Origin: Candidatus Melainabacteria bacterium 17Bon1m
GTDB taxonomy: Bacteria > Cyanobacteriota > Vampirovibrionia > Obscuribacterales > Obscuribacteraceae
Assembly (NCBI GenBank): GCA_032128875.1
Contig: JAVLKG010000011.1
Location: 140,392-204,391 of the forward strand
Length of the DNA: 64,000 nucleotides
Direction of reading: 5' to 3'
Below the pieces are notes generated by a model that worked only from the letters and a program-made list of their open reading frames with translations, was not told the DNA's origin and made no database searches. Of the stretch, positions 1-64,000 are shown piece by piece (within the stretch, counting starts at the first letter, position 1; every line of letters starts with the position of its first letter). Position numbers and translations under genes: made by a program.

Positions 1-294
1 GAGAGGCGCCAGTTCTTCCACTGCTATGCGCTTCATCGAAAGAATGGGGCCGTCAGCTCGCTTCGGAAATACCTTCTCAAGAAGATACGAGCCGGAATAA
101 ATGACGAATGATGTAAAGACAAGCGCAACGCCCACTGCCGCGCCGATCGCGAAGTCCTTACCGTGTGGTACCAAGACTGGTGCGAGCAAAATGTTGCCTA
201 GCCAACACCAGATTGTGGCGAGAAGAAGTAATGCTCCTTCTATGTAGAGGACGATATTGAGGAGCAAGCCTCGGTCAGGACGTAACTCGCGCAT
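1..294 (-). CDS. Partial membrane protein, possibly the N-terminus of a CPBP/Abi (CAAX protease-like) protein; runs off the window
   Basis: Manual translation from ATG 294: MRELRPDRGLLLNIVLYIEGALLLLATIWCWLG...MKRIAVEELAPL, open to position 1. Two hydrophobic segments; overlaps the truB 3' end by 20 nt. Catalytic motifs would lie outside the window. Confidence 0.6.
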   Translation of the reverse strand, partial: MRELRPDRGLLLNIVLYIEGALLLLATIWCWLGNILLAPVLVPHGKDFAIGAAVGVALVFTSFVIYSGSYLLEKVFPKRADGPILSMKRIAVEELAPL

Positions 295-1252
295 CCGAGA
301 ATACGACCTCCGGCTTACCCATGTTTTGTATTTGCTTCAAAAGTGCCACGTAGACTCCGTTTTGAACAGCCAGAAAAAAACGACCAGATTCGCCGTTTTT
401 GCAAACAACCCGACTGCCTTCGTTCGATGAGATGTCCTTTGATGCTAAATCAATTGCGCGTCCGTTGAAAATGTTTTCCGCATCTCTGTGATCGACTTCG
501 ATCTTTTCAAAGCCAAGCGCTGTTGTAAGGTCTGTGAAAAGTGACTGCCAGTCATCTTTTTCGATAAGCTCTTTTATCTGGTCCAGTGACAGTGAATTGT
601 CTATGGACAGATTACCGGCTTTTTCGCGTACGAGTTTGGATAGGCAGGCGGCACTTCCCAATGCTTCTCCAAGATCGCGTGCCAAAGAGCGAATGTATGT
701 TCCTTTGGAGCAATGCACTCGCACGGACGCAACGGGACCATTGAAGGCGGTGGACCCAGCACGTGCATCAGACGCACCGGAGGCTTGGAAGGAAAGCAGA
801 TCAAATTGATGTACTGTGACCGTTCGCTCAGGAGCCTTTTCCGGCGCTTTGCCTTTTCTCGCCAAGTCATATAGATGCTGTCCATCAATGCGAATGGCAC
901 TGTAGACGGGCGGATTTTGCTTGATCTCGCCGCGAAATTGCGTGAGTGCAGATTCTATTTGGGCTTGAGTTATGTGCGAGGCGTCTTTTTCTTCCAGCAC
1001 CTCGCCTTCTAAATCGTCTGTCGAGGTTCTTTTACCGAACAAAATTTCGGCATAGTAAGTCTTGTCTGAAGGCAAAAAGTCGATAAGCCGGCATGCCTGA
1101 CCCAGCGCCATCGGTAAGACACCCTCAGCGAGTGGGTCCAGTGTGCCGCCGTGTCCTGAGCGTTTTACTCGCGTCAAGCGACGAACACGCACGACAACAT
1201 CATGTGAAGTCATGCCCGGCGGCTTCAACACATTTAGAAAACCGAAGTGCAC
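275..1252 (-). CDS. truB: tRNA pseudouridine(55) synthase
   Basis: KPPGMTSHDVV, GHGGTLDP (catalytic Asp), CSKGTYIRSL; follows rbfA. Confidence 0.97.
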   Translation of the reverse strand: MHFGFLNVLKPPGMTSHDVVVRVRRLTRVKRSGHGGTLDPLAEGVLPMALGQACRLIDFLPSDKTYYAEILFGKRTSTDDLEGEVLEEKDASHITQAQIESALTQFRGEIKQNPPVYSAIRIDGQHLYDLARKGKAPEKAPERTVTVHQFDLLSFQASGASDARAGSTAFNGPVASVRVHCSKGTYIRSLARDLGEALGSAACLSKLVREKAGNLSIDNSLSLDQIKELIEKDDWQSLFTDLTTALGFEKIEVDHRDAENIFNGRAIDLASKDISSNEGSRVVCKNGESGRFFLAVQNGVYVALLKQIQNMGKPEVVFSDARVTS

Positions 1253-1267
1253 TGCTTTGCCTGAAAG

Positions 1268-1621
1268 TTAAACTTCGCCGCGGGCAATTTTTCCGAGCAA
1301 ATCGGAAACTTTGGCGCCGCGCTCAAGCGAGGTGTCGAGCTTGAGATTTAGTTCTGGAGCAAAACGCAAATGCAGGCGGCGGCACAGTTCGCCTCTCATA
1401 TAGCCGAGGTGTTCGTTGAGTGCTTCCATCGTGCTTTCGGAATCACCTTCGGCGCCGAAAACGGAGACGTAAACACGGCACGAACGGCAATCAGGCGTGG
1501 ACTCGACGTCGGTAATCGAGACAAGACCCTTAATACGGTCGTCTTTCAAATCGCGGCGAATGATTTCCGACAACTCTTTCTTTATTGACTGGGAAACTCG
1601 CAATGCGCGTTGGCTGGACAT
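1268..1621 (-). CDS. rbfA: 30S ribosome-binding factor A
   Basis: RALRVSQSIKKELSEI, KDDRI, LRFAPELNLKLD; between infB and truB. Confidence 0.96.
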   Translation of the reverse strand: MSSQRALRVSQSIKKELSEIIRRDLKDDRIKGLVSITDVESTPDCRSCRVYVSVFGAEGDSESTMEALNEHLGYMRGELCRRLHLRFAPELNLKLDTSLERGAKVSDLLGKIARGEV

Positions 1622-1661
1622 AATTCACCTCTCCAAGAAAGGTAAGAAAGGGCGAAGGAAA

Positions 1662-4244
1662 CTAAGAGCGGGTAATTTCGCGCTTGGTTTCTTGAATTTC
1701 GTAGACAGTGACCTTGTCGCCTTCTTGCAGGTCATTGAATTTCTCGAAGCTCATGCCGCATTCAAAGCCGGTTGCGACTTCTTTGGCATCGTCTTTGAAG
1801 CGCTTGAGAGTTTCGATCTTGCCTTCGTAAACGATAGTGCCGCCGCGGTCGATTTTGGCGATGCCGCCGCGTTTGACCTTTCCGGATGTGACCATGCAAC
1901 CACCGATGGAGAGCGCTTTGCCCAGTTTGAACACGGCGCGGATCTCGGCTTGACCGATTTGAACCTCGGACTTGAGCGGTTGGATGAGACCTTGAATGGC
2001 TTTTTCGAGGTCGTCTGTAATTTGATAGATGATGTTGTAGGTACGAACATCAACGCCTTCTTTTTCGCTGACTTCTTGTGCGTTGCGGTCAGGCTGCACG
2101 TTGAAGCCGACGATGATGGCATTTGAAGATGCCGCCAGGTTGACGTCGTTTTCGGAGATGTCACCGGATGATGTACGAAGAACGCGCACTGCAACTTCAT
2201 TAGAAGTGAGTTTGCGGATTTGTTCGGCGATAGCTTCGGCTGTACCTTGTACGTCTGCTTTGACAATGATGTTGAGTTCTTTGACTTCACCGGTTGCCAG
2301 CATATCGTGCAGAGATTCGAGAGTGACGTGGTGTGGACGTCTGTCTCCTCTTTCTGCTTTGCGGCCATCGACGATTTGCTTTTGGATCTGCATGTCGGCA
2401 ACGACTTCGAAGCGGTCGCCGGCTTGTGGAACATCGTCAAGACCGAGCACTTCCACAGGCATCGATGGACCGGCTGCTTTGACGCGCTGTCCTCGATCAT
2501 CAAATAGAGCTCTGACTCTGCCTGATGCTGTTCCGGCAATAAGCAAATCGCCTTCTCTGAGTGTGCCAGTCTGAACGAGCGCTGTAGCAACGGCGCCTTT
2601 TCCACGAGAAAGTTCCGCTTCGATGATGACACCGTTGGCGGGTTTTTCGGGGTTGGCTTTCAGATCTTGAATTTCAGACACCAACAAAATCATTTCGAGC
2701 AATTCGTCCAGACCGGTACGCTTCTTCGCCGAAACGTTGACGGTAACAGTGTCTCCACCGAATTTATCGGGGAGAATTCCATGCTCCATCAATTGAGTCA
2801 GAACACGATCAGGATCTGCATCTTGCTTATCGATTTTGTTGACGGCAACAATAATCGGCACGCCTGCAGCCTTAACGTGGTCGATTGCTTCAATTGTTTG
2901 AGGCATGACACCGTCGTCTGCTGCCACTACAAGGATGGCGACGTCGGTGGCCTTGGCTCCGCGAGCACGCATGGCAGTAAATGCTTCGTGACCAGGAGTA
3001 TCAAGGAAAACAATCTGACGCAGCGAGCCATCTTCATGCGGCACTTCGACGTGATAGGCGCCGATGTGCTGCGTGATACCGCCGTGTTCTGCATCCGTGA
3101 GCAAGAACTTCGTCTGTCTAATGGCGTCGAGCAAACTGGTTTTGCCGTGGTCGACGTGACCCATAATCGTGACCACCGGCGGTCTGGTGACCAGGGCCTT
3201 GAGGTCTTCTTCGGAGAGATCTTCTTCGACTTTGACGACTTCCTCGACCTTTTCTTCGGTCAAGACTTCGTATTCCATTTCGGAAGCCAGCTCACGCGCC
3301 AGATCAACTTCTACAAGTTGGTTGACGGTGCGCATGGTTCCTTTCATGAACAGGCGCTTAATCACTTCTGTGTCAGCGACATTCATTTTTTCGGCCAATT
3401 CTTTGACCGTAAGGTTTTGGGTAAGAGTTATCACTTTTGGGACTTCAATTGTCGCGGCTGCTGGGCGCGACTTTTCTTCCTTCTTTTGTTGTTGTTGTCT
3501 TTCGTGTCCAGCATGCCGAGATTTCGGAGGTCTGGGCGGCGTGGCGCGGTTGGAAGGCGCGGCCACTCTCACTGGTTGAGATGGAACAGTTGGCACTGAT
3601 GGACTTTGAACTAGTTTTTTGAATGCATCAGGCGAAAAGTTTTCTGTAGCTTTGGACTTGTCTTCTTTCGGAGGTTCTTCGCTCTTGGGCGCAGTCGCCG
3701 GTTCTGTCGGTGCCTCTTTGACCGGCTCTTTGACAGGTTGGGCTGGCACTTCTTCCGGTTTGTCGTCACCTTTGCCTTTTGGAGCTTTCGACTGTTCGTC
3801 TACTTCTTCCACAACCGGAGGCGCTGGTGCTGCCTCCACGACAGGCTCAGGTGGTGCAGGTGGAGCAACCGGTTCTTGAGGCGGAGCCTTTTCGGCCGGT
3901 TCTTGAACTGGAGCTGCATCGACAGGCGGTGCTTCCGCAACTGTCTCCTCTGGAGCGGTCTCTTTTCTGTATCGTGCCAGTACTCTAGGTTTTTGCTTTT
4001 CCGGGGTTTGGGGCGGCGGGATCTTGCCTAAAGGCTTGGCAGCTGTCTTGACTGCCGGTTTGTCTTTCTCGCCTTTGCCGTTCTTCTTGCCCAGGTGTGA
4101 GATAAGAAGCCCGACTGTACTGGCGTCAATCGTGCTCGAATGGCTCTTGATGTCGTAGCCGAGTTCACGCAAAGCTGTGATGATATCCCCGTTTTCGAGG
4201 TTCATCTGGCGCGCTAATTCGTACACACGGACACGATCATTCAT
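1662..4244 (-). CDS. infB: Translation initiation factor IF-2
   Basis: RVYELA N-terminus, Pro/Glu-rich linker, GHVDHGKT, DTPGH, NKID. Start moved to ATG 4244, with SD AAGGAG at 4255-4260. Confidence 0.98.
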   Translation of the reverse strand: MNDRVRVYELARQMNLENGDIITALRELGYDIKSHSSTIDASTVGLLISHLGKKNGKGEKDKPAVKTAAKPLGKIPPPQTPEKQKPRVLARYRKETAPEETVAEAPPVDAAPVQEPAEKAPPQEPVAPPAPPEPVVEAAPAPPVVEEVDEQSKAPKGKGDDKPEEVPAQPVKEPVKEAPTEPATAPKSEEPPKEDKSKATENFSPDAFKKLVQSPSVPTVPSQPVRVAAPSNRATPPRPPKSRHAGHERQQQQKKEEKSRPAAATIEVPKVITLTQNLTVKELAEKMNVADTEVIKRLFMKGTMRTVNQLVEVDLARELASEMEYEVLTEEKVEEVVKVEEDLSEEDLKALVTRPPVVTIMGHVDHGKTSLLDAIRQTKFLLTDAEHGGITQHIGAYHVEVPHEDGSLRQIVFLDTPGHEAFTAMRARGAKATDVAILVVAADDGVMPQTIEAIDHVKAAGVPIIVAVNKIDKQDADPDRVLTQLMEHGILPDKFGGDTVTVNVSAKKRTGLDELLEMILLVSEIQDLKANPEKPANGVIIEAELSRGKGAVATALVQTGTLREGDLLIAGTASGRVRALFDDRGQRVKAAGPSMPVEVLGLDDVPQAGDRFEVVADMQIQKQIVDGRKAERGDRRPHHVTLESLHDMLATGEVKELNIIVKADVQGTAEAIAEQIRKLTSNEVAVRVLRTSSGDISENDVNLAASSNAIIVGFNVQPDRNAQEVSEKEGVDVRTYNIIYQITDDLEKAIQGLIQPLKSEVQIGQAEIRAVFKLGKALSIGGCMVTSGKVKRGGIAKIDRGGTIVYEGKIETLKRFKDDAKEVATGFECGMSFEKFNDLQEGDKVTVYEIQETKREITRS

Positions 4245-4251
4245 CAGGCTT

Positions 4252-4587
4252 TTACTCCTTGCTCTGTGTATTTTGGCACGTTTTAGCCGTATCTGTGCAC
4301 TCTCTGTATACAAGCTGTATCAGTTGCTCAGAGAGCGGGAAAGCCACAGAGCGTGGGGCTGGCTTGCCCTTTACTTTTCGTCCTTCCAGGGCCCCTTTCA
4401 GGCGTGTGCCTTTCAAAGCCTGGTCAACACAGGCTTTCCGGCGACAAATATAAACCGATCTTCCTGACAGGTGCTTATTGCCTGTGTTCAGGCGCACTTC
4501 ACTGCTTTGATAGTCGCAGGTGAGGCGAATTAAATCTTTCTGCGCTTTCTTCAAACGGCATGCCACGCAGATTCGCGTAGAAAGCAA
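4252..4587 (-). CDS. ylxR: YlxR/DUF448 family RNA-binding protein
   Basis: RICVACR...GRSVYIC..C motifs; conserved position between nusA and infB. Confidence 0.9.
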   Translation of the reverse strand: MLSTRICVACRLKKAQKDLIRLTCDYQSSEVRLNTGNKHLSGRSVYICRRKACVDQALKGTRLKGALEGRKVKGKPAPRSVAFPLSEQLIQLVYRECTDTAKTCQNTQSKE

Positions 4588-4711
4588 CGGGCTGTCTCTC
4601 CGGTTGGATGCGGCAAGAGAAAATAGATCGAACTAACCAGGCAGCTGTACTGGCTGCCCTTCAAGCTCTTTTCAATTCCCGCGTGAGTGTTTCTCTGTGA
4701 ACGTTAATTAG

Positions 4712-4742
4712 AAAAAGAGGACCGGATAAAGCCCGGTCCTCT
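4712..4742 (-). terminator. Intrinsic terminator-like hairpin just after nusA
   Basis: 10-bp stem AGAGGACCGG (4716-4725)/CCGGTCCTCT (4733-4742), followed by a U-run on the minus strand. Confidence 0.7.
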
Positions 4743-4754
4743 GCTTGACTGCAT

Positions 4755-5894
4755 TTACGCTTGGGCGCCCAGGTCTTCCAATGTTTGATTGAGAGATTTG
4801 AACGAACCGCCTGCTTGAGATTCGGATTTGATGTCGATTTTCCAGCCGGTCAGTTTTGCCGCCAGACGGACGTTTTGACCGCCGCGACCGATAGCCAAAC
4901 TAAGTTGATCGTCAGGAACGATTACTTCGGCTCTCTTGCCGCCCGCTTCCGGATTCTCTTCGTAAAGAGCTACGGTTGTGATGCGGGCAGGGCTGAGCGC
5001 ATTAGAGATGTAATCGACCGGGTCACCGGAGAAGCGGATGACGTCAATCTTTTCGTTACGCAGTTCGGCAACGACGTTCTGAATACGAACGCCTCGTGTA
5101 CCGATACAGGCGCCGACCGGATCGACATCGGCATCATCGGAATGCACGGCAATCTTTGTACGATAGCCGGCTTCACGAGCAATCGATTTGATTTCGACTG
5201 TTCCGTCTTCGATTTCCGGAACATAAAGTTCGAACAATTCTCTAACCAGTTCGGGGTGCGCTTGCGAGACGATAATCTGCGGAACGCGGCCGGTTTCTCT
5301 CAGTTCGAGAACGTACACACGAACGCGGTTGCCCACTCTGTATGTTTCGCCAGGCAACTGTTCGCGTGTGGGCATGCAGCCTTCGACGCGTCCGAGGTTG
5401 ACGATGACGTTGTTTCTCGTATTGGAGATAACTTCGATACGCTCGATTTGCCCGGTTGTGCAGGTGCCTTTGCGAGCTTCGAATTCTTTTTTGATCAGTT
5501 CCTTTTCAGCTTCTCTCAAACGTTGAGTCATCAACTGCTTGGCTGTTTGAGCCGCGATACGGCCGAACTCTGAGAAGTCTGCCGGTGTTACTTCGATTTC
5601 CAAAACTTCGCCGACTGTTACGTCAGGAATCAGATCTTTAGCATCTTCGAGGCTGATCTGGTGATATTCGTTTTCCGCTTTGTCCACAACTTCTTTGGGA
5701 GCAAAGATGCCGATTTCACCTGTTTCGTGGTCGAAGATTGCCCGTACGCCTTCGACATCGTGGTCGGGCACTTTCTTTTTGTAAGCGGCAACGATAGCGT
5801 CGCACACGTATGAGATGAATTCTGCTTGCGGAATATTGCGCTCTCTTTCCAGCTCTTCAGCTGCTTCCAAGAGTTTGTCGCCTATTTTGATCAT
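4755..5894 (-). CDS. nusA: Transcription elongation factor NusA
   Basis: FGRIAAQTAKQ, S1 and KH domains (AREAGYRTKIAV, GACIG, SLAIGRGGQNVRLA). Confidence 0.98.
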   Translation of the reverse strand: MIKIGDKLLEAAEELERERNIPQAEFISYVCDAIVAAYKKKVPDHDVEGVRAIFDHETGEIGIFAPKEVVDKAENEYHQISLEDAKDLIPDVTVGEVLEIEVTPADFSEFGRIAAQTAKQLMTQRLREAEKELIKKEFEARKGTCTTGQIERIEVISNTRNNVIVNLGRVEGCMPTREQLPGETYRVGNRVRVYVLELRETGRVPQIIVSQAHPELVRELFELYVPEIEDGTVEIKSIAREAGYRTKIAVHSDDADVDPVGACIGTRGVRIQNVVAELRNEKIDVIRFSGDPVDYISNALSPARITTVALYEENPEAGGKRAEVIVPDDQLSLAIGRGGQNVRLAAKLTGWKIDIKSESQAGGSFKSLNQTLEDLGAQA

Positions 5895-6022
5895 GGATTT
5901 GACTCCTTCAGTCTATTCAATTTTAGTATTCAGTTTTAGTTTCCGGTTTTCTTTTCTTTTCGTAGAAGCGGCATGGTGACCGCATTCTCTCAGGTTGGGT
6001 TTCCCCTAAATCTGTTTTGCTC

Positions 6023-6655
6023 TCACTCTTTGTCCTGGCATTCCTCATCGGCATTCAGGTCTACAGGCGGTAATTTAGGCATCTCTTGCGGATGAAGGCG
6101 GACGAGTGCCACCTTCTTCATATCGAGAATCAAGCTAGGGCAGCCTGGTGTTGCGGATTTCTGCAGTTCTGCCGCCTTCTTTGATGGCTTGGCGTTGTGC
6201 CCCATACCTTTCTTTGCCAAAACCGGCTTCACATTTTTTAGATGCAGTTTGCCGTCAAGAAGCGCTTCCAGGGTGCCGGTGAATTCCGTGCCTACATCTT
6301 GTACTTTGTCTTTTGCTCTGACAAAAACCTGATGTCCGGCAAATACGAGAAACTCACGCGCGGTCTTTAGCTCTCTTTCGATACCCGGACTCTGTACTTC
6401 TAGATAGTACGAACCTTCGATGATCGCCGGCTTGTTAGTCTCGGGCTCTAAAACCTCGCCCAGCTGGCGGCTAATTGTTTCACAATCCGACAAACCAACC
6501 GATTTTGTATGTGAGAAAATCGTCACTTCCACGCTCTTTCTGCGTCCTTGCTGCGTCAGGCGCACATCGACGACTTGAAAGCCCAGCGGGGCGGCGATTT
6601 TTTCGGCGAGCCCTGTCACCTCCAAAATCACATCTTCTGGTTTTCTACTTGTCAT
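6023..6655 (-). CDS. rimP: Ribosome maturation factor RimP
   Basis: DCETISRQL, YYLEVQSPGIEREL; first gene of the nusA operon. Start uncertain (ATG 6655 or 6715). Confidence 0.93.
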   Translation of the reverse strand: MTSRKPEDVILEVTGLAEKIAAPLGFQVVDVRLTQQGRRKSVEVTIFSHTKSVGLSDCETISRQLGEVLEPETNKPAIIEGSYYLEVQSPGIERELKTAREFLVFAGHQVFVRAKDKVQDVGTEFTGTLEALLDGKLHLKNVKPVLAKKGMGHNAKPSKKAAELQKSATPGCPSLILDMKKVALVRLHPQEMPKLPPVDLNADEECQDKE

Positions 6656-6763
6656 TTTTACCGGCTGGCCGATGGTCACACTGAATGCGGCTGTCTCTTG
6701 GCTATCGTGGCGCATCGTGCTGCGGGCGGCTCATACAAGCCAAACACGACAAAGACACCGCCG

Positions 6764-6855
6764 AAATAAAAGAGGGCGTAGGCTTAGGCTTCCTACACGT
6801 CTCAATTGCTTCCCTTGCAAGCCGCTATGTTAGCATACCGGCAGTTTTCAAACAA
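6764..6855 (-). promoter_or_regulatory. Putative rimP operon promoter plus leader attenuator hairpin
   Basis: Minus strand TTGTTT (6855-6850), 17 nt, TAACAT (6832-6827) with extended -10 TG. Downstream hairpin GAG..GTAGG/CCTAC..CTC plus UUUUAUUU (6803-6764) resembles known rimP leader terminators. Confidence 0.5.
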
Positions 6856-6935
6856 TCCGGGACATATGGAGCCGGTCTGGCGCCGGTTTTGCGACTTCAA
6901 AAGTATTGATTTCCTATCTTCAAAAAGGGGCTAGA

Positions 6936-7445
6936 GTGCCGATTTCTGTCAGTTTTACCAACCAGCAAAAGTATCTGAAGGTGAGCAAGAAAGAGTGGAA
7001 AGCCAAGTTCGACAAGCTTGCAGCCGCAATAATTCGCAATCTTCAGGAGGAGCCACCGCCGCATCTGAAGAAGAAGTGGTTGGCGAAAGTTGCTGAAAGA
7101 GGCGTGTTCAACGTCGTTTTCGTTACTAACGATGAAATCCAGGATTTGAACCGCCAGTGGCGAAACAAGGACGCACCGACCGATGTACTTTCATTCCCGA
7201 TGGATGCCGACGAGCCCCCGCCGGGAGAGCCATGGGAATTGGGCGATGTGATCGTCTCGGTTGAGAGAGCCGATGAGCAGGCTGAAGATTATGGACACAG
7301 TCTCGAGCGAGAGCTGTGCTTCCTCTTTGTGCACGGAGCCCTGCATGTTTTAGGCTTTGATCACGAAACGAAAAAAGAAGAAAAGGAAATGTTCGGGCGG
7401 CAAAAGGTTGTCCTTGATTCTCAAGGAATCAGCCGGGACAAATAA
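6936..7445 (+). CDS. ybeY: rRNA maturation endoribonuclease YbeY
   Basis: LNRQWRNKDAPTDVLSFP, LGDVIVS, HGALHVLGFDH zinc motif; probable GTG start at 6936. Confidence 0.96.
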   Translation: MPISVSFTNQQKYLKVSKKEWKAKFDKLAAAIIRNLQEEPPPHLKKKWLAKVAERGVFNVVFVTNDEIQDLNRQWRNKDAPTDVLSFPMDADEPPPGEPWELGDVIVSVERADEQAEDYGHSLERELCFLFVHGALHVLGFDHETKKEEKEMFGRQKVVLDSQGISRDK

Positions 7446-7529
7446 GGAAACTATATAAACAACTGAGATAGAAGCAATTTCTTCGCTTGCTCGACGTGTT
7501 ATCTTGCAAAATGGAAGAGGAATTCTACA

Positions 7530-8039
7530 GTGACCGCAGGAACCGCAACTAAAGCCGCAGAGTCGAATTCTCTAAATTCGGTGTCGTCAAAGAAGGCGAA
7601 CACTGCGGCAGTCACAGCAAAACGTGACAGTACATTTGTTGTACCTGCGAGCTGGCAACACAAGACCGGCCGCACCACAAGCATGATCGAGTCTTTCTAC
7701 CACGCATTTTCCGGCATTCGGCAGGGCTTGAAAGAGCAGCGCAATCTGCGTATCCATTTCACGCTCTCTGCTCTGGTTGTATGTTTGGGCGTTTTCCTTC
7801 ATGTAGACGCGGCGAGCTGGCTGGCGCTGGTGCTTTGCATTGGGCTTGTAATTGGCGCTGAGCTGCTCAATACAGCCATTGAGCACGTAGTCGATTTGAC
7901 TGCGGGCGGTGAATATCATCTGGCAGCCAAAAAGGCGAAGGACACAGCAGCAGCGGCTGTTTTGGTGGTCGCTCTGGCGGCATCGGCAGTGGGAGCAATC
8001 GTCTTCCTGCCCAGGCTCTGTGCCTATTTTGGAGTTTAA
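7530..8039 (+). CDS. dgkA: Diacylglycerol/undecaprenol kinase
   Basis: SFYHAFSG, ELLNTAIEHVVD, AKDTAAAAVL; ybeY-dgkA synteny. Confidence 0.92.
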   Translation: MTAGTATKAAESNSLNSVSSKKANTAAVTAKRDSTFVVPASWQHKTGRTTSMIESFYHAFSGIRQGLKEQRNLRIHFTLSALVVCLGVFLHVDAASWLALVLCIGLVIGAELLNTAIEHVVDLTAGGEYHLAAKKAKDTAAAAVLVVALAASAVGAIVFLPRLCAYFGV

Positions 8040-8216
8040 AATGCCCTTTATCGGGCATAACATATAGGTAGGGGTGGCAAAATCAAAACCCCGTCTGGTG
8101 CGGCATTTCACGGGCTCCGTGGGATTTTTCCCATTGACTGTCCAATCTTCGCTGAGTTATGTATATATGCGAGCACGACTACATAAAGACCTAACCCCTT
8201 TGCGAGGTCCCACCGA

Positions 8217-9404
8217 ATGAGTACGGGTGATTACGATTCCCGTCCAGCAAATCTATATCAGTTTGCGGATGGCAATCAGAACAACCAAGGCGACAGAACT
8301 GATATGTATCAGTTCAATGGCGGCGACGGACCAAGTCGCTTCCAGGAAGAAGGTTGGAATATACCTCGTGGTCAGACCAAGACCTACGCATTCCCGATGG
8401 ATAATCAGGGCTATCCTGTTATCAACAATTACGGGACCGTCAACATTTATATGGCCGGCGGCAACGGTTATGACGACGCCTCATGTCGAGCACAGCAGGC
8501 CGCCAAGCTCAACGACATGATGTCTGGTCGCTATGACAATTACGATGACCGTTATCGTGAGCAATATTCTCCGGACTACAATCGACTGTCCGACTTCAGG
8601 CGCCAAGCGCTGATTCGCGACGGACAACGTATGGATCAGCAATTCCGCGATCAATACGAACGCAGCAGCTATAGACCTGACCCCTATTACGATCGTAGTT
8701 TCAACGATTACGCATACAGGCGTCCGGGTGGCAACGACGTCAGCTATACGCATGGCGGGCGCGATGGAATCAGCTTCTATAGAAGCGAGCCTTCGTACAA
8801 CAGCCTTCCACCATGGGTCAATGATGACTGCTTCGGTACAGGAAGAGATAGAAATGGCTATCGTATCTTCCAAGATTTGCTGCAGACAGGCTTGTCTTAT
8901 GACATAGCTCGCCGACACGCACGCAACGGTGGCGACGACTATTATGGCAGTGGACGCTGGGATCGCGGATACGACAATGCTCGTATGAACCCGATTGAGT
9001 ACATGTTGTTGAACAATGCCATTGGTGGCAATCGTTGGGATCGCTATAGCAACCGCTATTACGATAACCGCGATATCAACTACACCCATGGCGGACGCGA
9101 CGGCTTGTCCTTCTACAATCAATCGCCATCTTGGGATAGATATGGCTCTGGCAACGCCGGTCTCGGCTTGTTGGAAGACGGACTGAAAACCTATTTGGCA
9201 TACGACATTGCCAGACGCTCTGTACCGAAATACGATTCACACAATAACGTAAATTCGTATTATTCAAACAACGATCGCTATTACAACGATCGCTACGAAA
9301 ATCATCAAGCGTATGCTCGTGCGCGTCAAGACATCATGTACCAGCGCAACCAGGAGCGTATCGCCTACAATCGTCAAAGAGCATTAGAACGTCGTCAAGG
9401 CTAA
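8217..9404 (+). CDS. Hypothetical low-complexity Tyr/Asp/Asn/Arg/Gly-rich protein with an internal duplication
   Basis: 395-aa ORF, SD GAGG upstream, duplicated YTHGGRDG.SFY...YDIARR module. Confidence 0.8.
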   Translation: MSTGDYDSRPANLYQFADGNQNNQGDRTDMYQFNGGDGPSRFQEEGWNIPRGQTKTYAFPMDNQGYPVINNYGTVNIYMAGGNGYDDASCRAQQAAKLNDMMSGRYDNYDDRYREQYSPDYNRLSDFRRQALIRDGQRMDQQFRDQYERSSYRPDPYYDRSFNDYAYRRPGGNDVSYTHGGRDGISFYRSEPSYNSLPPWVNDDCFGTGRDRNGYRIFQDLLQTGLSYDIARRHARNGGDDYYGSGRWDRGYDNARMNPIEYMLLNNAIGGNRWDRYSNRYYDNRDINYTHGGRDGLSFYNQSPSWDRYGSGNAGLGLLEDGLKTYLAYDIARRSVPKYDSHNNVNSYYSNNDRYYNDRYENHQAYARARQDIMYQRNQERIAYNRQRALERRQG

Positions 9405-9422
9405 TCGCCAAAGCGTGAGCCA

Positions 9423-10247
9423 CTAAAGTCCAAAGAATACTGTGCTCGAATCCGGGTTTGCAGAATCTCTGATGATTCTCAACTCTGTGTCGAATGCTGA
9501 TTGGAGATTCTCTCTGGTCAAAACGTCTTGAGGCGCCCCAGTGAATAACTGGGTGGACGGACCTTTTGGAGATTTTTTCAAGCAGACTACTTGATCGCAC
9601 ACTTGCGAGATGAAGTTCAAATCGTGCAGGCAAGTGATAATAGTCATCCCTTGCGATTTCAAATGCAGCATCAGTTGCATCAAGCTTTTCTGATGTTTGA
9701 AGTCGAGATGAGCAGTTGGTTCGTCCAGGAGCAAAATTTCCGGCTCTTGTGCAAGTGACATTGCAATCGCCGTCCTCTGACGTTCTCCGCCAGATATCTC
9801 AGATACTGATTTGCCGCGCAGGTCGCCTAGTTCTGTCGCTTTGATAGCATTCTCCAGAGCTGATTTGTCGTTGTGGTCGGTTCTCCATTGCCACCATTTC
9901 TGGTGCGGGTTTCTTCCCAGCGCAATCATGTCCTCGACGGTCAGCTCTCTTGAATTGGCGATATCTTGCGGTACATAAGCCAGTTTTTTCGCCAGTGATG
10001 CCAGCTCAAGCGAGGAGAGTTCCTTTCCTTCAATAATGACTCTTCCATCAATAGCTGGAATTAGTCTGGCAATTGTTTTCAATAAAGTCGATTTTCCCGC
10101 TCCATTGCCTCCCGCTATTGCCGTCACGGTTCCGCGTTGGACTTTGAGTGAAACACCTTGCACGACCGGTTTTGTATTAAATCCGGCTGAAAGATTTTCG
10201 AGTTCGAGAACATCAGTGTTTGCAATAGATATGTTCGAATCTTGCAT
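9423..10247 (-). CDS. FecE/BtuD-type iron-chelate/cobalamin ABC transporter ATPase
   Basis: Walker A GGNGAGKST, ISGGERQR, LLLDEPT, H-loop; start overlaps the permease stop (GTGATG, 10250-10245). Confidence 0.92.
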   Translation of the reverse strand: MQDSNISIANTDVLELENLSAGFNTKPVVQGVSLKVQRGTVTAIAGGNGAGKSTLLKTIARLIPAIDGRVIIEGKELSSLELASLAKKLAYVPQDIANSRELTVEDMIALGRNPHQKWWQWRTDHNDKSALENAIKATELGDLRGKSVSEISGGERQRTAIAMSLAQEPEILLLDEPTAHLDFKHQKSLMQLMLHLKSQGMTIITCLHDLNFISQVCDQVVCLKKSPKGPSTQLFTGAPQDVLTRENLQSAFDTELRIIRDSANPDSSTVFFGL

Positions 10248-11269
10248 CACACGTCCTCTCCTTTGCTCGTTGAGATCAAGTAGAGGAAAAACGGACCGCC
10301 GACAAGCGAGAGTAGCGTCCCGAGCGGAAGTTCTTGTCCTTGGCCGAGCGTGCGCGCGGCGAGATCTGACAGTGTTACGAGGACTGCTCCGATTAATGCC
10401 GAAGCGATGACCTCTATGCGCTCGTCGCGGACGAATAGCATACGTGCGAGATTCGGTGCAATAAGTCCGACGAAAGCGACTAGCCCGGAAGCAGAAACCG
10501 CAGCTCCACACATCAGTACCGCACAGGCTAAAAGCAGCCACTGAAGTTTGGAAACATCGACTCCAAGCGCTTGTGCTGTTTCATCGCCTAATGAAAGAAC
10601 GCGAATCTGTTTGCTAAGAAGCAGCGTTGCAATAATACCGCCTATGGTGTACAGCGATAGTGTTCCCAAATCACTCCAACCCCTTCCGGCAATTCCACCT
10701 GCCAGCCAGAAGATAATTCCTTGAGCTTGAGGCGCACCACCTGACTGAGTAATGATGAGCGTTATGAGCGAACCACAGACTGCCGATATCGCTACGCCGC
10801 CGAGGATCAATCTTGTTACGGAAAGTCCTCCGGCTCGCTTAGCCATTTGAGCGACCAAGAGTGCGGCAGCCAGTCCACCGATGAAAGCGCAGGCCGGCAT
10901 GAGACTGAAATTTAGTCCCAGGATTATTGCAAGCGCCACAGCCAGTCCGGCTCCGCTAGACACTCCCGTCAGGTAAGGATCGGCCAGAGCATTTCTAGAC
11001 AACGCTTGCAAAATATAGCCTGACACTGCCAGTGCGGCACCGACTGCGGTGGCAATCAATGTACGCGGCAAGCGAATTTGCGTGAGTATGTCGGCGACCC
11101 CAGGTGCTGATGCGCTCGAAGTACCGCCCATAATGAGCTCCAGCGCTTCCTTGGGCGCGACGAAGACGTCGCCGATACATACGGACGTGAGAAAGCCAGC
11201 AAAAAGTACGCCCGTTAGTACTACGAGCTTAAGGGCCATATTTGGTCTGGGGGATGCTGCGCTTGTCAT
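10247..11269 (-). CDS. FecCD/BtuC-family ABC permease
   Basis: IRLPR, RNALADPYLTGVSSGA, FVGLIAP, DLAAR, ELPLG...GGPFF. Confidence 0.93.
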   Translation of the reverse strand: MTSAASPRPNMALKLVVLTGVLFAGFLTSVCIGDVFVAPKEALELIMGGTSSASAPGVADILTQIRLPRTLIATAVGAALAVSGYILQALSRNALADPYLTGVSSGAGLAVALAIILGLNFSLMPACAFIGGLAAALLVAQMAKRAGGLSVTRLILGGVAISAVCGSLITLIITQSGGAPQAQGIIFWLAGGIAGRGWSDLGTLSLYTIGGIIATLLLSKQIRVLSLGDETAQALGVDVSKLQWLLLACAVLMCGAAVSASGLVAFVGLIAPNLARMLFVRDERIEVIASALIGAVLVTLSDLAARTLGQGQELPLGTLLSLVGGPFFLYLISTSKGEDV

Positions 11270-11365
11270 TGATTGCTGTACGTTGCAAGTAACGGATGAG
11301 ATACAGAATTCTACATCCTCTTAGGTGCGTGATACTATTTAGCACTTCCAATAGGTGTTACACAC

Positions 11366-12529
11366 GTGGCCATTTATCTGGACAACAGCGCAACTACGCC
11401 TGTCAGGCGTGAAGTAATTGACGAGATGCTTCCATTTTTGGAGAGCGACTTCGGCAATCCTTCGTCGATTCATTCGCACGGAATGAAAGCTGCCTCCGCA
11501 GTCAAACTCTCAAGGGAGCGCGTTGCCGGGCTTTTGGGCTGCATGCCTGCGGAAGTTTATTTCAGTCCCTGTGGCACCTACGCAAACAACGTCGCTATTC
11601 TCGGGCGTGCTCGTTTTGTAGAAGCTAATGATGGCGGCCGCCATCTAATCACGACTTCGATAGAGCATCCCTCAGTAATCGGACCTAGCCAACATTTGGA
11701 ATCGAGAGGCTGGCGCGTCACTTATTTGCCTGTAGACAAAGACGGCATCATCGACCTTGAGCAGTTGAAGAATGCAATTTCCAATGACACATCCATAATC
11801 TCAGTCATGTGGGCGAACAACGAGATTGGCTCTCTGCAACCGATCGAACAGATTGCGAAAGTTGCCCAAGAGCGCGGCATCTTTTTCCACACGGACGCCG
11901 TGCAAGTGCCCGGAAAATTGCCGATTGATGTAAGCAAACATTCTACTATTAGCGCTCTGTCTGTCTCCGGGCATAAATTCTATGCTCCGAAAGGTATTGG
12001 CGTACTTTATTTGAAGCAAGGGGAAAACGTCATGCCTACCGCTTTTGGGGGCGGTCAGGAGATGGGAATACTGCCGGGCACCGAGTCTGTCCCGAATATT
12101 GTCGCGATTGGAAAAGCTGCTGAGCTTGCGGCAAGCGAAGTTTTAGAAACCAGCAAAGCTCTGCGCAATTTGCAGCGTATTCTGCTGGAAAAGCTCATGC
12201 CAGTCGAAGGACTGCGAATCACTGGTCCCTGTGAAATTGAAAAAAGGTTGCCGGGTCATGTCAGTGTGGCGATTTCAGGAGCAGAGGGCGAATCTTTAGT
12301 AATGAAGTGCGACCTCAAAGGAATCAGCGTATCAAGCGGGTCGGCTTGCCACAAAGGGATAATTGAACCTTCCTCTGTATTGCGTGCGCTCAGACTTGCC
12401 GAATCCGAAGCTAGAGGTTCGTTGCGTATCTCTGCTGGACGTTTCAACACCATTGAAGAATGTGAGAAAGCCGCCGATCTAATTGCACAAATTGCCGCCA
12501 AGTCAGCTAAAACAGTCTCGGCAAATTAG
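11366..12529 (+). CDS. Cysteine desulfurase, IscS/NifS group I
   Basis: YLDNSATTP, GNPSS, HTDAVQ, SGHKFYAPKG (PLP Lys), SSGSAC (catalytic Cys). Confidence 0.95.
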   Translation: MAIYLDNSATTPVRREVIDEMLPFLESDFGNPSSIHSHGMKAASAVKLSRERVAGLLGCMPAEVYFSPCGTYANNVAILGRARFVEANDGGRHLITTSIEHPSVIGPSQHLESRGWRVTYLPVDKDGIIDLEQLKNAISNDTSIISVMWANNEIGSLQPIEQIAKVAQERGIFFHTDAVQVPGKLPIDVSKHSTISALSVSGHKFYAPKGIGVLYLKQGENVMPTAFGGGQEMGILPGTESVPNIVAIGKAAELAASEVLETSKALRNLQRILLEKLMPVEGLRITGPCEIEKRLPGHVSVAISGAEGESLVMKCDLKGISVSSGSACHKGIIEPSSVLRALRLAESEARGSLRISAGRFNTIEECEKAADLIAQIAAKSAKTVSAN

Positions 12530-13693
12530 TTAGTCGCTTCCTTTTGGCGCGCGTGGTATTACGCCGCTCACTGTGGCGCCGAGTTCTTTTGCTTTTGCAA
12601 CATCTTTGAGCTCAGCTTGAACATTGCCAACCTGCTTGTGAATTTGAGCGCGCAGTAAGTATCCTCGAGCATCTCTGGGGTGCGTTTTCAAATAATGATT
12701 AACATCAATCATCGCCTGGTGCGCTCGACCCAAGCCAAGATAGGACATTGCGCGTTCTAGAAAAACAGGTACTGTGGAATCTGTTTCTGCCAAACCATAG
12801 CGGATTGCCATCGTGTAGTCGCTGATGGCATTTTTGTAGTCTTTCATTAATCGATAAACACGACCACGATTGAAATAAATATGCGGAGTGCCATTTTTCC
12901 GCTGCGTTGCTTTATTAAAGTCTGCCAGTGCCGACTTGTAATCACCCATTTCTCCATATGCGCAGCCGCGGCTGTGGTAAGCATATGTGAGCGTCGGGTC
13001 CAAGTCGATTGCTGTTGTGTAATCGGCAATAGCAGCTTTGTACTCTTTGGTTTTAAATTTAACAGCACCTCTATAAAAGTAAGCGAGCGAATTTTTCTTG
13101 TCTTTACTAATTGCTGCGTTCAAGTCTTTGAGCGCCTTGTCATAACGATCTAGCTTGAAATACAATCCACCTCGCAATGTGATTGCTTCATTATTGCCGG
13201 GTTGTAACTTCAACGCATGATTGATGTCGTACTCGGCGCCCTGCAATTGCGAGACGCGCAAGAGAATCCGCGCGCGCTTATTGAACAGTTCCACCTTTTG
13301 CGGATTGAGAGTAATCGATTGATTGAGGTCGGCAACAGCACCTTCGTGATTGCGCTCTTCGCTGCGCAAATCCGCCCTCAGTGTGTGCAGGGGTTCGCTT
13401 GAACTGTTCTTTTCAATTGCTGCATTCAGTATTTGTATTGCGCGGTCAGGGTGTCCCGTGCTTTTTTGTTTTAGGGCTTCTTGCAGGCTTTGCTCGTCTT
13501 CTTTGCCGTGAAAATTGGCAATCGGTGCGGCCAGAGCTGCCGGGATAGCTGACGGAATAAAAGGATAGTTCGGGAATGAATAATCTTTCAAAAAGCCTGA
13601 CTGTGGCTGCTTTTCTGTTGTTGAAACGGTGAGCGCCGCAAGAACAACAATCGCGAATGGAGCAGTTATTTTCGAAGCACGAATTGCGATCAT
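12530..13693 (-). CDS. Exported TPR-repeat protein
   Basis: Hydrophobic N-terminus; repeated AY..RG...A..D...AI.L.P units. Confidence 0.88.
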   Translation of the reverse strand: MIAIRASKITAPFAIVVLAALTVSTTEKQPQSGFLKDYSFPNYPFIPSAIPAALAAPIANFHGKEDEQSLQEALKQKSTGHPDRAIQILNAAIEKNSSSEPLHTLRADLRSEERNHEGAVADLNQSITLNPQKVELFNKRARILLRVSQLQGAEYDINHALKLQPGNNEAITLRGGLYFKLDRYDKALKDLNAAISKDKKNSLAYFYRGAVKFKTKEYKAAIADYTTAIDLDPTLTYAYHSRGCAYGEMGDYKSALADFNKATQRKNGTPHIYFNRGRVYRLMKDYKNAISDYTMAIRYGLAETDSTVPVFLERAMSYLGLGRAHQAMIDVNHYLKTHPRDARGYLLRAQIHKQVGNVQAELKDVAKAKELGATVSGVIPRAPKGSD

Positions 13694-13761
13694 AATTGCT
13701 CTAATTTATGTGAGTTCCCTTGTGTGCTGCGTTATTTTAAGGCTGCGTTATTTACTTGCTG

Positions 13762-15330
13762 CTATGGTTTTGCTTTGCGGAACATATTAGCCAGCATAGC
13801 GAAAAGCCCTTTCGTTTTGCCGACTGGGAACGTGCCATGCAAAAGACCAATGCCGGCTTTTGCGACCTTTACGCGTGAATCGCCATACGGATACCACCAC
13901 ATTCTCTCCGAGCCTGACGGCGAGTCTATGTTGATATGTTTGATGTTGCAGAGATCTTGAAGTCCAAACTGCGAATGGCTTCTTCCGAAGCCGCTCTTTT
14001 TCAGTCCACCCCAGGGAAGTTGCGGCGCCGCATGAGAGAAGAGGCAGTCGTTCAACAGCACTGTGCCAACGTTCAGGTCTCTTGCGATACCTTCAGCACG
14101 CGCCAAATTCTTTCCCCACACCGTGGCAGTGAGACCGAATTCACTGTCATTGGCTAGTTCTACAGCTTCGTCCTCTGTGTCTACGACCATAATCGGCAAA
14201 ACAGGACCGAAGCTTTCTTTCTGCATGATAGCCATTTTGTGATTGACGCCTGTCAGTATCGTGGGTTCGTAGAAGAAGCCGCCAAGGTCATCTCGGCGGT
14301 TGCCACCAGCGATAACATTCGCTCCCAGAGCACGAGCTTCGTCTACGTGCGCGATTACCTTTTCCAACTGAATTTCATCAATCACCGGTCCCAGGTCGAC
14401 TGATGGATCGCCTGGATTGCCCAGCTTAAGCTCTTTTGTGTGATGGACAATTCGTTCGATCAGAGCATCGGTTTTTTTGCCTTTGATCAAATAGAGTCGT
14501 TCAATCGACGCACATGCCTGTCCTGCATTCGTGAATGCGCCCCAGACAATGCCTCTGGCTGTCCAATCTACCGGCGCATCAGGCAGCACAATGGCAGCGT
14601 CTTTGCCGCCCAATTCCAGAGTGACTGGCGTTAGATGAGGTGCCGCTTGTGCCATCACCTTCATGCCACCTTCAACCGAGCCGGTAAAGATGAGTTTGGC
14701 TAATTTGCAGTTTGAGAGATGCTCTCCGGTTGTGCGGTCACCTGTGATGACACTGACGACATCTTTTGGAAAACCAGCAGCCTCGAAAAGTTCTCCTATT
14801 TTGATCCCTACCAGGGGTGACTTTTCCGAGGGCTTCAGCACAACCGTGTTGCCGAGCATCACCGCCATCAGAATTGTCATCATTGGAATAGAAAACGGAT
14901 AATTCCATGGCGCTATCACGCCAATCACACCCAACGGTTCGAACGCAATCAGGCTTTGCTTGCTGGAAAGCAGCGGATTCGGAAGCTGAACCATCTGGTC
15001 TTTCAACATTCTCTCGGCGTTTTCACTGAGCCAAACGCAGGTGTCAAGCGGACCGGTAAGTTCGGAGAGGTAGCTTTCCACTCTTGGTTTGCCGACTTCG
15101 CGGCAGATGAGGTCTGCAATCTCATCTTGCTTTCTTTCAATAACTCGGCGCAATTCGAGAATTTTGCGTGCCCGCTTGTGATATTCGAGGACGTTCCAAT
15201 TCTCAAAAGCCGCCCAGCTGCGCGCCACGGCAGCTTGAACCTCTGCTTGTCCGAGCACCGGTACTTCACCCAAAACCTCTTTAGTGGCTGGGTTTATAGA
15301 AACAATCGTAGCTGTTTGACTGGCGACCAT
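13762..15330 (-). CDS. NAD(P)-dependent aldehyde dehydrogenase
   Basis: PWNYP, KPSE, FTGS, LELGGKD, NAGQAC, ESFGP, WGGLKKSGFG; probable start MVASQ at 15330. Confidence 0.95.
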   Translation of the reverse strand: MVASQTATIVSINPATKEVLGEVPVLGQAEVQAAVARSWAAFENWNVLEYHKRARKILELRRVIERKQDEIADLICREVGKPRVESYLSELTGPLDTCVWLSENAERMLKDQMVQLPNPLLSSKQSLIAFEPLGVIGVIAPWNYPFSIPMMTILMAVMLGNTVVLKPSEKSPLVGIKIGELFEAAGFPKDVVSVITGDRTTGEHLSNCKLAKLIFTGSVEGGMKVMAQAAPHLTPVTLELGGKDAAIVLPDAPVDWTARGIVWGAFTNAGQACASIERLYLIKGKKTDALIERIVHHTKELKLGNPGDPSVDLGPVIDEIQLEKVIAHVDEARALGANVIAGGNRRDDLGGFFYEPTILTGVNHKMAIMQKESFGPVLPIMVVDTEDEAVELANDSEFGLTATVWGKNLARAEGIARDLNVGTVLLNDCLFSHAAPQLPWGGLKKSGFGRSHSQFGLQDLCNIKHINIDSPSGSERMWWYPYGDSRVKVAKAGIGLLHGTFPVGKTKGLFAMLANMFRKAKP

Positions 15331-15468
15331 CTTGCAATCCTGCATATGCCGGTTCTGCCCACACGCAAAAGAACCGCCCTCTGAATTGTATCTGCCCAAT
15401 CCTATAAGGTGTGCCCGGGCAATGCGGTTCATTAGCTGGCTATTTTATCTGAATGCAGCGCCAACGTT

Positions 15469-16773
15469 CTATTTGTGCCCCATTCCTTCTTTTGCTTTGG
15501 CTTCATAATCGATACCAAGAGCCTTTAGCCCCGGTACCTTCTGGCATTCCTTCGCTTCTGCAAGCGCGTCTTCGAAGCGACCGGCTTTAATGAAAGCGTC
15601 AGCCAGGCAGCTGTGAACGACCAAAAGGCTTTGATCTCCGGCCAGGGCTTGCTCGAAATTCTTTATTGCCTCTTCTGTTTCATTTCGATGCGACGCCAAT
15701 TTTCCTTTGGCCAGAAGGCAGAGCGGACGTCTCTCACCCTTCTCGCCGATCTTTTTGAGGCACAGTTCAGACTCGTCCACGTTGCCCTGGTCGCTCAGGA
15801 TCATCGATTTGACCGACAAAATATCTGCGTCATCGGGCGAAGCGCTGAGCAGAACGTCTACGGTGTTACGTGCTTCATCCAGGCTGTTAGAGAAAAGTTG
15901 TCCGAGCGCTTTGGCTTTGAGTGCCGACGTCGACTTCGGATATTTATCCAGTGCTTTATTCGCGGCTTGGACAGCCTCACTGTAGGCTCCGACGGACAGC
16001 ACTTCGGTTGCTAGTTGGTCGAAAAATTCAGGCGGGTCGGCATCGGAGGCGAGCAAGCGGGTCACTTCGTTCTTTAGTGCGTCTGACCTGCCTGTCACTT
16101 GCAAGCTGTGCAAAGTGCGGAATTTCGCTTTTCTTGATTGCGGGTCTAGAATTGCAGCTTTTTCTCCGCACTGTTTGGCTTTGTCCATTTCGTTGAGGCG
16201 CCCATAAAGCTCGCTCAGGCTAGACCAAGCGTCGTAGGAAGTTGGATCGATTTCTGTAATCCGCACAAACTCGTCTTTGGCTGAGGATGTCTTATCCAGC
16301 GCCATCAAGGTCAGCGCATGTTGCATGTGAGCAGCAGTAGAGTTGGGGGAAATCTGGCAGGCAATTTTCGCTTCTGCTTCGGCTTCTGCTTTGGCATTTC
16401 CCAAGCGCAAAAGAATCGTCGAAAGAAGCAGGTGAAGCTGGGTATTGTGCATGCACTTTGGCGACCATGTGCGCAGAAGGTCGGCTGCTTCGGTGTTTTT
16501 CTGTCCTGCAAACAGTGTCGCCGCTTTTGCGACTGCGTCTCGGCACCCAGGTTCGTCTTTGCCATATGACGGTGCTGCTGGTTCGGCTTCAACCTCGACT
16601 TTCTTTTTGGCAAAAGCCGGCAGGCTGGATGAAACCAATGGCAGTGCGATGGATAAAACTATTGTGGCAACGGTCGCAGAAATCGGTGAATTCGCGTGCC
16701 AGCCGTGCTTTCCGTAATTCATTGTTTTAGCAAATCCCCAATATGTACAGTCATTGAGCATAGCCCATTTCAC
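15469..16773 (-). CDS. Exported TPR-repeat protein
   Basis: Signal-like segment ending AFA, then helical TPR-like repeats; true start probably downstream of 16773. Confidence 0.8.
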   Translation of the reverse strand: MKWAMLNDCTYWGFAKTMNYGKHGWHANSPISATVATIVLSIALPLVSSSLPAFAKKKVEVEAEPAAPSYGKDEPGCRDAVAKAATLFAGQKNTEAADLLRTWSPKCMHNTQLHLLLSTILLRLGNAKAEAEAEAKIACQISPNSTAAHMQHALTLMALDKTSSAKDEFVRITEIDPTSYDAWSSLSELYGRLNEMDKAKQCGEKAAILDPQSRKAKFRTLHSLQVTGRSDALKNEVTRLLASDADPPEFFDQLATEVLSVGAYSEAVQAANKALDKYPKSTSALKAKALGQLFSNSLDEARNTVDVLLSASPDDADILSVKSMILSDQGNVDESELCLKKIGEKGERRPLCLLAKGKLASHRNETEEAIKNFEQALAGDQSLLVVHSCLADAFIKAGRFEDALAEAKECQKVPGLKALGIDYEAKAKEGMGHK

Positions 16774-16824
16774 TTCTGGGTGCCTTCATTTGCACGGGTT
16801 ATCAACATGTCCTAAACTGAAGCA

Positions 16825-17997
16825 TTGGCAAAGCTGACCGAATCGACGATGGCAAATTTATTGGAAACTCGGCACCCTGCTTCGGGAAATCAAAAGCGAA
16901 ATCTTTCAGGTTCGTCGAACTTGCTGCTAGTTTGTGCCTTTTGTTTGGCACTTGTTACCATGCAACCAGCGCTTGCAGACAAGGCTGACAGCAGCAGCGA
17001 AGACCTGCTTCAGAAAGCGGAAAAACTCTATCTCGAAAGAAAGATGGGTGAAGCCGCAAGTTATCTGAACACGGTCATTTCTGCCGACGCCAAGAACGGT
17101 CGTGCGCATAATTTGCTCGGCAAGATTTATCATCGGCAAGGAAAAGTAGAACTCGCAATGGCCGAGTATCACAAAGCAATTGACAGTGATGCGCGCCTGG
17201 CAGATGCTCGTTATAACTTGGGTGTTGCACTTATTGACCAGGACAATTTCAGAGAGGCCGAGCGCTATCTTGATGATGCCGTCAGGCTTGACGGGCGCTC
17301 AGCTGAAGCTCACTACAATCTGGGACTTTGCGCCGACAATTTAGAGAAGTACGAAAAAGCGTTGGACGAGTTTCAAAAGGCAGTGAAGATTGATCCAGCG
17401 ACTGCGGAAATGCGTTATTGCCTCGGGCGCGCTTATTACAAGATGAAGATGTTCGACAAAGCCGTTGAGGAGTACAAAGCGGCGCTGAACATCAACCCGA
17501 AATATGTTGAAGCGCATAACAATCTTGGTGTCGCATATAGTGACCTGGGTAAGTATCCTGAGTCGATTGCTGAGTTTCAGATTGCTCTTAAAATAGAGCC
17601 TAATTATCCGGAAGCTCAGCGCAATCTTGGATACGCTCAAGCGCACACCAGTCTTGGTATCACTTATTTCAAGCAGGGGAATGCTCGAAAAGCGTTCGAA
17701 GAATACAGAAAGGCTATTAAGATAGATCCTGAGTTCGCCGATGCGCACTACAACCTCGGCATTTACTATCAACAGCAAGGGCAGATTACAACAGCGATTG
17801 GGCACTATCAGGCTGCAATCAAGTTCGACCCCAAAAATGCTCAGGCGCACAATAATTTGGGCGTCGCTTACTCGCGTTTGGGCAAACGCGATCTGGCTGA
17901 AGCAGAATATCGCCAGGCTTTGAAACTGAAACCGGACTATCGCGAAGCAAATGAGAATCTGCAGTCGTTAAAACTCGGACCGGGCGCAAGAAGGTAG
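16825..17997 (+). CDS. Exported TPR-repeat protein
   Basis: Signal segment ending ALA-D; near-consensus TPRs (AHYNLG, AHNNLG); start uncertain. Confidence 0.9.
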   Translation: MAKLTESTMANLLETRHPASGNQKRNLSGSSNLLLVCAFCLALVTMQPALADKADSSSEDLLQKAEKLYLERKMGEAASYLNTVISADAKNGRAHNLLGKIYHRQGKVELAMAEYHKAIDSDARLADARYNLGVALIDQDNFREAERYLDDAVRLDGRSAEAHYNLGLCADNLEKYEKALDEFQKAVKIDPATAEMRYCLGRAYYKMKMFDKAVEEYKAALNINPKYVEAHNNLGVAYSDLGKYPESIAEFQIALKIEPNYPEAQRNLGYAQAHTSLGITYFKQGNARKAFEEYRKAIKIDPEFADAHYNLGIYYQQQGQITTAIGHYQAAIKFDPKNAQAHNNLGVAYSRLGKRDLAEAEYRQALKLKPDYREANENLQSLKLGPGARR

Positions 17998-18017
17998 GCG
18001 CCCACGTCTATTGTCGC

Positions 18018-18144
18018 AAAAAGGCAGCACGACTACCTGCCACCAAATGAGTGCACAGAGCCCCTCCAGTTGCGCGAGGGCCCTAGGCAACACTCGCGCA
18101 TAGGGCGTGGCACTCGCTTCACCGGGCAGTGCGCAAAATCCTAT
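18018..18144 (-). ncRNA. Candidate structured small RNA (~127 nt)
   Basis: Perfect sigma70 hexamers upstream, a long irregular hairpin, and a GGCAG/CTGCC stem plus U5 at the 3' end; no family recognised. Confidence 0.6.
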
Positions 18145-18150
18145 ATATGC

Positions 18151-18178
18151 ATTATACATACAATCGTATGGGTGTCAA
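18151..18178 (-). promoter_or_regulatory. Consensus sigma70 promoter with a palindrome in the spacer
   Basis: TTGACA (18178-18173), 16 nt, TATAAT (18156-18151); CATAC-N4-GTATG at 18157-18170. Confidence 0.75.
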
Positions 18179-18204
18179 ACAGAGTTAATGATGCAGGCGC
18201 GTTT

Positions 18205-20178
18205 TTATCTGTCTGTTTTTTTCTTCGCCGGCCTATCTGTTAGGTCTGCATCGTTGCCCTTTGCTTGATGAATTTCTACCGGGTAGCTGATTATCAATTT
18301 GCGCGGCTTCGTACCCTTTGGCGGATGCGCAACGGCGCAAAGCCAAGACCCGGTCGTGTTGCCGCGCCAGACGCACCGTCCGTTGGCATCTGCCGTCAGG
18401 TCATCGGTTATCTCAACAGGCTTTTTTAGTGGAACCGGAAACTTGTTTTCGACAGGAGTGACACCACGATCGGTGCCTGCATAAAGAGTGACTTTTGAAC
18501 CCGGGACAACGTTGGCTATTTTTGCAACGACCTTTTCTTTTTTGAAGGCAGAGAGCACGTTTTCGGTAATCGGCACAATCCGTGATGGTAACTGCGGTCT
18601 TATTGAAGGGTGCGCTTCCAAATACTGTCTAAATGGAATTCCGACACGCTCGGGTGTGTTGACTATGTTCTTCGCATCCTTGAAGTCATAACCTTCACCG
18701 GATTGGAATGTGTAGTTATTGATCGCGACTTTGTATTCGCTGCTCTCATCTACTGGACTGTAAGAGCCATCTTTGTCTTCAGCAAGAGCAAAAACAAGTC
18801 GCTCCCCGCGTTTTCTGGTTGGATCGTAGCCAATTTTGAGCCCATGCACATCCAGAAATCTGCCGCCTGCGGGGCCGGACACACTGTGCTCAATAGCGCC
18901 CAGCAGCGCTTTTCCTTTAATGGTTGCGAATGTGAGGCGATTGTCGAAAGGCAAAATTTCTTGAACTTTTTCAAGCGATATCGGGCCCTTTTCAATACGA
19001 CCACGCATCCCACCTCTATTGTGTACGCTTATCGTTGTTCCATATGATTTGCCTGCTTCACAGAGCGCATCCGTGATTAGATCTCCCAGCGCGGAATCCC
19101 ATGGATAGGATGTCCAACGATTATCGAAGGCGTCTTCTGCTTGAGAAACTATTGTGCGGCGTAGCGGAAGAAGTGGTTCTACCTTCTTATCTATGTACGC
19201 CTTCATTGCAGGATCTTCCGGTATTTTGTCGGTGATATTGATGAGCCTGTATTTAGTGTCGGCCGCATCCATTCTGCCGTCTTTGTCAAAGGCTAGATCA
19301 AGCCGCCCAAGCGTTCGCCCGTAGCTTCCTGTCTGTACGATTATGGTTTTCGAGCTGTCATCGTGCTCTACAAAAATTGCTTTGTCTAGACGGGTGTGGC
19401 TGTGTCCACCGATGATGACGTCAATTTCCGGAATCGCTTGAGATATTTGTTGGTCGAAGTCTGTACCGCAATGCGTCACAGCGACGATGTGATTGACGCC
19501 TTTGCTCTCTATTTCTTTGACTGTTTCTCTAACAGGAATCAGCCAGTCATCATTCACGTGCTTGACTTTTACGCCTCCCAGGGAGAGTGAAAGGCGCTCT
19601 AATTCCGGTGTCATCACGCCTAAAAAGCCTATTTTCTGCCCGGCGATTTCCTTTATCACGTAAGGCTTGATGACAGACTTGAGGTCTGGCTGTGCCTCTG
19701 CGTCGATATTCGTGCAGAGGACGTCAAACTTAGCGTTTTTCAACTGTTTGCCGAGATTTTCCGCTCCATCATCAAACTCATGATTGCCAATGGTGTACAT
19801 GTCGTAGCCGATCTGGTTGAGCAGAGAAACTTCGACCTCGCCGTGGTAATGAGTGAATAGTGGTGTGCCTTGGAACATATCTCCTGCGTCGATGACGACA
19901 GTGTTGGGAGTATTGCTCTTAATCGAGTGAATCAGGTGTCCCAGGCGCGCCAACCCGCCGACAACACGTCCCCTTTCGCAGAAGGGCTCAGCGTGCGAGT
20001 GAAGGTCATTGGTGTGTAGTATGGTGAAATGTAAGGCTTCATCTGCCGCCCGTGTATCAGAAGTCAGGGCGGAAACGTGCGCAACGCCGAGGAGGCTCAA
20101 CGCTATGACCGCGAGCTTTAAGAATCGCCTGACCTTGAGATTGTTTGTTGGGGCTTTTTCTTTTTGCATGTTTGCCAT
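18205..20178 (-). CDS. Exported 5'-nucleotidase (UshA-like metallophosphatase plus 5'NT C-terminal domain)
   Basis: HTNDLH, DAGD, GNHEFD, GGHSH, N.GG.R motifs; signal peptide; SD GAAGGA. Confidence 0.93.
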   Translation of the reverse strand: MANMQKEKAPTNNLKVRRFLKLAVIALSLLGVAHVSALTSDTRAADEALHFTILHTNDLHSHAEPFCERGRVVGGLARLGHLIHSIKSNTPNTVVIDAGDMFQGTPLFTHYHGEVEVSLLNQIGYDMYTIGNHEFDDGAENLGKQLKNAKFDVLCTNIDAEAQPDLKSVIKPYVIKEIAGQKIGFLGVMTPELERLSLSLGGVKVKHVNDDWLIPVRETVKEIESKGVNHIVAVTHCGTDFDQQISQAIPEIDVIIGGHSHTRLDKAIFVEHDDSSKTIIVQTGSYGRTLGRLDLAFDKDGRMDAADTKYRLINITDKIPEDPAMKAYIDKKVEPLLPLRRTIVSQAEDAFDNRWTSYPWDSALGDLITDALCEAGKSYGTTISVHNRGGMRGRIEKGPISLEKVQEILPFDNRLTFATIKGKALLGAIEHSVSGPAGGRFLDVHGLKIGYDPTRKRGERLVFALAEDKDGSYSPVDESSEYKVAINNYTFQSGEGYDFKDAKNIVNTPERVGIPFRQYLEAHPSIRPQLPSRIVPITENVLSAFKKEKVVAKIANVVPGSKVTLYAGTDRGVTPVENKFPVPLKKPVEITDDLTADANGRCVWRGNTTGSWLCAVAHPPKGTKPRKLIISYPVEIHQAKGNDADLTDRPAKKKTDR

Positions 20179-20788
20179 GACTTCCTTCGGTGCGCCTATT
20201 AATGTATACGGTCAAGTGCCAGGAAAAGTTCGAAGTTTGGACGTAGAATTTGTGCCCGAACCAGGATGTCCGGTAGCAGTGACCAATGGACGCGCCGAGT
20301 TGGATCTAGATCCGTTCGATGTGCCAATTGACGCTCGCATCTATATTGATTACAAGAATATTTCGCAAAGAGCAATCTCGGCTGTCAAGTTTCGGCTGCG
20401 TTTTACGGACCCTGAAATGAAGGATCGCGGTACCTGGCATGCGCCGGACATGGAATTGCTGGCTCCGGGGGCCAGCGGAACGGAAAAATGGAAACATGAA
20501 AGAGTTGATCCCCGGGCAACTTCTTTGAAAGTGCGAATTTTACAGGTGAAGTTTCAGGACAATTCTCATTGGGTGAGCGTCAAAATGGCCGAACTCGCAC
20601 CTAATTCTGCTGGTGCCACCAGTGGAGGTGGCGACGGCCAGATGCATTCTGCGCAACAGTCGCGATCGAATTCGATAATTCCAGAACTTCCGCAGCAGCA
20701 ATCTCCACCTGCAAACACTGGCCAACAGGGCGATGGCGGCGGGCAGGCTGCTCCGGCGAACCAGGATCCGTTCACCTTGGGGCGGTAG
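20105..20788 (+). CDS. Hypothetical exported protein (beta-rich domain plus Q/G/P-rich tail)
   Basis: SD AGGAGG (20090-20095) 9 nt before ATG 20105; signal-like MTASFKNRLTLRLFVGAFSFCMFAM. Confidence 0.75.
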   Translation: MTASFKNRLTLRLFVGAFSFCMFAMTSFGAPINVYGQVPGKVRSLDVEFVPEPGCPVAVTNGRAELDLDPFDVPIDARIYIDYKNISQRAISAVKFRLRFTDPEMKDRGTWHAPDMELLAPGASGTEKWKHERVDPRATSLKVRILQVKFQDNSHWVSVKMAELAPNSAGATSGGGDGQMHSAQQSRSNSIIPELPQQQSPPANTGQQGDGGGQAAPANQDPFTLGR

Positions 20789-20977
20789 CGCCGGTGGTGC
20801 GTCCGATATTTAAGTCTGAGCCGGACTTAATGAGCACGAATTAACAACTATACTGATTTTTCAAATAAATACAAGTCTTTTCGCATATCAGTTTGCGATG
20901 TATTGTATATGCAACATGATGGCTCTTTGTCACCGCAGAGAGCCTTTACAAGAGAATATTTTTGAAAGAAGGGCGAA

Positions 20978-21397
20978 ATGACGGCGCTTTTGTCGCTTGC
21001 ACCTGTAGCAGCCGCCTGCTACCTCTTAGCCACCCTGAAAGGGCATCTTGTGCTCCTTTTTTTCCTCGCTGCCAGTCTTGCCTGGTGCGTGTGGGCTGTT
21101 CTTAGAGAAAGAAGATGTGCACAGTTAGAAAGATTGGCTCGTATGGCGGAATACGACAGTATGATAGATGAACAGGCAACAGCCAATGTTGCTGCGACTC
21201 CACCAGTGGTGTCACATCCTCCCGCGCAGATCCCGGACTTTATAGTCAACTACAATTCAGCAGGCAGATCACCGCGCAGAAGTATGGCTCACGCTAGAGT
21301 TGCTGAAGTGCCGTCACCGGCGGTGCAAGATAATTGGCGCCACACCTCAGGTGTCGATACTGTGCGTGCGTTTCCAATGCACAAGCTTACTCGTTAA
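20978..21397 (+). CDS. Small membrane protein (2 TM plus cytoplasmic tail)
   Basis: Purine-rich SD, two hydrophobic segments, terminator downstream. Confidence 0.7.
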   Translation: MTALLSLAPVAAACYLLATLKGHLVLLFFLAASLAWCVWAVLRERRCAQLERLARMAEYDSMIDEQATANVAATPPVVSHPPAQIPDFIVNYNSAGRSPRRSMAHARVAEVPSPAVQDNWRHTSGVDTVRAFPMHKLTR

Positions 21398-21422
21398 TCT
21401 GAAATACTGACAGCTAAGTTCT

Positions 21423-21454
21423 AAGCCTCAAGTGCATCTACACTTGGGGCTTTT
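21423..21454 (+). terminator. Intrinsic terminator
   Basis: AAGCCTCAAGTG-loop-CACTTGGGGCTTTT. Confidence 0.7.
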
Positions 21455-21731
21455 ACTTTGGTTTCCTTTGGGTAACCCGTGTGCCTGTTAAGGGGAAAAC
21501 CATATAAGGAAAACCTTGAAAATTGATGGCTTTGCAGTTTTTTATAAAGAAAGGCGGTTTTCCAGAGAATCCTTCGGGGTTTCCCTATAAAGGTGATACA
21601 GGTTTCGATGGCATAAGTAAACTAAGGCATTCGGGGAATCCTGTATTCCCACTGGGGTCGAAATCATAGGTAATCCCTTGGAGCGAGCAACCCTAAGAGG
21701 TTTGTGGTTCTAGCCAGAGCCATTTCTTCAC

Positions 21732-22511
21732 ATGTTCTCAATAGAAACATTCAGTTTGCAAGATATGACCGAACTCAGCGCCGAGATTCGCGAGTTGGGC
21801 TCGGGTGCGCGCACTCAGGAAAGCGTCGCGGCTCGTATCGTCAAACATTTGTACGATGGATTCACTTTGAAGAAGAGTGGAGAGAAGGCCTTTGCTCTGG
21901 CTCGCTTTTTTATCAGCATGCCATTCAGAGATCTCGAGCCTCCACTCAAGCGATTTGTCGAATCGAGGCGGGCGGCTAATGAAGATATTCGACCCGATAC
22001 CCGCTGCTTGACTTTGCTTGCCTCGCATGGCGAAAAGACTGAATGGTGCGACCGCACTAAGTCATTGGATCATCGTGCCATTCCTATCGACAGCCCAGAC
22101 CTGGCTACAGAATTGCCTATGGTTGCTTTACTCTGTAAACAGTTTGGTATCGAGTCTCATTCGGTAGCTGATGTTGTCCTCTCCAATCAGGAGCGGCAAC
22201 CACAGTCTCTTGCCACTACTGATAGTGACGTCGTTATGGATCAGGATCAGGCGACGTTCAACGTCTTTTTCGTGCAAGAAGCTTTGGAATCGCCGTACAT
22301 CTATGCGCAGGAAGATTTCGTCAAACCTTATGGAATACGCTCTGTGCTTGGTTATGGTGGTATTTTATCTGCCGGTCAAATTTTTGCAGTGATCCTTTTT
22401 TCGCATGCATCAATCAAGCGAGAAGTTGCCCAGCGATTCAAACCTCTCGCTCTCTCGACAAAGAACGCGCTCTTGCAGGTTCCGCAAGATAAAGTTTTCG
22501 ACTTGCTCTAA
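21732..22511 (+). CDS. Stand-alone GAF-like sensory-domain protein
   Basis: FSLQDMTE..., ALARFF, CLTLLASHG..W.DR..S.DHRAIP, FV.PYGI.SVLG.GG resemble, from recollection, a domain usually fused to kinases. Confidence 0.6.
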   Translation: MFSIETFSLQDMTELSAEIRELGSGARTQESVAARIVKHLYDGFTLKKSGEKAFALARFFISMPFRDLEPPLKRFVESRRAANEDIRPDTRCLTLLASHGEKTEWCDRTKSLDHRAIPIDSPDLATELPMVALLCKQFGIESHSVADVVLSNQERQPQSLATTDSDVVMDQDQATFNVFFVQEALESPYIYAQEDFVKPYGIRSVLGYGGILSAGQIFAVILFSHASIKREVAQRFKPLALSTKNALLQVPQDKVFDLL

Positions 22512-22552
22512 CATATCGTTAGAAGACTAACTGGCAGTAATGTTTCAAGCTT

Positions 22553-24427
22553 CTACTTGCGACGTTTAATCAGCCTGCTCGCCACGCTCGACGGCTCTTC
22601 TAGTTTGAACAAAACACAAATAATCAAATATGCAACGAGTCCCAGCCCGCAGGAAAGAGACAACGAAATGACTTGTCCGACAAAATTTTGCGGAATCAAT
22701 TGAGTTGTCTGACCTGATACCAACCAGGCAATGGCACCGCAAGCGGCAGAAGCAATTAGCATTATTGCCGTTGGATAAACGAGTTTTGTTGTGCCCAACC
22801 GACCAATTTTCTTGCGTGCAAAAAATGTCAGAGCGAATAAGTTGAACACCGTCACCAGTGTCGTTGCAATTGCGATGCCGGCAATGCCTGTCTTCATTTG
22901 AGAGACAAAGAGCCAGTCTAGCGCTGTCTGGAGAATGATGGCGGCAATCGCGACAAGGAAAGGAGTTTTTGAATCCTGGTGTGCGTAAAAAACTCTTGTG
23001 ATGAGGTCTCGTGCAAGATAGAAGAAAATGCCCGGCGCCAGAAAGAGCATAACGGTGGTGACCATTTCAGTCGAATGAGTCGTGAACTTTCCGCGCTCGA
23101 AAAGTAGCTTTATTATCGGCGTTGGTATTGCCATTAATAGAGCGGCAATCGGCAAGGCCAGAAACCAGAGTAAGCGCAAGGCTTTGGACAACTCGCTTTT
23201 CAAATCGTCAATTCGATTGGATGCAACCTGTTCTGTAAATCGCGGCAGAATTGGTACCAGCATTGCTGTTAGCAAGACTCCGAGCGGTAACTGAATCAAA
23301 CGATTAGCATTAACTATGGCTGTCCATCCGCCTTCCTGAATCGTCGAGGTAAAGTACAGGTGAACATACAAACTGATTTGACCGATTGATGTGCTGAAAG
23401 CAGCCGGTCCGAGCATCAACAAATACTCTTTCAAACCGGGATGAAGATCGGTGGAAAAACTCCATTTGAGCGGAGTTTTTAGCATGCCTGGAATTTGAAC
23501 CAGCGCCTGCCCGATTGCACCGGCAAGTGTCGCCCACGCTAAACAAACAATGCCGGCGGAGTCACCAAAAAAGAAAACAGCGATGATGATCGCAAGGCTC
23601 GCTATCGCCGGAGAGAATGATGGCCAGAAGATTTTGTCGTAGACATTCAAGACGCCATATGAGAGCCCGACAAACCCTGAAATTGCTACAAGCGGCAACA
23701 TGATCCGAATTTGGCGGACTGTCTCGTCCCAGTATTCTTGCCGGTGTTCTACAGCTAGTGCGCTTGACGGCGCAATTATCTGAATAAGATCTGGGGCGAA
23801 GTAGTAGATCAAAATCGAAGGGGCGATCAAGAAAAACATGGTGGCAAGAAAAATCTGCACCATCATGCGACCACTGTCCGGATCATTTTTCTTTGGGGTA
23901 AGAACGGCTACTGATGAGGAATGAAAAGGTCCTCCCAGACCGCCGAACAAAATCAGAATATTGCCGGTAAATAAAGTTGCGTTATTGAAGGCATCGGATA
24001 AATAGTTGGTGCCGAAGGCCTGCAGGACCACAATGTCGCGAATTAGTCCGGCGCACTTAGACAGAACTGTAAGTATGGCGACGATGCCAAATGTTTTCCC
24101 TAAAGACTGCTTCTTTCCGCCTGATGCTGCTTCGCCCGAGCCAGATCCATCGGCTGTTCCCTTGTTTCCCCCGTATCCTGAACCAGACTCGCCAGAGCCT
24201 ATATCTGCCCCTTGAGTGGTTTTACTTTGAGACTTTTCGTCCCCTTCTGACAGTTCTGCCAATTCATTTATTTCGCCGTCCGAAACGGCAAAGGGCTCGC
24301 TGGCAAGCGCCTGCAAAAGTGCTGCATCTTTTGCGTCCTTTGTATCTTCGCCTTCTGCTTCCGCTTCCTTCAGAATGGGAGCATCCGGGTTATATGGCTG
24401 ATCTGCCGACACTTGGCGGCTCCTCAC
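22553..24427 (-). CDS. murJ: Lipid II flippase MurJ with an acidic N-terminal extension
   Basis: SKCAGLIRD...FG..SDAF, GGLGGPFHS (cyanobacterial type), ANRLIQLPLG, FYAHQDSKTP. Confidence 0.93.
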   Translation of the reverse strand: MRSRQVSADQPYNPDAPILKEAEAEGEDTKDAKDAALLQALASEPFAVSDGEINELAELSEGDEKSQSKTTQGADIGSGESGSGYGGNKGTADGSGSGEAASGGKKQSLGKTFGIVAILTVLSKCAGLIRDIVVLQAFGTNYLSDAFNNATLFTGNILILFGGLGGPFHSSSVAVLTPKKNDPDSGRMMVQIFLATMFFLIAPSILIYYFAPDLIQIIAPSSALAVEHRQEYWDETVRQIRIMLPLVAISGFVGLSYGVLNVYDKIFWPSFSPAIASLAIIIAVFFFGDSAGIVCLAWATLAGAIGQALVQIPGMLKTPLKWSFSTDLHPGLKEYLLMLGPAAFSTSIGQISLYVHLYFTSTIQEGGWTAIVNANRLIQLPLGVLLTAMLVPILPRFTEQVASNRIDDLKSELSKALRLLWFLALPIAALLMAIPTPIIKLLFERGKFTTHSTEMVTTVMLFLAPGIFFYLARDLITRVFYAHQDSKTPFLVAIAAIILQTALDWLFVSQMKTGIAGIAIATTLVTVFNLFALTFFARKKIGRLGTTKLVYPTAIMLIASAACGAIAWLVSGQTTQLIPQNFVGQVISLSLSCGLGLVAYLIICVLFKLEEPSSVASRLIKRRK

Positions 24428-24499
24428 TGAATCAAGTCAATATTAGCGCTTTGGCGCAAGGCTTAGCGTAGGAAAAACCCGCAGTTTTGCATATTCTGT

Positions 24500-26407
24500 T
24501 TAGCGGTGTTGCTCTTGCTCACGCTGTTCGCGAACATGTGCTTCGCTGGCATACTTAACCGAAGGTGCCTCAGGCGTCGGAGCCAACTTGCGATTGAGTG
24601 CTTTCAATGGATCTTGCGCTAGGGTCTTGTCGGCGGACTCTTTGCCGGGCTCGCCTGTCGGTGGAATACCTAGATAGCGTGCCGCTTCCATTGCAATTGC
24701 GTTGAAGACAGGACCAGCCACGGTGTTACCCCAGCGACCGTCGGTTTGTGGGCTGTCGACGACGACAATGCCCACCAATTGCGGGTTGTTAGCGGGTAAG
24801 AATCCAACGAAGGATGCGATAGTTTGCCCAGCAAGATAGCCTCTGCCGCTGGCTGAAACCTTCTGCGCTGTTCCGGTCTTACCGGCAACTCGATAGCCAG
24901 GCACTTTTCCAGCGATTTGAGTACCCATGGCAATGTTGTCGGCAAGCAATCCAGCTACGTGGTGAGCGACATTCGGTGAGATGACTTCACGTTTTACCGG
25001 CTCGGTCCACTTTTCAGTAACACCGGTGCGTGGGTCATAAATTCGGCGAATCAAGTGTGGTTGCATCCAGACTCCGCTGTTTGCAACAGCTCCAACCGCT
25101 GCCATCAACTGTAGTGGCGTAACAGCAATCGCTCCCTGTCCAAATCCTGTTGTCGCAGCGTCGAGCGGCTTCCAGAATTTGTGGTTGAGCAAGAGACCAT
25201 GCGATTCTCCAGGCAGGTCGATACCAGTTGGTTGACCGACGCCGAATTTCTGCAGCATATCGTGGAAAACTTTCGGTGGCATCATCATCGCAATTTGTGC
25301 CGAGGCAATATTGCTGGAGTGGATGAAGAGATGCAGAAGGTCAATGGAGCCGTGCCCGCCATCGTGGTTGCGAATGGTGCGATTGCCGACTGTGAGCGAG
25401 CCGCCATCGTAGAATGTGGTTGAGTTCTTGATGACGCCCGTTTCCAATCCTGAGCAGACGGTGAGGATCTTGAAGGTTGACCCGGGCTGATAAACGTCAA
25501 CCATGGACCAGTTCTTTGTTGTTTCCAGCGCATACTTGTGATAGCGGTTTGGATCGTATGGCGGATAGTTTGCCCAAGCGAGAATCTCGCCGGTTGTCGG
25601 ATCAGCAAACAGTGCTGTTCCTTTTAAAGCAGATGAGTGGCGGCACATCGCTGCCAATTCTTTTTCAGCAAGGTGCTGCAAATAATTGTCGATAGTCAGT
25701 TCGACGTGGCGGCCGAGAGGCGGCGAAATACCCCAGTCGGCATTCTGTTCTTTGACTAGAATGCTGCGACCGTGTCCATCTAATTGTGGAGTCGGCATTG
25801 CGCCGGTATTCTTGAGAAGGTTCTCTTCTTTTTGTTCGATCCCACCTTGTCCTTTCGTATCCATATTTACGTAGCCGAGCAAGTGAGCGGCTAACTGTCC
25901 TTCAGGATAATGGCGGAAAGGACGCGGGACGATGTCGACGCCCGGCCAGTTTAGAGCTTGAATTTCATCGACCATCTCACGCTCGAGGTGGCGCGATAGC
26001 GTTATGACTGGATAGCCGGAGTTCATCAACTTATAGACTTTCTCTACTGGTTGACGAGTAATTCGGGCGAGAATTTCTGATGCTTCCGCAATGCCTGCTT
26101 TGATCAGTTTTGGGTGAATATAGATATCGTATCTGGTGGTATCAATTGCCAGAGGCAAACCATGTCTGTCAGTGATTGCACCTCTGTGCACCAGAAGATT
26201 GTGCTGTTGCCGCTGAACATGCGCTTTCTGTTTCAGTTCTGGGCCAACGATAATTTGTAGGTAGTAGAGACGGCCAACAATAAGTAAAAATCCGCCCAGC
26301 AGACAGAACTGCCAGAATCGTAGGCGCCACAAAGGAGATCTCGGACGTCTGTCATGACGCCGTGAACGACCTCGAGTCCCTAACTCTGGAGGAGACTGAG
26401 TGGTCAA
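24500..26407 (-). CDS. ftsI: Class B penicillin-binding protein (FtsI/PBP3)
   Basis: TM anchor, RGAITDRHG, SxxK (STFK), SxN (SSN), KTGT; follows rsmH and the ftsL-like gene. Confidence 0.9.
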   Translation of the reverse strand: MTTQSPPELGTRGRSRRHDRRPRSPLWRLRFWQFCLLGGFLLIVGRLYYLQIIVGPELKQKAHVQRQQHNLLVHRGAITDRHGLPLAIDTTRYDIYIHPKLIKAGIAEASEILARITRQPVEKVYKLMNSGYPVITLSRHLEREMVDEIQALNWPGVDIVPRPFRHYPEGQLAAHLLGYVNMDTKGQGGIEQKEENLLKNTGAMPTPQLDGHGRSILVKEQNADWGISPPLGRHVELTIDNYLQHLAEKELAAMCRHSSALKGTALFADPTTGEILAWANYPPYDPNRYHKYALETTKNWSMVDVYQPGSTFKILTVCSGLETGVIKNSTTFYDGGSLTVGNRTIRNHDGGHGSIDLLHLFIHSSNIASAQIAMMMPPKVFHDMLQKFGVGQPTGIDLPGESHGLLLNHKFWKPLDAATTGFGQGAIAVTPLQLMAAVGAVANSGVWMQPHLIRRIYDPRTGVTEKWTEPVKREVISPNVAHHVAGLLADNIAMGTQIAGKVPGYRVAGKTGTAQKVSASGRGYLAGQTIASFVGFLPANNPQLVGIVVVDSPQTDGRWGNTVAGPVFNAIAMEAARYLGIPPTGEPGKESADKTLAQDPLKALNRKLAPTPEAPSVKYASEAHVREQREQEQHR

Positions 26408-26431
26408 CGTGGAGGGCCTCCCGAACGGAGT

Positions 26432-26923
26432 TTAGTATCCCGACATTATCGGGAGACTATGCTTGTTAGCTTTGAATGTAACCATCTTCGGTGCAGCGAC
26501 TTCTTTGACGATGAGAACTTGCTCGGGCACTTGCAAGCCATGACGTCCGACGACGCTGTCCTGAATACCTTCAAAAGAGATTGCTCTCAAAAGCTGCGCA
26601 GACAATTCAGAATTCTGTTCCGATAAACGTCTGGCTTGTTCTTGCAAACGAGTTACGTCATTTGTACGGGCGACGTCCAAACCGTAACCGAGAATGGCAA
26701 TGCCACAGAATGCGATAAGCGAAGTACGCAAAACTTGATTGAGGCGCACCACCAGTGGAGCCTTACGGCTGTCGCGATCCTGTGACGGAGCGGTGACTGG
26801 AACCAGGTGCGGTCTGGCTTGGGGAGCCGAATAGACTATTTGCTTACGAACACCTTCTTGAGACTTTTCGCTTTTTTGGACTGGTTCGGTAAAAGCTAGA
26901 AGTTGTGCGGCGTTGCTCGGCAT
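26432..26923 (-). CDS. FtsL-like bitopic coiled-coil division protein
   Basis: One TM followed by a heptad coiled coil; between rsmH and ftsI. Confidence 0.65.
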   Translation of the reverse strand: MPSNAAQLLAFTEPVQKSEKSQEGVRKQIVYSAPQARPHLVPVTAPSQDRDSRKAPLVVRLNQVLRTSLIAFCGIAILGYGLDVARTNDVTRLQEQARRLSEQNSELSAQLLRAISFEGIQDSVVGRHGLQVPEQVLIVKEVAAPKMVTFKANKHSLPIMSGY

Positions 26924-26997
26924 GTGGTGCTCCCATCTAGATCCGCCATTAAAAGGCGGTAGAAAACGGTAGAAACGATTTCAGAAAAACAGAGGAC

Positions 26998-28020
26998 TTA
27001 AACCCTTTCTCCAACACGTAGTTTAGCACTACGACTACGTATGTTGGCAAGCACTTCTTTTTCAGATGCAGTGACCGGTTTGCTGGTCATTATCAGCAAC
27101 TTAGGATCTTTGCCACACGTGCAAACCGGCTGCCTGGGCGGACATACGCAACCTTTCTCGTACAACTTGAGAATTTGCTTAACGATGCGATCTTCCAAGC
27201 TGTGAAAGCTGATAACCGCGAGCCTGGCGCCCGGAGCGAGGATTTTCACAGACTCATGTAAAAATTTTTCCAGACTTGCCAACTCGGTATTCACCGCAAT
27301 TCTTAACGCTTGAAATGTGCGAGTGGCTGGATGCGAGTCGTCAAGCCTATCTGATCTGCTTTTCGATCGATTCTTGTTATGCCCTCTGGTACCACGGGCG
27401 GTATATATACATCCGGCAACAATCTCTGATAATTCAGCCGTAGTATGTATCGGACGCTTGCTGACTATGCGGCGTGCAATCTGGCGGCTGAGACGTTCTT
27501 CACCATATTTGTAGATGATGTCTGCGATTTCTCGTTCCTGAAATTCGTTTACTATCGTTGCTGCACTAAGTTTCTGAGTGTGATCCATTCGCATATCCAG
27601 AGGGCCGTCTTTCAGAAAGCTAAAGCCCCTTTCGGGATTGTCAAGCTGCATGCTGGACACTCCTATGTCTGCGAGTATGCCACCATCCACAGTGCTGATA
27701 CCCAGCGATTCCAGATGCTCGCCGATGTCGCTGTAATCGCCATGAATGTACGATGCAGCGCCTGGCAATCTTGCTGCGACCTTGTCAAGCGATGCCTTGT
27801 CTTTGTCGATGCCAATCAACTTTCCAGTCGGTCCCATCCGCTCACGAATCGCCTGCAAATGTCCGCCGGCACCAACTGTGGCGTCCACGTAAGTGAGCCC
27901 GGGCCGAATGTTCAAAGCGTCCAAGCATTCATCGAGCAGAACAGAGACGTGCTCTCTTGGCGCTTTTCCCTCTGGGGAAAAGTTGCTCTTGGAATCTTCC
28001 TTTGAGTTATTGCTATCTAT
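26998..28020 (-). CDS. rsmH: 16S rRNA m4C1402 methyltransferase; probable non-canonical ATA start
   Basis: DATVGAGGH, DIGVSSMQLD, GPLDMRM, HPATRTFQALRIAVN, ISFHSLEDR, RSRSAKLR. The conserved HVSVLLDE lies upstream of the track's TTG (27924). Confidence 0.93.
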   Translation of the reverse strand: MDSNNSKEDSKSNFSPEGKAPREHVSVLLDECLDALNIRPGLTYVDATVGAGGHLQAIRERMGPTGKLIGIDKDKASLDKVAARLPGAASYIHGDYSDIGEHLESLGISTVDGGILADIGVSSMQLDNPERGFSFLKDGPLDMRMDHTQKLSAATIVNEFQEREIADIIYKYGEERLSRQIARRIVSKRPIHTTAELSEIVAGCIYTARGTRGHNKNRSKSRSDRLDDSHPATRTFQALRIAVNTELASLEKFLHESVKILAPGARLAVISFHSLEDRIVKQILKLYEKGCVCPPRQPVCTCGKDPKLLIMTSKPVTASEKEVLANIRSRSAKLRVGERV

Positions 28021-28029
28021 TGTTTTTAC

Positions 28030-28497
28030 TTATGACTTGCGTTTTGCCAGAAAATCGAAATCCCAGCAAGTGAAATAAAGGAGCTGAATCGTCAAAAGGC
28101 TCATCAATGCAGTAAGTAGCATTGGGCTAAGCCACTCCGGCCTCTCGGCCCAGACATTAAGATACAGCGCGCCGTGCATAAGCGCCAGCGGCATTATGAA
28201 TAGAGAAATTATTGCGACAACTTGTCTAGTGGTGGCAGTCGTGCCTGCCCAGTGCCAGCGAAGACCATCCCACCAGTAAGTTGGAGCGACTTTCACGCCC
28301 AGGCGACGTGCCGGGTAGAGTCTCCTGCCTCCGCGCAGTGGTACGAAGCAGCGCTCGCAGCTGTTGCAGGACAAGGTTTCTGTCAGTCCGTACGGTTCCA
28401 AAATCCCGGCGTTGCAGCGCGGACAAGGATAGGACTGGTTGAGAACGATGACTTGTTGGTGAAAGGAAAGCTGTTCGTATGATTGAAACATTGCCAA
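28030..28497 (-). CDS. Zinc-ribbon (CPRC/CNSC) membrane protein
   Basis: Two CxxC pairs and two C-terminal TMs; sits where mraZ usually is. Confidence 0.75.
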   Translation of the reverse strand: MAMFQSYEQLSFHQQVIVLNQSYPCPRCNAGILEPYGLTETLSCNSCERCFVPLRGGRRLYPARRLGVKVAPTYWWDGLRWHWAGTTATTRQVVAIISLFIMPLALMHGALYLNVWAERPEWLSPMLLTALMSLLTIQLLYFTCWDFDFLAKRKS

Positions 28498-28803
28498 TTA
28501 GCCCAATGAGGTCAGGGAGTCGCTGATGACCGGGTTCGCCGCGGCCGAAAAACGACGCACGGAATCACCACCGGCCCTTGAGTGAGGCTGGTCGCGGAGG
28601 TGACAAAAACCCTGTCACTTGTTAATTACCCGCGGAAGGGCATCAAACCGCGCTTGTTGAGAAACATTAGCTATATTTAATGCCGTGATGAGCCCCATAC
28701 CGAGGGACTCCTCACGCCTGGCTCTCTAAAACCAGGCTGTAATTCGCTTTGCCGCGAAATAGTTCATTTGACTGTATGAAAAAAACTGTTTCGCAATGTG
28801 AAA

Positions 28804-29646
28804 TTAGCTGAAATATGGGTCTTTTCGACTGGCTCCAAGGGCGCCCAGAGCCAGCATCACGCGAAACACAACGCTGTAATCTTTGTCCGTGAATTCCACG
28901 TCCCGGTCGTTTAGCCGTTTTACATTTGGTACCAACTCGCAAGCATCGGCCATCGAAGTGTCATTCATTGATAGAGTCAGTTTTGCCGGAGATGGAGGCT
29001 TAAGTAAGTTCCAGCTCGCCTTAGCTTTGGCGGCTTCGTACGCTGATTTCTCCAAATCCTCGAGCACTTGTTCTTGTGGTCTAAAGCAAGCGGAATAACG
29101 CGAAATAGCATGTTTCACCACTGTGCAATTAACTTTTCCCATCAATTCTTCGCATTCTCTTTTTAGCGCATCGTCACCAGTGATGAGGGCTACTGGCACA
29201 TCGAATGCACCGGCAAGATACGCGTTCAGTCCTGTTTCACCCACCAGAACATCATTGATACGCACATCGCGGAAGACTTGAGCTCTGTATGTGTGCGAAA
29301 GCACCCCAGTGGCACAGCCTTGGCGCGCATGATACCCGATCAAGCATGCGAAATCCGGCTTCTTTTCCGTGTGCACGCCGGACACCATAGAAAATGGTTT
29401 TTGCCAACCGCTGGTCAAATGTGCCTTTGGGTGCAAAAGTTCAATTCGCAAGTTGCGCATGTCCCAGTGGGAGTCATTTACAACGATTTCGTCACACCCG
29501 GCTTTTACGAGACCGTTTATGACAGCATTCGTCTCTGCGTGCATCAATTGAACCGAACGCTCATATCCTGGCTCGCCAGGCTGAGTTTGGCTGGAGTGGC
29601 AGATGCCGTTTATACCTTCCAGGTCCACCGATATATATGCACGCAT
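28804..29646 (-). CDS. dppA: D-aminopeptidase, peptidase family M55
   Basis: YISVDLEG, VNDSH, IGYHA, LSHT, ITGDD; start ATG 29646. Confidence 0.9.
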   Translation of the reverse strand: MRAYISVDLEGINGICHSSQTQPGEPGYERSVQLMHAETNAVINGLVKAGCDEIVVNDSHWDMRNLRIELLHPKAHLTSGWQKPFSMVSGVHTEKKPDFACLIGYHARQGCATGVLSHTYRAQVFRDVRINDVLVGETGLNAYLAGAFDVPVALITGDDALKRECEELMGKVNCTVVKHAISRYSACFRPQEQVLEDLEKSAYEAAKAKASWNLLKPPSPAKLTLSMNDTSMADACELVPNVKRLNDRDVEFTDKDYSVVFRVMLALGALGASRKDPYFS

Positions 29647-29811
29647 GTGAAATTCCCTTAGTTTTCGCCCAGCAGGTGAGTATATCAATGAGTCAGTTGA
29701 ATCAAAGTCTATTAAGGTCGAGACATGTCAAGCTTCACCCGGTATAATTGCGGCTGATCCGAATGCCCCACTTGGACCCTATTCGGATGCAGCACCAGCT
29801 CGCGAAGCCAG

Positions 29812-30897
29812 ATGCAGACCCTTTCGGAAACTTTGAAAGCGCAGACGTCATCCAGTTCGGATTCTCAAAGCCTGGCATTCACCAAGATGCATGGCTTGGG
29901 CAATGACTTTGTGATGGTGTCTCTGGACGACTTGCTGGCGCTCCCGGCCTTTTCTGCAGCCGTGATGCAGGGGATGAACCCTCTGCCTTCACTGACGAAG
30001 CGTATATGCGATAGGAATTTCGGCATTGGTGCAGATGGTTTGATTGTTGGTTTTTCACTTAAGAAAAAACCGGAAATTTCGCTGGATATATTCAAAACTC
30101 TTGGCGCTGATTATGCGGTTGATACCGAATGCGATATCGGATGGATTTACACTAATTCCGACGGTTCGTCTTCTGCCATGTGCGGCAATGGTCTTCGATG
30201 TCTGGGACTCTGGGCTCTCAGGAAAGAATTGGTTGCATCTAATAGAATTTTGGTGTCAACTAAGGCAGGAGTCCAAGAGATTCTTGTAGAAGACGAATCA
30301 AAAATTACGGTGGACATGGGCAAGCCCATTCTCCAAACCGACTTGATTCCTCTAAGCGGTTCATCGAAAGCCAGTTTTGTGCAAGGCGAAATAAATTCAC
30401 CCGACTTCAATTTCAAAGCGACATGCGTGAGCATGGGTAATCCGCACGTGGTTATTTTCGATGCTCCTCAGGCGCAAGATAGCCTGAATAAAAACAAGTT
30501 TTCCGAGTCACTCAAATCCTTATCTGAGAAAGTACAGCAACAAAGTTTGTTCTCTGAGGGTGTCAACGTCGAGTGGTGCCGGGCGATTTCTCGAGACGAA
30601 GTGCACACACTTATTTATGAAAGAGGTTGCGGCGCAACTTTAGCTTGTGCAAGCGGTGCTGCAGCTGTAGTCGTTGCGTCCTCGCTGGAAGGACGAACCG
30701 AGCGCAAGGCAAAAGTTAGGCTGCCCGGAGGCTTCCTATTTATAGAATGGGCTCAATCCGACGATCATGTCCACATGACCGGGCCGGCTGCAACAGTTTT
30801 CGCTGGTTCGATACCCGCACAAGACATCGAAGCATATATTCAATGCCACTCTGCCGACGGCGGAAAGTCTGTTAATAAGGAGATTTGCTGCTCGTGA
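29812..30897 (+). CDS. dapF: Diaminopimelate epimerase
   Basis: FTKMHGLGNDF, GIGADG, MCGNG, SMGNPH, ERG.GATLAC. Confidence 0.96.
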   Translation: MQTLSETLKAQTSSSSDSQSLAFTKMHGLGNDFVMVSLDDLLALPAFSAAVMQGMNPLPSLTKRICDRNFGIGADGLIVGFSLKKKPEISLDIFKTLGADYAVDTECDIGWIYTNSDGSSSAMCGNGLRCLGLWALRKELVASNRILVSTKAGVQEILVEDESKITVDMGKPILQTDLIPLSGSSKASFVQGEINSPDFNFKATCVSMGNPHVVIFDAPQAQDSLNKNKFSESLKSLSEKVQQQSLFSEGVNVEWCRAISRDEVHTLIYERGCGATLACASGAAAVVVASSLEGRTERKAKVRLPGGFLFIEWAQSDDHVHMTGPAATVFAGSIPAQDIEAYIQCHSADGGKSVNKEICCS

Positions 30898-31790
30898 TGA
30901 TGCAAGCTGACAGACGAAAGCAATGGATCAAGAGCCGCCGCAAGCAGCGTAATCAGGCTCGCAATGCTCGTTTGCGTCGTCAATTTATGCGCTATGTGAC
31001 GCTTGTTGGTTTGCTCTATCTTGGTGGCAGTGCTGTTGTGCGTTTGCCCTGGGCGATTGACAACACTGAGTCGCAATTGACTGTGCGCGGTAATTATGTG
31101 ACCAGCCGCCACCAAATTGCAGAGAAAGTAGAAAGTGTTGTTGGCAAGCAGCTCTTCAAGGTAAATCCGAAGGCTTTGGAAAATAGCATCGCGCAACTAC
31201 CGGCGGTGAAGCACGCATTTGTTCGGCGCTATGCTTTCCCTGAACCGCATATTTTGGTTGAGGTGCTGGAAGAGTTTCCTTGGGCAACATATGTGCCTGA
31301 GCCAGGCAAGCTGCCGGAATCTGTTATTTCGCAATCTGGTCGAGTTATTCCTTTAAAAGATTTCCCGGGAATTATGCGACCACCGCTCAGAGTCTATGGA
31401 CCTGCCGCGCTCAAGATGACTGCTGCTGATGTTACTCAATGGGCAAGCTGGTGCAATTACATTTCGCAGCAGACAAAAATGCCTGTCGAGTCGATTGATT
31501 TAAGACACCCACACGACATTCGCGTGCAAAACGTAGCGCTTCAATTGAAGTTAGGATCTCCTGATACTTCTTTGACTCGCAGACTGGGCAGACTAAGTTC
31601 TGTACTTGCCGCTGTCGATCCGATGAAGACCAACCTCGAATACATTGATCTGGGATTGGACAACAACATTCCTATGAAGCTCGCGAAGATCGATCCTCGC
31701 AAAGAAGCCGCCAAGAAAGCAGCTGAAGAAGCAGAGAAGAAGCGCGCTTCAGAGAACGAGCAACTCGCCGGTCGCGAACAGACTTTGTAG
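30894..31790 (+). CDS. ftsQ: Cell division protein FtsQ/DivIB (TM plus POTRA)
   Basis: Arg-rich N-terminus, TM, V.GN...POTRA-like region, C-terminal YIDL. Start GTG 30894 or ATG 30897, coupled to the dapF stop. Confidence 0.82.
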   Translation: MMMQADRRKQWIKSRRKQRNQARNARLRRQFMRYVTLVGLLYLGGSAVVRLPWAIDNTESQLTVRGNYVTSRHQIAEKVESVVGKQLFKVNPKALENSIAQLPAVKHAFVRRYAFPEPHILVEVLEEFPWATYVPEPGKLPESVISQSGRVIPLKDFPGIMRPPLRVYGPAALKMTAADVTQWASWCNYISQQTKMPVESIDLRHPHDIRVQNVALQLKLGSPDTSLTRRLGRLSSVLAAVDPMKTNLEYIDLGLDNNIPMKLAKIDPRKEAAKKAAEEAEKKRASENEQLAGREQTL

Positions 31791-31800
31791 AGTTCTGACT

Positions 31801-32229
31801 TCAGTCTGACCTTTTGCTCGGATCGTAGTAGTCCGGTTGCTTTATGTCATCTCTCAGCATAAGATGCGACGGGTTCAAGTTTGTAGATTCAATTTGCCTT
31901 TTTGAAGAAGATTGGATGGCACTGGTCTTGTTCATTCCGCAAATGTTTACTGCGTACAGCGAAACAAAAATGTTGATTGCATACACGCCGAGGAGAACAA
32001 GAGGCGCAAACTTTTTTCCTTGCTTCAATAAAAAGAATGAACAAATTGCACCGCCCCAAAACAAGGCGCTCGAAAATGAAATCAATCCCTTTGCGAATGA
32101 ATTGACGGGATAACTAATTGATTCGAGATTACCGTAAGCAATTCCTGCGACCAAGCAAAAAATGCTGCAGTAGATTCCGAGTTTTGCGGAACTCACTTTG
32201 GGTGTTTCGGATAGAGCTTGAAACTTCAT
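31801..32229 (-). CDS. Small membrane protein (about 3 TM)
   Basis: Three hydrophobic segments; no family recognised. Confidence 0.6.
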   Translation of the reverse strand: MKFQALSETPKVSSAKLGIYCSIFCLVAGIAYGNLESISYPVNSFAKGLISFSSALFWGGAICSFFLLKQGKKFAPLVLLGVYAINIFVSLYAVNICGMNKTSAIQSSSKRQIESTNLNPSHLMLRDDIKQPDYYDPSKRSD

Positions 32230-32254
32230 CGTATTACCAGTCTATATGAAACTC

Positions 32255-32354
32255 GGGCGCGTGCAACGCGCCCCCACGCCTTAAAAACGCGCCCCCATGC
32301 TAATACGCGCCCCCACGCTAATACGCGCCCCCACGCTAATACGCGCCACACGCT
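32255..32354. repeat. GC palindrome plus 18-bp tandem repeat (4 full copies and 1 degenerate)
   Basis: GGGCGCGT-gca-ACGCGCCC (32255-32273); ACGCGCCCCCACGCTAAT-like units start at 32266, 32287, 32305, 32323, 32341. Confidence 0.95.
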
Positions 32355-32356
32355 CT

Positions 32357-33160
32357 CTACAATGCGGCTTTGGCTTGTTCCCAAAGAGCTTGGTACTCGT
32401 CCTTGGAGTATTCTTTCAATGGTTTTGTTGCCAACTCTTCCATCTTCGCAAAGCGTTTGCGGAATTTCTCGAGCCCGTGAATAAGCGATTCTTCGGGGTT
32501 TAGCGAATGCCATCTTGCAACGTTTACCAGGGTAAATAGAACATCGCCGAGTTCCAGCTCTACATCGTAACGCGCACTGGCTGCTGTTTCTGGCTGAGTC
32601 AATGCAGGATTCGAAATTGCTTCTTTCAGCTCTTTCATTTCGCTCTCGACCTTATCCCATACTTCGCCTTCGTTGCGCCACTCGAAGCCCTGGCTCACCG
32701 CCTTCTCCGAAATTTTCAGTGCCTGCAAAAGTGATGGCAACGTTCTGCTGATGCTGTCCAAGCAAGACTTAGACTCTTTCTGCTTTTCCTTTTTCTCGGC
32801 GTCCTTAAGGTCATCCCACTGCATTAGGACTTCCTTGGCTGTGGCAAGCGACATTTCGCCAAACACATGCGGGTGTCTAGAGATCATTTTTGAGTTTATG
32901 GAATTCGCGACATCTTGTATGTCGAATTGTCCTGCATCTTTCGCCACCTGTGCATTCAGCACAATCTGCAAGAGTAGGTCGCCCAGCTCCTCTTTCAATT
33001 CCTCTGGGTTGTCCGAGTGAATTGCTTCCATAACCTCATAGGCTTCTTCTAGTAAGTAGCGCGCCAGGCTTCGGTGAGTCTGCTCACGGTCCCACGGGCA
33101 GCCGTCTTCGGCTCTCAGTCGGGCAATTGTTGAGATGAACTGGTCTAGGGGAGAAGTCAT
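32357..33160 (-). CDS. mazG: Nucleoside triphosphate pyrophosphohydrolase MazG
   Basis: GCPWDREQT, EEAYE, EELGDLL, RHPHVF, second ELGDVLF domain. Confidence 0.96.
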   Translation of the reverse strand: MTSPLDQFISTIARLRAEDGCPWDREQTHRSLARYLLEEAYEVMEAIHSDNPEELKEELGDLLLQIVLNAQVAKDAGQFDIQDVANSINSKMISRHPHVFGEMSLATAKEVLMQWDDLKDAEKKEKQKESKSCLDSISRTLPSLLQALKISEKAVSQGFEWRNEGEVWDKVESEMKELKEAISNPALTQPETAASARYDVELELGDVLFTLVNVARWHSLNPEESLIHGLEKFRKRFAKMEELATKPLKEYSKDEYQALWEQAKAAL

Positions 33161-33550
33161 GTTGAGCAATGTTGAGAGCGCCTTTAGCTTGTATCGGTTT
33201 TATTTTTAGTCTTGAATACGCGATTATAATCGTCCGTAAAGCCTACCAAATATGCGGACAATCTTTGGGGAGAGTCTATTTATCTTGGTTTTGACGAGTC
33301 ACCCTGCGCCTGAAGATTTTATCTTGAAAACCGGCGTGGTGGGCTGATTCCAGGCGTTAAATGCCTCTTCGCTGGCTGTCATGCGCCCGTCTAAGAGCCG
33401 CTTCTGCGGTATCATAGGGAGGATTGGCAACCAGTCCAATGCGCATCTGACGCGCTTTCACCGCAGAGCGATGGCTTATGCCTGAGCGGCTGAGTCTTGG
33501 ATGGTGAGCCGACGTAACACAAACCGTGCAAGGTCAAAAGGAAAACGCCT

Positions 33551-34942
33551 GTGGATATTTGTATTGTCGGTGCTGGCTACGTGGGTCTGGTGACAAGCGC
33601 CTGCTTGGCGTATCTCGGACATCACGTGATTGCCGTTGATTCCAACGAAGAGAAGCTCAACGCTTTGAAACGCGGCGAAATGCCGTTTTTCGAGCCTGGT
33701 CTCGAACCCTTCGTCAAACAGTGCGTCAAAAGCGAGTTCTTGACCTTCACTGACAAACTCGAAGATGCCGTCAAGAAGTCGGAAATCATCTTTATCGCTG
33801 TCGGAACACCGCCACTTCCATCTGGCGAACCTGACCTCTCTGCTGTCATGGCTGTAGCCAGAGCAATCGGTCGTTCGTTGGATACTTCCAAAAAACGAAT
33901 CATCGTCAACAAATCCACAGTACCTGTCGGTTCAGGCAACTGGGTGGAAATGTTGGTTCACCAGGGTGTTGAGAGTGTTCAGACTGTTCCCGCTCGTGCA
34001 GCCCGGGCAGACCAACCATCATTCACAGTGGTTTCCAATCCAGAGTTCTTGCGTGAAGGCAGCGCTCTGGCTGACTCCTTTTACCCTGATCGCATCGTGG
34101 TCGGATCCGCTGACGATACAGCCGTCGCAACGATGAAAAAGCTGTTTGCACCATTGATTAATCAAACTTTTGATCCCCCGACCGACATTGCACGTCCTGA
34201 AAATTTCGGCAAGGTTCCTTTTGTCGTCACGGATCTCGCGAGTGCTGAACTCATCAAATACTCTGCCAATGCTTTCTTGGCGATGAAGATCAGCTTTGCC
34301 AACGAAATCGCGGGACTTTGCGAAAAGGTTGGCGCTGACATTCGTCAGGTCGCACCAGGCATCGGGCTCGATACGCGTATCGGAAGCAAATTCCTCAATG
34401 CCGGAGTGGGCTGGGGCGGAAGCTGCTTCGGAAAAGACATCAATGCGCTAATTAATGTAGCGCGTGAATACAGCTATCCCACTTCACTTTTGGAAGCAAC
34501 GCTTTCAGTCAACGAGCGTCAGCGTCTTTGTGTGATCAAAAAATTGCAAGAAGAGTTGAAGATCGTCAAAGGCCGCACAATTGGTTTGATGGGGCTTTCA
34601 TTCAAGCCGAACACCGATGACTTACGCGATGCGCCGAGCTTGACACTTGTTCGCGCTCTGACCAAGATGGGCGCCCAGGTTAAGGTCTACGATCCAGTCA
34701 GTATTGAAAGCTGCCAGCGCAATTTTCCTGAACTCGAAATTGCTTATTGCACCAATCTCGACGAGCTTGCGAAAGACAGTGATGCTCTGGTTCTTGTCAC
34801 CGAGTGGCAAGAATTTGCCAGCGCCAATTGGAAGCAATTGATCAAGAGCATGAAGTGGCCGTTGGTTATCGATGGTCGCAACATCTTGCCGCAAGATGAT
34901 CTAACTGATTCTGGTGCAATTTACAGAGGTATCGGACATTGA
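33551..34942 (+). CDS. ugd: UDP-glucose 6-dehydrogenase
   Basis: [43 protein letters not shown]. Confidence 0.96.
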
Positions 34943-35880
34943 AGATACTCATTACAGGCGCAGCTGGATTCATCGGATCGCATTTGGTCGATCGCATGCT
35001 TGCGGATGGGCATGAAGTGACGGCAATGGACAATCTTGTCACCGGCACGATGAACAACATTGCTCAGCATTTATCCAACACTCGCTTTCAATTCATTCAT
35101 CACAACGTTTCTAATCACATACACATCGTCGGGCATCTTGATTGGGTGATTCACTTCGCTTCACCGGCAAGTCCAGTCGATTATTTGAATTTGCCGATTG
35201 AAACGCTGAAGGTAAACTCTCTAGGCACACACAATACTTTAGGCCTGGCACTGTCTAAAGGTGCGAAGTACTTTCTTGCCAGTACTTCCGAAGTTTATGG
35301 CGATCCAGAGCAACATCCGCAGAAAGAATCTTACTGGGGTAATGTGAACCCAGTCGGCCCGCGCGGTGTTTACGATGAATCGAAGCGCTTCGCAGAAGCA
35401 ATCACGATGGCGTACAACAAAAAACACGATCTCGATACTCGCATAATCAGAATTTTCAATTGCTACGGTCCGAGACTAAGAGCAAATGATGGTCGTGTTG
35501 TTTCCAACTTTATCGATCAGGCATTGCGTGGCAAACCCCTCACCATATATGGTGGCGGCGAGCAAACTCGCAGCTTCCAATATGTTTCCGATCTCGTTGA
35601 AGGAATTGTTCGCCTGACAGGAGTGAAATTCCACGAACCTGTGAATTTAGGCAATCCACAAGAGCGCACGGTTTTGGAACTGGCAGAACTTATTAAAGAG
35701 TTGACCGGTTCCAAGAGTGAAATCGTTTACAAGCCTTTGCCGACCGATGATCCCAAGCGCCGCTTGCCGGATATCACCAGAGCGAAAGAACTTCTTGATT
35801 GGACTCCAGAAGTTCAAATCAGAGATGGTCTGCAACAGACAATCGCCTGGTACAAGGAACAGCTAGCTGTAGCTAAGTAA
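34939..35880 (+). CDS. UDP-glucuronate decarboxylase (UDP-xylose synthase)
   Basis: [39 protein letters not shown]; 4-nt overlap with ugd. Confidence 0.92.
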
Positions 35881-36038
35881 GACTAGTCAGAACAATTTAC
35901 TCGCCCAGAATCCTGAGAGACATCCAGGGTATTCCCCAGTTCGGCTTCAGTCCGTTCGGCAGAGGAATATCGCGCCGCATTGCGTAGGCTAGTTGTGTGA
36001 GGCGACTACGGCATTTACACAAGGACAGAGGTGCGGTT

Positions 36039-37052
36039 ATGCGTGTTCTAAAATCGGCGGCGGCAGTGCTACTTTTATCGGCAGGCATGCTTTTACCTGG
36101 TTTGACCAATCAATTTGCATTGGCAAACGAAGCTCCGGCAGCCAGTGCTGAACGTCCGGTTCTTGATCTTGCTTTCTTAATTGATACGACCGGATCGATG
36201 GGCGGCGAAATTGAAATGGTGAAGAAGAAGACCAAAGATCTTGTGGCCAAATTAGCCTCAGGAAAGCCTGCTCCCGTTGTACGTGTAGGACTTGTTGCCT
36301 ATAGAGATCGTGGTGACGACTACGTTACTAAAGTCTTTCCGTTTTCTGACGACATAGACAAGGTAGTTAAAGATATTACTGCTTTGAATGCGGCAGGTGG
36401 TGGCGACACGCCTGAAGCTGTAAATCAAGGATTGCATGCGGCTCTCAATGACCTTGAATGGACAAAGAACAAAAAGGCTTCCAAACTTCTTTTCTTGATT
36501 GGAGATGCAGCTCCGCATATCTATCCTAACGATTACAATTGGGAAACAGAGTCCAAAAATGCCATTTCTCGCGGCATTCAAATCAACACAATCGGCTGTG
36601 ACGGACTGGATTCCAGCGGCACCACCGTGTTCGAGAAAATTGCAAAATTATCCGATGGGTCCTTTGAGACACTTTCTTATCGACAAGAAATTGTCAATTC
36701 TGAAGGCAAGAAAGAAACCCTCATTACCTCAGGCGGTTCTACATACAAGGTTAGAGCTGGCGCCGAATCGTCATGGAAAGCAGGCGCCAAGGATCTCGCT
36801 GTCCGTGGACTCGCAGTTGCGGCACCTGCTCCCGCTTCCGCTCTGGCAAAGAGAAGTCGAGCTTCGATGAGCACCGGCTTCTATGCCGCGCGCGCATCTT
36901 CCCTAAGTGCAGATGCCGCGCACATGGAAGGCGGCGCACCTGGCGCGAGCTATGCCGGTTTCAATCGCGCAGACAGCAATTTGGATGACTTGATGCTGAA
37001 TGCGGCAAAGAGCAAACTCAAGAAAGATGCCTCGATTATCTATACGAAATAA
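36039..37052 (+). CDS. Exported von Willebrand A (VWA) domain protein
   Basis: Signal peptide ending ALA, MIDAS-like DTTGS, GGGDTPE, IGDAAPH; SD GAGG before ATG 36039. Confidence 0.88.
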   Translation: MRVLKSAAAVLLLSAGMLLPGLTNQFALANEAPAASAERPVLDLAFLIDTTGSMGGEIEMVKKKTKDLVAKLASGKPAPVVRVGLVAYRDRGDDYVTKVFPFSDDIDKVVKDITALNAAGGGDTPEAVNQGLHAALNDLEWTKNKKASKLLFLIGDAAPHIYPNDYNWETESKNAISRGIQINTIGCDGLDSSGTTVFEKIAKLSDGSFETLSYRQEIVNSEGKKETLITSGGSTYKVRAGAESSWKAGAKDLAVRGLAVAAPAPASALAKRSRASMSTGFYAARASSLSADAAHMEGGAPGASYAGFNRADSNLDDLMLNAAKSKLKKDASIIYTK

Positions 37053-37147
37053 ATGATGATGACTAACGAGAAGTAAGAAGTTTGGTGTTCAACATGCGCC
37101 GAAGAATCAGGACAGGATAAGCATCCCCGAGCCGATGCCTGTCTTGA

Positions 37148-37178
37148 AAGAGGGAAGGGTCAACCTTCCCTCTTTTTT
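37148..37178 (+). terminator. Intrinsic terminator
   Basis: AAGAGGGAAGG-gtcaa-CCTTCCCTCTTTTTT. Confidence 0.8.
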
Positions 37179-37350
37179 CGCCAAATTCGCTCTTGTTCTG
37201 CTCGATGAATTCGGCGCTTTTGAATTTCAAGATTTTTTGAAACTTGCCGTTGCATTCTCTATCCAGTCAACCCCCAAACAGCAATAGACAGCCACCCTGT
37301 GGTTTCTACCTCGCGGCGCTGGCCCGCTGCAGATCCTATTGGAGAAAGAA

Positions 37351-38451
37351 ATGAGTAATCACAATGCTACTGAAACAGTCGATCATGTAAGTAAAGCCCT
37401 TGATTCGGCCCAGAACGAAGGAGAGCAAACCAAAGCGCTGGAGCGACTCCAGGACGAGATCAGGCAAGACACCAAGGACATGAATCCAGCTGAGCAAAAG
37501 GCATACATGGCTCAGGTTACTAAGCAACTGGAAGAAAGAAATCAGCTCCCGATTTTAGCTGTTGCGTTTGCCGGTCAAATTGGAGAGAGTGACAAAGGCG
37601 ATTTGCAAGGAGAATTGAGAGCCGTCAACCGCGCGGAAAGAGGCGGTGACACGTCAAAGGCTGTAGAAAAGGCCATGCTTCAATACTTGATCAACAATTA
37701 CGACAAAGGCGCGAATTTGGTCGAAGCAAACAATGAAGAGTGGATGACAGATTCTAAGATAAGTAAAGCCGATGTGAGCGAAAAACTCAGTCAATTTAGA
37801 ATGGCTCGTGATGAGCAACACCGCAAAGAAAGTAATCAACTCAATACTGAGAAGACAGCAAAAGAACTTTTAGGGGGCGGTGACAAGTCGCTTTTCAATT
37901 TCATCGACCGCGGCAACAATGACGGAAAACTGACGAAAAAAGAATTGCAAGACTATTTGAATGTCGCTCGCAGCAGTGGCAGTGACTCTGGGCATTTTTC
38001 GAAGGCAAAACAGCATCTTGTGGAGAACATTCTCAAAGAATGGGATAACCGCGATAAAGGCAAATGGATGAGAGGTGGTTCTATGGGTGACTCACAAGCC
38101 ACCGAGGTATTGACCAAGGAAGGATTGGTGCACGCAGCAGGAAAAAAGTCGGAGACTGACTTAGGCACAGCGAAGGCTGCAGACCCTGCGCCAAAGCCTG
38201 GCGACCCCGCACCAAAGCCTGGCGACCCTGCGCCAAAGCCTGGCGATCCTGCGCCAAAGCCTGGTTCACAGCCCAAAGCTTCCGAGTTGGAAGTGCAGAA
38301 AGGAGATAGTTATTGGTCGATTTCAAAACGAATTCTTGGCGAGAAAGCAAGCAATGCTGAAATCCTTGCCAAAACAAAAGAGTTGCAGACGAAGAATGGA
38401 AACGCGCCACTATACTACGATTCCAATCATCCACGCAAAATCAAAATCTAA
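37351..38451 (+). CDS. EF-hand-like protein with Pro-rich linker and C-terminal LysM domain
   Basis: DRGNNDGKLTKKEL loop, (DPAPKPG)x4, VQKGDSYWSISKR LysM start; no signal peptide; SD GGAG before ATG 37351. Confidence 0.8.
   Translation: MSNHNATETVDHVSKALDSAQNEGEQTKALERLQDEIRQDTKDMNPAEQKAYMAQVTKQLEERNQLPILAVAFAGQIGESDKGDLQGELRAVNRAERGGDTSKAVEKAMLQYLINNYDKGANLVEANNEEWMTDSKISKADVSEKLSQFRMARDEQHRKESNQLNTEKTAKELLGGGDKSLFNFIDRGNNDGKLTKKELQDYLNVARSSGSDSGHFSKAKQHLVENILKEWDNRDKGKWMRGGSMGDSQATEVLTKEGLVHAAGKKSETDLGTAKAADPAPKPGDPAPKPGDPAPKPGDPAPKPGSQPKASELEVQKGDSYWSISKRILGEKASNAEILAKTKELQTKNGNAPLYYDSNHPRKIKI
38182..38265 (+). repeat. Coding 21-bp tandem repeat x4 (DPAPKPG)
   Basis: GACCCTGCGCCAAAGCCTGGC units with a few synonymous changes. 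Confidence 0.95.
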
Positions 38452-38526
38452 TGCATCGCGTGCCGCAGCGCTTACACGGCAAGCAAATATCTAATCAGTT
38501 TCGAGATACTAATAGGTTAGCGCTAC

Positions 38527-38565
38527 AAAAAAGAGGGGGCGACAGTAGTTGGTCGCACCCTCTTT
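38527..38565. terminator. Bidirectional terminator between convergent genes
   Basis: AAAAAAGAGGGGGCGAC...GTCGCACCCTCTTT. Confidence 0.7.
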
Positions 38566-38578
38566 GCATTTTGATTAG

Positions 38579-39166
38579 TTAGGCTACTGCAACCAATTGC
38601 GGACGATTTTCTTCGCTTTGCACTTCTGGTGCTTCTTTCTCCAATCCGATGATTTGACCAAGATCGGCTTGTCTGGTGATGATTTCCAATGCATCATGGT
38701 TGTCCATGACTTCCCACGCCGTGCGACGTTCTTCTCGCGAGTTCACTTCTGCAAGAATCACGATTTCGCCGTTTTCGACATCGCCTTCAAATACATTGGC
38801 GTAATATTGTGGCTCGTTGGCATGTAAGAATGCGCCCATCCAGACGCCCCAGTAGGCGAGAATGACTCCACCGGAAACAGCTGCCATCACGGTGGTGATG
38901 ATTTGGAAAAAACCAGGTGTATTGATTTCAGGAGCCATCATGACTCCGGCCCAGAGACCGCCTAGCGCGCCCACGATGCCATAGCGAACGAAATATCGAG
39001 CCATCGGTGTCTTTATTTTGGCTGAAACATTGTGAAATTCAGGGCAATCCTTGCCGACCACGCTCAAATCGGCTGATTTGAAACCAGCTTTGTGCAAATC
39101 TTCCAGGATTTGACCAGTGCTGGTTGTGCTATCAAAAATTCCGTAAACATAATCTGGGTTCGACAT
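38579..39166 (-). CDS. General-stress-protein-like (YflT-type) membrane protein
   Basis: VYGIFD...L..AGF....SVVGK, Gly-rich TM hairpin; SD GAGG. Confidence 0.6.
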   Translation of the reverse strand: MSNPDYVYGIFDSTTSTGQILEDLHKAGFKSADLSVVGKDCPEFHNVSAKIKTPMARYFVRYGIVGALGGLWAGVMMAPEINTPGFFQIITTVMAAVSGGVILAYWGVWMGAFLHANEPQYYANVFEGDVENGEIVILAEVNSREERRTAWEVMDNHDALEIITRQADLGQIIGLEKEAPEVQSEENRPQLVAVA

Positions 39167-39216
39167 AGGAGTATCCTCGACTCTTATTTTTGGGTATGGC
39201 TTGATAATCTTGTATA

Positions 39217-39236
39217 GATTATCGATAATCGATAAT
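39217..39236. promoter_or_regulatory. Probable operator of the adjacent GntR regulator
   Basis: Perfect 14-bp palindrome GATTATCGATAATC (39217-39230) overlapping ATTATCGAT-A-ATCGATAAT (39218-39236) between divergent genes. Confidence 0.7.
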
Positions 39237-39290
39237 TAGATTGTACCGCGCCTTGAATTCTGGTCAAGCTCCTTCGTCTAAAATTGCAAC

Positions 39291-39932
39291 ATGTCATTCA
39301 AACGAGCTTCCACCAGGGAGCAAATCACTCAATACCTGCTGGAGCGCATCCTCGACGGCACTTACAAGCCCGGCGAGCGCCTTATTGAGTTGAACATCGC
39401 CAACGAGTTGAGTACCAGCCAGGCGCCGGTACGCGAAGCCTTGCGCTATTTGGAAGCGATGAGGGTGGTTGTTACCGAACCATATAAAGGTACTCGGGTC
39501 AGAGAAGTCACTGACCGAGAGCTCGCGGAATCCTCTCAAGTACGTGCAGCGTTGGAAGAATTGGGGGCAGAACTGGCCGCCCCTCTTCTAAAAGGGAATG
39601 TCGAGCGCATCACGCAAGAGTCTAAGCAGTTTATGAAAGCTGCCAAACAGAAGGATGTTCAAAAGTACAGTCAGCACGACATTGAGTTTCACCGCCTGAT
39701 TATGGAAGCGTCAGGAAATCATTTGTTGCTCTCTATCTGGGAATCGGTCGTTTTAGAGACTCGCTTTCGGCGCACTCTGAGCCGCATTGGTGAAGAGCAA
39801 CTTGTGGAATTCGGCGAAGCACATTTACCTGTTATCGATGCACTGAATGACGGTGATGGAAAACGCGCGGCGTCAATTTTGAAAAATCTGATCTGTAAAT
39901 TCCACTTCTTGAAGAGTACTGAGCAATCCTGA
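39291..39932 (+). CDS. GntR family regulator (FCD/FadR type)
   Basis: PGERLIE..IA.EL.TSQAPVREAL wHTH; DIEFH...SGN FCD domain. Confidence 0.93.
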   Translation: MSFKRASTREQITQYLLERILDGTYKPGERLIELNIANELSTSQAPVREALRYLEAMRVVVTEPYKGTRVREVTDRELAESSQVRAALEELGAELAAPLLKGNVERITQESKQFMKAAKQKDVQKYSQHDIEFHRLIMEASGNHLLLSIWESVVLETRFRRTLSRIGEEQLVEFGEAHLPVIDALNDGDGKRAASILKNLICKFHFLKSTEQS

Positions 39933-40006
39933 GCTTCTGACTTAGAAAAGACAATGTAGACCCCAGATGTCGCCTTTTTGAAGCCCTCTGTAGCTGATTC
40001 CTTGAC

Positions 40007-41830
40007 TTAGTCAGTATTTCCAACGCTTGCCGGAATGATAGCTCGAAACAGGCTACCGCGATTCGATGCGGCTGTTTTGTCTGTGGGTTCGACCCAAATT
40101 TTGCCACCATGGGCTTCCACAATCAGCTTGCAAATTGCCAATCCCAGTCCGGTTCCTTGCTTCTCATCGCTTCTTGCTTCTTGTTCGAATGTTTCGAAAA
40201 CGCGCTCAAGATTCTCGTCTGCAATTCCACGCCCTCGATCCGCAACACTCAACTCAAATCCGTTGTCCGTTGTTTTTGCACTAATGGTCACGGTTGCGCC
40301 CTCGGGGCTGAATTTGATGGCGTTTGAAACAAGGTTTGTCATTACCTGCAATAACATTCTTCTATCACCATCAACTATCAATTCCTTTTCCGGCAGAGCC
40401 AGCGTAATGCGCTTTTCGTCCGCAAAACCGCCTAGCAAATCTTTTGTGTCTCGCGCCAGTTCGCGCACATCGAAGTGCTCGCGAGCCAATTCCATGCGCC
40501 CAGCTTTCAGCTTCTGGAAGTCGAGAAGATCATTTACCAATTGCATCAGTTTGTCCAAGTTTGCGACGGCGCGACTAATATCTGTTTGAACGTCTTGACT
40601 GATACTTCCTTTGACACCGGCGACGATGAGGGAAAGAGAATTGTGCATTGCCATCAGAGGACTGCGCAAATCGTGACTGATCATATTGGCAAAATCCTCT
40701 TTCATTTGCTCAATACGCTTGTGCTCGGAAATATCGTGAATGACGCAAAACATCTTCTGGTGCGGCTGCGACCATAAACATGACCATCTGGTGTCGATAG
40801 TTTTTCCCTCGACGCTGCGTAATTGCAACTCGAAAGTTTCAGGCTTTTCGCTTTTCATGGCAATTCTGAATTGCTCGTCTGCAAGCAAGCTTTGTTCGGG
40901 CACCGTCAGTGAATGCATCGGTGCACCAATCAAATCTTCCGGATTGTGACCGAGAAGTTTGTGACAGGACCTATTTACTGAAAGGATGTCACCCGCTTCG
41001 TTCGCGGAAAGAATTATGTCTGCCGCGTTCTCGACAAGTTCTTTATTGCGAGACAGAGCGCTTTCAAGGTCATCCGCTGCAACGTGAAGAAGTGAATCTA
41101 GTTTTGAAAATTCTGCTGCATCTTCTAGAACAGGCAAGAGAGGCTTTCTCTCAGACAGGAGCTTACCGTTATTTCTGATGCGAGTAAGCGGATTGCTGAT
41201 CATTTTTGCGAAGTAGAAAACAAGCAGCAGCGCAATTCCAATATTGATAATGGCAAATACTCCGACAACTCCTACCAGGGCTGTAATCGAACGTTCAATC
41301 GCGGCGCTGTCTGCGGTGACTTTTGCCTCTTCTACTGAAACAATCTGGTCGATCACTTTTGACCATCCCGGGGCTTTAGAGATCAACCTGCTATGGTATC
41401 GTTTCGCTTGGCGCTTCCAATCTGGTTGGTTCATGAGCTGCTTAAAGCCAACCATGCTCTCGTGCATTTCTTCCATCGCAAGGTTGAACGCTTTTACTGC
41501 TTGTTCGTGCAATGGATCTTTTTGAATGAGACTCAGAAATTTGGAAACATCAGCAGTCAAGCTAAACCACTGCCTCTCGTGTACCTCAGGACTTATAAAA
41601 CTGCCTCCTTCTACCAGGCTGTAATCGAAGACAAGTTGATTGATGATCACGTTCGAAAGAGTATATGCGCGCCTGATGATATCTTGCGAGACTGTCTCAT
41701 TCTGCATGTAATTTTGAATTTGGTGAAGTCTAAAACCAAGAAGGATTACAAATGCAAGCTGGCAGATCACAGGAAATGCAACAACAATTATGCTGCGCTG
41801 TTTTAGGTTGAGGACAGGAAAAATCTTCAT
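40007..41830 (-). CDS. Membrane sensor histidine kinase (TM-periplasmic-TM-HAMP-PAS-HisKA-HATPase)
   Basis: SHDLRSPL, NLVSNAIKF, DRGRGI, GTGLGL. Confidence 0.93.
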   Translation of the reverse strand: MKIFPVLNLKQRSIIVVAFPVICQLAFVILLGFRLHQIQNYMQNETVSQDIIRRAYTLSNVIINQLVFDYSLVEGGSFISPEVHERQWFSLTADVSKFLSLIQKDPLHEQAVKAFNLAMEEMHESMVGFKQLMNQPDWKRQAKRYHSRLISKAPGWSKVIDQIVSVEEAKVTADSAAIERSITALVGVVGVFAIINIGIALLLVFYFAKMISNPLTRIRNNGKLLSERKPLLPVLEDAAEFSKLDSLLHVAADDLESALSRNKELVENAADIILSANEAGDILSVNRSCHKLLGHNPEDLIGAPMHSLTVPEQSLLADEQFRIAMKSEKPETFELQLRSVEGKTIDTRWSCLWSQPHQKMFCVIHDISEHKRIEQMKEDFANMISHDLRSPLMAMHNSLSLIVAGVKGSISQDVQTDISRAVANLDKLMQLVNDLLDFQKLKAGRMELAREHFDVRELARDTKDLLGGFADEKRITLALPEKELIVDGDRRMLLQVMTNLVSNAIKFSPEGATVTISAKTTDNGFELSVADRGRGIADENLERVFETFEQEARSDEKQGTGLGLAICKLIVEAHGGKIWVEPTDKTAASNRGSLFRAIIPASVGNTD

Positions 41831-43644
41831 TCTGCCGAGTCCTCTGTATCTCTATATCGAGGAACTGTAAACCAGAATGTCGTGCCTTTTCCTAATTCAC
41901 TAATCACTCCGACTTCGCCGCCATGAGCTTCGACGATGTTTTTGACAATCGCCAGGCCAAGTCCTGTCCCTTTGATGTTTAACTCTGATTTTGCTTTCGT
42001 CTGTTGAAACTTGTCAAAAACCAGCGGCAAATCATCTGGCGAGATGCCAGGACCTTCATCGGAAACCTTGATCGTAGCTTTATTTTCTCCGGGCTCAATA
42101 CTCATGCGAACGGAAGAATTCTTAGGAGAATATTTGATAGCGTTGGAAAGCAAATTGATTACCACCTGGACAAGCCGCCTTTCGTCGCCCAGAAGAATTG
42201 TGTCGTTTTTGGGTCCGAGTACTGATATTTGAGCTGCAGCAGCCAGCCCGGCGAGCGTTTCCTTCGCGCTTTCGCATACTTCCGAAGCTGCTACAGGAGC
42301 CAGGTCTAGTGAAAACTTGTTTGCTTCCAGCTTCTCAAGTTCGAGAAAATCGTTCACAAGCGAAAGCAGTCTTTGAGAATTGGAATCCGCACGTGCGAGT
42401 TCTTTCTTGACCCCTTCAGGTAATTCTCCTCGCTTTCCAGTGTTTAGCCCTTGCAAGACAATTGAAATAGCCGTAAGCGGGCTGCGAATGTCGTGACTTG
42501 CCATCGCGATAAAGCGCTTCTTCAGCCTGTCCACGTTGCGCATTTCAGTGACGTCGTTGACCACGCAATAATAGTTTTGCTTCTCGGGCGACCATGTCAC
42601 CGTCCATAGTGCATCTCTAAAATTGCCGTCTTTTGTCCTCACGACATTTTCGAATTTGCCTTCGCCTTCTTCGCGAATTCTATCTAGAGTGTATTTGGTT
42701 GATTCAGCTGTCTCTTCGGTAATCAGAGACATGATTGATTTGTGCATGAGTTCGTCAGGTGCCATTCCCCAGAGTTTTGAGCTGGACGCACCGACGGTTG
42801 AGAAACGCATCTTTTCATCTAAAGAGCAAATCACATCAGCGGCATTGTCGAGCACCGCTGACTCGGTCCAACGGATTTCGGCAAGAATGCTGCTTGCGTC
42901 GGTGATTACTTGATCAACTTCCGCAAGTTCGTCCTTTCCTCCTATTGTTCCGCTCACTGAATGTCCGAGTGCAAGCTGTTCTCCCTTCTGCACGACCGCA
43001 TGCACACGCTGCTGCATGATGCCGACGAAGACTCTGATTAGTACAAACGCCACACCTGCATTAAGCAAAAATCCGAAGCAGATAATGCCAATGAACTTTT
43101 GCTGCAGATTTTTGAAGTCCTCCGGCTCGTGTTTGATCATGCTGGTTTCAATGCGAATAATCTCTTTGGCTAGTCTTTCCTGTTCCATTGCAATATGAAT
43201 GAGAGTCTCATTCTGTCTGCGATTCGTCATCCGGCCTATGCCGGATATTCCTCGGTGTACGGGAGTCGTTTTGCCGACTGCTATTGCCGTTCTCCGCAAT
43301 TCTTCAGCGTCTTCTACCAGCGACTGCAACTCGGGATTTTCAGCTAGGTTCAACTGCCCCCATGTATAAGGCTGGCTAAACTTATTCATGAGTTCTGCAT
43401 AGTGCGCTTTACGCTCTTCATAGCTGTGGGTATCCTTGTCGGTAAGAATGTAGAACGTGCGAACCAACATGTCCTGCATCTTGTGCATTTCGATAAGGAT
43501 TGCTTTTACGTGACTGAGCCGCTGGTACTCTTTTCCGGACTGGATAAGCTCGTGTGCGAGGACGCTGACAAAGCTCAACTCAATGACAATCGGCACCAGG
43601 ACCAGAATTAGGCCCGTTTGCTTGGCATTGAGATTCGACGACAC
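41827..43644 (-). CDS. Membrane sensor histidine kinase, same architecture as the downstream kinase
   Basis: SHDIRSPL, NLLSNAIKY, DEGPGI, GTGLGL; ATGA overlap with the next kinase. Confidence 0.93.
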   Translation of the reverse strand: MSSNLNAKQTGLILVLVPIVIELSFVSVLAHELIQSGKEYQRLSHVKAILIEMHKMQDMLVRTFYILTDKDTHSYEERKAHYAELMNKFSQPYTWGQLNLAENPELQSLVEDAEELRRTAIAVGKTTPVHRGISGIGRMTNRRQNETLIHIAMEQERLAKEIIRIETSMIKHEPEDFKNLQQKFIGIICFGFLLNAGVAFVLIRVFVGIMQQRVHAVVQKGEQLALGHSVSGTIGGKDELAEVDQVITDASSILAEIRWTESAVLDNAADVICSLDEKMRFSTVGASSSKLWGMAPDELMHKSIMSLITEETAESTKYTLDRIREEGEGKFENVVRTKDGNFRDALWTVTWSPEKQNYYCVVNDVTEMRNVDRLKKRFIAMASHDIRSPLTAISIVLQGLNTGKRGELPEGVKKELARADSNSQRLLSLVNDFLELEKLEANKFSLDLAPVAASEVCESAKETLAGLAAAAQISVLGPKNDTILLGDERRLVQVVINLLSNAIKYSPKNSSVRMSIEPGENKATIKVSDEGPGISPDDLPLVFDKFQQTKAKSELNIKGTGLGLAIVKNIVEAHGGEVGVISELGKGTTFWFTVPRYRDTEDSAE

Positions 43645-43838
43645 TTCGATTTACGCCTACGCCAGTTAGAGGTCCCAAAACACCCACCAGGTAAATATTC
43701 CACGGATCTCGTCTCTAACTTCGTATGACTGATATAGGTGAATTCTTTGGGGATAGAAGCTAAGGTGGTAATAGCGAACTTAGCAGCACAGTCATACACC
43801 AATTTAATTGGCTGAGCAATTTGACCTCATGTCTGAGG

Positions 43839-44528
43839 CTAGGCGCTGAAGAACATGCAATCGCCGTCTTGACGCTTCGCCATTTCCAAATGTTGCAACG
43901 CTTTTTGAAGCAGAATATTGACGCAATCACCGTCATATGGAGCGCAAGCGGCTCCCACGCTAACTGTGTTGTTTGGACGATTTGTGAATGACTGCGCACG
44001 CGCTTGCATCTGTCTGCCGATGCGTCTGACTATTTGTAGAGCTGGCGCTTGCGCTGTTTCGGGGCAGACGATGGCGAAGAGATTGTGTTCGATACGTCCT
44101 ACGAAATCTGTGTCGCGAGTGTGCTCTTTTAGCAAACTTCCAAGATACGTGATCAGTTCGGCACCCGCCAGTGGTCCATACTTGTCGACAGTTTGGTCGA
44201 GATTGTCGATACACACCAGTAAGATTGTCACAGGGCGATGGTATCGCTTAGCACGCAAAACCTCATAATTAAGCTTCCATTCAGTGGCAGAACGATTTAG
44301 AAGCCCTGTCTCTCTATCCAAGAGTTGAGGCAAGTTTTTCTCGAGCAGAAAACTTGGATCTGTGTCCCGAATCTCACGCTTCACCTGCTTTGCCTTGACT
44401 GGTCTGTGTGGAAATTGGGATATTTTTTCCGAGGCAACTGCAGTCTTCGGTACCGCAGGAATATTAGTGCCTGTCTTGGCACGAATCCAATTAATAGTTG
44501 GCATGACTGATGCAGAAAACATCTTCAA
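43839..44528 (-). CDS. Degenerate GGDEF-domain protein
   Basis: DRETGLLNR, YGPLAG, RDTDFVGRIEHNLF (GGDEF replaced by EHNLF), TVSVG. Confidence 0.85.
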   Translation of the reverse strand: MKMFSASVMPTINWIRAKTGTNIPAVPKTAVASEKISQFPHRPVKAKQVKREIRDTDPSFLLEKNLPQLLDRETGLLNRSATEWKLNYEVLRAKRYHRPVTILLVCIDNLDQTVDKYGPLAGAELITYLGSLLKEHTRDTDFVGRIEHNLFAIVCPETAQAPALQIVRRIGRQMQARAQSFTNRPNNTVSVGAACAPYDGDCVNILLQKALQHLEMAKRQDGDCMFFSA

Positions 44529-44702
44529 CTCTCCGCTGAATGCGAGTTTGTAAATTAGTAAGGAAAAGGTCGGGGGTGAGGAAGCTCACCTTCTACATAA
44601 TGATGGACGCCGTCCATAAAGTAAATTCGCAAATCAGCATCCTTGATTAGGCGTACACGAAAACGCGTATAAATCGTTGAAAACACTGATGGATATTCAA
44701 CA

Positions 44703-44736
44703 GAAAAGGACAAAAGCAATTGCTTTTGTCCTTTTC
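44703..44736. terminator. Perfect 34-bp palindrome; likely terminator of the lipoprotein gene
   Basis: GAAAAGGACAAAAGCAA/TTGCTTTTGTCCTTTTC. Confidence 0.75.
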
Positions 44737-44791
44737 GTTCGCCCATTAAAGGTCGTAAGTTTTGTCGGTTTCTTTTCGAATCTTCTCTGAC

Positions 44792-45178
44792 TTATTGAGG
44801 GATATCCTTGCTTTGCTTGAGAGCGGCTTTGGCTGCTTCAGCATTGCGATCTACCGTTTTCTTCGATGTTTGTACTTGATCGTCTATGTTTTTCTTTGCA
44901 AACTTAGCTTGGTCTTCAACTCTGTCTTTTCTATCTTCAACAGCGTCCTTTTGTGCTTCCAAGGTTTCTGCGGTCTGTTCTAACGCTTTCTTTTGAGCTT
45001 CTGCGTTTTCACTGACCCTTTCCTTGAGCACGTCTGCGTGCTGTTCTACCTGCTCTTTCTGGATTTTGGCCTGACGATCTATGTCCTTCATGCCCTCAGA
45101 AATTTCGGCTTGTCTTTGGCTGCAACCCACCAACAAAGCAATACTGCTCAGCGCCAAAATCGTTCTTGCATAACGCAT
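44792..45178 (-). CDS. Lipoprotein with 11-residue amphipathic repeats
   Basis: SD AAGGAG, lipobox LVGC, repeats such as KEQVEQHADVL/KERVSENAEAQ/KKALEQTAETL. Confidence 0.82.
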   Translation of the reverse strand: MRYARTILALSSIALLVGCSQRQAEISEGMKDIDRQAKIQKEQVEQHADVLKERVSENAEAQKKALEQTAETLEAQKDAVEDRKDRVEDQAKFAKKNIDDQVQTSKKTVDRNAEAAKAALKQSKDIPQ

Positions 45179-45460
45179 ACAGTCTTTCTCCTTTTGCCTA
45201 CCCGCGGGGTCGCGGACACTGGTAAGACATGCAGCGTTAGGAAGAGTTCCCGAAATTATTTTTCGGGGAAACAAAACACAATATTTTTTTCGAAAATGCG
45301 CAAAAGGCAAGGCTCAAACTTGCGTTTGAGCCCCCTTAACTTCCCCATCGGTAAACTCTCTGACGGCTGCCTCTCAGCGATTCACGCGGCACTTCCGTCT
45401 CAGTGAATAGATAATACCGGCCGATATTGGGCAGCAACGTGGCAAACAAAATTCAATAAA

Positions 45461-46963
45461 TCAAAGTTTGGCCAACTCTTCAGAGCGCGCAAAAACACCA
45501 GGAATAGTGAAGTGAAACGTGCTTCCTTTGTCTACTTCTGATGTCACCCAGATTTTGCCATTGTGCAGTTGAACTATCGAGCGGCATATAGAAAGTCCCA
45601 AACCCGACCCCTTAGCCCCTTCAGAGCCTTTTGAATCGCCCTTAACCTGCTGAAAGCGGTCAAAGATCGTCTCCAGCTTATCTTGGGGAATTCCAGTGCC
45701 TTGATCTGTGACTTGTATCTCGACATTGTTGCTGCGTCGATGAGCTGACAACGTTATTTTGTCGCCTGAGCGCGAGTATCTAACTGCATTCGAAACTAAG
45801 TTGAATAGGACGCGATTGATTTTTTCGGCATCCGCATGTACCACGAAGTCGGTGTCTTCAATGACAAGCTCCATGCCATGCTGGCTTATCCATGGGGCTG
45901 TATTTGCCCGCACATCTTCGAAGAGGTCTCGTACCTCGACGTCGTCGGTACTGAGAGACATCAGACCTGATTTGATTTTTTCGATATCCAGCAGGTCATT
46001 TATCAGAAGCATCATAACTGAGCTGTTACGCTCAGCCAATTTGACGAACTTCTCTCCTTCTTGGTTGAGTTCTCCGAATGCACCCGTAGAAAGTAAATCG
46101 AAAAACCCCTGGATGGTGGTCAGAGGCGAACGCAGGTCGTGTGTGAGCATATTGACCAATTCTTGGCGCTGATTAGCGGTGTTTTCAACGTCACTGGCCA
46201 TGCGTCTGAATGCTTTATCTAGCTCGGCAATCTCGTCGGTCCCTAGGAGCGCCGGCTGCAATTCTTTTCCGGAAGCGAATCGTTTGGCATTGCTGGATAT
46301 CACAGACAAACGTGATGTGATTTCCTTGAAAAGGTAAAAGGCCAAGAAAAAGCTGGCCAGCACATTTAGCGCCATTACCAGCAACGACATTTTTAGAATT
46401 CGTTTGCGAAAGTCCGCCTGGCGGGCACCTTCGGCGTCAGCGAGTTCTTTCTCGTGGGAAGCGACGATTGCCAATTCCTCGGTAATCAATCCCTTATATA
46501 GTTCGCGAATATGAGACGTCTTGTTATCGTAATCATGGAGCAACTTGTCCATACGCCCGGCTTTCAGGTCGGCTACCGCCTCGTCAAGAATCGATTCCGC
46601 TTCATTCAAATTATTGAGCGATTTGCGAATCATCGGTTGCAAGTCTGGGCGGTCTGCGGTTATCTGGACGAGCTTGGCGTACTGTTCGCGCAGTTGCGGA
46701 AACAATTGCTTATAGCGCTGATCCAGAAAGCCCTGGTTCAGCCAGCGTTTACGGTTGTTGCTGACGACATTCCAAACTTCAAAAATGGAAGAAACCAATT
46801 GATTCAAGCTGTTGGAAAGCTGCCTTGCTTTCAATGCAGCCCGAGACTCTTTCTCAGCCTCATTTTGAAGATGAAAAATGAATCCTACGAAGCCGAGCTC
46901 GAATATTACCGGCACGGAAATAAGAATTAGAATCTTTGCCGTCAGCGATAGAGTCCGTCTCAT
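45461..46963 (-). CDS. Membrane sensor histidine kinase (TM-periplasmic-TM-HAMP-HisKA-HATPase)
   Basis: THDLRSPL, NLVSNAVRY, DQGTGI, GSGLGL. Confidence 0.93.
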   Translation of the reverse strand: MRRTLSLTAKILILISVPVIFELGFVGFIFHLQNEAEKESRAALKARQLSNSLNQLVSSIFEVWNVVSNNRKRWLNQGFLDQRYKQLFPQLREQYAKLVQITADRPDLQPMIRKSLNNLNEAESILDEAVADLKAGRMDKLLHDYDNKTSHIRELYKGLITEELAIVASHEKELADAEGARQADFRKRILKMSLLVMALNVLASFFLAFYLFKEITSRLSVISSNAKRFASGKELQPALLGTDEIAELDKAFRRMASDVENTANQRQELVNMLTHDLRSPLTTIQGFFDLLSTGAFGELNQEGEKFVKLAERNSSVMMLLINDLLDIEKIKSGLMSLSTDDVEVRDLFEDVRANTAPWISQHGMELVIEDTDFVVHADAEKINRVLFNLVSNAVRYSRSGDKITLSAHRRSNNVEIQVTDQGTGIPQDKLETIFDRFQQVKGDSKGSEGAKGSGLGLSICRSIVQLHNGKIWVTSEVDKGSTFHFTIPGVFARSEELAKL

Positions 46964-47132
46964 CTGGCTCCCGTGCCCAGAAATGCGCTTTGAGCAATAT
47001 TAGCACCGTTTCCTGAAAGGGTCACGGCGGCGGCATTTTACTCATTTGAGCGGGCAACGACGTGACTGAGCCATACACCTGCTATATTCTTCTAGGACGG
47101 CTCCTCCGTACTTTCAGGTTTAGGGCTTAAGC

Positions 47133-47810
47133 GTGGCGAAGATACTACTCGTTGAAGATGACAAAGATCTGTCATTGACGGTGAGCAAATGGTTGGAAGC
47201 GCAAAATTATGCTGTCGATACCGCATTTGATGGCACAGAAGGCTATGAATATCTGAAACGAGGGCGATATGAAGTCATTGTTTTAGATTGGCAATTACCC
47301 GGAATGACTGGAGTTGAGCTGGCAAGAAAATTCCGGGCTGAAGGCGGAGCCACTCCCATTTTGATGCTAACCGGCAAAGGAAAAGTAGAGGACAAAGAAG
47401 AAGGTCTTGACGCCGGCGCCGACGATTATTTGACAAAACCTTTTAATATGCGTGAGTTAACAGCACGTATTCGTGCGCTTCTACGGCGCTCTCCCACACC
47501 TGCTGGTCAGAGTTTGAAGGTCGGAGAGATCGAACTGGATCCGCAAAAGCGCTTATTGAAAAAGAACGGTGTCGCAGTGCACGTAGTGCCTAAAGATTTT
47601 GCCGTCCTCGAATTTCTCATGCGTTATCCTGGCGAGGTCTTTAGCGCCGAGGCGCTATTGCAGCGAGTTTGGAGTTTTGATAGCGAAGCGTCTACAGATG
47701 CTGTTCGTACGTCTGTAAAGCGTTTGCGCAAGGCACTCGATGAAGGTGCCGATGAGAAAAACTCTTGTATAGAGAATGTTCGGACCCTTGGTTATCGTTT
47801 GCGCGTTTAG
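47133..47810 (+). CDS. OmpR/PhoB-family response regulator
   Basis: VEDD, LDWQLP, LTGK, DDYLTKPF, wHTH ending VRTLGYRL. Confidence 0.95.
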   Translation: MAKILLVEDDKDLSLTVSKWLEAQNYAVDTAFDGTEGYEYLKRGRYEVIVLDWQLPGMTGVELARKFRAEGGATPILMLTGKGKVEDKEEGLDAGADDYLTKPFNMRELTARIRALLRRSPTPAGQSLKVGEIELDPQKRLLKKNGVAVHVVPKDFAVLEFLMRYPGEVFSAEALLQRVWSFDSEASTDAVRTSVKRLRKALDEGADEKNSCIENVRTLGYRLRV

Positions 47811-47870
47811 TGATAAAAATCGCCGAGGCGGAACGCACGTAAATTCGGCGTCGGTGTTTGTCTTTCAATC

Positions 47871-47892
47871 TTGTCACTATTTTGTCACTTTT
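47871..47892 (+). promoter_or_regulatory. 11-bp direct repeat resembling an OmpR/PhoB box
   Basis: TTGTCACTATT-TTGTCACTTTT. Confidence 0.5.
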
Positions 47893-48021
47893 ATTGCCGG
47901 AAAGCCTAAGCCTGTGGCTTTTATGGGACTTCTACGAAGCGTGGGAATTCCCCCAGTGACTCGCCGAATCTGCGTCGCTAATATGCGCATAAATCCCCTT
48001 GCACGCAAAATTGAGGTTCCT

Positions 48022-48939
48022 ATGGGACGCGGAGAAAGAGAAGCCGTCACTGACGGCTCGGGTAGTTCTGCCCAGAATAAAGCAACCGAGCTTTTCCATG
48101 ACGTAAGCGGCAGTATTAGCGGTTTTTTCAATCGCAATAAAAAGAAAGTCGAAGAACAGATCAGTAATATCGACACTGATCAGCTCAAAGAACAAGCAGT
48201 TCGCGTCGGCGAGTCTCTCGGGCGAGTAGCACGCGATCAGGCTCAGCAGGAAGTTAATGGTGTGCGTCGCGACGTCGACCAAGCAAGAAAAGGCAACTAC
48301 GAGCCCCTGATTAAACGTGGTATCGAGGTCGGTACCCTTGGTGCCGGTGGCATCGCCGGAGAAGTGGCAAAGCGATTTGGTCTAGGCGACAAGATCACGG
48401 AATTTGCCGAGAAAAAACTTGTGCAAGCAACTCGCGTTGACACTGCTGGTTTTGTCAAAAATTTGGATGAGATGTTCAAAACTGTCGACACCAACGGCGA
48501 CAATTTCATGGACAAATCGGAAATCGAAGCGGCGCAGAAAGACAAGGTTTTTTGGGCGCAGTATGCATTCACTTTCAAATATCTCGGCGACAAATACGAC
48601 CAGCTGCAAAATCTCAGTAATGATGAATGGTTTAGCGAAGACAACGGCATCTCTCGCGGTGACGTAAAAGCATTGGCGAAAGCAGTTGAAAGTGGCACCG
48701 GATTTGGTGCGGCCCTAGGTAATGCATTCAACAATACCTGGGATACCAGCTGGCACGCGGGCGTCGCCGGCGGAGCAGCAGGTGTTGGTCATGCCTTTTT
48801 GAAGGGTGGAGCGGGCTCAGTTAGAACCGGTTTGATTGTGGGCGGTATTGCATTTGCCGGCGGTTTGGTTCACGACTCAGCTGACTACCTTCTATTTAGA
48901 CGTGGAAAGTTGGAAACAACAATCAAAGATTTGGGTTAA
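48022..48939 (+). CDS. EF-hand protein with C-terminal glycine-zipper-like hydrophobic hairpin
   Basis: SD GAGG before ATG 48022; DTNGDNFMDKSE loop; GVAGGAAGVG...GLIVGGIAFAGG. Confidence 0.78.
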   Translation: MGRGEREAVTDGSGSSAQNKATELFHDVSGSISGFFNRNKKKVEEQISNIDTDQLKEQAVRVGESLGRVARDQAQQEVNGVRRDVDQARKGNYEPLIKRGIEVGTLGAGGIAGEVAKRFGLGDKITEFAEKKLVQATRVDTAGFVKNLDEMFKTVDTNGDNFMDKSEIEAAQKDKVFWAQYAFTFKYLGDKYDQLQNLSNDEWFSEDNGISRGDVKALAKAVESGTGFGAALGNAFNNTWDTSWHAGVAGGAAGVGHAFLKGGAGSVRTGLIVGGIAFAGGLVHDSADYLLFRRGKLETTIKDLG

Positions 48940-49000
48940 CTAGCTGATTGAAAGCCTTTTGGTGGTAAGGTAGTGACGTTTAGGATCGGAAATACCGAAC

Positions 49001-50032
49001 TTGCGCCGCGCGCCCGCAATCATCTTGGCAATAGTCGCCCTGTTATCTGCTAATGCGGACTACTCCGGCGCAGCCACGCCGAAGACGGCACCCGCCGCTG
49101 TTTCTCGCGATTTAGAAACAGAGAATAAGGTCGTTCAGGTTTTGGGTTCGTATAACTTGGATGGCTGGAATGCTCAGCCTCTGCAGATCTTTCCGCGAGT
49201 AATGACTTCTGGCGGAGCAGGGGTAAAGCCTGATGTGCAAGCCGCCGACATGCTCCCTGCATATCAATTATTCGGCTTGGAGCCGCAAATTTACGACATA
49301 CTTGCGGAATTCGGCATTCGCAAATGTTGCAGACGAACCTATCAACGCGGGCAGCGTTTTATTCATGCAGTGGTTTACTTTTTCTCCACGCCTGAAGGAG
49401 CGTATGGCGCATACAACTACATGAGGCAAGGTTCTTCGACAATTGTAGTGCGTGGTGCAGGATCGAGCGAGGACGACCAGAGCATCTCGTTTTGGAAAGG
49501 ACAGAGTTTTGTTCGCCTATCGCAAACTTCTGAAGAAGATGAAGAGAGCAAAGAAGCCTTGCGCACAATCGCACAAGTAGTTGATTCGACTATTCAGTCC
49601 ACATCATTACCTCCTCTTGTACTAAATCAACTTCCCGTTATAGATCGAGTAAAGGGCACAGAAAAACTTGTGATGGGACCAAATTCCGGACGTAAGTTTT
49701 TCCCCGCACCGTATGTTGCTTCTCTTTCGCTAGAGCGAGCAAGGGCTGCAGTTACTGCCGACTATAGATTTCAAATGCCACCCGAGCGGCTGAAGCTCTT
49801 AGTGATCGATTACGGCAATGTTTCGCTCGCTAGCTCAGTCTACGAAAGCTATCGCAACAATATTGATGAAGAGCACGAAGCCAAAAACATAAGTGATGCC
49901 AATACTCCGACCGGCATTGTCAAACTGGACAATGGTTACATGCTGGTACAGCTGCGGGGGGCGCGTATTTTTGTAATTATGGGCGCGCGCAAAAAAGTTT
50001 CACCCATGATGCTGGCGCGTCAAATTCCTTAG
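49001..50032 (+). CDS. Exported hypothetical protein (DUF6599-like, from recollection)
   Basis: Signal peptide; PEGAYGAY and ISFWKGQSFVRL motifs. Confidence 0.6.
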   Translation: MRRAPAIILAIVALLSANADYSGAATPKTAPAAVSRDLETENKVVQVLGSYNLDGWNAQPLQIFPRVMTSGGAGVKPDVQAADMLPAYQLFGLEPQIYDILAEFGIRKCCRRTYQRGQRFIHAVVYFFSTPEGAYGAYNYMRQGSSTIVVRGAGSSEDDQSISFWKGQSFVRLSQTSEEDEESKEALRTIAQVVDSTIQSTSLPPLVLNQLPVIDRVKGTEKLVMGPNSGRKFFPAPYVASLSLERARAAVTADYRFQMPPERLKLLVIDYGNVSLASSVYESYRNNIDEEHEAKNISDANTPTGIVKLDNGYMLVQLRGARIFVIMGARKKVSPMMLARQIP

Positions 50033-50072
50033 TGCCGTTTTCTCTTTGTCTTCATTCTTGACCGCAAAGATA

Positions 50073-50099
50073 AACACCCCCGCTGCAGGCGAGGGTGTT
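50073..50099. terminator. Hairpin between convergent genes
   Basis: AACACCCCCGC...GCGAGGGTGTT. Confidence 0.5.
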
Positions 50100-50137
50100 C
50101 GAGCGATTCATTAGACTGAGAGTATCAGAGGGACTGA

Positions 50138-50821
50138 TTAGTCTCTTCTATCTTTCCATTCTTTCTGGTTGAGTTTTTGCTGTCTTTGTTCCAGTTGCTT
50201 ACGCTCATGTCTGTCGAGACGACCGTCTGACATCATTTGAGCTTGTTTTGCGTTCAATTGGTTTCTTTGCTTGTTGAGTTGATTTTGTTCTTGAGCTGTT
50301 ATCCCTGCTCCTGGCACACCATCGCCTCTGCGATTCCAATTGTTATTCCAATTCCTTGATCTCCAGTTGTTGTACTGGTTCCAGTTGTTTTTGGTGACCC
50401 ATCTGCCGTTGTCCCAGTGACCATAGCGCCAGTCATTGTTATTTGGCTTGTAATTTCTGGACCATGACCAAGGATTACTTCCGAGCATTTGACGGTCATT
50501 ACTTTCTCTGTATACGTCTTGCGAAAGTTGATCGAGTTGTTGGTCGATCGTTCTTTGATCAGACGGGCTGATACCGTCTCTCGAGAGCTGGAATTTCAGC
50601 GCATTGATGTCGTTGAGACGGTTTTGCAGACGATTTGCTTCGTCCGCTGTCAGGCTTCCGTTGGCTCTACCAGCATTGATACGAGCTTGCTCATTCGTTA
50701 CCAGTGAATTCAAATTCCAGTGTTGGAAGCTTGGCAAATTGAGCCAATTCTGTGCTTGTGCGGGACTTGCAATTGCTGCAACCGTTGCGACCGCGAGCAA
50801 CGATAGTGCTAAACGCTTCAT
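50138..50821 (-). CDS. Exported helical-repeat protein with a Trp/Asn-rich segment
   Basis: SD GGAG, signal ending AQA, two Q.RI..G...G.LT..E...L-like units. Confidence 0.8.
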   Translation of the reverse strand: MKRLALSLLAVATVAAIASPAQAQNWLNLPSFQHWNLNSLVTNEQARINAGRANGSLTADEANRLQNRLNDINALKFQLSRDGISPSDQRTIDQQLDQLSQDVYRESNDRQMLGSNPWSWSRNYKPNNNDWRYGHWDNGRWVTKNNWNQYNNWRSRNWNNNWNRRGDGVPGAGITAQEQNQLNKQRNQLNAKQAQMMSDGRLDRHERKQLEQRQQKLNQKEWKDRRD

Positions 50822-51082
50822 ATGTTTTTCTCCAAAGGCAAACCTTGTGTAAATCTACAAGTTCGGACGACAGCATTGCATGATTTGATTCCATGAAGGT
50901 CAAAAATCTACATTAGCTGATGTTAATCTTGCAAAACACTGATTATCAGTGCTTCCGTGCCAATGCGCCACGCGTGTTCGCTCATCTGAGGTATAGAAAA
51001 TCGGGGAACATTGCCTATGGCGATTGGCTTGATGTCGGATAATCCCGGCGCAATTATTATTGGTATCCCGGAATTTGAATCT

Positions 51083-52588
51083 ATGTATAGAAAAGCGAGT
51101 CACATTGTCCTGAAAAATTTGACCGCAAGATCTTCTGCGCTCGCTTGTGCTTTCTTCATACTGTTTTCCTTTGCAACCGGGTGTGATGCCAAGGAAAGTG
51201 ATTCAAGTGTTGATTTGAAGAAGGCCGAGTTCTACATGCAAAGGCGACTTCCAGATCGCGCGCTACCTTTTCTTGACAGTGTGATTGCTCGAGAGCCGAA
51301 GAACACTGGTGCAATGTTGTTGAAAGCAAATGCGCTGTCGCAAATGAAGAAGTTTCCAGAGGCGCGGTTATTGGTCAACTCGGTACTCCGTCTTGAGCCT
51401 CGCAATGTAAGCGCGCTTGCACTGGGCGCCAACATCAAATTCGCTCAAGGAGAGCCTCGCCAATCAGCAGCAGATATCAAAGAAGTAATTCGACTCGACC
51501 CGAAGAACGCGCCCGCGCGTATCCTGCTCGCGCAGCTGTTTGAGCGTGAGGGTAAACAGAAAGAAGCAATGCGCGAATGCGAAAAGGCGGTTCAGCTGGA
51601 GCCAAACAATGCGGCTATTTGGAGGCAAACAGCTGTTATTCAGCGTGCCATTCGCAGGCCGCATTTGACCGTGCTGGCATTTCAAAAAGCAATCGCGCTA
51701 GCACCTGATGATGTCATCAACTACGACGAGCTTGCTTCATTCTTCTTTGATCGAAAGTCATATGAGAAGGCACTTCTCAATACTCAGAAAGCAATTCAGC
51801 TTAATCCTGAAGATGGATTTGCGCATTTGACTCGCGGACGAATACTGATGGCGTGGCGAAAATTGCGTGAAGCTTTTGCTTCTGCTGAGGCAGCCGAGCG
51901 CTCCTTGCCCTATAGCGGTGAGCCTAATGCCTTAAAAGGAGAGCTGTATCAGCGCATGATGGACGATGATGCGTCTGTTTTAGAGTACAACAAAGCAATT
52001 GCAAAGCAGCCGCAGATGGCGAGATTCTACATGGGCAGAGGAACCGCGGAGTTGGGTCGGCGTAATTTCGAAGCCAGTATCAAAGACTTCACTCATGCGC
52101 ATGAGCTTAGCCGCAGTGATACCACCGCCTTGTCTATGCGCTCCGACGTCTACGAAGGGCTCAACAAATGGGATTTTGCTTATAAGGATTTGACTGAATG
52201 CATCAAAGCGAATCCTAAAGAAACCACTTTATATCTCAGAAGGGCAATTGCGCTAAGACATTTGCATCGAGTGCCGGAAGCTGTGGCTGATTACAACAAA
52301 GCCGTAGAGCTTCATCCTTCCGATATCAACTATGAGCGGCGAGGCGACTTCTATCTGCAATCGAAGGAGTTGAATAAGTCCGTGGCAGACTTCAAGGCGG
52401 CTCTGCGCATACAGCCGGCAAACAAGAAAGCACTGCAGGGTTTGTCTTCTGCATATGAAGGATTAGGGCGCAAAGACCTGGCTGCTGATGCCAGAAACCG
52501 AGCGACTGGAGATATGGAAAGAGTGATCGACCAGTACAGTCGCACTTCTGACGGTTTCAACCGCCTCAAGCGCAGCCTCGGAAAGTAA
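51083..52588 (+). CDS. Exported TPR-repeat protein (possibly a lipoprotein)
   Basis: Hydrophobic segment ending FATGC, many TPRs; start uncertain (51011-51083). Confidence 0.85.
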   Translation: MYRKASHIVLKNLTARSSALACAFFILFSFATGCDAKESDSSVDLKKAEFYMQRRLPDRALPFLDSVIAREPKNTGAMLLKANALSQMKKFPEARLLVNSVLRLEPRNVSALALGANIKFAQGEPRQSAADIKEVIRLDPKNAPARILLAQLFEREGKQKEAMRECEKAVQLEPNNAAIWRQTAVIQRAIRRPHLTVLAFQKAIALAPDDVINYDELASFFFDRKSYEKALLNTQKAIQLNPEDGFAHLTRGRILMAWRKLREAFASAEAAERSLPYSGEPNALKGELYQRMMDDDASVLEYNKAIAKQPQMARFYMGRGTAELGRRNFEASIKDFTHAHELSRSDTTALSMRSDVYEGLNKWDFAYKDLTECIKANPKETTLYLRRAIALRHLHRVPEAVADYNKAVELHPSDINYERRGDFYLQSKELNKSVADFKAALRIQPANKKALQGLSSAYEGLGRKDLAADARNRATGDMERVIDQYSRTSDGFNRLKRSLGK

Positions 52589-52957
52589 GAGAGGATGCGG
52601 GTTTTGTCCGTGCGCTTTTGAAATCGATGGAGAAACTTGTATCTACATATAAGGAATATTCTTACGGACATCCAAGTGGATATCCTCCTCAAAGCGCATA
52701 ACGACAGATTTTTCGAGTACCTGGGGATTAGTTATATCTAGGAAAAAGGAATTTTCGCCGAAATGGACTTTTTTACCTGCTCTTTGCGAGAGTCCAGTGG
52801 GGGAGCCAGATGTTCCTCGAAAAGCGCAGTAGCTCTTCGATTTGAGAAATGAGAAACACCGATAGAAATGCGATATAGAGCCAATTCTTAAGGGAGTGTA
52901 TATATTTCAAATTGCTAAAAGATCTCCAAAATAGGCGTATATGGCGCTTTCCGGCAT

Positions 52958-52986
52958 TTGACACCTCCAACACGAGTTGATATGAT
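52958..52986 (+). promoter_or_regulatory. rRNA sigma70 promoter
   Basis: TTGACA (52958-52963), 17 nt, TATGAT (52981-52986). Confidence 0.85.
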
Positions 52987-53141
52987 TCATTTTGTTGAGT
53001 CGCTTCGGCGGCTGCGAAATTTGTTCGCTAATGAAACAACTCGAACCCTGACAACTGAATAGCCATGAACGGCGCCTGTCAATAATTTTGAGCAGGAATT
53101 CAGGAAAATCTCCTGTTCGTTAGTACTCCTAACGAACTTTG

Positions 53142-54652
<1,511 letters not shown>

Positions 54653-54908
54653 GGGAGTAAGCGGATATGTTCTTTCGGTAAAGAGCAAAACTCCGCCACG
54701 AAACATGCTTAAGTCGCACAATTCACGTAGCGACGCTGATAGCAGAAATGCCACAGCCTGCGTGTGTTTCTCCTAGGTCGAGGCCATAGACGGCTATCTG
54801 GTATAAAAAACCTTGCTCAAAACCAGATAGAGAGAGGCAGACAGGCATCAGGATTGGCTATTCAGTAATCAGGGCTCGAACCAATTTGGTTCAGCACCAA
54901 AATCATCG

Positions 54909-54934
54909 AAGGGAGACGAGAGTCTCCCTTTTTT
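54909..54934 (+). terminator. Intrinsic terminator closing the 16S transcript
   Basis: AAGGGAGAC-GAGA-GTCTCCCTT-TTTT. Confidence 0.88.
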
Positions 54935-55126
54935 GCTTTAAGCACCAGTTGCGATGTTCGTACTGGCTGCGTTTTGAGCAGTTACTGGTTCACAGACTGG
55001 TTATAGATTGGCGCATCCATTTCTGCAGTTACGCAGAAATCACGATGGCCGGACAAAGATTGAGGAGTCCGATGACCGGCACTGGTCATGAGATGCCTTC
55101 CCCAATCGAAATCATAGGTGCTAACC

Positions 55127-55411
55127 ATGGGTGCATGTCCAATTGAATCATCCGAAGATTTTGTCCCTGGTCTCAAGGAAATCCAGGCGCAGATTACTGA
55201 CGCGAAAAGTGAGTCCAATAGAGCTGCCGCTGTCAGCGCGATGATGCGAGAAGTCGAGACAATCAATAGCTACAACACAGACCGTTGTCCCTATTCGGTT
55301 GACGTTGCCGAGTTGAATAGTTTGCTGCAGCCTAATTCTTCTTTGCGAGTCGAAAAAGACGGAGATAAAGAGTACCTGGTGTTCGATCCACCTAACAAAG
55401 GAAAGCAGTAG
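55127..55411 (+). CDS. Small hypothetical protein
   Basis: SD AGGTG, 94-aa ORF filling the gap; no family recognised. Confidence 0.55.
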   Translation: MGACPIESSEDFVPGLKEIQAQITDAKSESNRAAAVSAMMREVETINSYNTDRCPYSVDVAELNSLLQPNSSLRVEKDGDKEYLVFDPPNKGKQ

Positions 55412-55429
55412 GCTTTTGATAAAGCCAGG

Positions 55430-56623
55430 TCACCAATTCCAAGGTACTTTTTTGAGTTCGTCTTTCCATTCTCTGGATGGCATGACATCGGGCCTTCTTG
55501 CCAAATCGATGATCACTTGCGGATGGGTATAGAGCGGTGTTGAAAAGGGACCAGTCGAAGGACCGGCGGCCTTCTTGGTTTCATAAGGCACTATGCGAAC
55601 CTTGGCGGCATCGCTCATTCTGTGTATTAGCGCGGCGACCGGTTCTTTTCTGCTTGGAGTACGAACGCCTGCAGTGAGTAGTTGATTTGCGATGTATCGC
55701 TCTGGGCGATGAGCGTCTATAGCAGCCCGCAAGCTCAGATGGCTGTCACACGAGAGATACTGCATTGCCAAAAAGCGCAAATCTGCTTGTCCATAGATGT
55801 TGGCGTTGTCTCTCACATTCTGGAGATCTCTGCGAAACTGCTCAAAATTGCCCATTCTATAATTGATGAGAGCGCGAGCTCCATGTAGAGCGGGATGGAA
55901 CGGACTATAGCTGAGCAGCTCATCGGCAGTGACGAGGGCGTTTTCCAAATTGATGATTGTCTTTCCGTCGCCCATGAAATTATTGACGAGATAGATCACC
56001 TTCTCCTCAGGACGGAAGAAGTAGTATTCGGTCAACGCGCAGTCCGGCAGCCGAAGCCGCAGTTCTTCAATTGCTTCTGTGGTCACAAGTGGCATGTCGA
56101 ACGAGAATTTCGACAACTGTTTGCAGTATGAAAGTGCGAGAAAAGAATCGTCGAAAATTGTTGGTGCTGCGAGTCTAAGTGAATTGAGAGAGCTGACTCG
56201 AGAAATAAATAGAACACCTTTTTCAGCAATTGTGCATCCTGAAATTTCTAAATACTCTAGTTTTGGAAAGTGCAGGAGAATCGCCAAACCATCGTCGCTC
56301 ACCCGGGTTTTTACGAGTTGCAGCCCTTCCAATTGATGCAAATTTCTCAACTGGATGATACCACTGTCGGTGACAGCAGCGTCGTCAATGCTCAACCACT
56401 TCAATGATCGCAGCTCTTTGAGAGAGTTGAGACCTTGATCTGTGACGCTTGTTTCTACGAGATGTAACTCCTTGAGATTGTTGCATCTCTCGAGCACTTT
56501 GAGACCATAGTCAGAAACCGCACGTCCGTACAAAACCAGGCTTTGCAGATCTCTCAGACGATCCGCTTTTGTTATAAGGGCACTGTCTGTCCAGCGACAG
56601 AGTGTATCAACAAAGTTATTCAT
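55430..56623 (-). CDS. Leucine-rich-repeat protein
   Basis: LxxLxL..T.V.D.GL repeats; start uncertain (56623 or 56701). Confidence 0.82.
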   Translation of the reverse strand: MNNFVDTLCRWTDSALITKADRLRDLQSLVLYGRAVSDYGLKVLERCNNLKELHLVETSVTDQGLNSLKELRSLKWLSIDDAAVTDSGIIQLRNLHQLEGLQLVKTRVSDDGLAILLHFPKLEYLEISGCTIAEKGVLFISRVSSLNSLRLAAPTIFDDSFLALSYCKQLSKFSFDMPLVTTEAIEELRLRLPDCALTEYYFFRPEEKVIYLVNNFMGDGKTIINLENALVTADELLSYSPFHPALHGARALINYRMGNFEQFRRDLQNVRDNANIYGQADLRFLAMQYLSCDSHLSLRAAIDAHRPERYIANQLLTAGVRTPSRKEPVAALIHRMSDAAKVRIVPYETKKAAGPSTGPFSTPLYTHPQVIIDLARRPDVMPSREWKDELKKVPWNW

Positions 56624-56750
56624 AGTCGTATGAGGCACACATAGACCAACGCTCTTACCTTGTACCCGGCTTATTACCTGGCTACTCGCTAAACCCCGCA
56701 TGGTTAGCTGGATTTAATGATGTCAAGCGATGTTTGTGTGGACTGGCTTT

Positions 56751-57296
56751 TCAGCCTCGCTGCAGGCCTGTCGGATGGTAGACGTAGATATACCAAAGAT
56801 CCGGATCTATCTGCTCAGACCAAAACTCGAAATGTTTGGCGTGCCAGATATCAAAGAGCGGTTGCGGCTCCCACATGTGTTTGACACCAATGATTTCGCC
56901 TGGTTTGCTGGTGTTTACCGCTATATTGATTGGTGGCATCGGATCGCCAAGGCGCGCGTCCAGCGGTGTTACATCGACCCATTTGATTAGTGCCGGATCG
57001 CAGTTCGTCAGCCAGTCCGGTTTTGCTTTCTGTGACGTTGGCAGTGGGGCGTCCGCTTCGTATTCAGAAAGAGAATCATCACGGATGCCGGCTATTTCCA
57101 TCACTTTTTGAACCAGCTCTTGCTCGGGCATTCCCACCCTGACCGCGATTCTGCCAAGCGTTATACGCGGCGGCATCACTTTATTCATCAATGGATTGCG
57201 CAGTCTTGAGAAATCATGCGGGTTTAGACTGATGATGTATTCCAAAACATCAGGATGCGCGGCAAGGGCGGTTGAAAGACGTGTTTTTCCGTTCAT
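56751..57296 (-). CDS. DUF1858-like plus DUF2249 (TusA-like) domain protein
   Basis: HP...F.RLRNP.M N-terminal domain; H.WEP.PL C-terminal motif (family from recollection); SD GAGG. Confidence 0.62.
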   Translation of the reverse strand: MNGKTRLSTALAAHPDVLEYIISLNPHDFSRLRNPLMNKVMPPRITLGRIAVRVGMPEQELVQKVMEIAGIRDDSLSEYEADAPLPTSQKAKPDWLTNCDPALIKWVDVTPLDARLGDPMPPINIAVNTSKPGEIIGVKHMWEPQPLFDIWHAKHFEFWSEQIDPDLWYIYVYHPTGLQRG

Positions 57297-57382
57297 CTAA
57301 ACCTCATTGGCATTTGTACGCGTGGGCGATGCCGTTTTCTATATAATTATCCCAAGGTCTAGTTTGCTTTTGGGTGCATGTC

Positions 57383-58516
57383 ATGAAATTAGGTCGTGCC
57401 TTAATACTTTCTGCGTCAACACTTACTGTTATTTCGACAGGTTTTATACCTGTGTCAGGACACTCGTCGGTGCCTCTTTCGTTGACAGCATTTGCCGGCA
57501 CGGATGCAAAAGCACCTGCTGCGAGTACGGTTGCTACATCCACTACGAAGTCCAAGACGTATCAAACTGGAGTCGCGCTCTTTGGGGCAAAGCGATTTGA
57601 TGAAGCAGCGAGGTATTTTACAAGTGTCGTAAAGGCAGAGCCGACCAACGCAGAAGCCTACTACTACCTAGCCACCTGCCAGGCCATGGTGGGGGACGAA
57701 CCAGCTGCGAAGCGCCTTTATGAGTATGTCGTTAAATATTTTCCTGATACTCCTGCCGCAACCTCTTCAAAGCAATATCTAGATGTGCATGCCAGTGCAA
57801 ATGCAGCGAAGGAAACTGCCGACGCGGCAACTATTCAGAAGCAGGTTAAAGAGCTTGCGTCTGCCATTGAGGGCGTAAGGAAAAGTGCAACGACTGCGCC
57901 TGCTTCGATCTCTTCTCTGGTTCAAGTTGTTCGCGCGCGTGCCGACAGACCGAATGTTTCTACTGAAGCGATTGCTGCAATTAAAGGCGCAGTCGATAAG
58001 ATGCCTGTGTCGGTAAAGAATTTCATGTGGTCTCACAATGTGCGCATTTACGTCACTCCCACAGTTGAGGATTATTCACCTGGTGTGAAGTATCAGGAAG
58101 CGCGTGGTTATGAGGGTGGAACATACAAGAGCTGTCCGGCGTTTTATCAAAATAGAAAGATCGTAATTGCTGAGCGAACTATGGATGAAGGCGACGAGTC
58201 TATCAGAGACGCTTTCCCTCCAAATAGTATGGTTAATTCTCTTTACCACGAGACTGGTCACGCAATGGATTTTTGCTTGGACGGCATCTCCCACTCTGAG
58301 GAGTTCAAACACGCATATCTTCTCGATTCTGCCCATGTTGACCCAACAACTGCAAACACTCTGCGATATTATTTGCAAAAGTCTGAAGACGGACAGGAAG
58401 AATGTTGTGCTGAACTAATCGGCTTGTTGCTAGGTCAAACCGAAAGGCACACTGCTGAGATGCGAGCAACCTTTCCGCTGACACTTAAATTGCTGAGAGC
58501 TAAGCTCGGGCTTTAG
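57383..58516 (+). CDS. Exported TPR plus zinc metalloprotease (anthrax-lethal-factor/PPEP-like)
   Basis: Signal peptide ending AFA, TPR pair, HETGH (HExxH), YYLQ...EECCAE. Confidence 0.8.
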   Translation: MKLGRALILSASTLTVISTGFIPVSGHSSVPLSLTAFAGTDAKAPAASTVATSTTKSKTYQTGVALFGAKRFDEAARYFTSVVKAEPTNAEAYYYLATCQAMVGDEPAAKRLYEYVVKYFPDTPAATSSKQYLDVHASANAAKETADAATIQKQVKELASAIEGVRKSATTAPASISSLVQVVRARADRPNVSTEAIAAIKGAVDKMPVSVKNFMWSHNVRIYVTPTVEDYSPGVKYQEARGYEGGTYKSCPAFYQNRKIVIAERTMDEGDESIRDAFPPNSMVNSLYHETGHAMDFCLDGISHSEEFKHAYLLDSAHVDPTTANTLRYYLQKSEDGQEECCAELIGLLLGQTERHTAEMRATFPLTLKLLRAKLGL

Positions 58517-58527
58517 TGCAGACAAAA

Positions 58528-58561
58528 TGCAGGTGCATTGTTGATAAACAATACACCTGCA
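58528..58561. terminator. Hairpin between convergent genes
   Basis: TGCAGGTG-CATTGTT...AACAATA-CACCTGCA. Confidence 0.6.
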
Positions 58562-58598
58562 AATTCACATAGGGCTGCGGTTTTTTCAAGTTGCGCGT

Positions 58599-59627
58599 CT
58601 ATGGTGCGCTACCTACGTTGCTGTCAATCCAGCTCAAAGCATTGTTGAAAGCTTCGTCGCTCACTTTCACGTCTTCAAAGCTATAGTGATCGCCGTTTTC
58701 CAGCAAAACATATTTTTTCTTGGCCGTCTTCAGATTTTTGTACACATCGGTCGAACCGACTTCTTTCGACTCGCCATCAAGTTTGCCATGAACAACGAGC
58801 ACTGGAACATCCTTGATTTGCTTGGCGAACTTCTTTGTCTTGTACATGTAAAACTGGCAAGCCATCAACTCTTTCGGTTTTAAATCAAGTCTAACGTCTT
58901 GGTCATCCATGAATGCTTCTTGCAGATTTTCCTTCGGTGTTGCAATATTCATCAAGTCTTCGCTCATGTGCGAGTCTTTGCCCGCTTTGAGAGTGAGAAC
59001 TTTGGAACCGATATTGACGTAATTGTCGATGGTTTTGTAGTGCTGACCACCAGGAGCGGCAGTGATTATGCCGGCGGTCAGCTCAGGATACTTCGCTGCT
59101 GCTTCGAGCGCGAGCGCGCCGCCCATTGCTTCTCCGAGGATAAAAACCGGAGTCTTGTCGTGCAATTTTTTGATCACTTCCAATGAGCCTTTTACGTCAG
59201 CAAAAGTATTGTCGAGATCCATCTCTGAATCTTTTGTTTTCATTTCGGTCCAGCCGCCAAAGCCGCGCAGATCGATCGAATAAACAATCACGCCTTTTTG
59301 AGCCATGCGTGTGCCAAAATCGTCGAAAACATTCTTGTGCAAGCCCAATTCGTGCAGGCAAAGCACTGCCGCGCGAGGAGTGCCGTCGGGCTTCCAAACA
59401 GTGGCGGGAGGATTACCCGGAACAAGACCAACAGAGGTGCCGGTGATTTCGCGTTTCTTTCTCTTTCTGTCTTTGGCGTCTTTGTGTTTTTTGCTGAAGG
59501 GCCAAAAGGCATCTGCACTAGGAACGGAAACTGCGCTGGTAAAGAGCAAGACGCCAGCGACAGCTAAAGCGGAAATCTGTTTACGCTTTGCGTTCTTATC
59601 TTGAGTGGTCTTAACCTTTATGAACAT
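58599..59627 (-). CDS. Exported alpha/beta hydrolase (lysophospholipase-like) with nucleophile Ser replaced by Ala
   Basis: SD AGGAGG; signal peptide; DLRGFG; GEAMGG in place of GxSxG; Asp (HGKLD) and His (GDH) retained. Confidence 0.85.
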   Translation of the reverse strand: MFIKVKTTQDKNAKRKQISALAVAGVLLFTSAVSVPSADAFWPFSKKHKDAKDRKRKKREITGTSVGLVPGNPPATVWKPDGTPRAAVLCLHELGLHKNVFDDFGTRMAQKGVIVYSIDLRGFGGWTEMKTKDSEMDLDNTFADVKGSLEVIKKLHDKTPVFILGEAMGGALALEAAAKYPELTAGIITAAPGGQHYKTIDNYVNIGSKVLTLKAGKDSHMSEDLMNIATPKENLQEAFMDDQDVRLDLKPKELMACQFYMYKTKKFAKQIKDVPVLVVHGKLDGESKEVGSTDVYKNLKTAKKKYVLLENGDHYSFEDVKVSDEAFNNALSWIDSNVGSAP

Positions 59628-59661
59628 GTATCGTCCTCCTCGACGTTTAAATCATGGCCCA

Positions 59662-62343
59662 CTATTTCTTTTTCACTGGTGGGTTGCTTGGTTTTAGGGG
59701 GGATTTGGTTGGGTTTCCAATTGATTTATGTGCCGGGGTCAGAGTTCGCCCCGGTAGCTTGCGTGCGCCTTCTCCACCGGCGCCTCCAAGAGGAATCATC
59801 ATCGGTTGAATATTTGCTGGTTTTGGATTGGTACCTGGATCGCTGAGAACAATCTCCGTTCCGCCAACGATTTTTTTGAACATCATTGGTGTTTGGAGAA
59901 CTGCGCGATCTCTGAGGACTTCTTCTTCAACTTTCTCTTTCAAGTGAGTGAAGACGCCGCCCATTTTTTCTTTGTTGTTGTTTTTTCTCAAGCCTTCGAG
60001 CAGATAGTGAGTAAAGACGCCGTTGTGGTAGCGCTTCGACTCCCATGAAATTTGATCGTCCATGCTGGACACAAGAATCAATTGACCCGGTCCGACATTT
60101 ATGTTGCTCGGTGAAAAATCGAATTCACGCTTCAGGGCTTTTGCACCTGCGATTGCGCCACCGTGACAAACGTCCAGCAGTAGCAAGCTGCGATCTGCAT
60201 GGAGAACTTCCTTGATACCGATTGTCAGCCACTGCATCGGAATTCCGCTGAAGACAAGATTTTCCTTCGTCCCCTCGTAAGTGACGATGAAGTTTGCGTT
60301 CGTCTCCTTTTCCGGAGCGCTGCCGTGACTAGACAGATAGAGCACGACAAGGTCATCTGGTCCGGCGACACGACCGAGCCATTTCTCGCCCAGATTGCCG
60401 ACAATGTTTTCTCTTGTTGCTTGCGCATCCGTAAGAAGCTTCACGTGATCGGGGGCAAACCCAGCTTCTTTGATCAAATAATTCTTGAAGTCGGTCGCAT
60501 CTTTTGCCGCGTAGCAGAGGTTGATGGAGGGATCTTTGAAATTGCTGATACCTACGATCAGTGCCCACTTATCTTTGATCGGTCTGGGCGGTTGGCTGAG
60601 TGTTGCATCTTCTGTGACTGTGACATCGGTTGAGTTGTAGCCAGGCAACGTGGCTTTTAGTTTGTCGGACTTTCTTTTCAGCTCTGTCGACTCTGTGACT
60701 TCTCCCTGGCAGCGAAGGGCTTCAGCGAGATTAGCCATATCGCTGGCAATAGCACCATTGTCGGTGCCACCAAGGGCTTGTTCGTTTTTCAATACTTCGC
60801 GATAGCGCTCAGTTGCTTCAGGATATCGTTTGGCTGCAAGCAGCGCGTCGGCAACTTCCTTTTCTATACTGGTGATTTCGAGCGTGTTGTCGCCTTTCTG
60901 CGCTTTCTTAATTGCAATTGCGCGATTGAGTAAATCAATAGCTTCTGCGGACTTGCCTTGTGGTCTCAAGACGTCTGCGAGAATTACCAGGTTCTGCGCA
61001 ACCAATTGGTGGTTTGGTCCAAGTACCTTTTCTCTGATTGTGAGTCCTTTTCTGATTAGTTGTTCGGCATCTTTATAGTCGCCGCGATTGCGCTCGACAA
61101 ATGCAATATTGTTGAAGCACGAAGCAACATCGAGGTGATTCTCACCAAGGTTTTTCTGACAAAGTTCAAGCGCGCGTCTATACAAAGACTCGGCAAACTC
61201 GTATTTGCCCTGCTTCAAATACAAGAGCGCGATGTTGTTCAAATCCGGCGCAATTCCCGCGCTGTCTTTTCCCAAGATTTGTTCGTCACAATTGAGTGCT
61301 TTCTTCAAATTTGCTTCTGCTTTTACATAGTCGTCGGCATCCATGTATGCCAGCCCGAGCTCTGTCGAAACAGCACCATAGGTCGTAGACGAACTTCCTG
61401 CCGTACGGGCAGCTAAGTTGAGCGCTTGCTCCAGAAGCGGAATTGCTTCCAAGGTTTTTTCTTGCGCAATCAAAATTTCAGATAAGGCGCGTGCAATTTT
61501 TAAGCGCACGTCGTCAGAAATTTTGTTTTTGGGATTTTGAGTATTAAGCAGCGGCGCAAGGAGTTTTTCTGCTTCTTCAAACCTGCCTTGCTCTCGCATA
61601 AGATTGGCTAACCGAATACGGTCTTCTGCCGTAGAGCCGCTTTCCTTACCGTTCACCGTTTCGCGCATCAGAATCGAGCGCTGCGTGAATTTCTCCGCCT
61701 CTTCAATTTTCCCTTGCGCCGCATAAACATTCGCGAGCGTGCTCAATCCGTCAGCAAGCTGAAGACTAGAGGCTCCGTCTGATTTGTCGCAGTGAGTAAT
61801 TGCCGCTTTTGCCATATTCTCCGCGGCGTCAAAGCGGTTGCGATCTAAATAAATGGTCGACAGGTTGATCAAGTAAGGAACCATTTCTTTGCATGGTTCT
61901 GCCTTACTCCCTTTCACTATTGCCAGTGCTTTCTCCGCGATTGTTTCTGCCTCTGCGTATCTTCTTTGATAACGGTTGGTCATCGACAATTGCATCAAAA
62001 CCGGAGCAATCTGAATATAATCTTTGCCGGCAGTTTTTTCCTTCAATGCCAAAAGCCGCTTCCAGAGTCTTTCCGCGTCATCAAACGCACCCTGGCGCAT
62101 GTCCAGTTTTGCCAGTGCAATGATCGCTTTTTCCAAATTCGGATCGTTTTCGTTTAGCTTTTCCGCCGCAAAAAGCGCCGCCTCGTACTGTTTTTTCGCC
62201 TCAAAAAAATGACCTTTATGCTGAGCCTCTTCGCCTTTATCCATAAAGGACTGCAATAGCGAGTCTTGCCCGAAGGCGACGCTATTGGAGAGACATAAAC
62301 CTGCCGCTAAGAGCAAAGCTGCAATTTGATGCTTGTTTTTCAT
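59662..62343 (-). CDS. Exported TPR-repeat protein with C-terminal caspase-like (peptidase C14) domain
   Basis: Signal peptide ending AFG, about 12 long TPRs, KWALIVGIS, SSHG (His), LDVCHGG (Cys), GVFTHYLLEGL, QTP. Confidence 0.9.
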   Translation of the reverse strand: MKNKHQIAALLLAAGLCLSNSVAFGQDSLLQSFMDKGEEAQHKGHFFEAKKQYEAALFAAEKLNENDPNLEKAIIALAKLDMRQGAFDDAERLWKRLLALKEKTAGKDYIQIAPVLMQLSMTNRYQRRYAEAETIAEKALAIVKGSKAEPCKEMVPYLINLSTIYLDRNRFDAAENMAKAAITHCDKSDGASSLQLADGLSTLANVYAAQGKIEEAEKFTQRSILMRETVNGKESGSTAEDRIRLANLMREQGRFEEAEKLLAPLLNTQNPKNKISDDVRLKIARALSEILIAQEKTLEAIPLLEQALNLAARTAGSSSTTYGAVSTELGLAYMDADDYVKAEANLKKALNCDEQILGKDSAGIAPDLNNIALLYLKQGKYEFAESLYRRALELCQKNLGENHLDVASCFNNIAFVERNRGDYKDAEQLIRKGLTIREKVLGPNHQLVAQNLVILADVLRPQGKSAEAIDLLNRAIAIKKAQKGDNTLEITSIEKEVADALLAAKRYPEATERYREVLKNEQALGGTDNGAIASDMANLAEALRCQGEVTESTELKRKSDKLKATLPGYNSTDVTVTEDATLSQPPRPIKDKWALIVGISNFKDPSINLCYAAKDATDFKNYLIKEAGFAPDHVKLLTDAQATRENIVGNLGEKWLGRVAGPDDLVVLYLSSHGSAPEKETNANFIVTYEGTKENLVFSGIPMQWLTIGIKEVLHADRSLLLLDVCHGGAIAGAKALKREFDFSPSNINVGPGQLILVSSMDDQISWESKRYHNGVFTHYLLEGLRKNNNKEKMGGVFTHLKEKVEEEVLRDRAVLQTPMMFKKIVGGTEIVLSDPGTNPKPANIQPMMIPLGGAGGEGARKLPGRTLTPAHKSIGNPTKSPLKPSNPPVKKK

Positions 62344-62591
62344 TTTGGTTCGGACCAACGGTCCAGGGGGCTCGGACCTTTCGGGTCCATCAGGGGTGCA
62401 GAGAAAACCAATTATGAAGGGCAGTTGTATCTTTTGTGTTTATTCATTTGAAGGTCTTACGTTTTTGGAACACTTGCTCGTGAAAGCCCCACGGGCGCAC
62501 TCGGGAACAAGATTTTCGGGGCTGCGTCGTTATGCCTTGTCACAACCCAAGATTTGCCGCCTGCATGACCTGCGGGAGGCGGAGATTCATC

Positions 62592-63560
62592 ATGAGAAAA
62601 ACTGCGCGTAAAACGGGAGCACTACTGGGTATCGCTATCCTGGCCGGAACGATTCTTTCTACTTCCACCGCGCAGCCGGCCAATGCGCAAATAGCCGACA
62701 TCTTGAAAAATGCCCTGGGCGGACAATTGGCAGGCTCAAACTACAATGACCCATATGGCAACAACAACGGTTACGACGCCTACGGCAATTCATTAAATGG
62801 CAATGGTGGTGGACTGAGTGGACTCTTGAACCAATTCTTGCCAGGGCAGACCGGCAGCTCTCTTCCGCTAAATCAAGACAATTTCTACAACACACCCAAT
62901 ACAGGCAACGGTCTTGTAGACAGCCTCTTGCCCCTGGTTCAAAACAGCGGCGTAGGCTCCAGCCTCTTGGGCTCTTATCTTCCTCAATCACAGCTTTCTT
63001 CGGCATATGGCAGCAATTACCCGACCAATCTGTCCGGCGGATACCTGAACGGTCTGCCCGGATTCCAGAATTTCGCAGGCGTGCAACCGGTCGTGTTCAA
63101 CGGTGTCACGCTCGACTCTGGAATATATTCCGGGCCTTATCGCGGCACACCTCACCAGGTGGAGTCGGCGATGAACCTAGACTGGCAAATGACCGTTCTT
63201 AAGGAACAGATTGGTCTGGGAGCTGCTCAGGGCTATCTAATGCCCTCGGATGCCAACTCTTTCATCTCGGAATTGAATGGTCTGATTACGCAAAAGCAAC
63301 GAGTTGTAAGAAGAAATGGGCTCAGTTTTGATGATTCTGAAGTACTCGTTCAGCGACTCAACGACCTGGTTGGTCGCGTACGACAGGCCTGGTACAACCA
63401 AAACGGGTTCAATCGCGGGCAGAACAGCAGCGGGTGGGGGCGTCGCGGTCGCCAATCAAGAGCGAATGCTTATGGTCAGGTTTTGAACAATAACCGCAAT
63501 GATGCCCTTGAAAGGTTGTACCTGATGACCCAGCCAACTCGTGGCGATTATCGATACTAA
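62592..63560 (+). CDS. Exported Gly/Asn/Ser-rich hypothetical protein
   Basis: SD GGAG, signal ending ANA, low-complexity N-terminal half, helical C-terminal domain. Confidence 0.75.
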   Translation: MRKTARKTGALLGIAILAGTILSTSTAQPANAQIADILKNALGGQLAGSNYNDPYGNNNGYDAYGNSLNGNGGGLSGLLNQFLPGQTGSSLPLNQDNFYNTPNTGNGLVDSLLPLVQNSGVGSSLLGSYLPQSQLSSAYGSNYPTNLSGGYLNGLPGFQNFAGVQPVVFNGVTLDSGIYSGPYRGTPHQVESAMNLDWQMTVLKEQIGLGAAQGYLMPSDANSFISELNGLITQKQRVVRRNGLSFDDSEVLVQRLNDLVGRVRQAWYNQNGFNRGQNSSGWGRRGRQSRANAYGQVLNNNRNDALERLYLMTQPTRGDYRY

Positions 63561-63581
63561 TCAAGTTTTGAGCCAGCCAGT

Positions 63582-63612
63582 CCGGGATACCAACCTCCGA
63601 GGGTGTCCCGGG
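63582..63612 (+). terminator. GC-rich 3' hairpin
   Basis: CCCGGGATACC...GGTGTCCCGGG; no clear U-tract. Confidence 0.45.
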
Positions 63613-63755
63613 TCTGGGCGTTTATCTGGCTAGAAACGGCAGAAGAGCGCGCTTTTCCCCCAGCGGCCGTGCCCGTTTAAACTTTCGCCATTTCCGCCTA
63701 ATCGATTGTTGGACACCGTAATTGGAAATACGGATGAGCCATTAGGAGAGATGTC

Positions 63756-64000
63756 ATGGCAGGCAAGATAGGGTTCTTTCAAAAAGGCGACCAGAGAAAA
63801 CAGTATTCGAACAACGTTTTGAACAATGTTGAGAGTGCTTATCGTCCGAAGAATAAAGGGCGCGTGAAAAATCCGATTTCGTCGAACACTTTGAGCGGCG
63901 AAGAGCCAGAAGCTTTAGAGGAAAATTTCGAATTACAGCAGCAATCAGCCCAGCAAGGGCGCTATCGAAATCCTGTTGGTTACGCGTTTGCTGGGCCGCA
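63756..64000 (+). CDS. Partial hypothetical protein
   Basis: SD AGGAG; ATG 63756 MAGKIGFFQKGDQRKQY... open to the window end. Confidence 0.6.
   Translation, partial: MAGKIGFFQKGDQRKQYSNNVLNNVESAYRPKNKGRVKNPISSNTLSGEEPEALEENFELQQQSAQQGRYRNPVGYAFAGP

Follow-up and report, generated by a model that had tools for sequence, protein, structure and literature searches.

The window analysed here is the whole 64,000-nt stretch of contig JAVLKG010000011.1 of Candidatus Melainabacteria bacterium 17Bon1m, an uncultured bacterium related to cyanobacteria. On its minus strand, the frame at positions 26998-28029 is open from stop to stop for 343 codons, with TAA 28032-28030 as its 5' bound, and contains rsmH (mraW). 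RsmH/MraW is the 16S rRNA m4C1402 methyltransferase, responsible for N4-methylation of C1402 on 30S subunits. Read from the TAA, the frame continues GTA AAA ACA ATA GAT AGC ... GAG CAC GTC TCT GTT CTG CTC GAT GAA TGC TTG. The final TTG, at 27924, is the first canonical start codon (ATG, GTG or TTG) and, as originally predicted, lies 3' of the conserved RsmH N-terminal motif (27954-27928); upstream of it, the frame is open for 35 codons up to the in-frame TAA of a Zn-ribbon gene, and an ATA is found at 28020-28018, 9 nt past this TAA. All coordinates of the original prediction hold. The features of the locus are:

26998..28020, minus strand: rsmH (mraW) coding sequence as proposed, with an ATA start and 340 codons, then TAA 27000-26998
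27922..27924, minus strand: first canonical codon, TTG, not the start; located 3' of the motif and TTG in only 2 of 10 congeners
27928..27954, minus strand: RsmH N-terminal motif E-H-V-S-V-L-L-D-E, aligned to the start of PF01795
27952..28017, minus strand: hydrophilic N-terminal extension of 22 codons (DSNNSKEDSKSNFSPEGKAPRE), without indel or stop in 10 congeners
28018..28020, minus strand: proposed AUA (ATA) initiation codon; 10 of 10 congeners have ATA at this position
28021..28029, minus strand: 9-nt spacer from the upstream stop to ATA (GTAAAAACA), the only indel site, with no GGAG-type Shine-Dalgarno (SD) sequence
28030..28032, minus strand: TAA that ends the upstream gene, in the rsmH frame in only 3 of 10 congeners, this genome included
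28030..28497, minus strand: upstream gene encoding a CxxC...CxxC Zn-ribbon and membrane segments, with the C-terminus ...CWDFDFLAKRKS before the stop; no Pfam family

The stop-to-stop translation matches PF01795 (Pfam MraW) over residues 26-342 (E 5.4e-105; 351.7 bits against a curated cut-off of 27). The match covers profile positions 3-308 of 309, that is, the full length, and its beginning at residue 26 is located 5' of the first canonical codon. The protein carries the sequences EHVSVLL and VDATVGAGGH. The patterns HxxV[LM] and D-x-T-x-G-x-GGH, which we take to be the N-terminal and SAM motifs of RsmH, respectively, both served as the search pattern, and were recovered in 104 of 106, 108 of 110 and 76 of 80 loci. 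Across 10 species, the H, V, V, L, L and E of EHVSVLLDE are fixed while their codons vary synonymously; the length of rsmH is the same, without indels, in 10 congeners, and pN/pS of the core (first 100 codons from the motif His) is 0.16. Judged from the sequence, rsmH of this genus is a functional gene. Because the motif is under protein-level selection and lies 5' of the first canonical codon, translation has to start upstream of the motif. TTG 27924 is thus rejected as the true start; the respective column contains TTG in two of the 10 congeners and CTG or CTT in the other eight. A run of 35 codons without ATG, GTG or TTG is not rare by itself, with a chance of about 0.95^35 = 0.17 (an estimate). 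What goes beyond chance is a conserved motif 5' of the first canonical codon, varying synonymously among 10 species, and an ATA at the same place in all 10 congeners.

An artefact or decay, that is, an ATG>ATA error or a truncated or dead gene read from TTG 27924, would account for the absent start codon and for nothing further. There is hardly any likelihood of this explanation, given the low pN/pS of the core, the conserved motif, the scarcity of TTG in the column of 27924, and the agreement of the contigs of four runs with 10 independent genome assemblies. The four public runs come from three studies, and their contigs cover 28018-28020 without a difference; two of them may derive from the source sample. 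In run X7, from a separate study, the ATA is identical and seven listed differences are located elsewhere in rsmH. A sequencing error, the check attached to the original prediction, is therefore excluded. The contigs of the RNA-labelled runs, of 7 and 33 kb, are DNA-like and demonstrate presence, not transcription; co-transcription was accordingly dropped as a reading of these runs. Likewise, A-to-I editing of the AUA is not supported: the RNA-labelled contigs carry no difference (they are DNA-like, and contigs drop rare variants), and the context of TadA targets, UACG, is not seen.

The 5' regions of rsmH were then aligned among relatives. In the search of 41 related genomes, rsmH was found in 40, and 10 congeners with an intact 5' end were compared. 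None of the 10 contains a canonical start between the in-frame stop and the motif, and in each of them, ATA is located exactly 23 codons 5' of the motif His. In eight congeners, it is the sole ATA, ATT, ATC or CTG codon in this interval. The stretch in which a start is possible comprises 25-26 codons, bounded by the in-frame stop, and in six congeners, an in-frame TAG two codons 5' of ATA leaves only ATA and two other codons as potential starts, neither of these two being conserved. From the upstream stop to ATA, there are 9 nt in three congeners (including the genome analysed here) and 10 nt in seven, and indels occur only 5' of ATA, with none between ATA and the motif in the 10 congeners. 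The extension behind ATA has a pN/pS of 0.47 in frame, compared to 0.83 and 0.72 in the other two frames, suggesting weak protein-level selection. The invariance of ATA is not significant by itself because 10 of the 20 invariant Ile columns of rsmH also keep one codon across the 10 species, and the same is true of 42% of the columns in which the amino acid does not vary. Taken with its position at the indel boundary, the invariant ATA lends strong comparative support to the predicted AUA initiation, and there is a high probability that the AUA start of rsmH is real.

Initiation at another non-canonical codon within the extension appears very unlikely. The best candidate is AAG at codon -13, a poorer near-cognate that is also invariant in the 10 congeners and in this genome is preceded by the SD-like stretch AAGGAAGA. 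This stretch keeps GGA in only six of 10 congeners, however, a run of three invariant codons is ordinary for rsmH, which has 11 runs of at least three, and indels stop exactly at ATA; moreover, PMC6868393 describes U at the second position as conserved in all known start codons. An RNA element in the extension was considered as well, given that GAT TCC AAG is invariant, and was rejected in view of the 42% background, the 11 comparable runs, the folding score (z -1.6) and the lack of an Rfam match. The original prediction offered as its alternative a readthrough fusion with the upstream membrane protein. The TAA is indeed in frame in this genome, but with the spacer of 9 nt in three congeners and 10 nt in seven, the two genes share a frame in only three of 10; six congeners have the additional in-frame TAG, and in two basal species, the genes overlap out of frame (CTGA). 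With the upstream stop out of frame in seven of 10 congeners, we reject this alternative, and a frameshift fusion is highly improbable for the same reasons.

The Zn-ribbon protein encoded upstream produced no Pfam match at E 0.01, and its look-alikes in the atlas are Melainabacteria and Cyanobacteriota clusters. A gene with the same C-terminus (...CWDFDFL.K.K. and stop) is located at most 420 nt 5' of rsmH in 63 of 104 loci. In all 10 congeners, the ATA lies +9 or +10 nt from the stop of this gene, on the same strand. In the two basal species, a CTG at -4 overlaps the upstream TGA (CTGA), the junction reading CAA ATC CTG A; elsewhere among the relatives, the rsmH junction shows a GTGA overlap (one relative), GTG at +6 from the upstream stop (five relatives) or ATG at -1 or 0 (seven relatives). 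The recurrence of GTGA, GTG, ATG and CTGA at the same junction implies that the coupling is ancestral and that the codon there changed. Overlapping or abutting stop and start codons, such as ATGA or TAATG, can couple the translation of two genes. The rsmH junction shares with termination-reinitiation a start between -4 and +10 nt from a same-strand stop, and the GTGA and ATG-at-stop arrangements of relatives; the difference is that the reinitiation codon here would be AUA (or CUG/AUC), not AUG, GUG or UUG. That the start abuts the upstream stop was not part of the original prediction.

No GGAG is present in the 30 nt upstream of ATA, where TAAGTAG weakly resembles TAAGGAG. A scan of the junction for consensus promoters and terminators yielded nothing above shuffle level, an Rfam search of the junction and extension found no match, and the junction region folds no better than shuffled sequences (z -1.6). 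From the location of the start 9-10 nt past the stop of a conserved gene, with no GGAG and with no promoter- or terminator-like site or fold beyond shuffle level at the junction, we infer reinitiation after termination, and the start codon abutting the upstream stop likewise indicates coupled reinitiation. Ribosomes terminating at the stop of the Zn-ribbon gene would most likely reinitiate on the AUA at 28020-28018, which would be read by the ordinary initiator tRNA, and such reinitiation, tolerating AUA, CUG or AUC, would yield little RsmH. In E. coli, as given in PMC3643588, AUA, AUU and AUC yield about 3-5% of the activity of AUG, and in CAT reporters, AUA yields about 3% (238 compared to 7314 units), which makes AUA a workable weak start. 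On this combined evidence, the probable arrangement is a functional rsmH with a near-cognate AUA start that lacks a GGAG-type SD sequence and is coupled to the upstream Zn-ribbon gene. Two further candidates were rejected. A special initiator tRNA for AUA or AUU is not apparent, as the genome contains four tRNA-CAU, whereas none of its tRNAs with a UAU, GAU or AAU anticodon is initiator-like, and a reading of ATA as Met is contradicted by its interchange with ATT and ATC in conserved Ile columns.

For the survey of the family, 104 genomes were searched, of which 101 had a match, and the motif was found in 98 loci. In 15 of these 98 loci, rsmH is start-less, that is, lacks ATG, GTG and TTG from the in-frame stop up to the motif His. 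In a quick maximum-likelihood tree of 103 rows, the 15 start-less genes fall in three groups: the first consists of the genus of the analysed genome and one sister genus (12 rows, SH-aLRT 99), with ATA or, in the two basal members, ATC/CTG; the second, of two species of another genus, g13 (SH-aLRT 98), with ATT; and the third, of a single genome, also with ATT. The three changes required on this tree were not matched by any of 500 label shuffles, all of which required more. Thus, every start-less lineage offers AUA, AUC or AUU. At least 12 species, with protein identities down to 62%, have retained the start-less state. Beyond the family, none of 108 rsmH genes in the phylum sample was start-less, nor was any of 68 loci in a further scan of named genomes, 51 of which belong to other phyla according to their record titles. 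In the three genomes with ATT outside the first group, this codon follows an SD-like AGGA or GAGGAAG. Since the ATT of the start-less relatives L016, L109 and L113 is located behind an SD-like sequence, not behind the upstream stop, coupling is not required for such starts.

The gene ksgA (PF00398), picked as the first control for its N-terminal motif, turned out to be start-less too. All 10 congeners read GTGGAGG TTCCTCGCA ATT AGC, that is, an SD sequence, 9 nt, and then ATT 25 codons before GQNFL. This ATT shares letters with the stop codon (TAG or TAA) of the DUF21/CorC gene on its 5' side, as in ATTAG. In sister genera, an ATG, GTG or TTG is located no more than two codons away from the position of the ATT (22-25 codons before GQNFL). 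Across the family, 16 of 86 ksgA loci have ATT at -24/-25 without a conserved canonical alternative (CTG at -23 in G015), namely, those of the genus of the analysed genome, G015, G018, G021, G098, G050 and G051. AUH starts are found in both rsmH and ksgA in genera g1, g4 and g7, in rsmH only in g13 (with ATG or TTG in ksgA), and in ksgA only in g10, g44 and g30; the independent lineages are too few for a statistic on this co-occurrence. By contrast, 7 of 7 other translation genes examined in five genomes have conserved canonical starts: infC (TTG), rsmD (TTG), rsmE (ATG), rsmG (GTG), trmD (GTG or TTG), truB (GTG) and rsmI (TTG or ATG). The TTG of infC in the family is located behind GAGGAG. 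The rlmH gene (PF02590) was not found in any of the five genomes.

Non-canonical starts also occur in genes that are unrelated to rRNA modification. The DUF21 gene 5' of ksgA, in which the first canonical codon is located inside the first membrane helix, has an in-frame TGA followed by TTT GCC ATT (ATC in one locus), and its start is non-canonical in 9 of 9 congener loci where the 5' end was found (10 were looked at). This TGA ends a three-codon mini-ORF in eight of the nine loci; the ninth has no more than a one-codon GTG before the TGA. In 3 of 3 congeners, MutS2 has no canonical codon ahead of its conserved N-terminal part: G000 and G007 read TAG ACC ATT TTT, and G002 reads ATT TTT at the corresponding position, which is occupied by ATG in two sister genera. 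For an MFS transporter, the codon is ATT or ATC in two of the three congeners compared. Among unselected neighbours, such starts are uncommon: manual reading of nine locus triplets (32 ORF groups) showed that only DUF21 is start-less among about 23 real neighbouring genes, and manual reading of a 20-kb syntenic stretch (25 ORF groups) identified no start-less gene among about 15, so that about 37 of 38 neighbours have canonical starts. Genome-wide in G000, SD-led AUH codons are not enriched (2.2-2.7% compared to 2.8% for all codons), and AUH showed no excess in the first four codons of high-scoring prefixes, an approach too insensitive to provide a base rate. Codon and hexamer coding-potential profiles of the sequence 5' of the first canonical codon have no resolution for fractions below roughly 5-10% (an estimate) and are swamped by shadow ORFs of GC-richer contigs.

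Two explanations of the persistent weak start in rsmH were weighed. In the first, which is that of the original prediction, ribosomes lacking m4C1402 would accept AUA more readily, so that a shortage of RsmH would raise RsmH synthesis, in the manner of infC. We regard this feedback as possible yet doubtful. As reported in PMC2831307, deletion of rsmH in E. coli increases initiation at AUU 1.8-fold, an effect that its authors link to the third codon letter, and loss of rsmI does not increase AUU initiation. The third letter is the mismatch in AUA, AUC and AUU alike, and one of these codons is available in each of the three start-less clades; the three origins of start-less rsmH within one family add circumstantial support. 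Among the genes compared, rsmI, with no AUU effect upon loss, has TTG or ATG, and the 7 of 7 other controls are canonical. The ATT of ksgA is conserved in all 10 congeners and also occurs in G018, G021, G098, G050 and G051. Loss of ksgA relaxes start choice in E. coli, with more initiation at CUG, AUA and AGG reporters upon its deletion (PMC6868393).

Several observations run against this feedback reading. The rsmH effect in E. coli is small (1.8-fold) and was measured on AUU, not AUA, which was not assayed in PMC2831307. A strain without any 16S modification is described as initiating less, rather than more, at GUG and UUG (preprint 10.64898/2026.09.08.748864). Loss of rsmD doubles AUA initiation in E. 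coli according to PMC3643588, yet rsmD here starts at TTG. In g13, rsmH has ATT but ksgA has ATG or TTG, and should the two basal species start at CTG, the feedback would be predicted to have the reverse polarity. Finally, the feedback reading loses specificity because unrelated genes of the genus, namely, MutS2 (3 of 3), the DUF21 gene (9 of 9) and the MFS transporter (2 of 3), also start at ATT or ATC.

The second explanation is an unregulated, tolerated weak start: little enzyme would be needed, coupling would supply the ribosomes, and the start would have drifted from GTG or TTG to AUH. To this we assign somewhat less than an even chance. TTG and GTG are frequent in rsmH of the family: in 12 rows, which all belong to one subclade, TTG at -2 is the nearest canonical codon, and in many others GTG is. 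Outside the family, ATG is the closest canonical codon in 74 of 108 rsmH genes. In g13, sister species have ATG or ATG-ATT, of which only ATT is left in the two start-less species. The use of ATT or ATC by several unrelated genes of the genus and the TTG or GTG starts of infC, rsmI, rsmD, rsmG, trmD and truB here point in the same direction. Tolerance alone is harder to reconcile with the retention of the start-less state in at least 12 species diverged down to 62% protein identity, with three origins in rsmH compared to one start-less gene among about 38 unselected neighbours, and with the lack of a genome-wide excess of SD-led AUH codons (2.2-2.7% compared to 2.8%). Overall, the feedback has a strong rival in mere toleration of weak starts by a lineage that makes freer use of them than most bacteria.

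To our knowledge, conservation of an AUH start codon is very rare among bacteria, and in the textbook case, infC, it serves feedback. The AUU autoregulatory loop of E. coli infC, described in PMC2831307 and PMC5499595, has in common with rsmH a conserved AUH start in a gene whose product governs the use of such codons. The differences are that the product here is an rRNA methyltransferase, that the codon is AUA and lacks a GGAG-type SD sequence, and that feedback is demonstrated for infC and only proposed for rsmH; unlike the AUU of E. coli, infC of this family has TTG behind GAGGAG. In prfB (RF2), a translation factor controls its own production by way of the process that it carries out, and rsmH would resemble prfB in this; the process is termination, with frameshifting, in prfB and initiation here. 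As a separate observation, a prfB-like split frame is present in this assembly (C7). Autogenous translational control was reportedly described for ksgA of E. coli by van Gemen et al. in 1989. This is another 16S methyltransferase regulated at its own translation, with the difference that control there reportedly works through an action of the protein on its mRNA and not through a non-AUG start. Neither full-text searches nor a 2026 article on B. subtilis MraW (PMC13659658), in the text accessible, describe rsmH or ksgA as having a non-AUG start or a feedback through the start codon.

A practical consequence is that gene finders restricted to ATG, GTG and TTG will probably clip the conserved N-termini of RsmH, KsgA, MutS2 and other proteins in these genomes; an exact search showed that the 308-residue, TTG-initiated form of RsmH is absent from the protein collection. 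Combining the two methyltransferases, one may speculate that RsmH and KsgA translated from AUH codons form an infC-like homeostat, in which under-methylated 30S subunits would translate more of both. This proposal, made by analogy, is unlikely. If true, the set-point of the homeostat would fix the efficiency of AUH starts in the cell, which would explain how MutS2, DUF21 and the MFS transporter can afford ATT or ATC, as well as the change of the infC start from AUU to TTG. Such a loop would give physiological meaning to the small phenotypes of rsmH and ksgA mutants in E. coli, and the second and third AUH cases, which concern two genes for the tuning of the P site, would link rRNA modification with start fidelity.

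A non-canonical start also occurs in ksgA/rsmA of the source genome assembly (G000), which belongs to the following set of genes compared among relatives.

Contig C2, about 1087687 (locus L143, outside the window), plus strand: ksgA/rsmA, start ATT
Contig C2, about 1086300 (L143 positions 59-1448), plus strand: DUF21/CorC-type membrane gene, 5' of ksgA
Contig C2, 963234 (L458), plus strand: MutS2, no canonical start
Contig C2, 510133 (L453), plus strand: MFS transporter, no canonical start
Contig C2 (L162), minus strand: 414-codon ORF
Contig C2, about 458400 (L031), minus strand: infC, compared with loci L032-L055 and L182-L185

The ATT of ksgA/rsmA is preceded by GGAGG and 9 nt, and overlaps the stop codon of the upstream gene (ATTAG), an arrangement that is kept in all ten of the congeners (10/10); an additional ATG, 12 codons inside the gene, is found in G000 only. 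The DUF21/CorC-type gene has no canonical start ahead of the first membrane helix, and its frame contains a TGA followed, after 6 nt, by ATT or ATC. At 8 of the 9 loci, a mini-ORF of three codons (ATG/TTG GAT GCG TGA) ends at this same in-frame TGA. MutS2, with the 5' end TAG ACC ATT, is start-less in 3/3 congeners and begins with ATG in two sister genera, and the 5' end of the MFS transporter gene reads AAGGAG, 9 nt, ATT. The first ATG of the 414-codon ORF is replaced by an isoleucine codon in one related genome (G002), and a second ATG, 14 codons downstream, is conserved.

The usual start of infC is AUU, but this is not so in the source genus, where, as in other members of the family, the start is TTG (TTG AGC) after GAGGAG. 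One class-level relative (L047) retains AAGGAGGA...ATT.

Two initiator-type tRNA genes of the assembly are located on contig C3.

1010244-1010321, minus strand: second initiator-like tRNA-CAU, with U1:A72, an anticodon stem that has three G-C pairs, and the loop CUCAUAU
735011-735087: canonical initiator tRNA

The listed contamination of G000 is 4.5%. Contigs C7, C8, C13, C18, C19, C23 and C24 are richer in GC (0.53-0.54 versus 0.49), carry numerous long shadow ORFs, and may be foreign to the bin. A prfB-like split frame is present on C7, at about 10982.

Two public runs labelled as RNA-Seq (X2 and X3) yielded contigs, 33 kb and 7 kb long, that match the window without a difference across 27400-28700; these look like DNA carry-over, uninformative on transcription. 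In a related genome (G018, locus L016), a terminator-like hairpin (GGGCGGATTGCAAAATCCGCCC and a T run) lies 3' of the upstream gene, ahead of rsmH, and rsmH, lacking a canonical start, displays GAGGAAG, 5 nt and ATT. This locus is a case of start-less rsmH without coupling.
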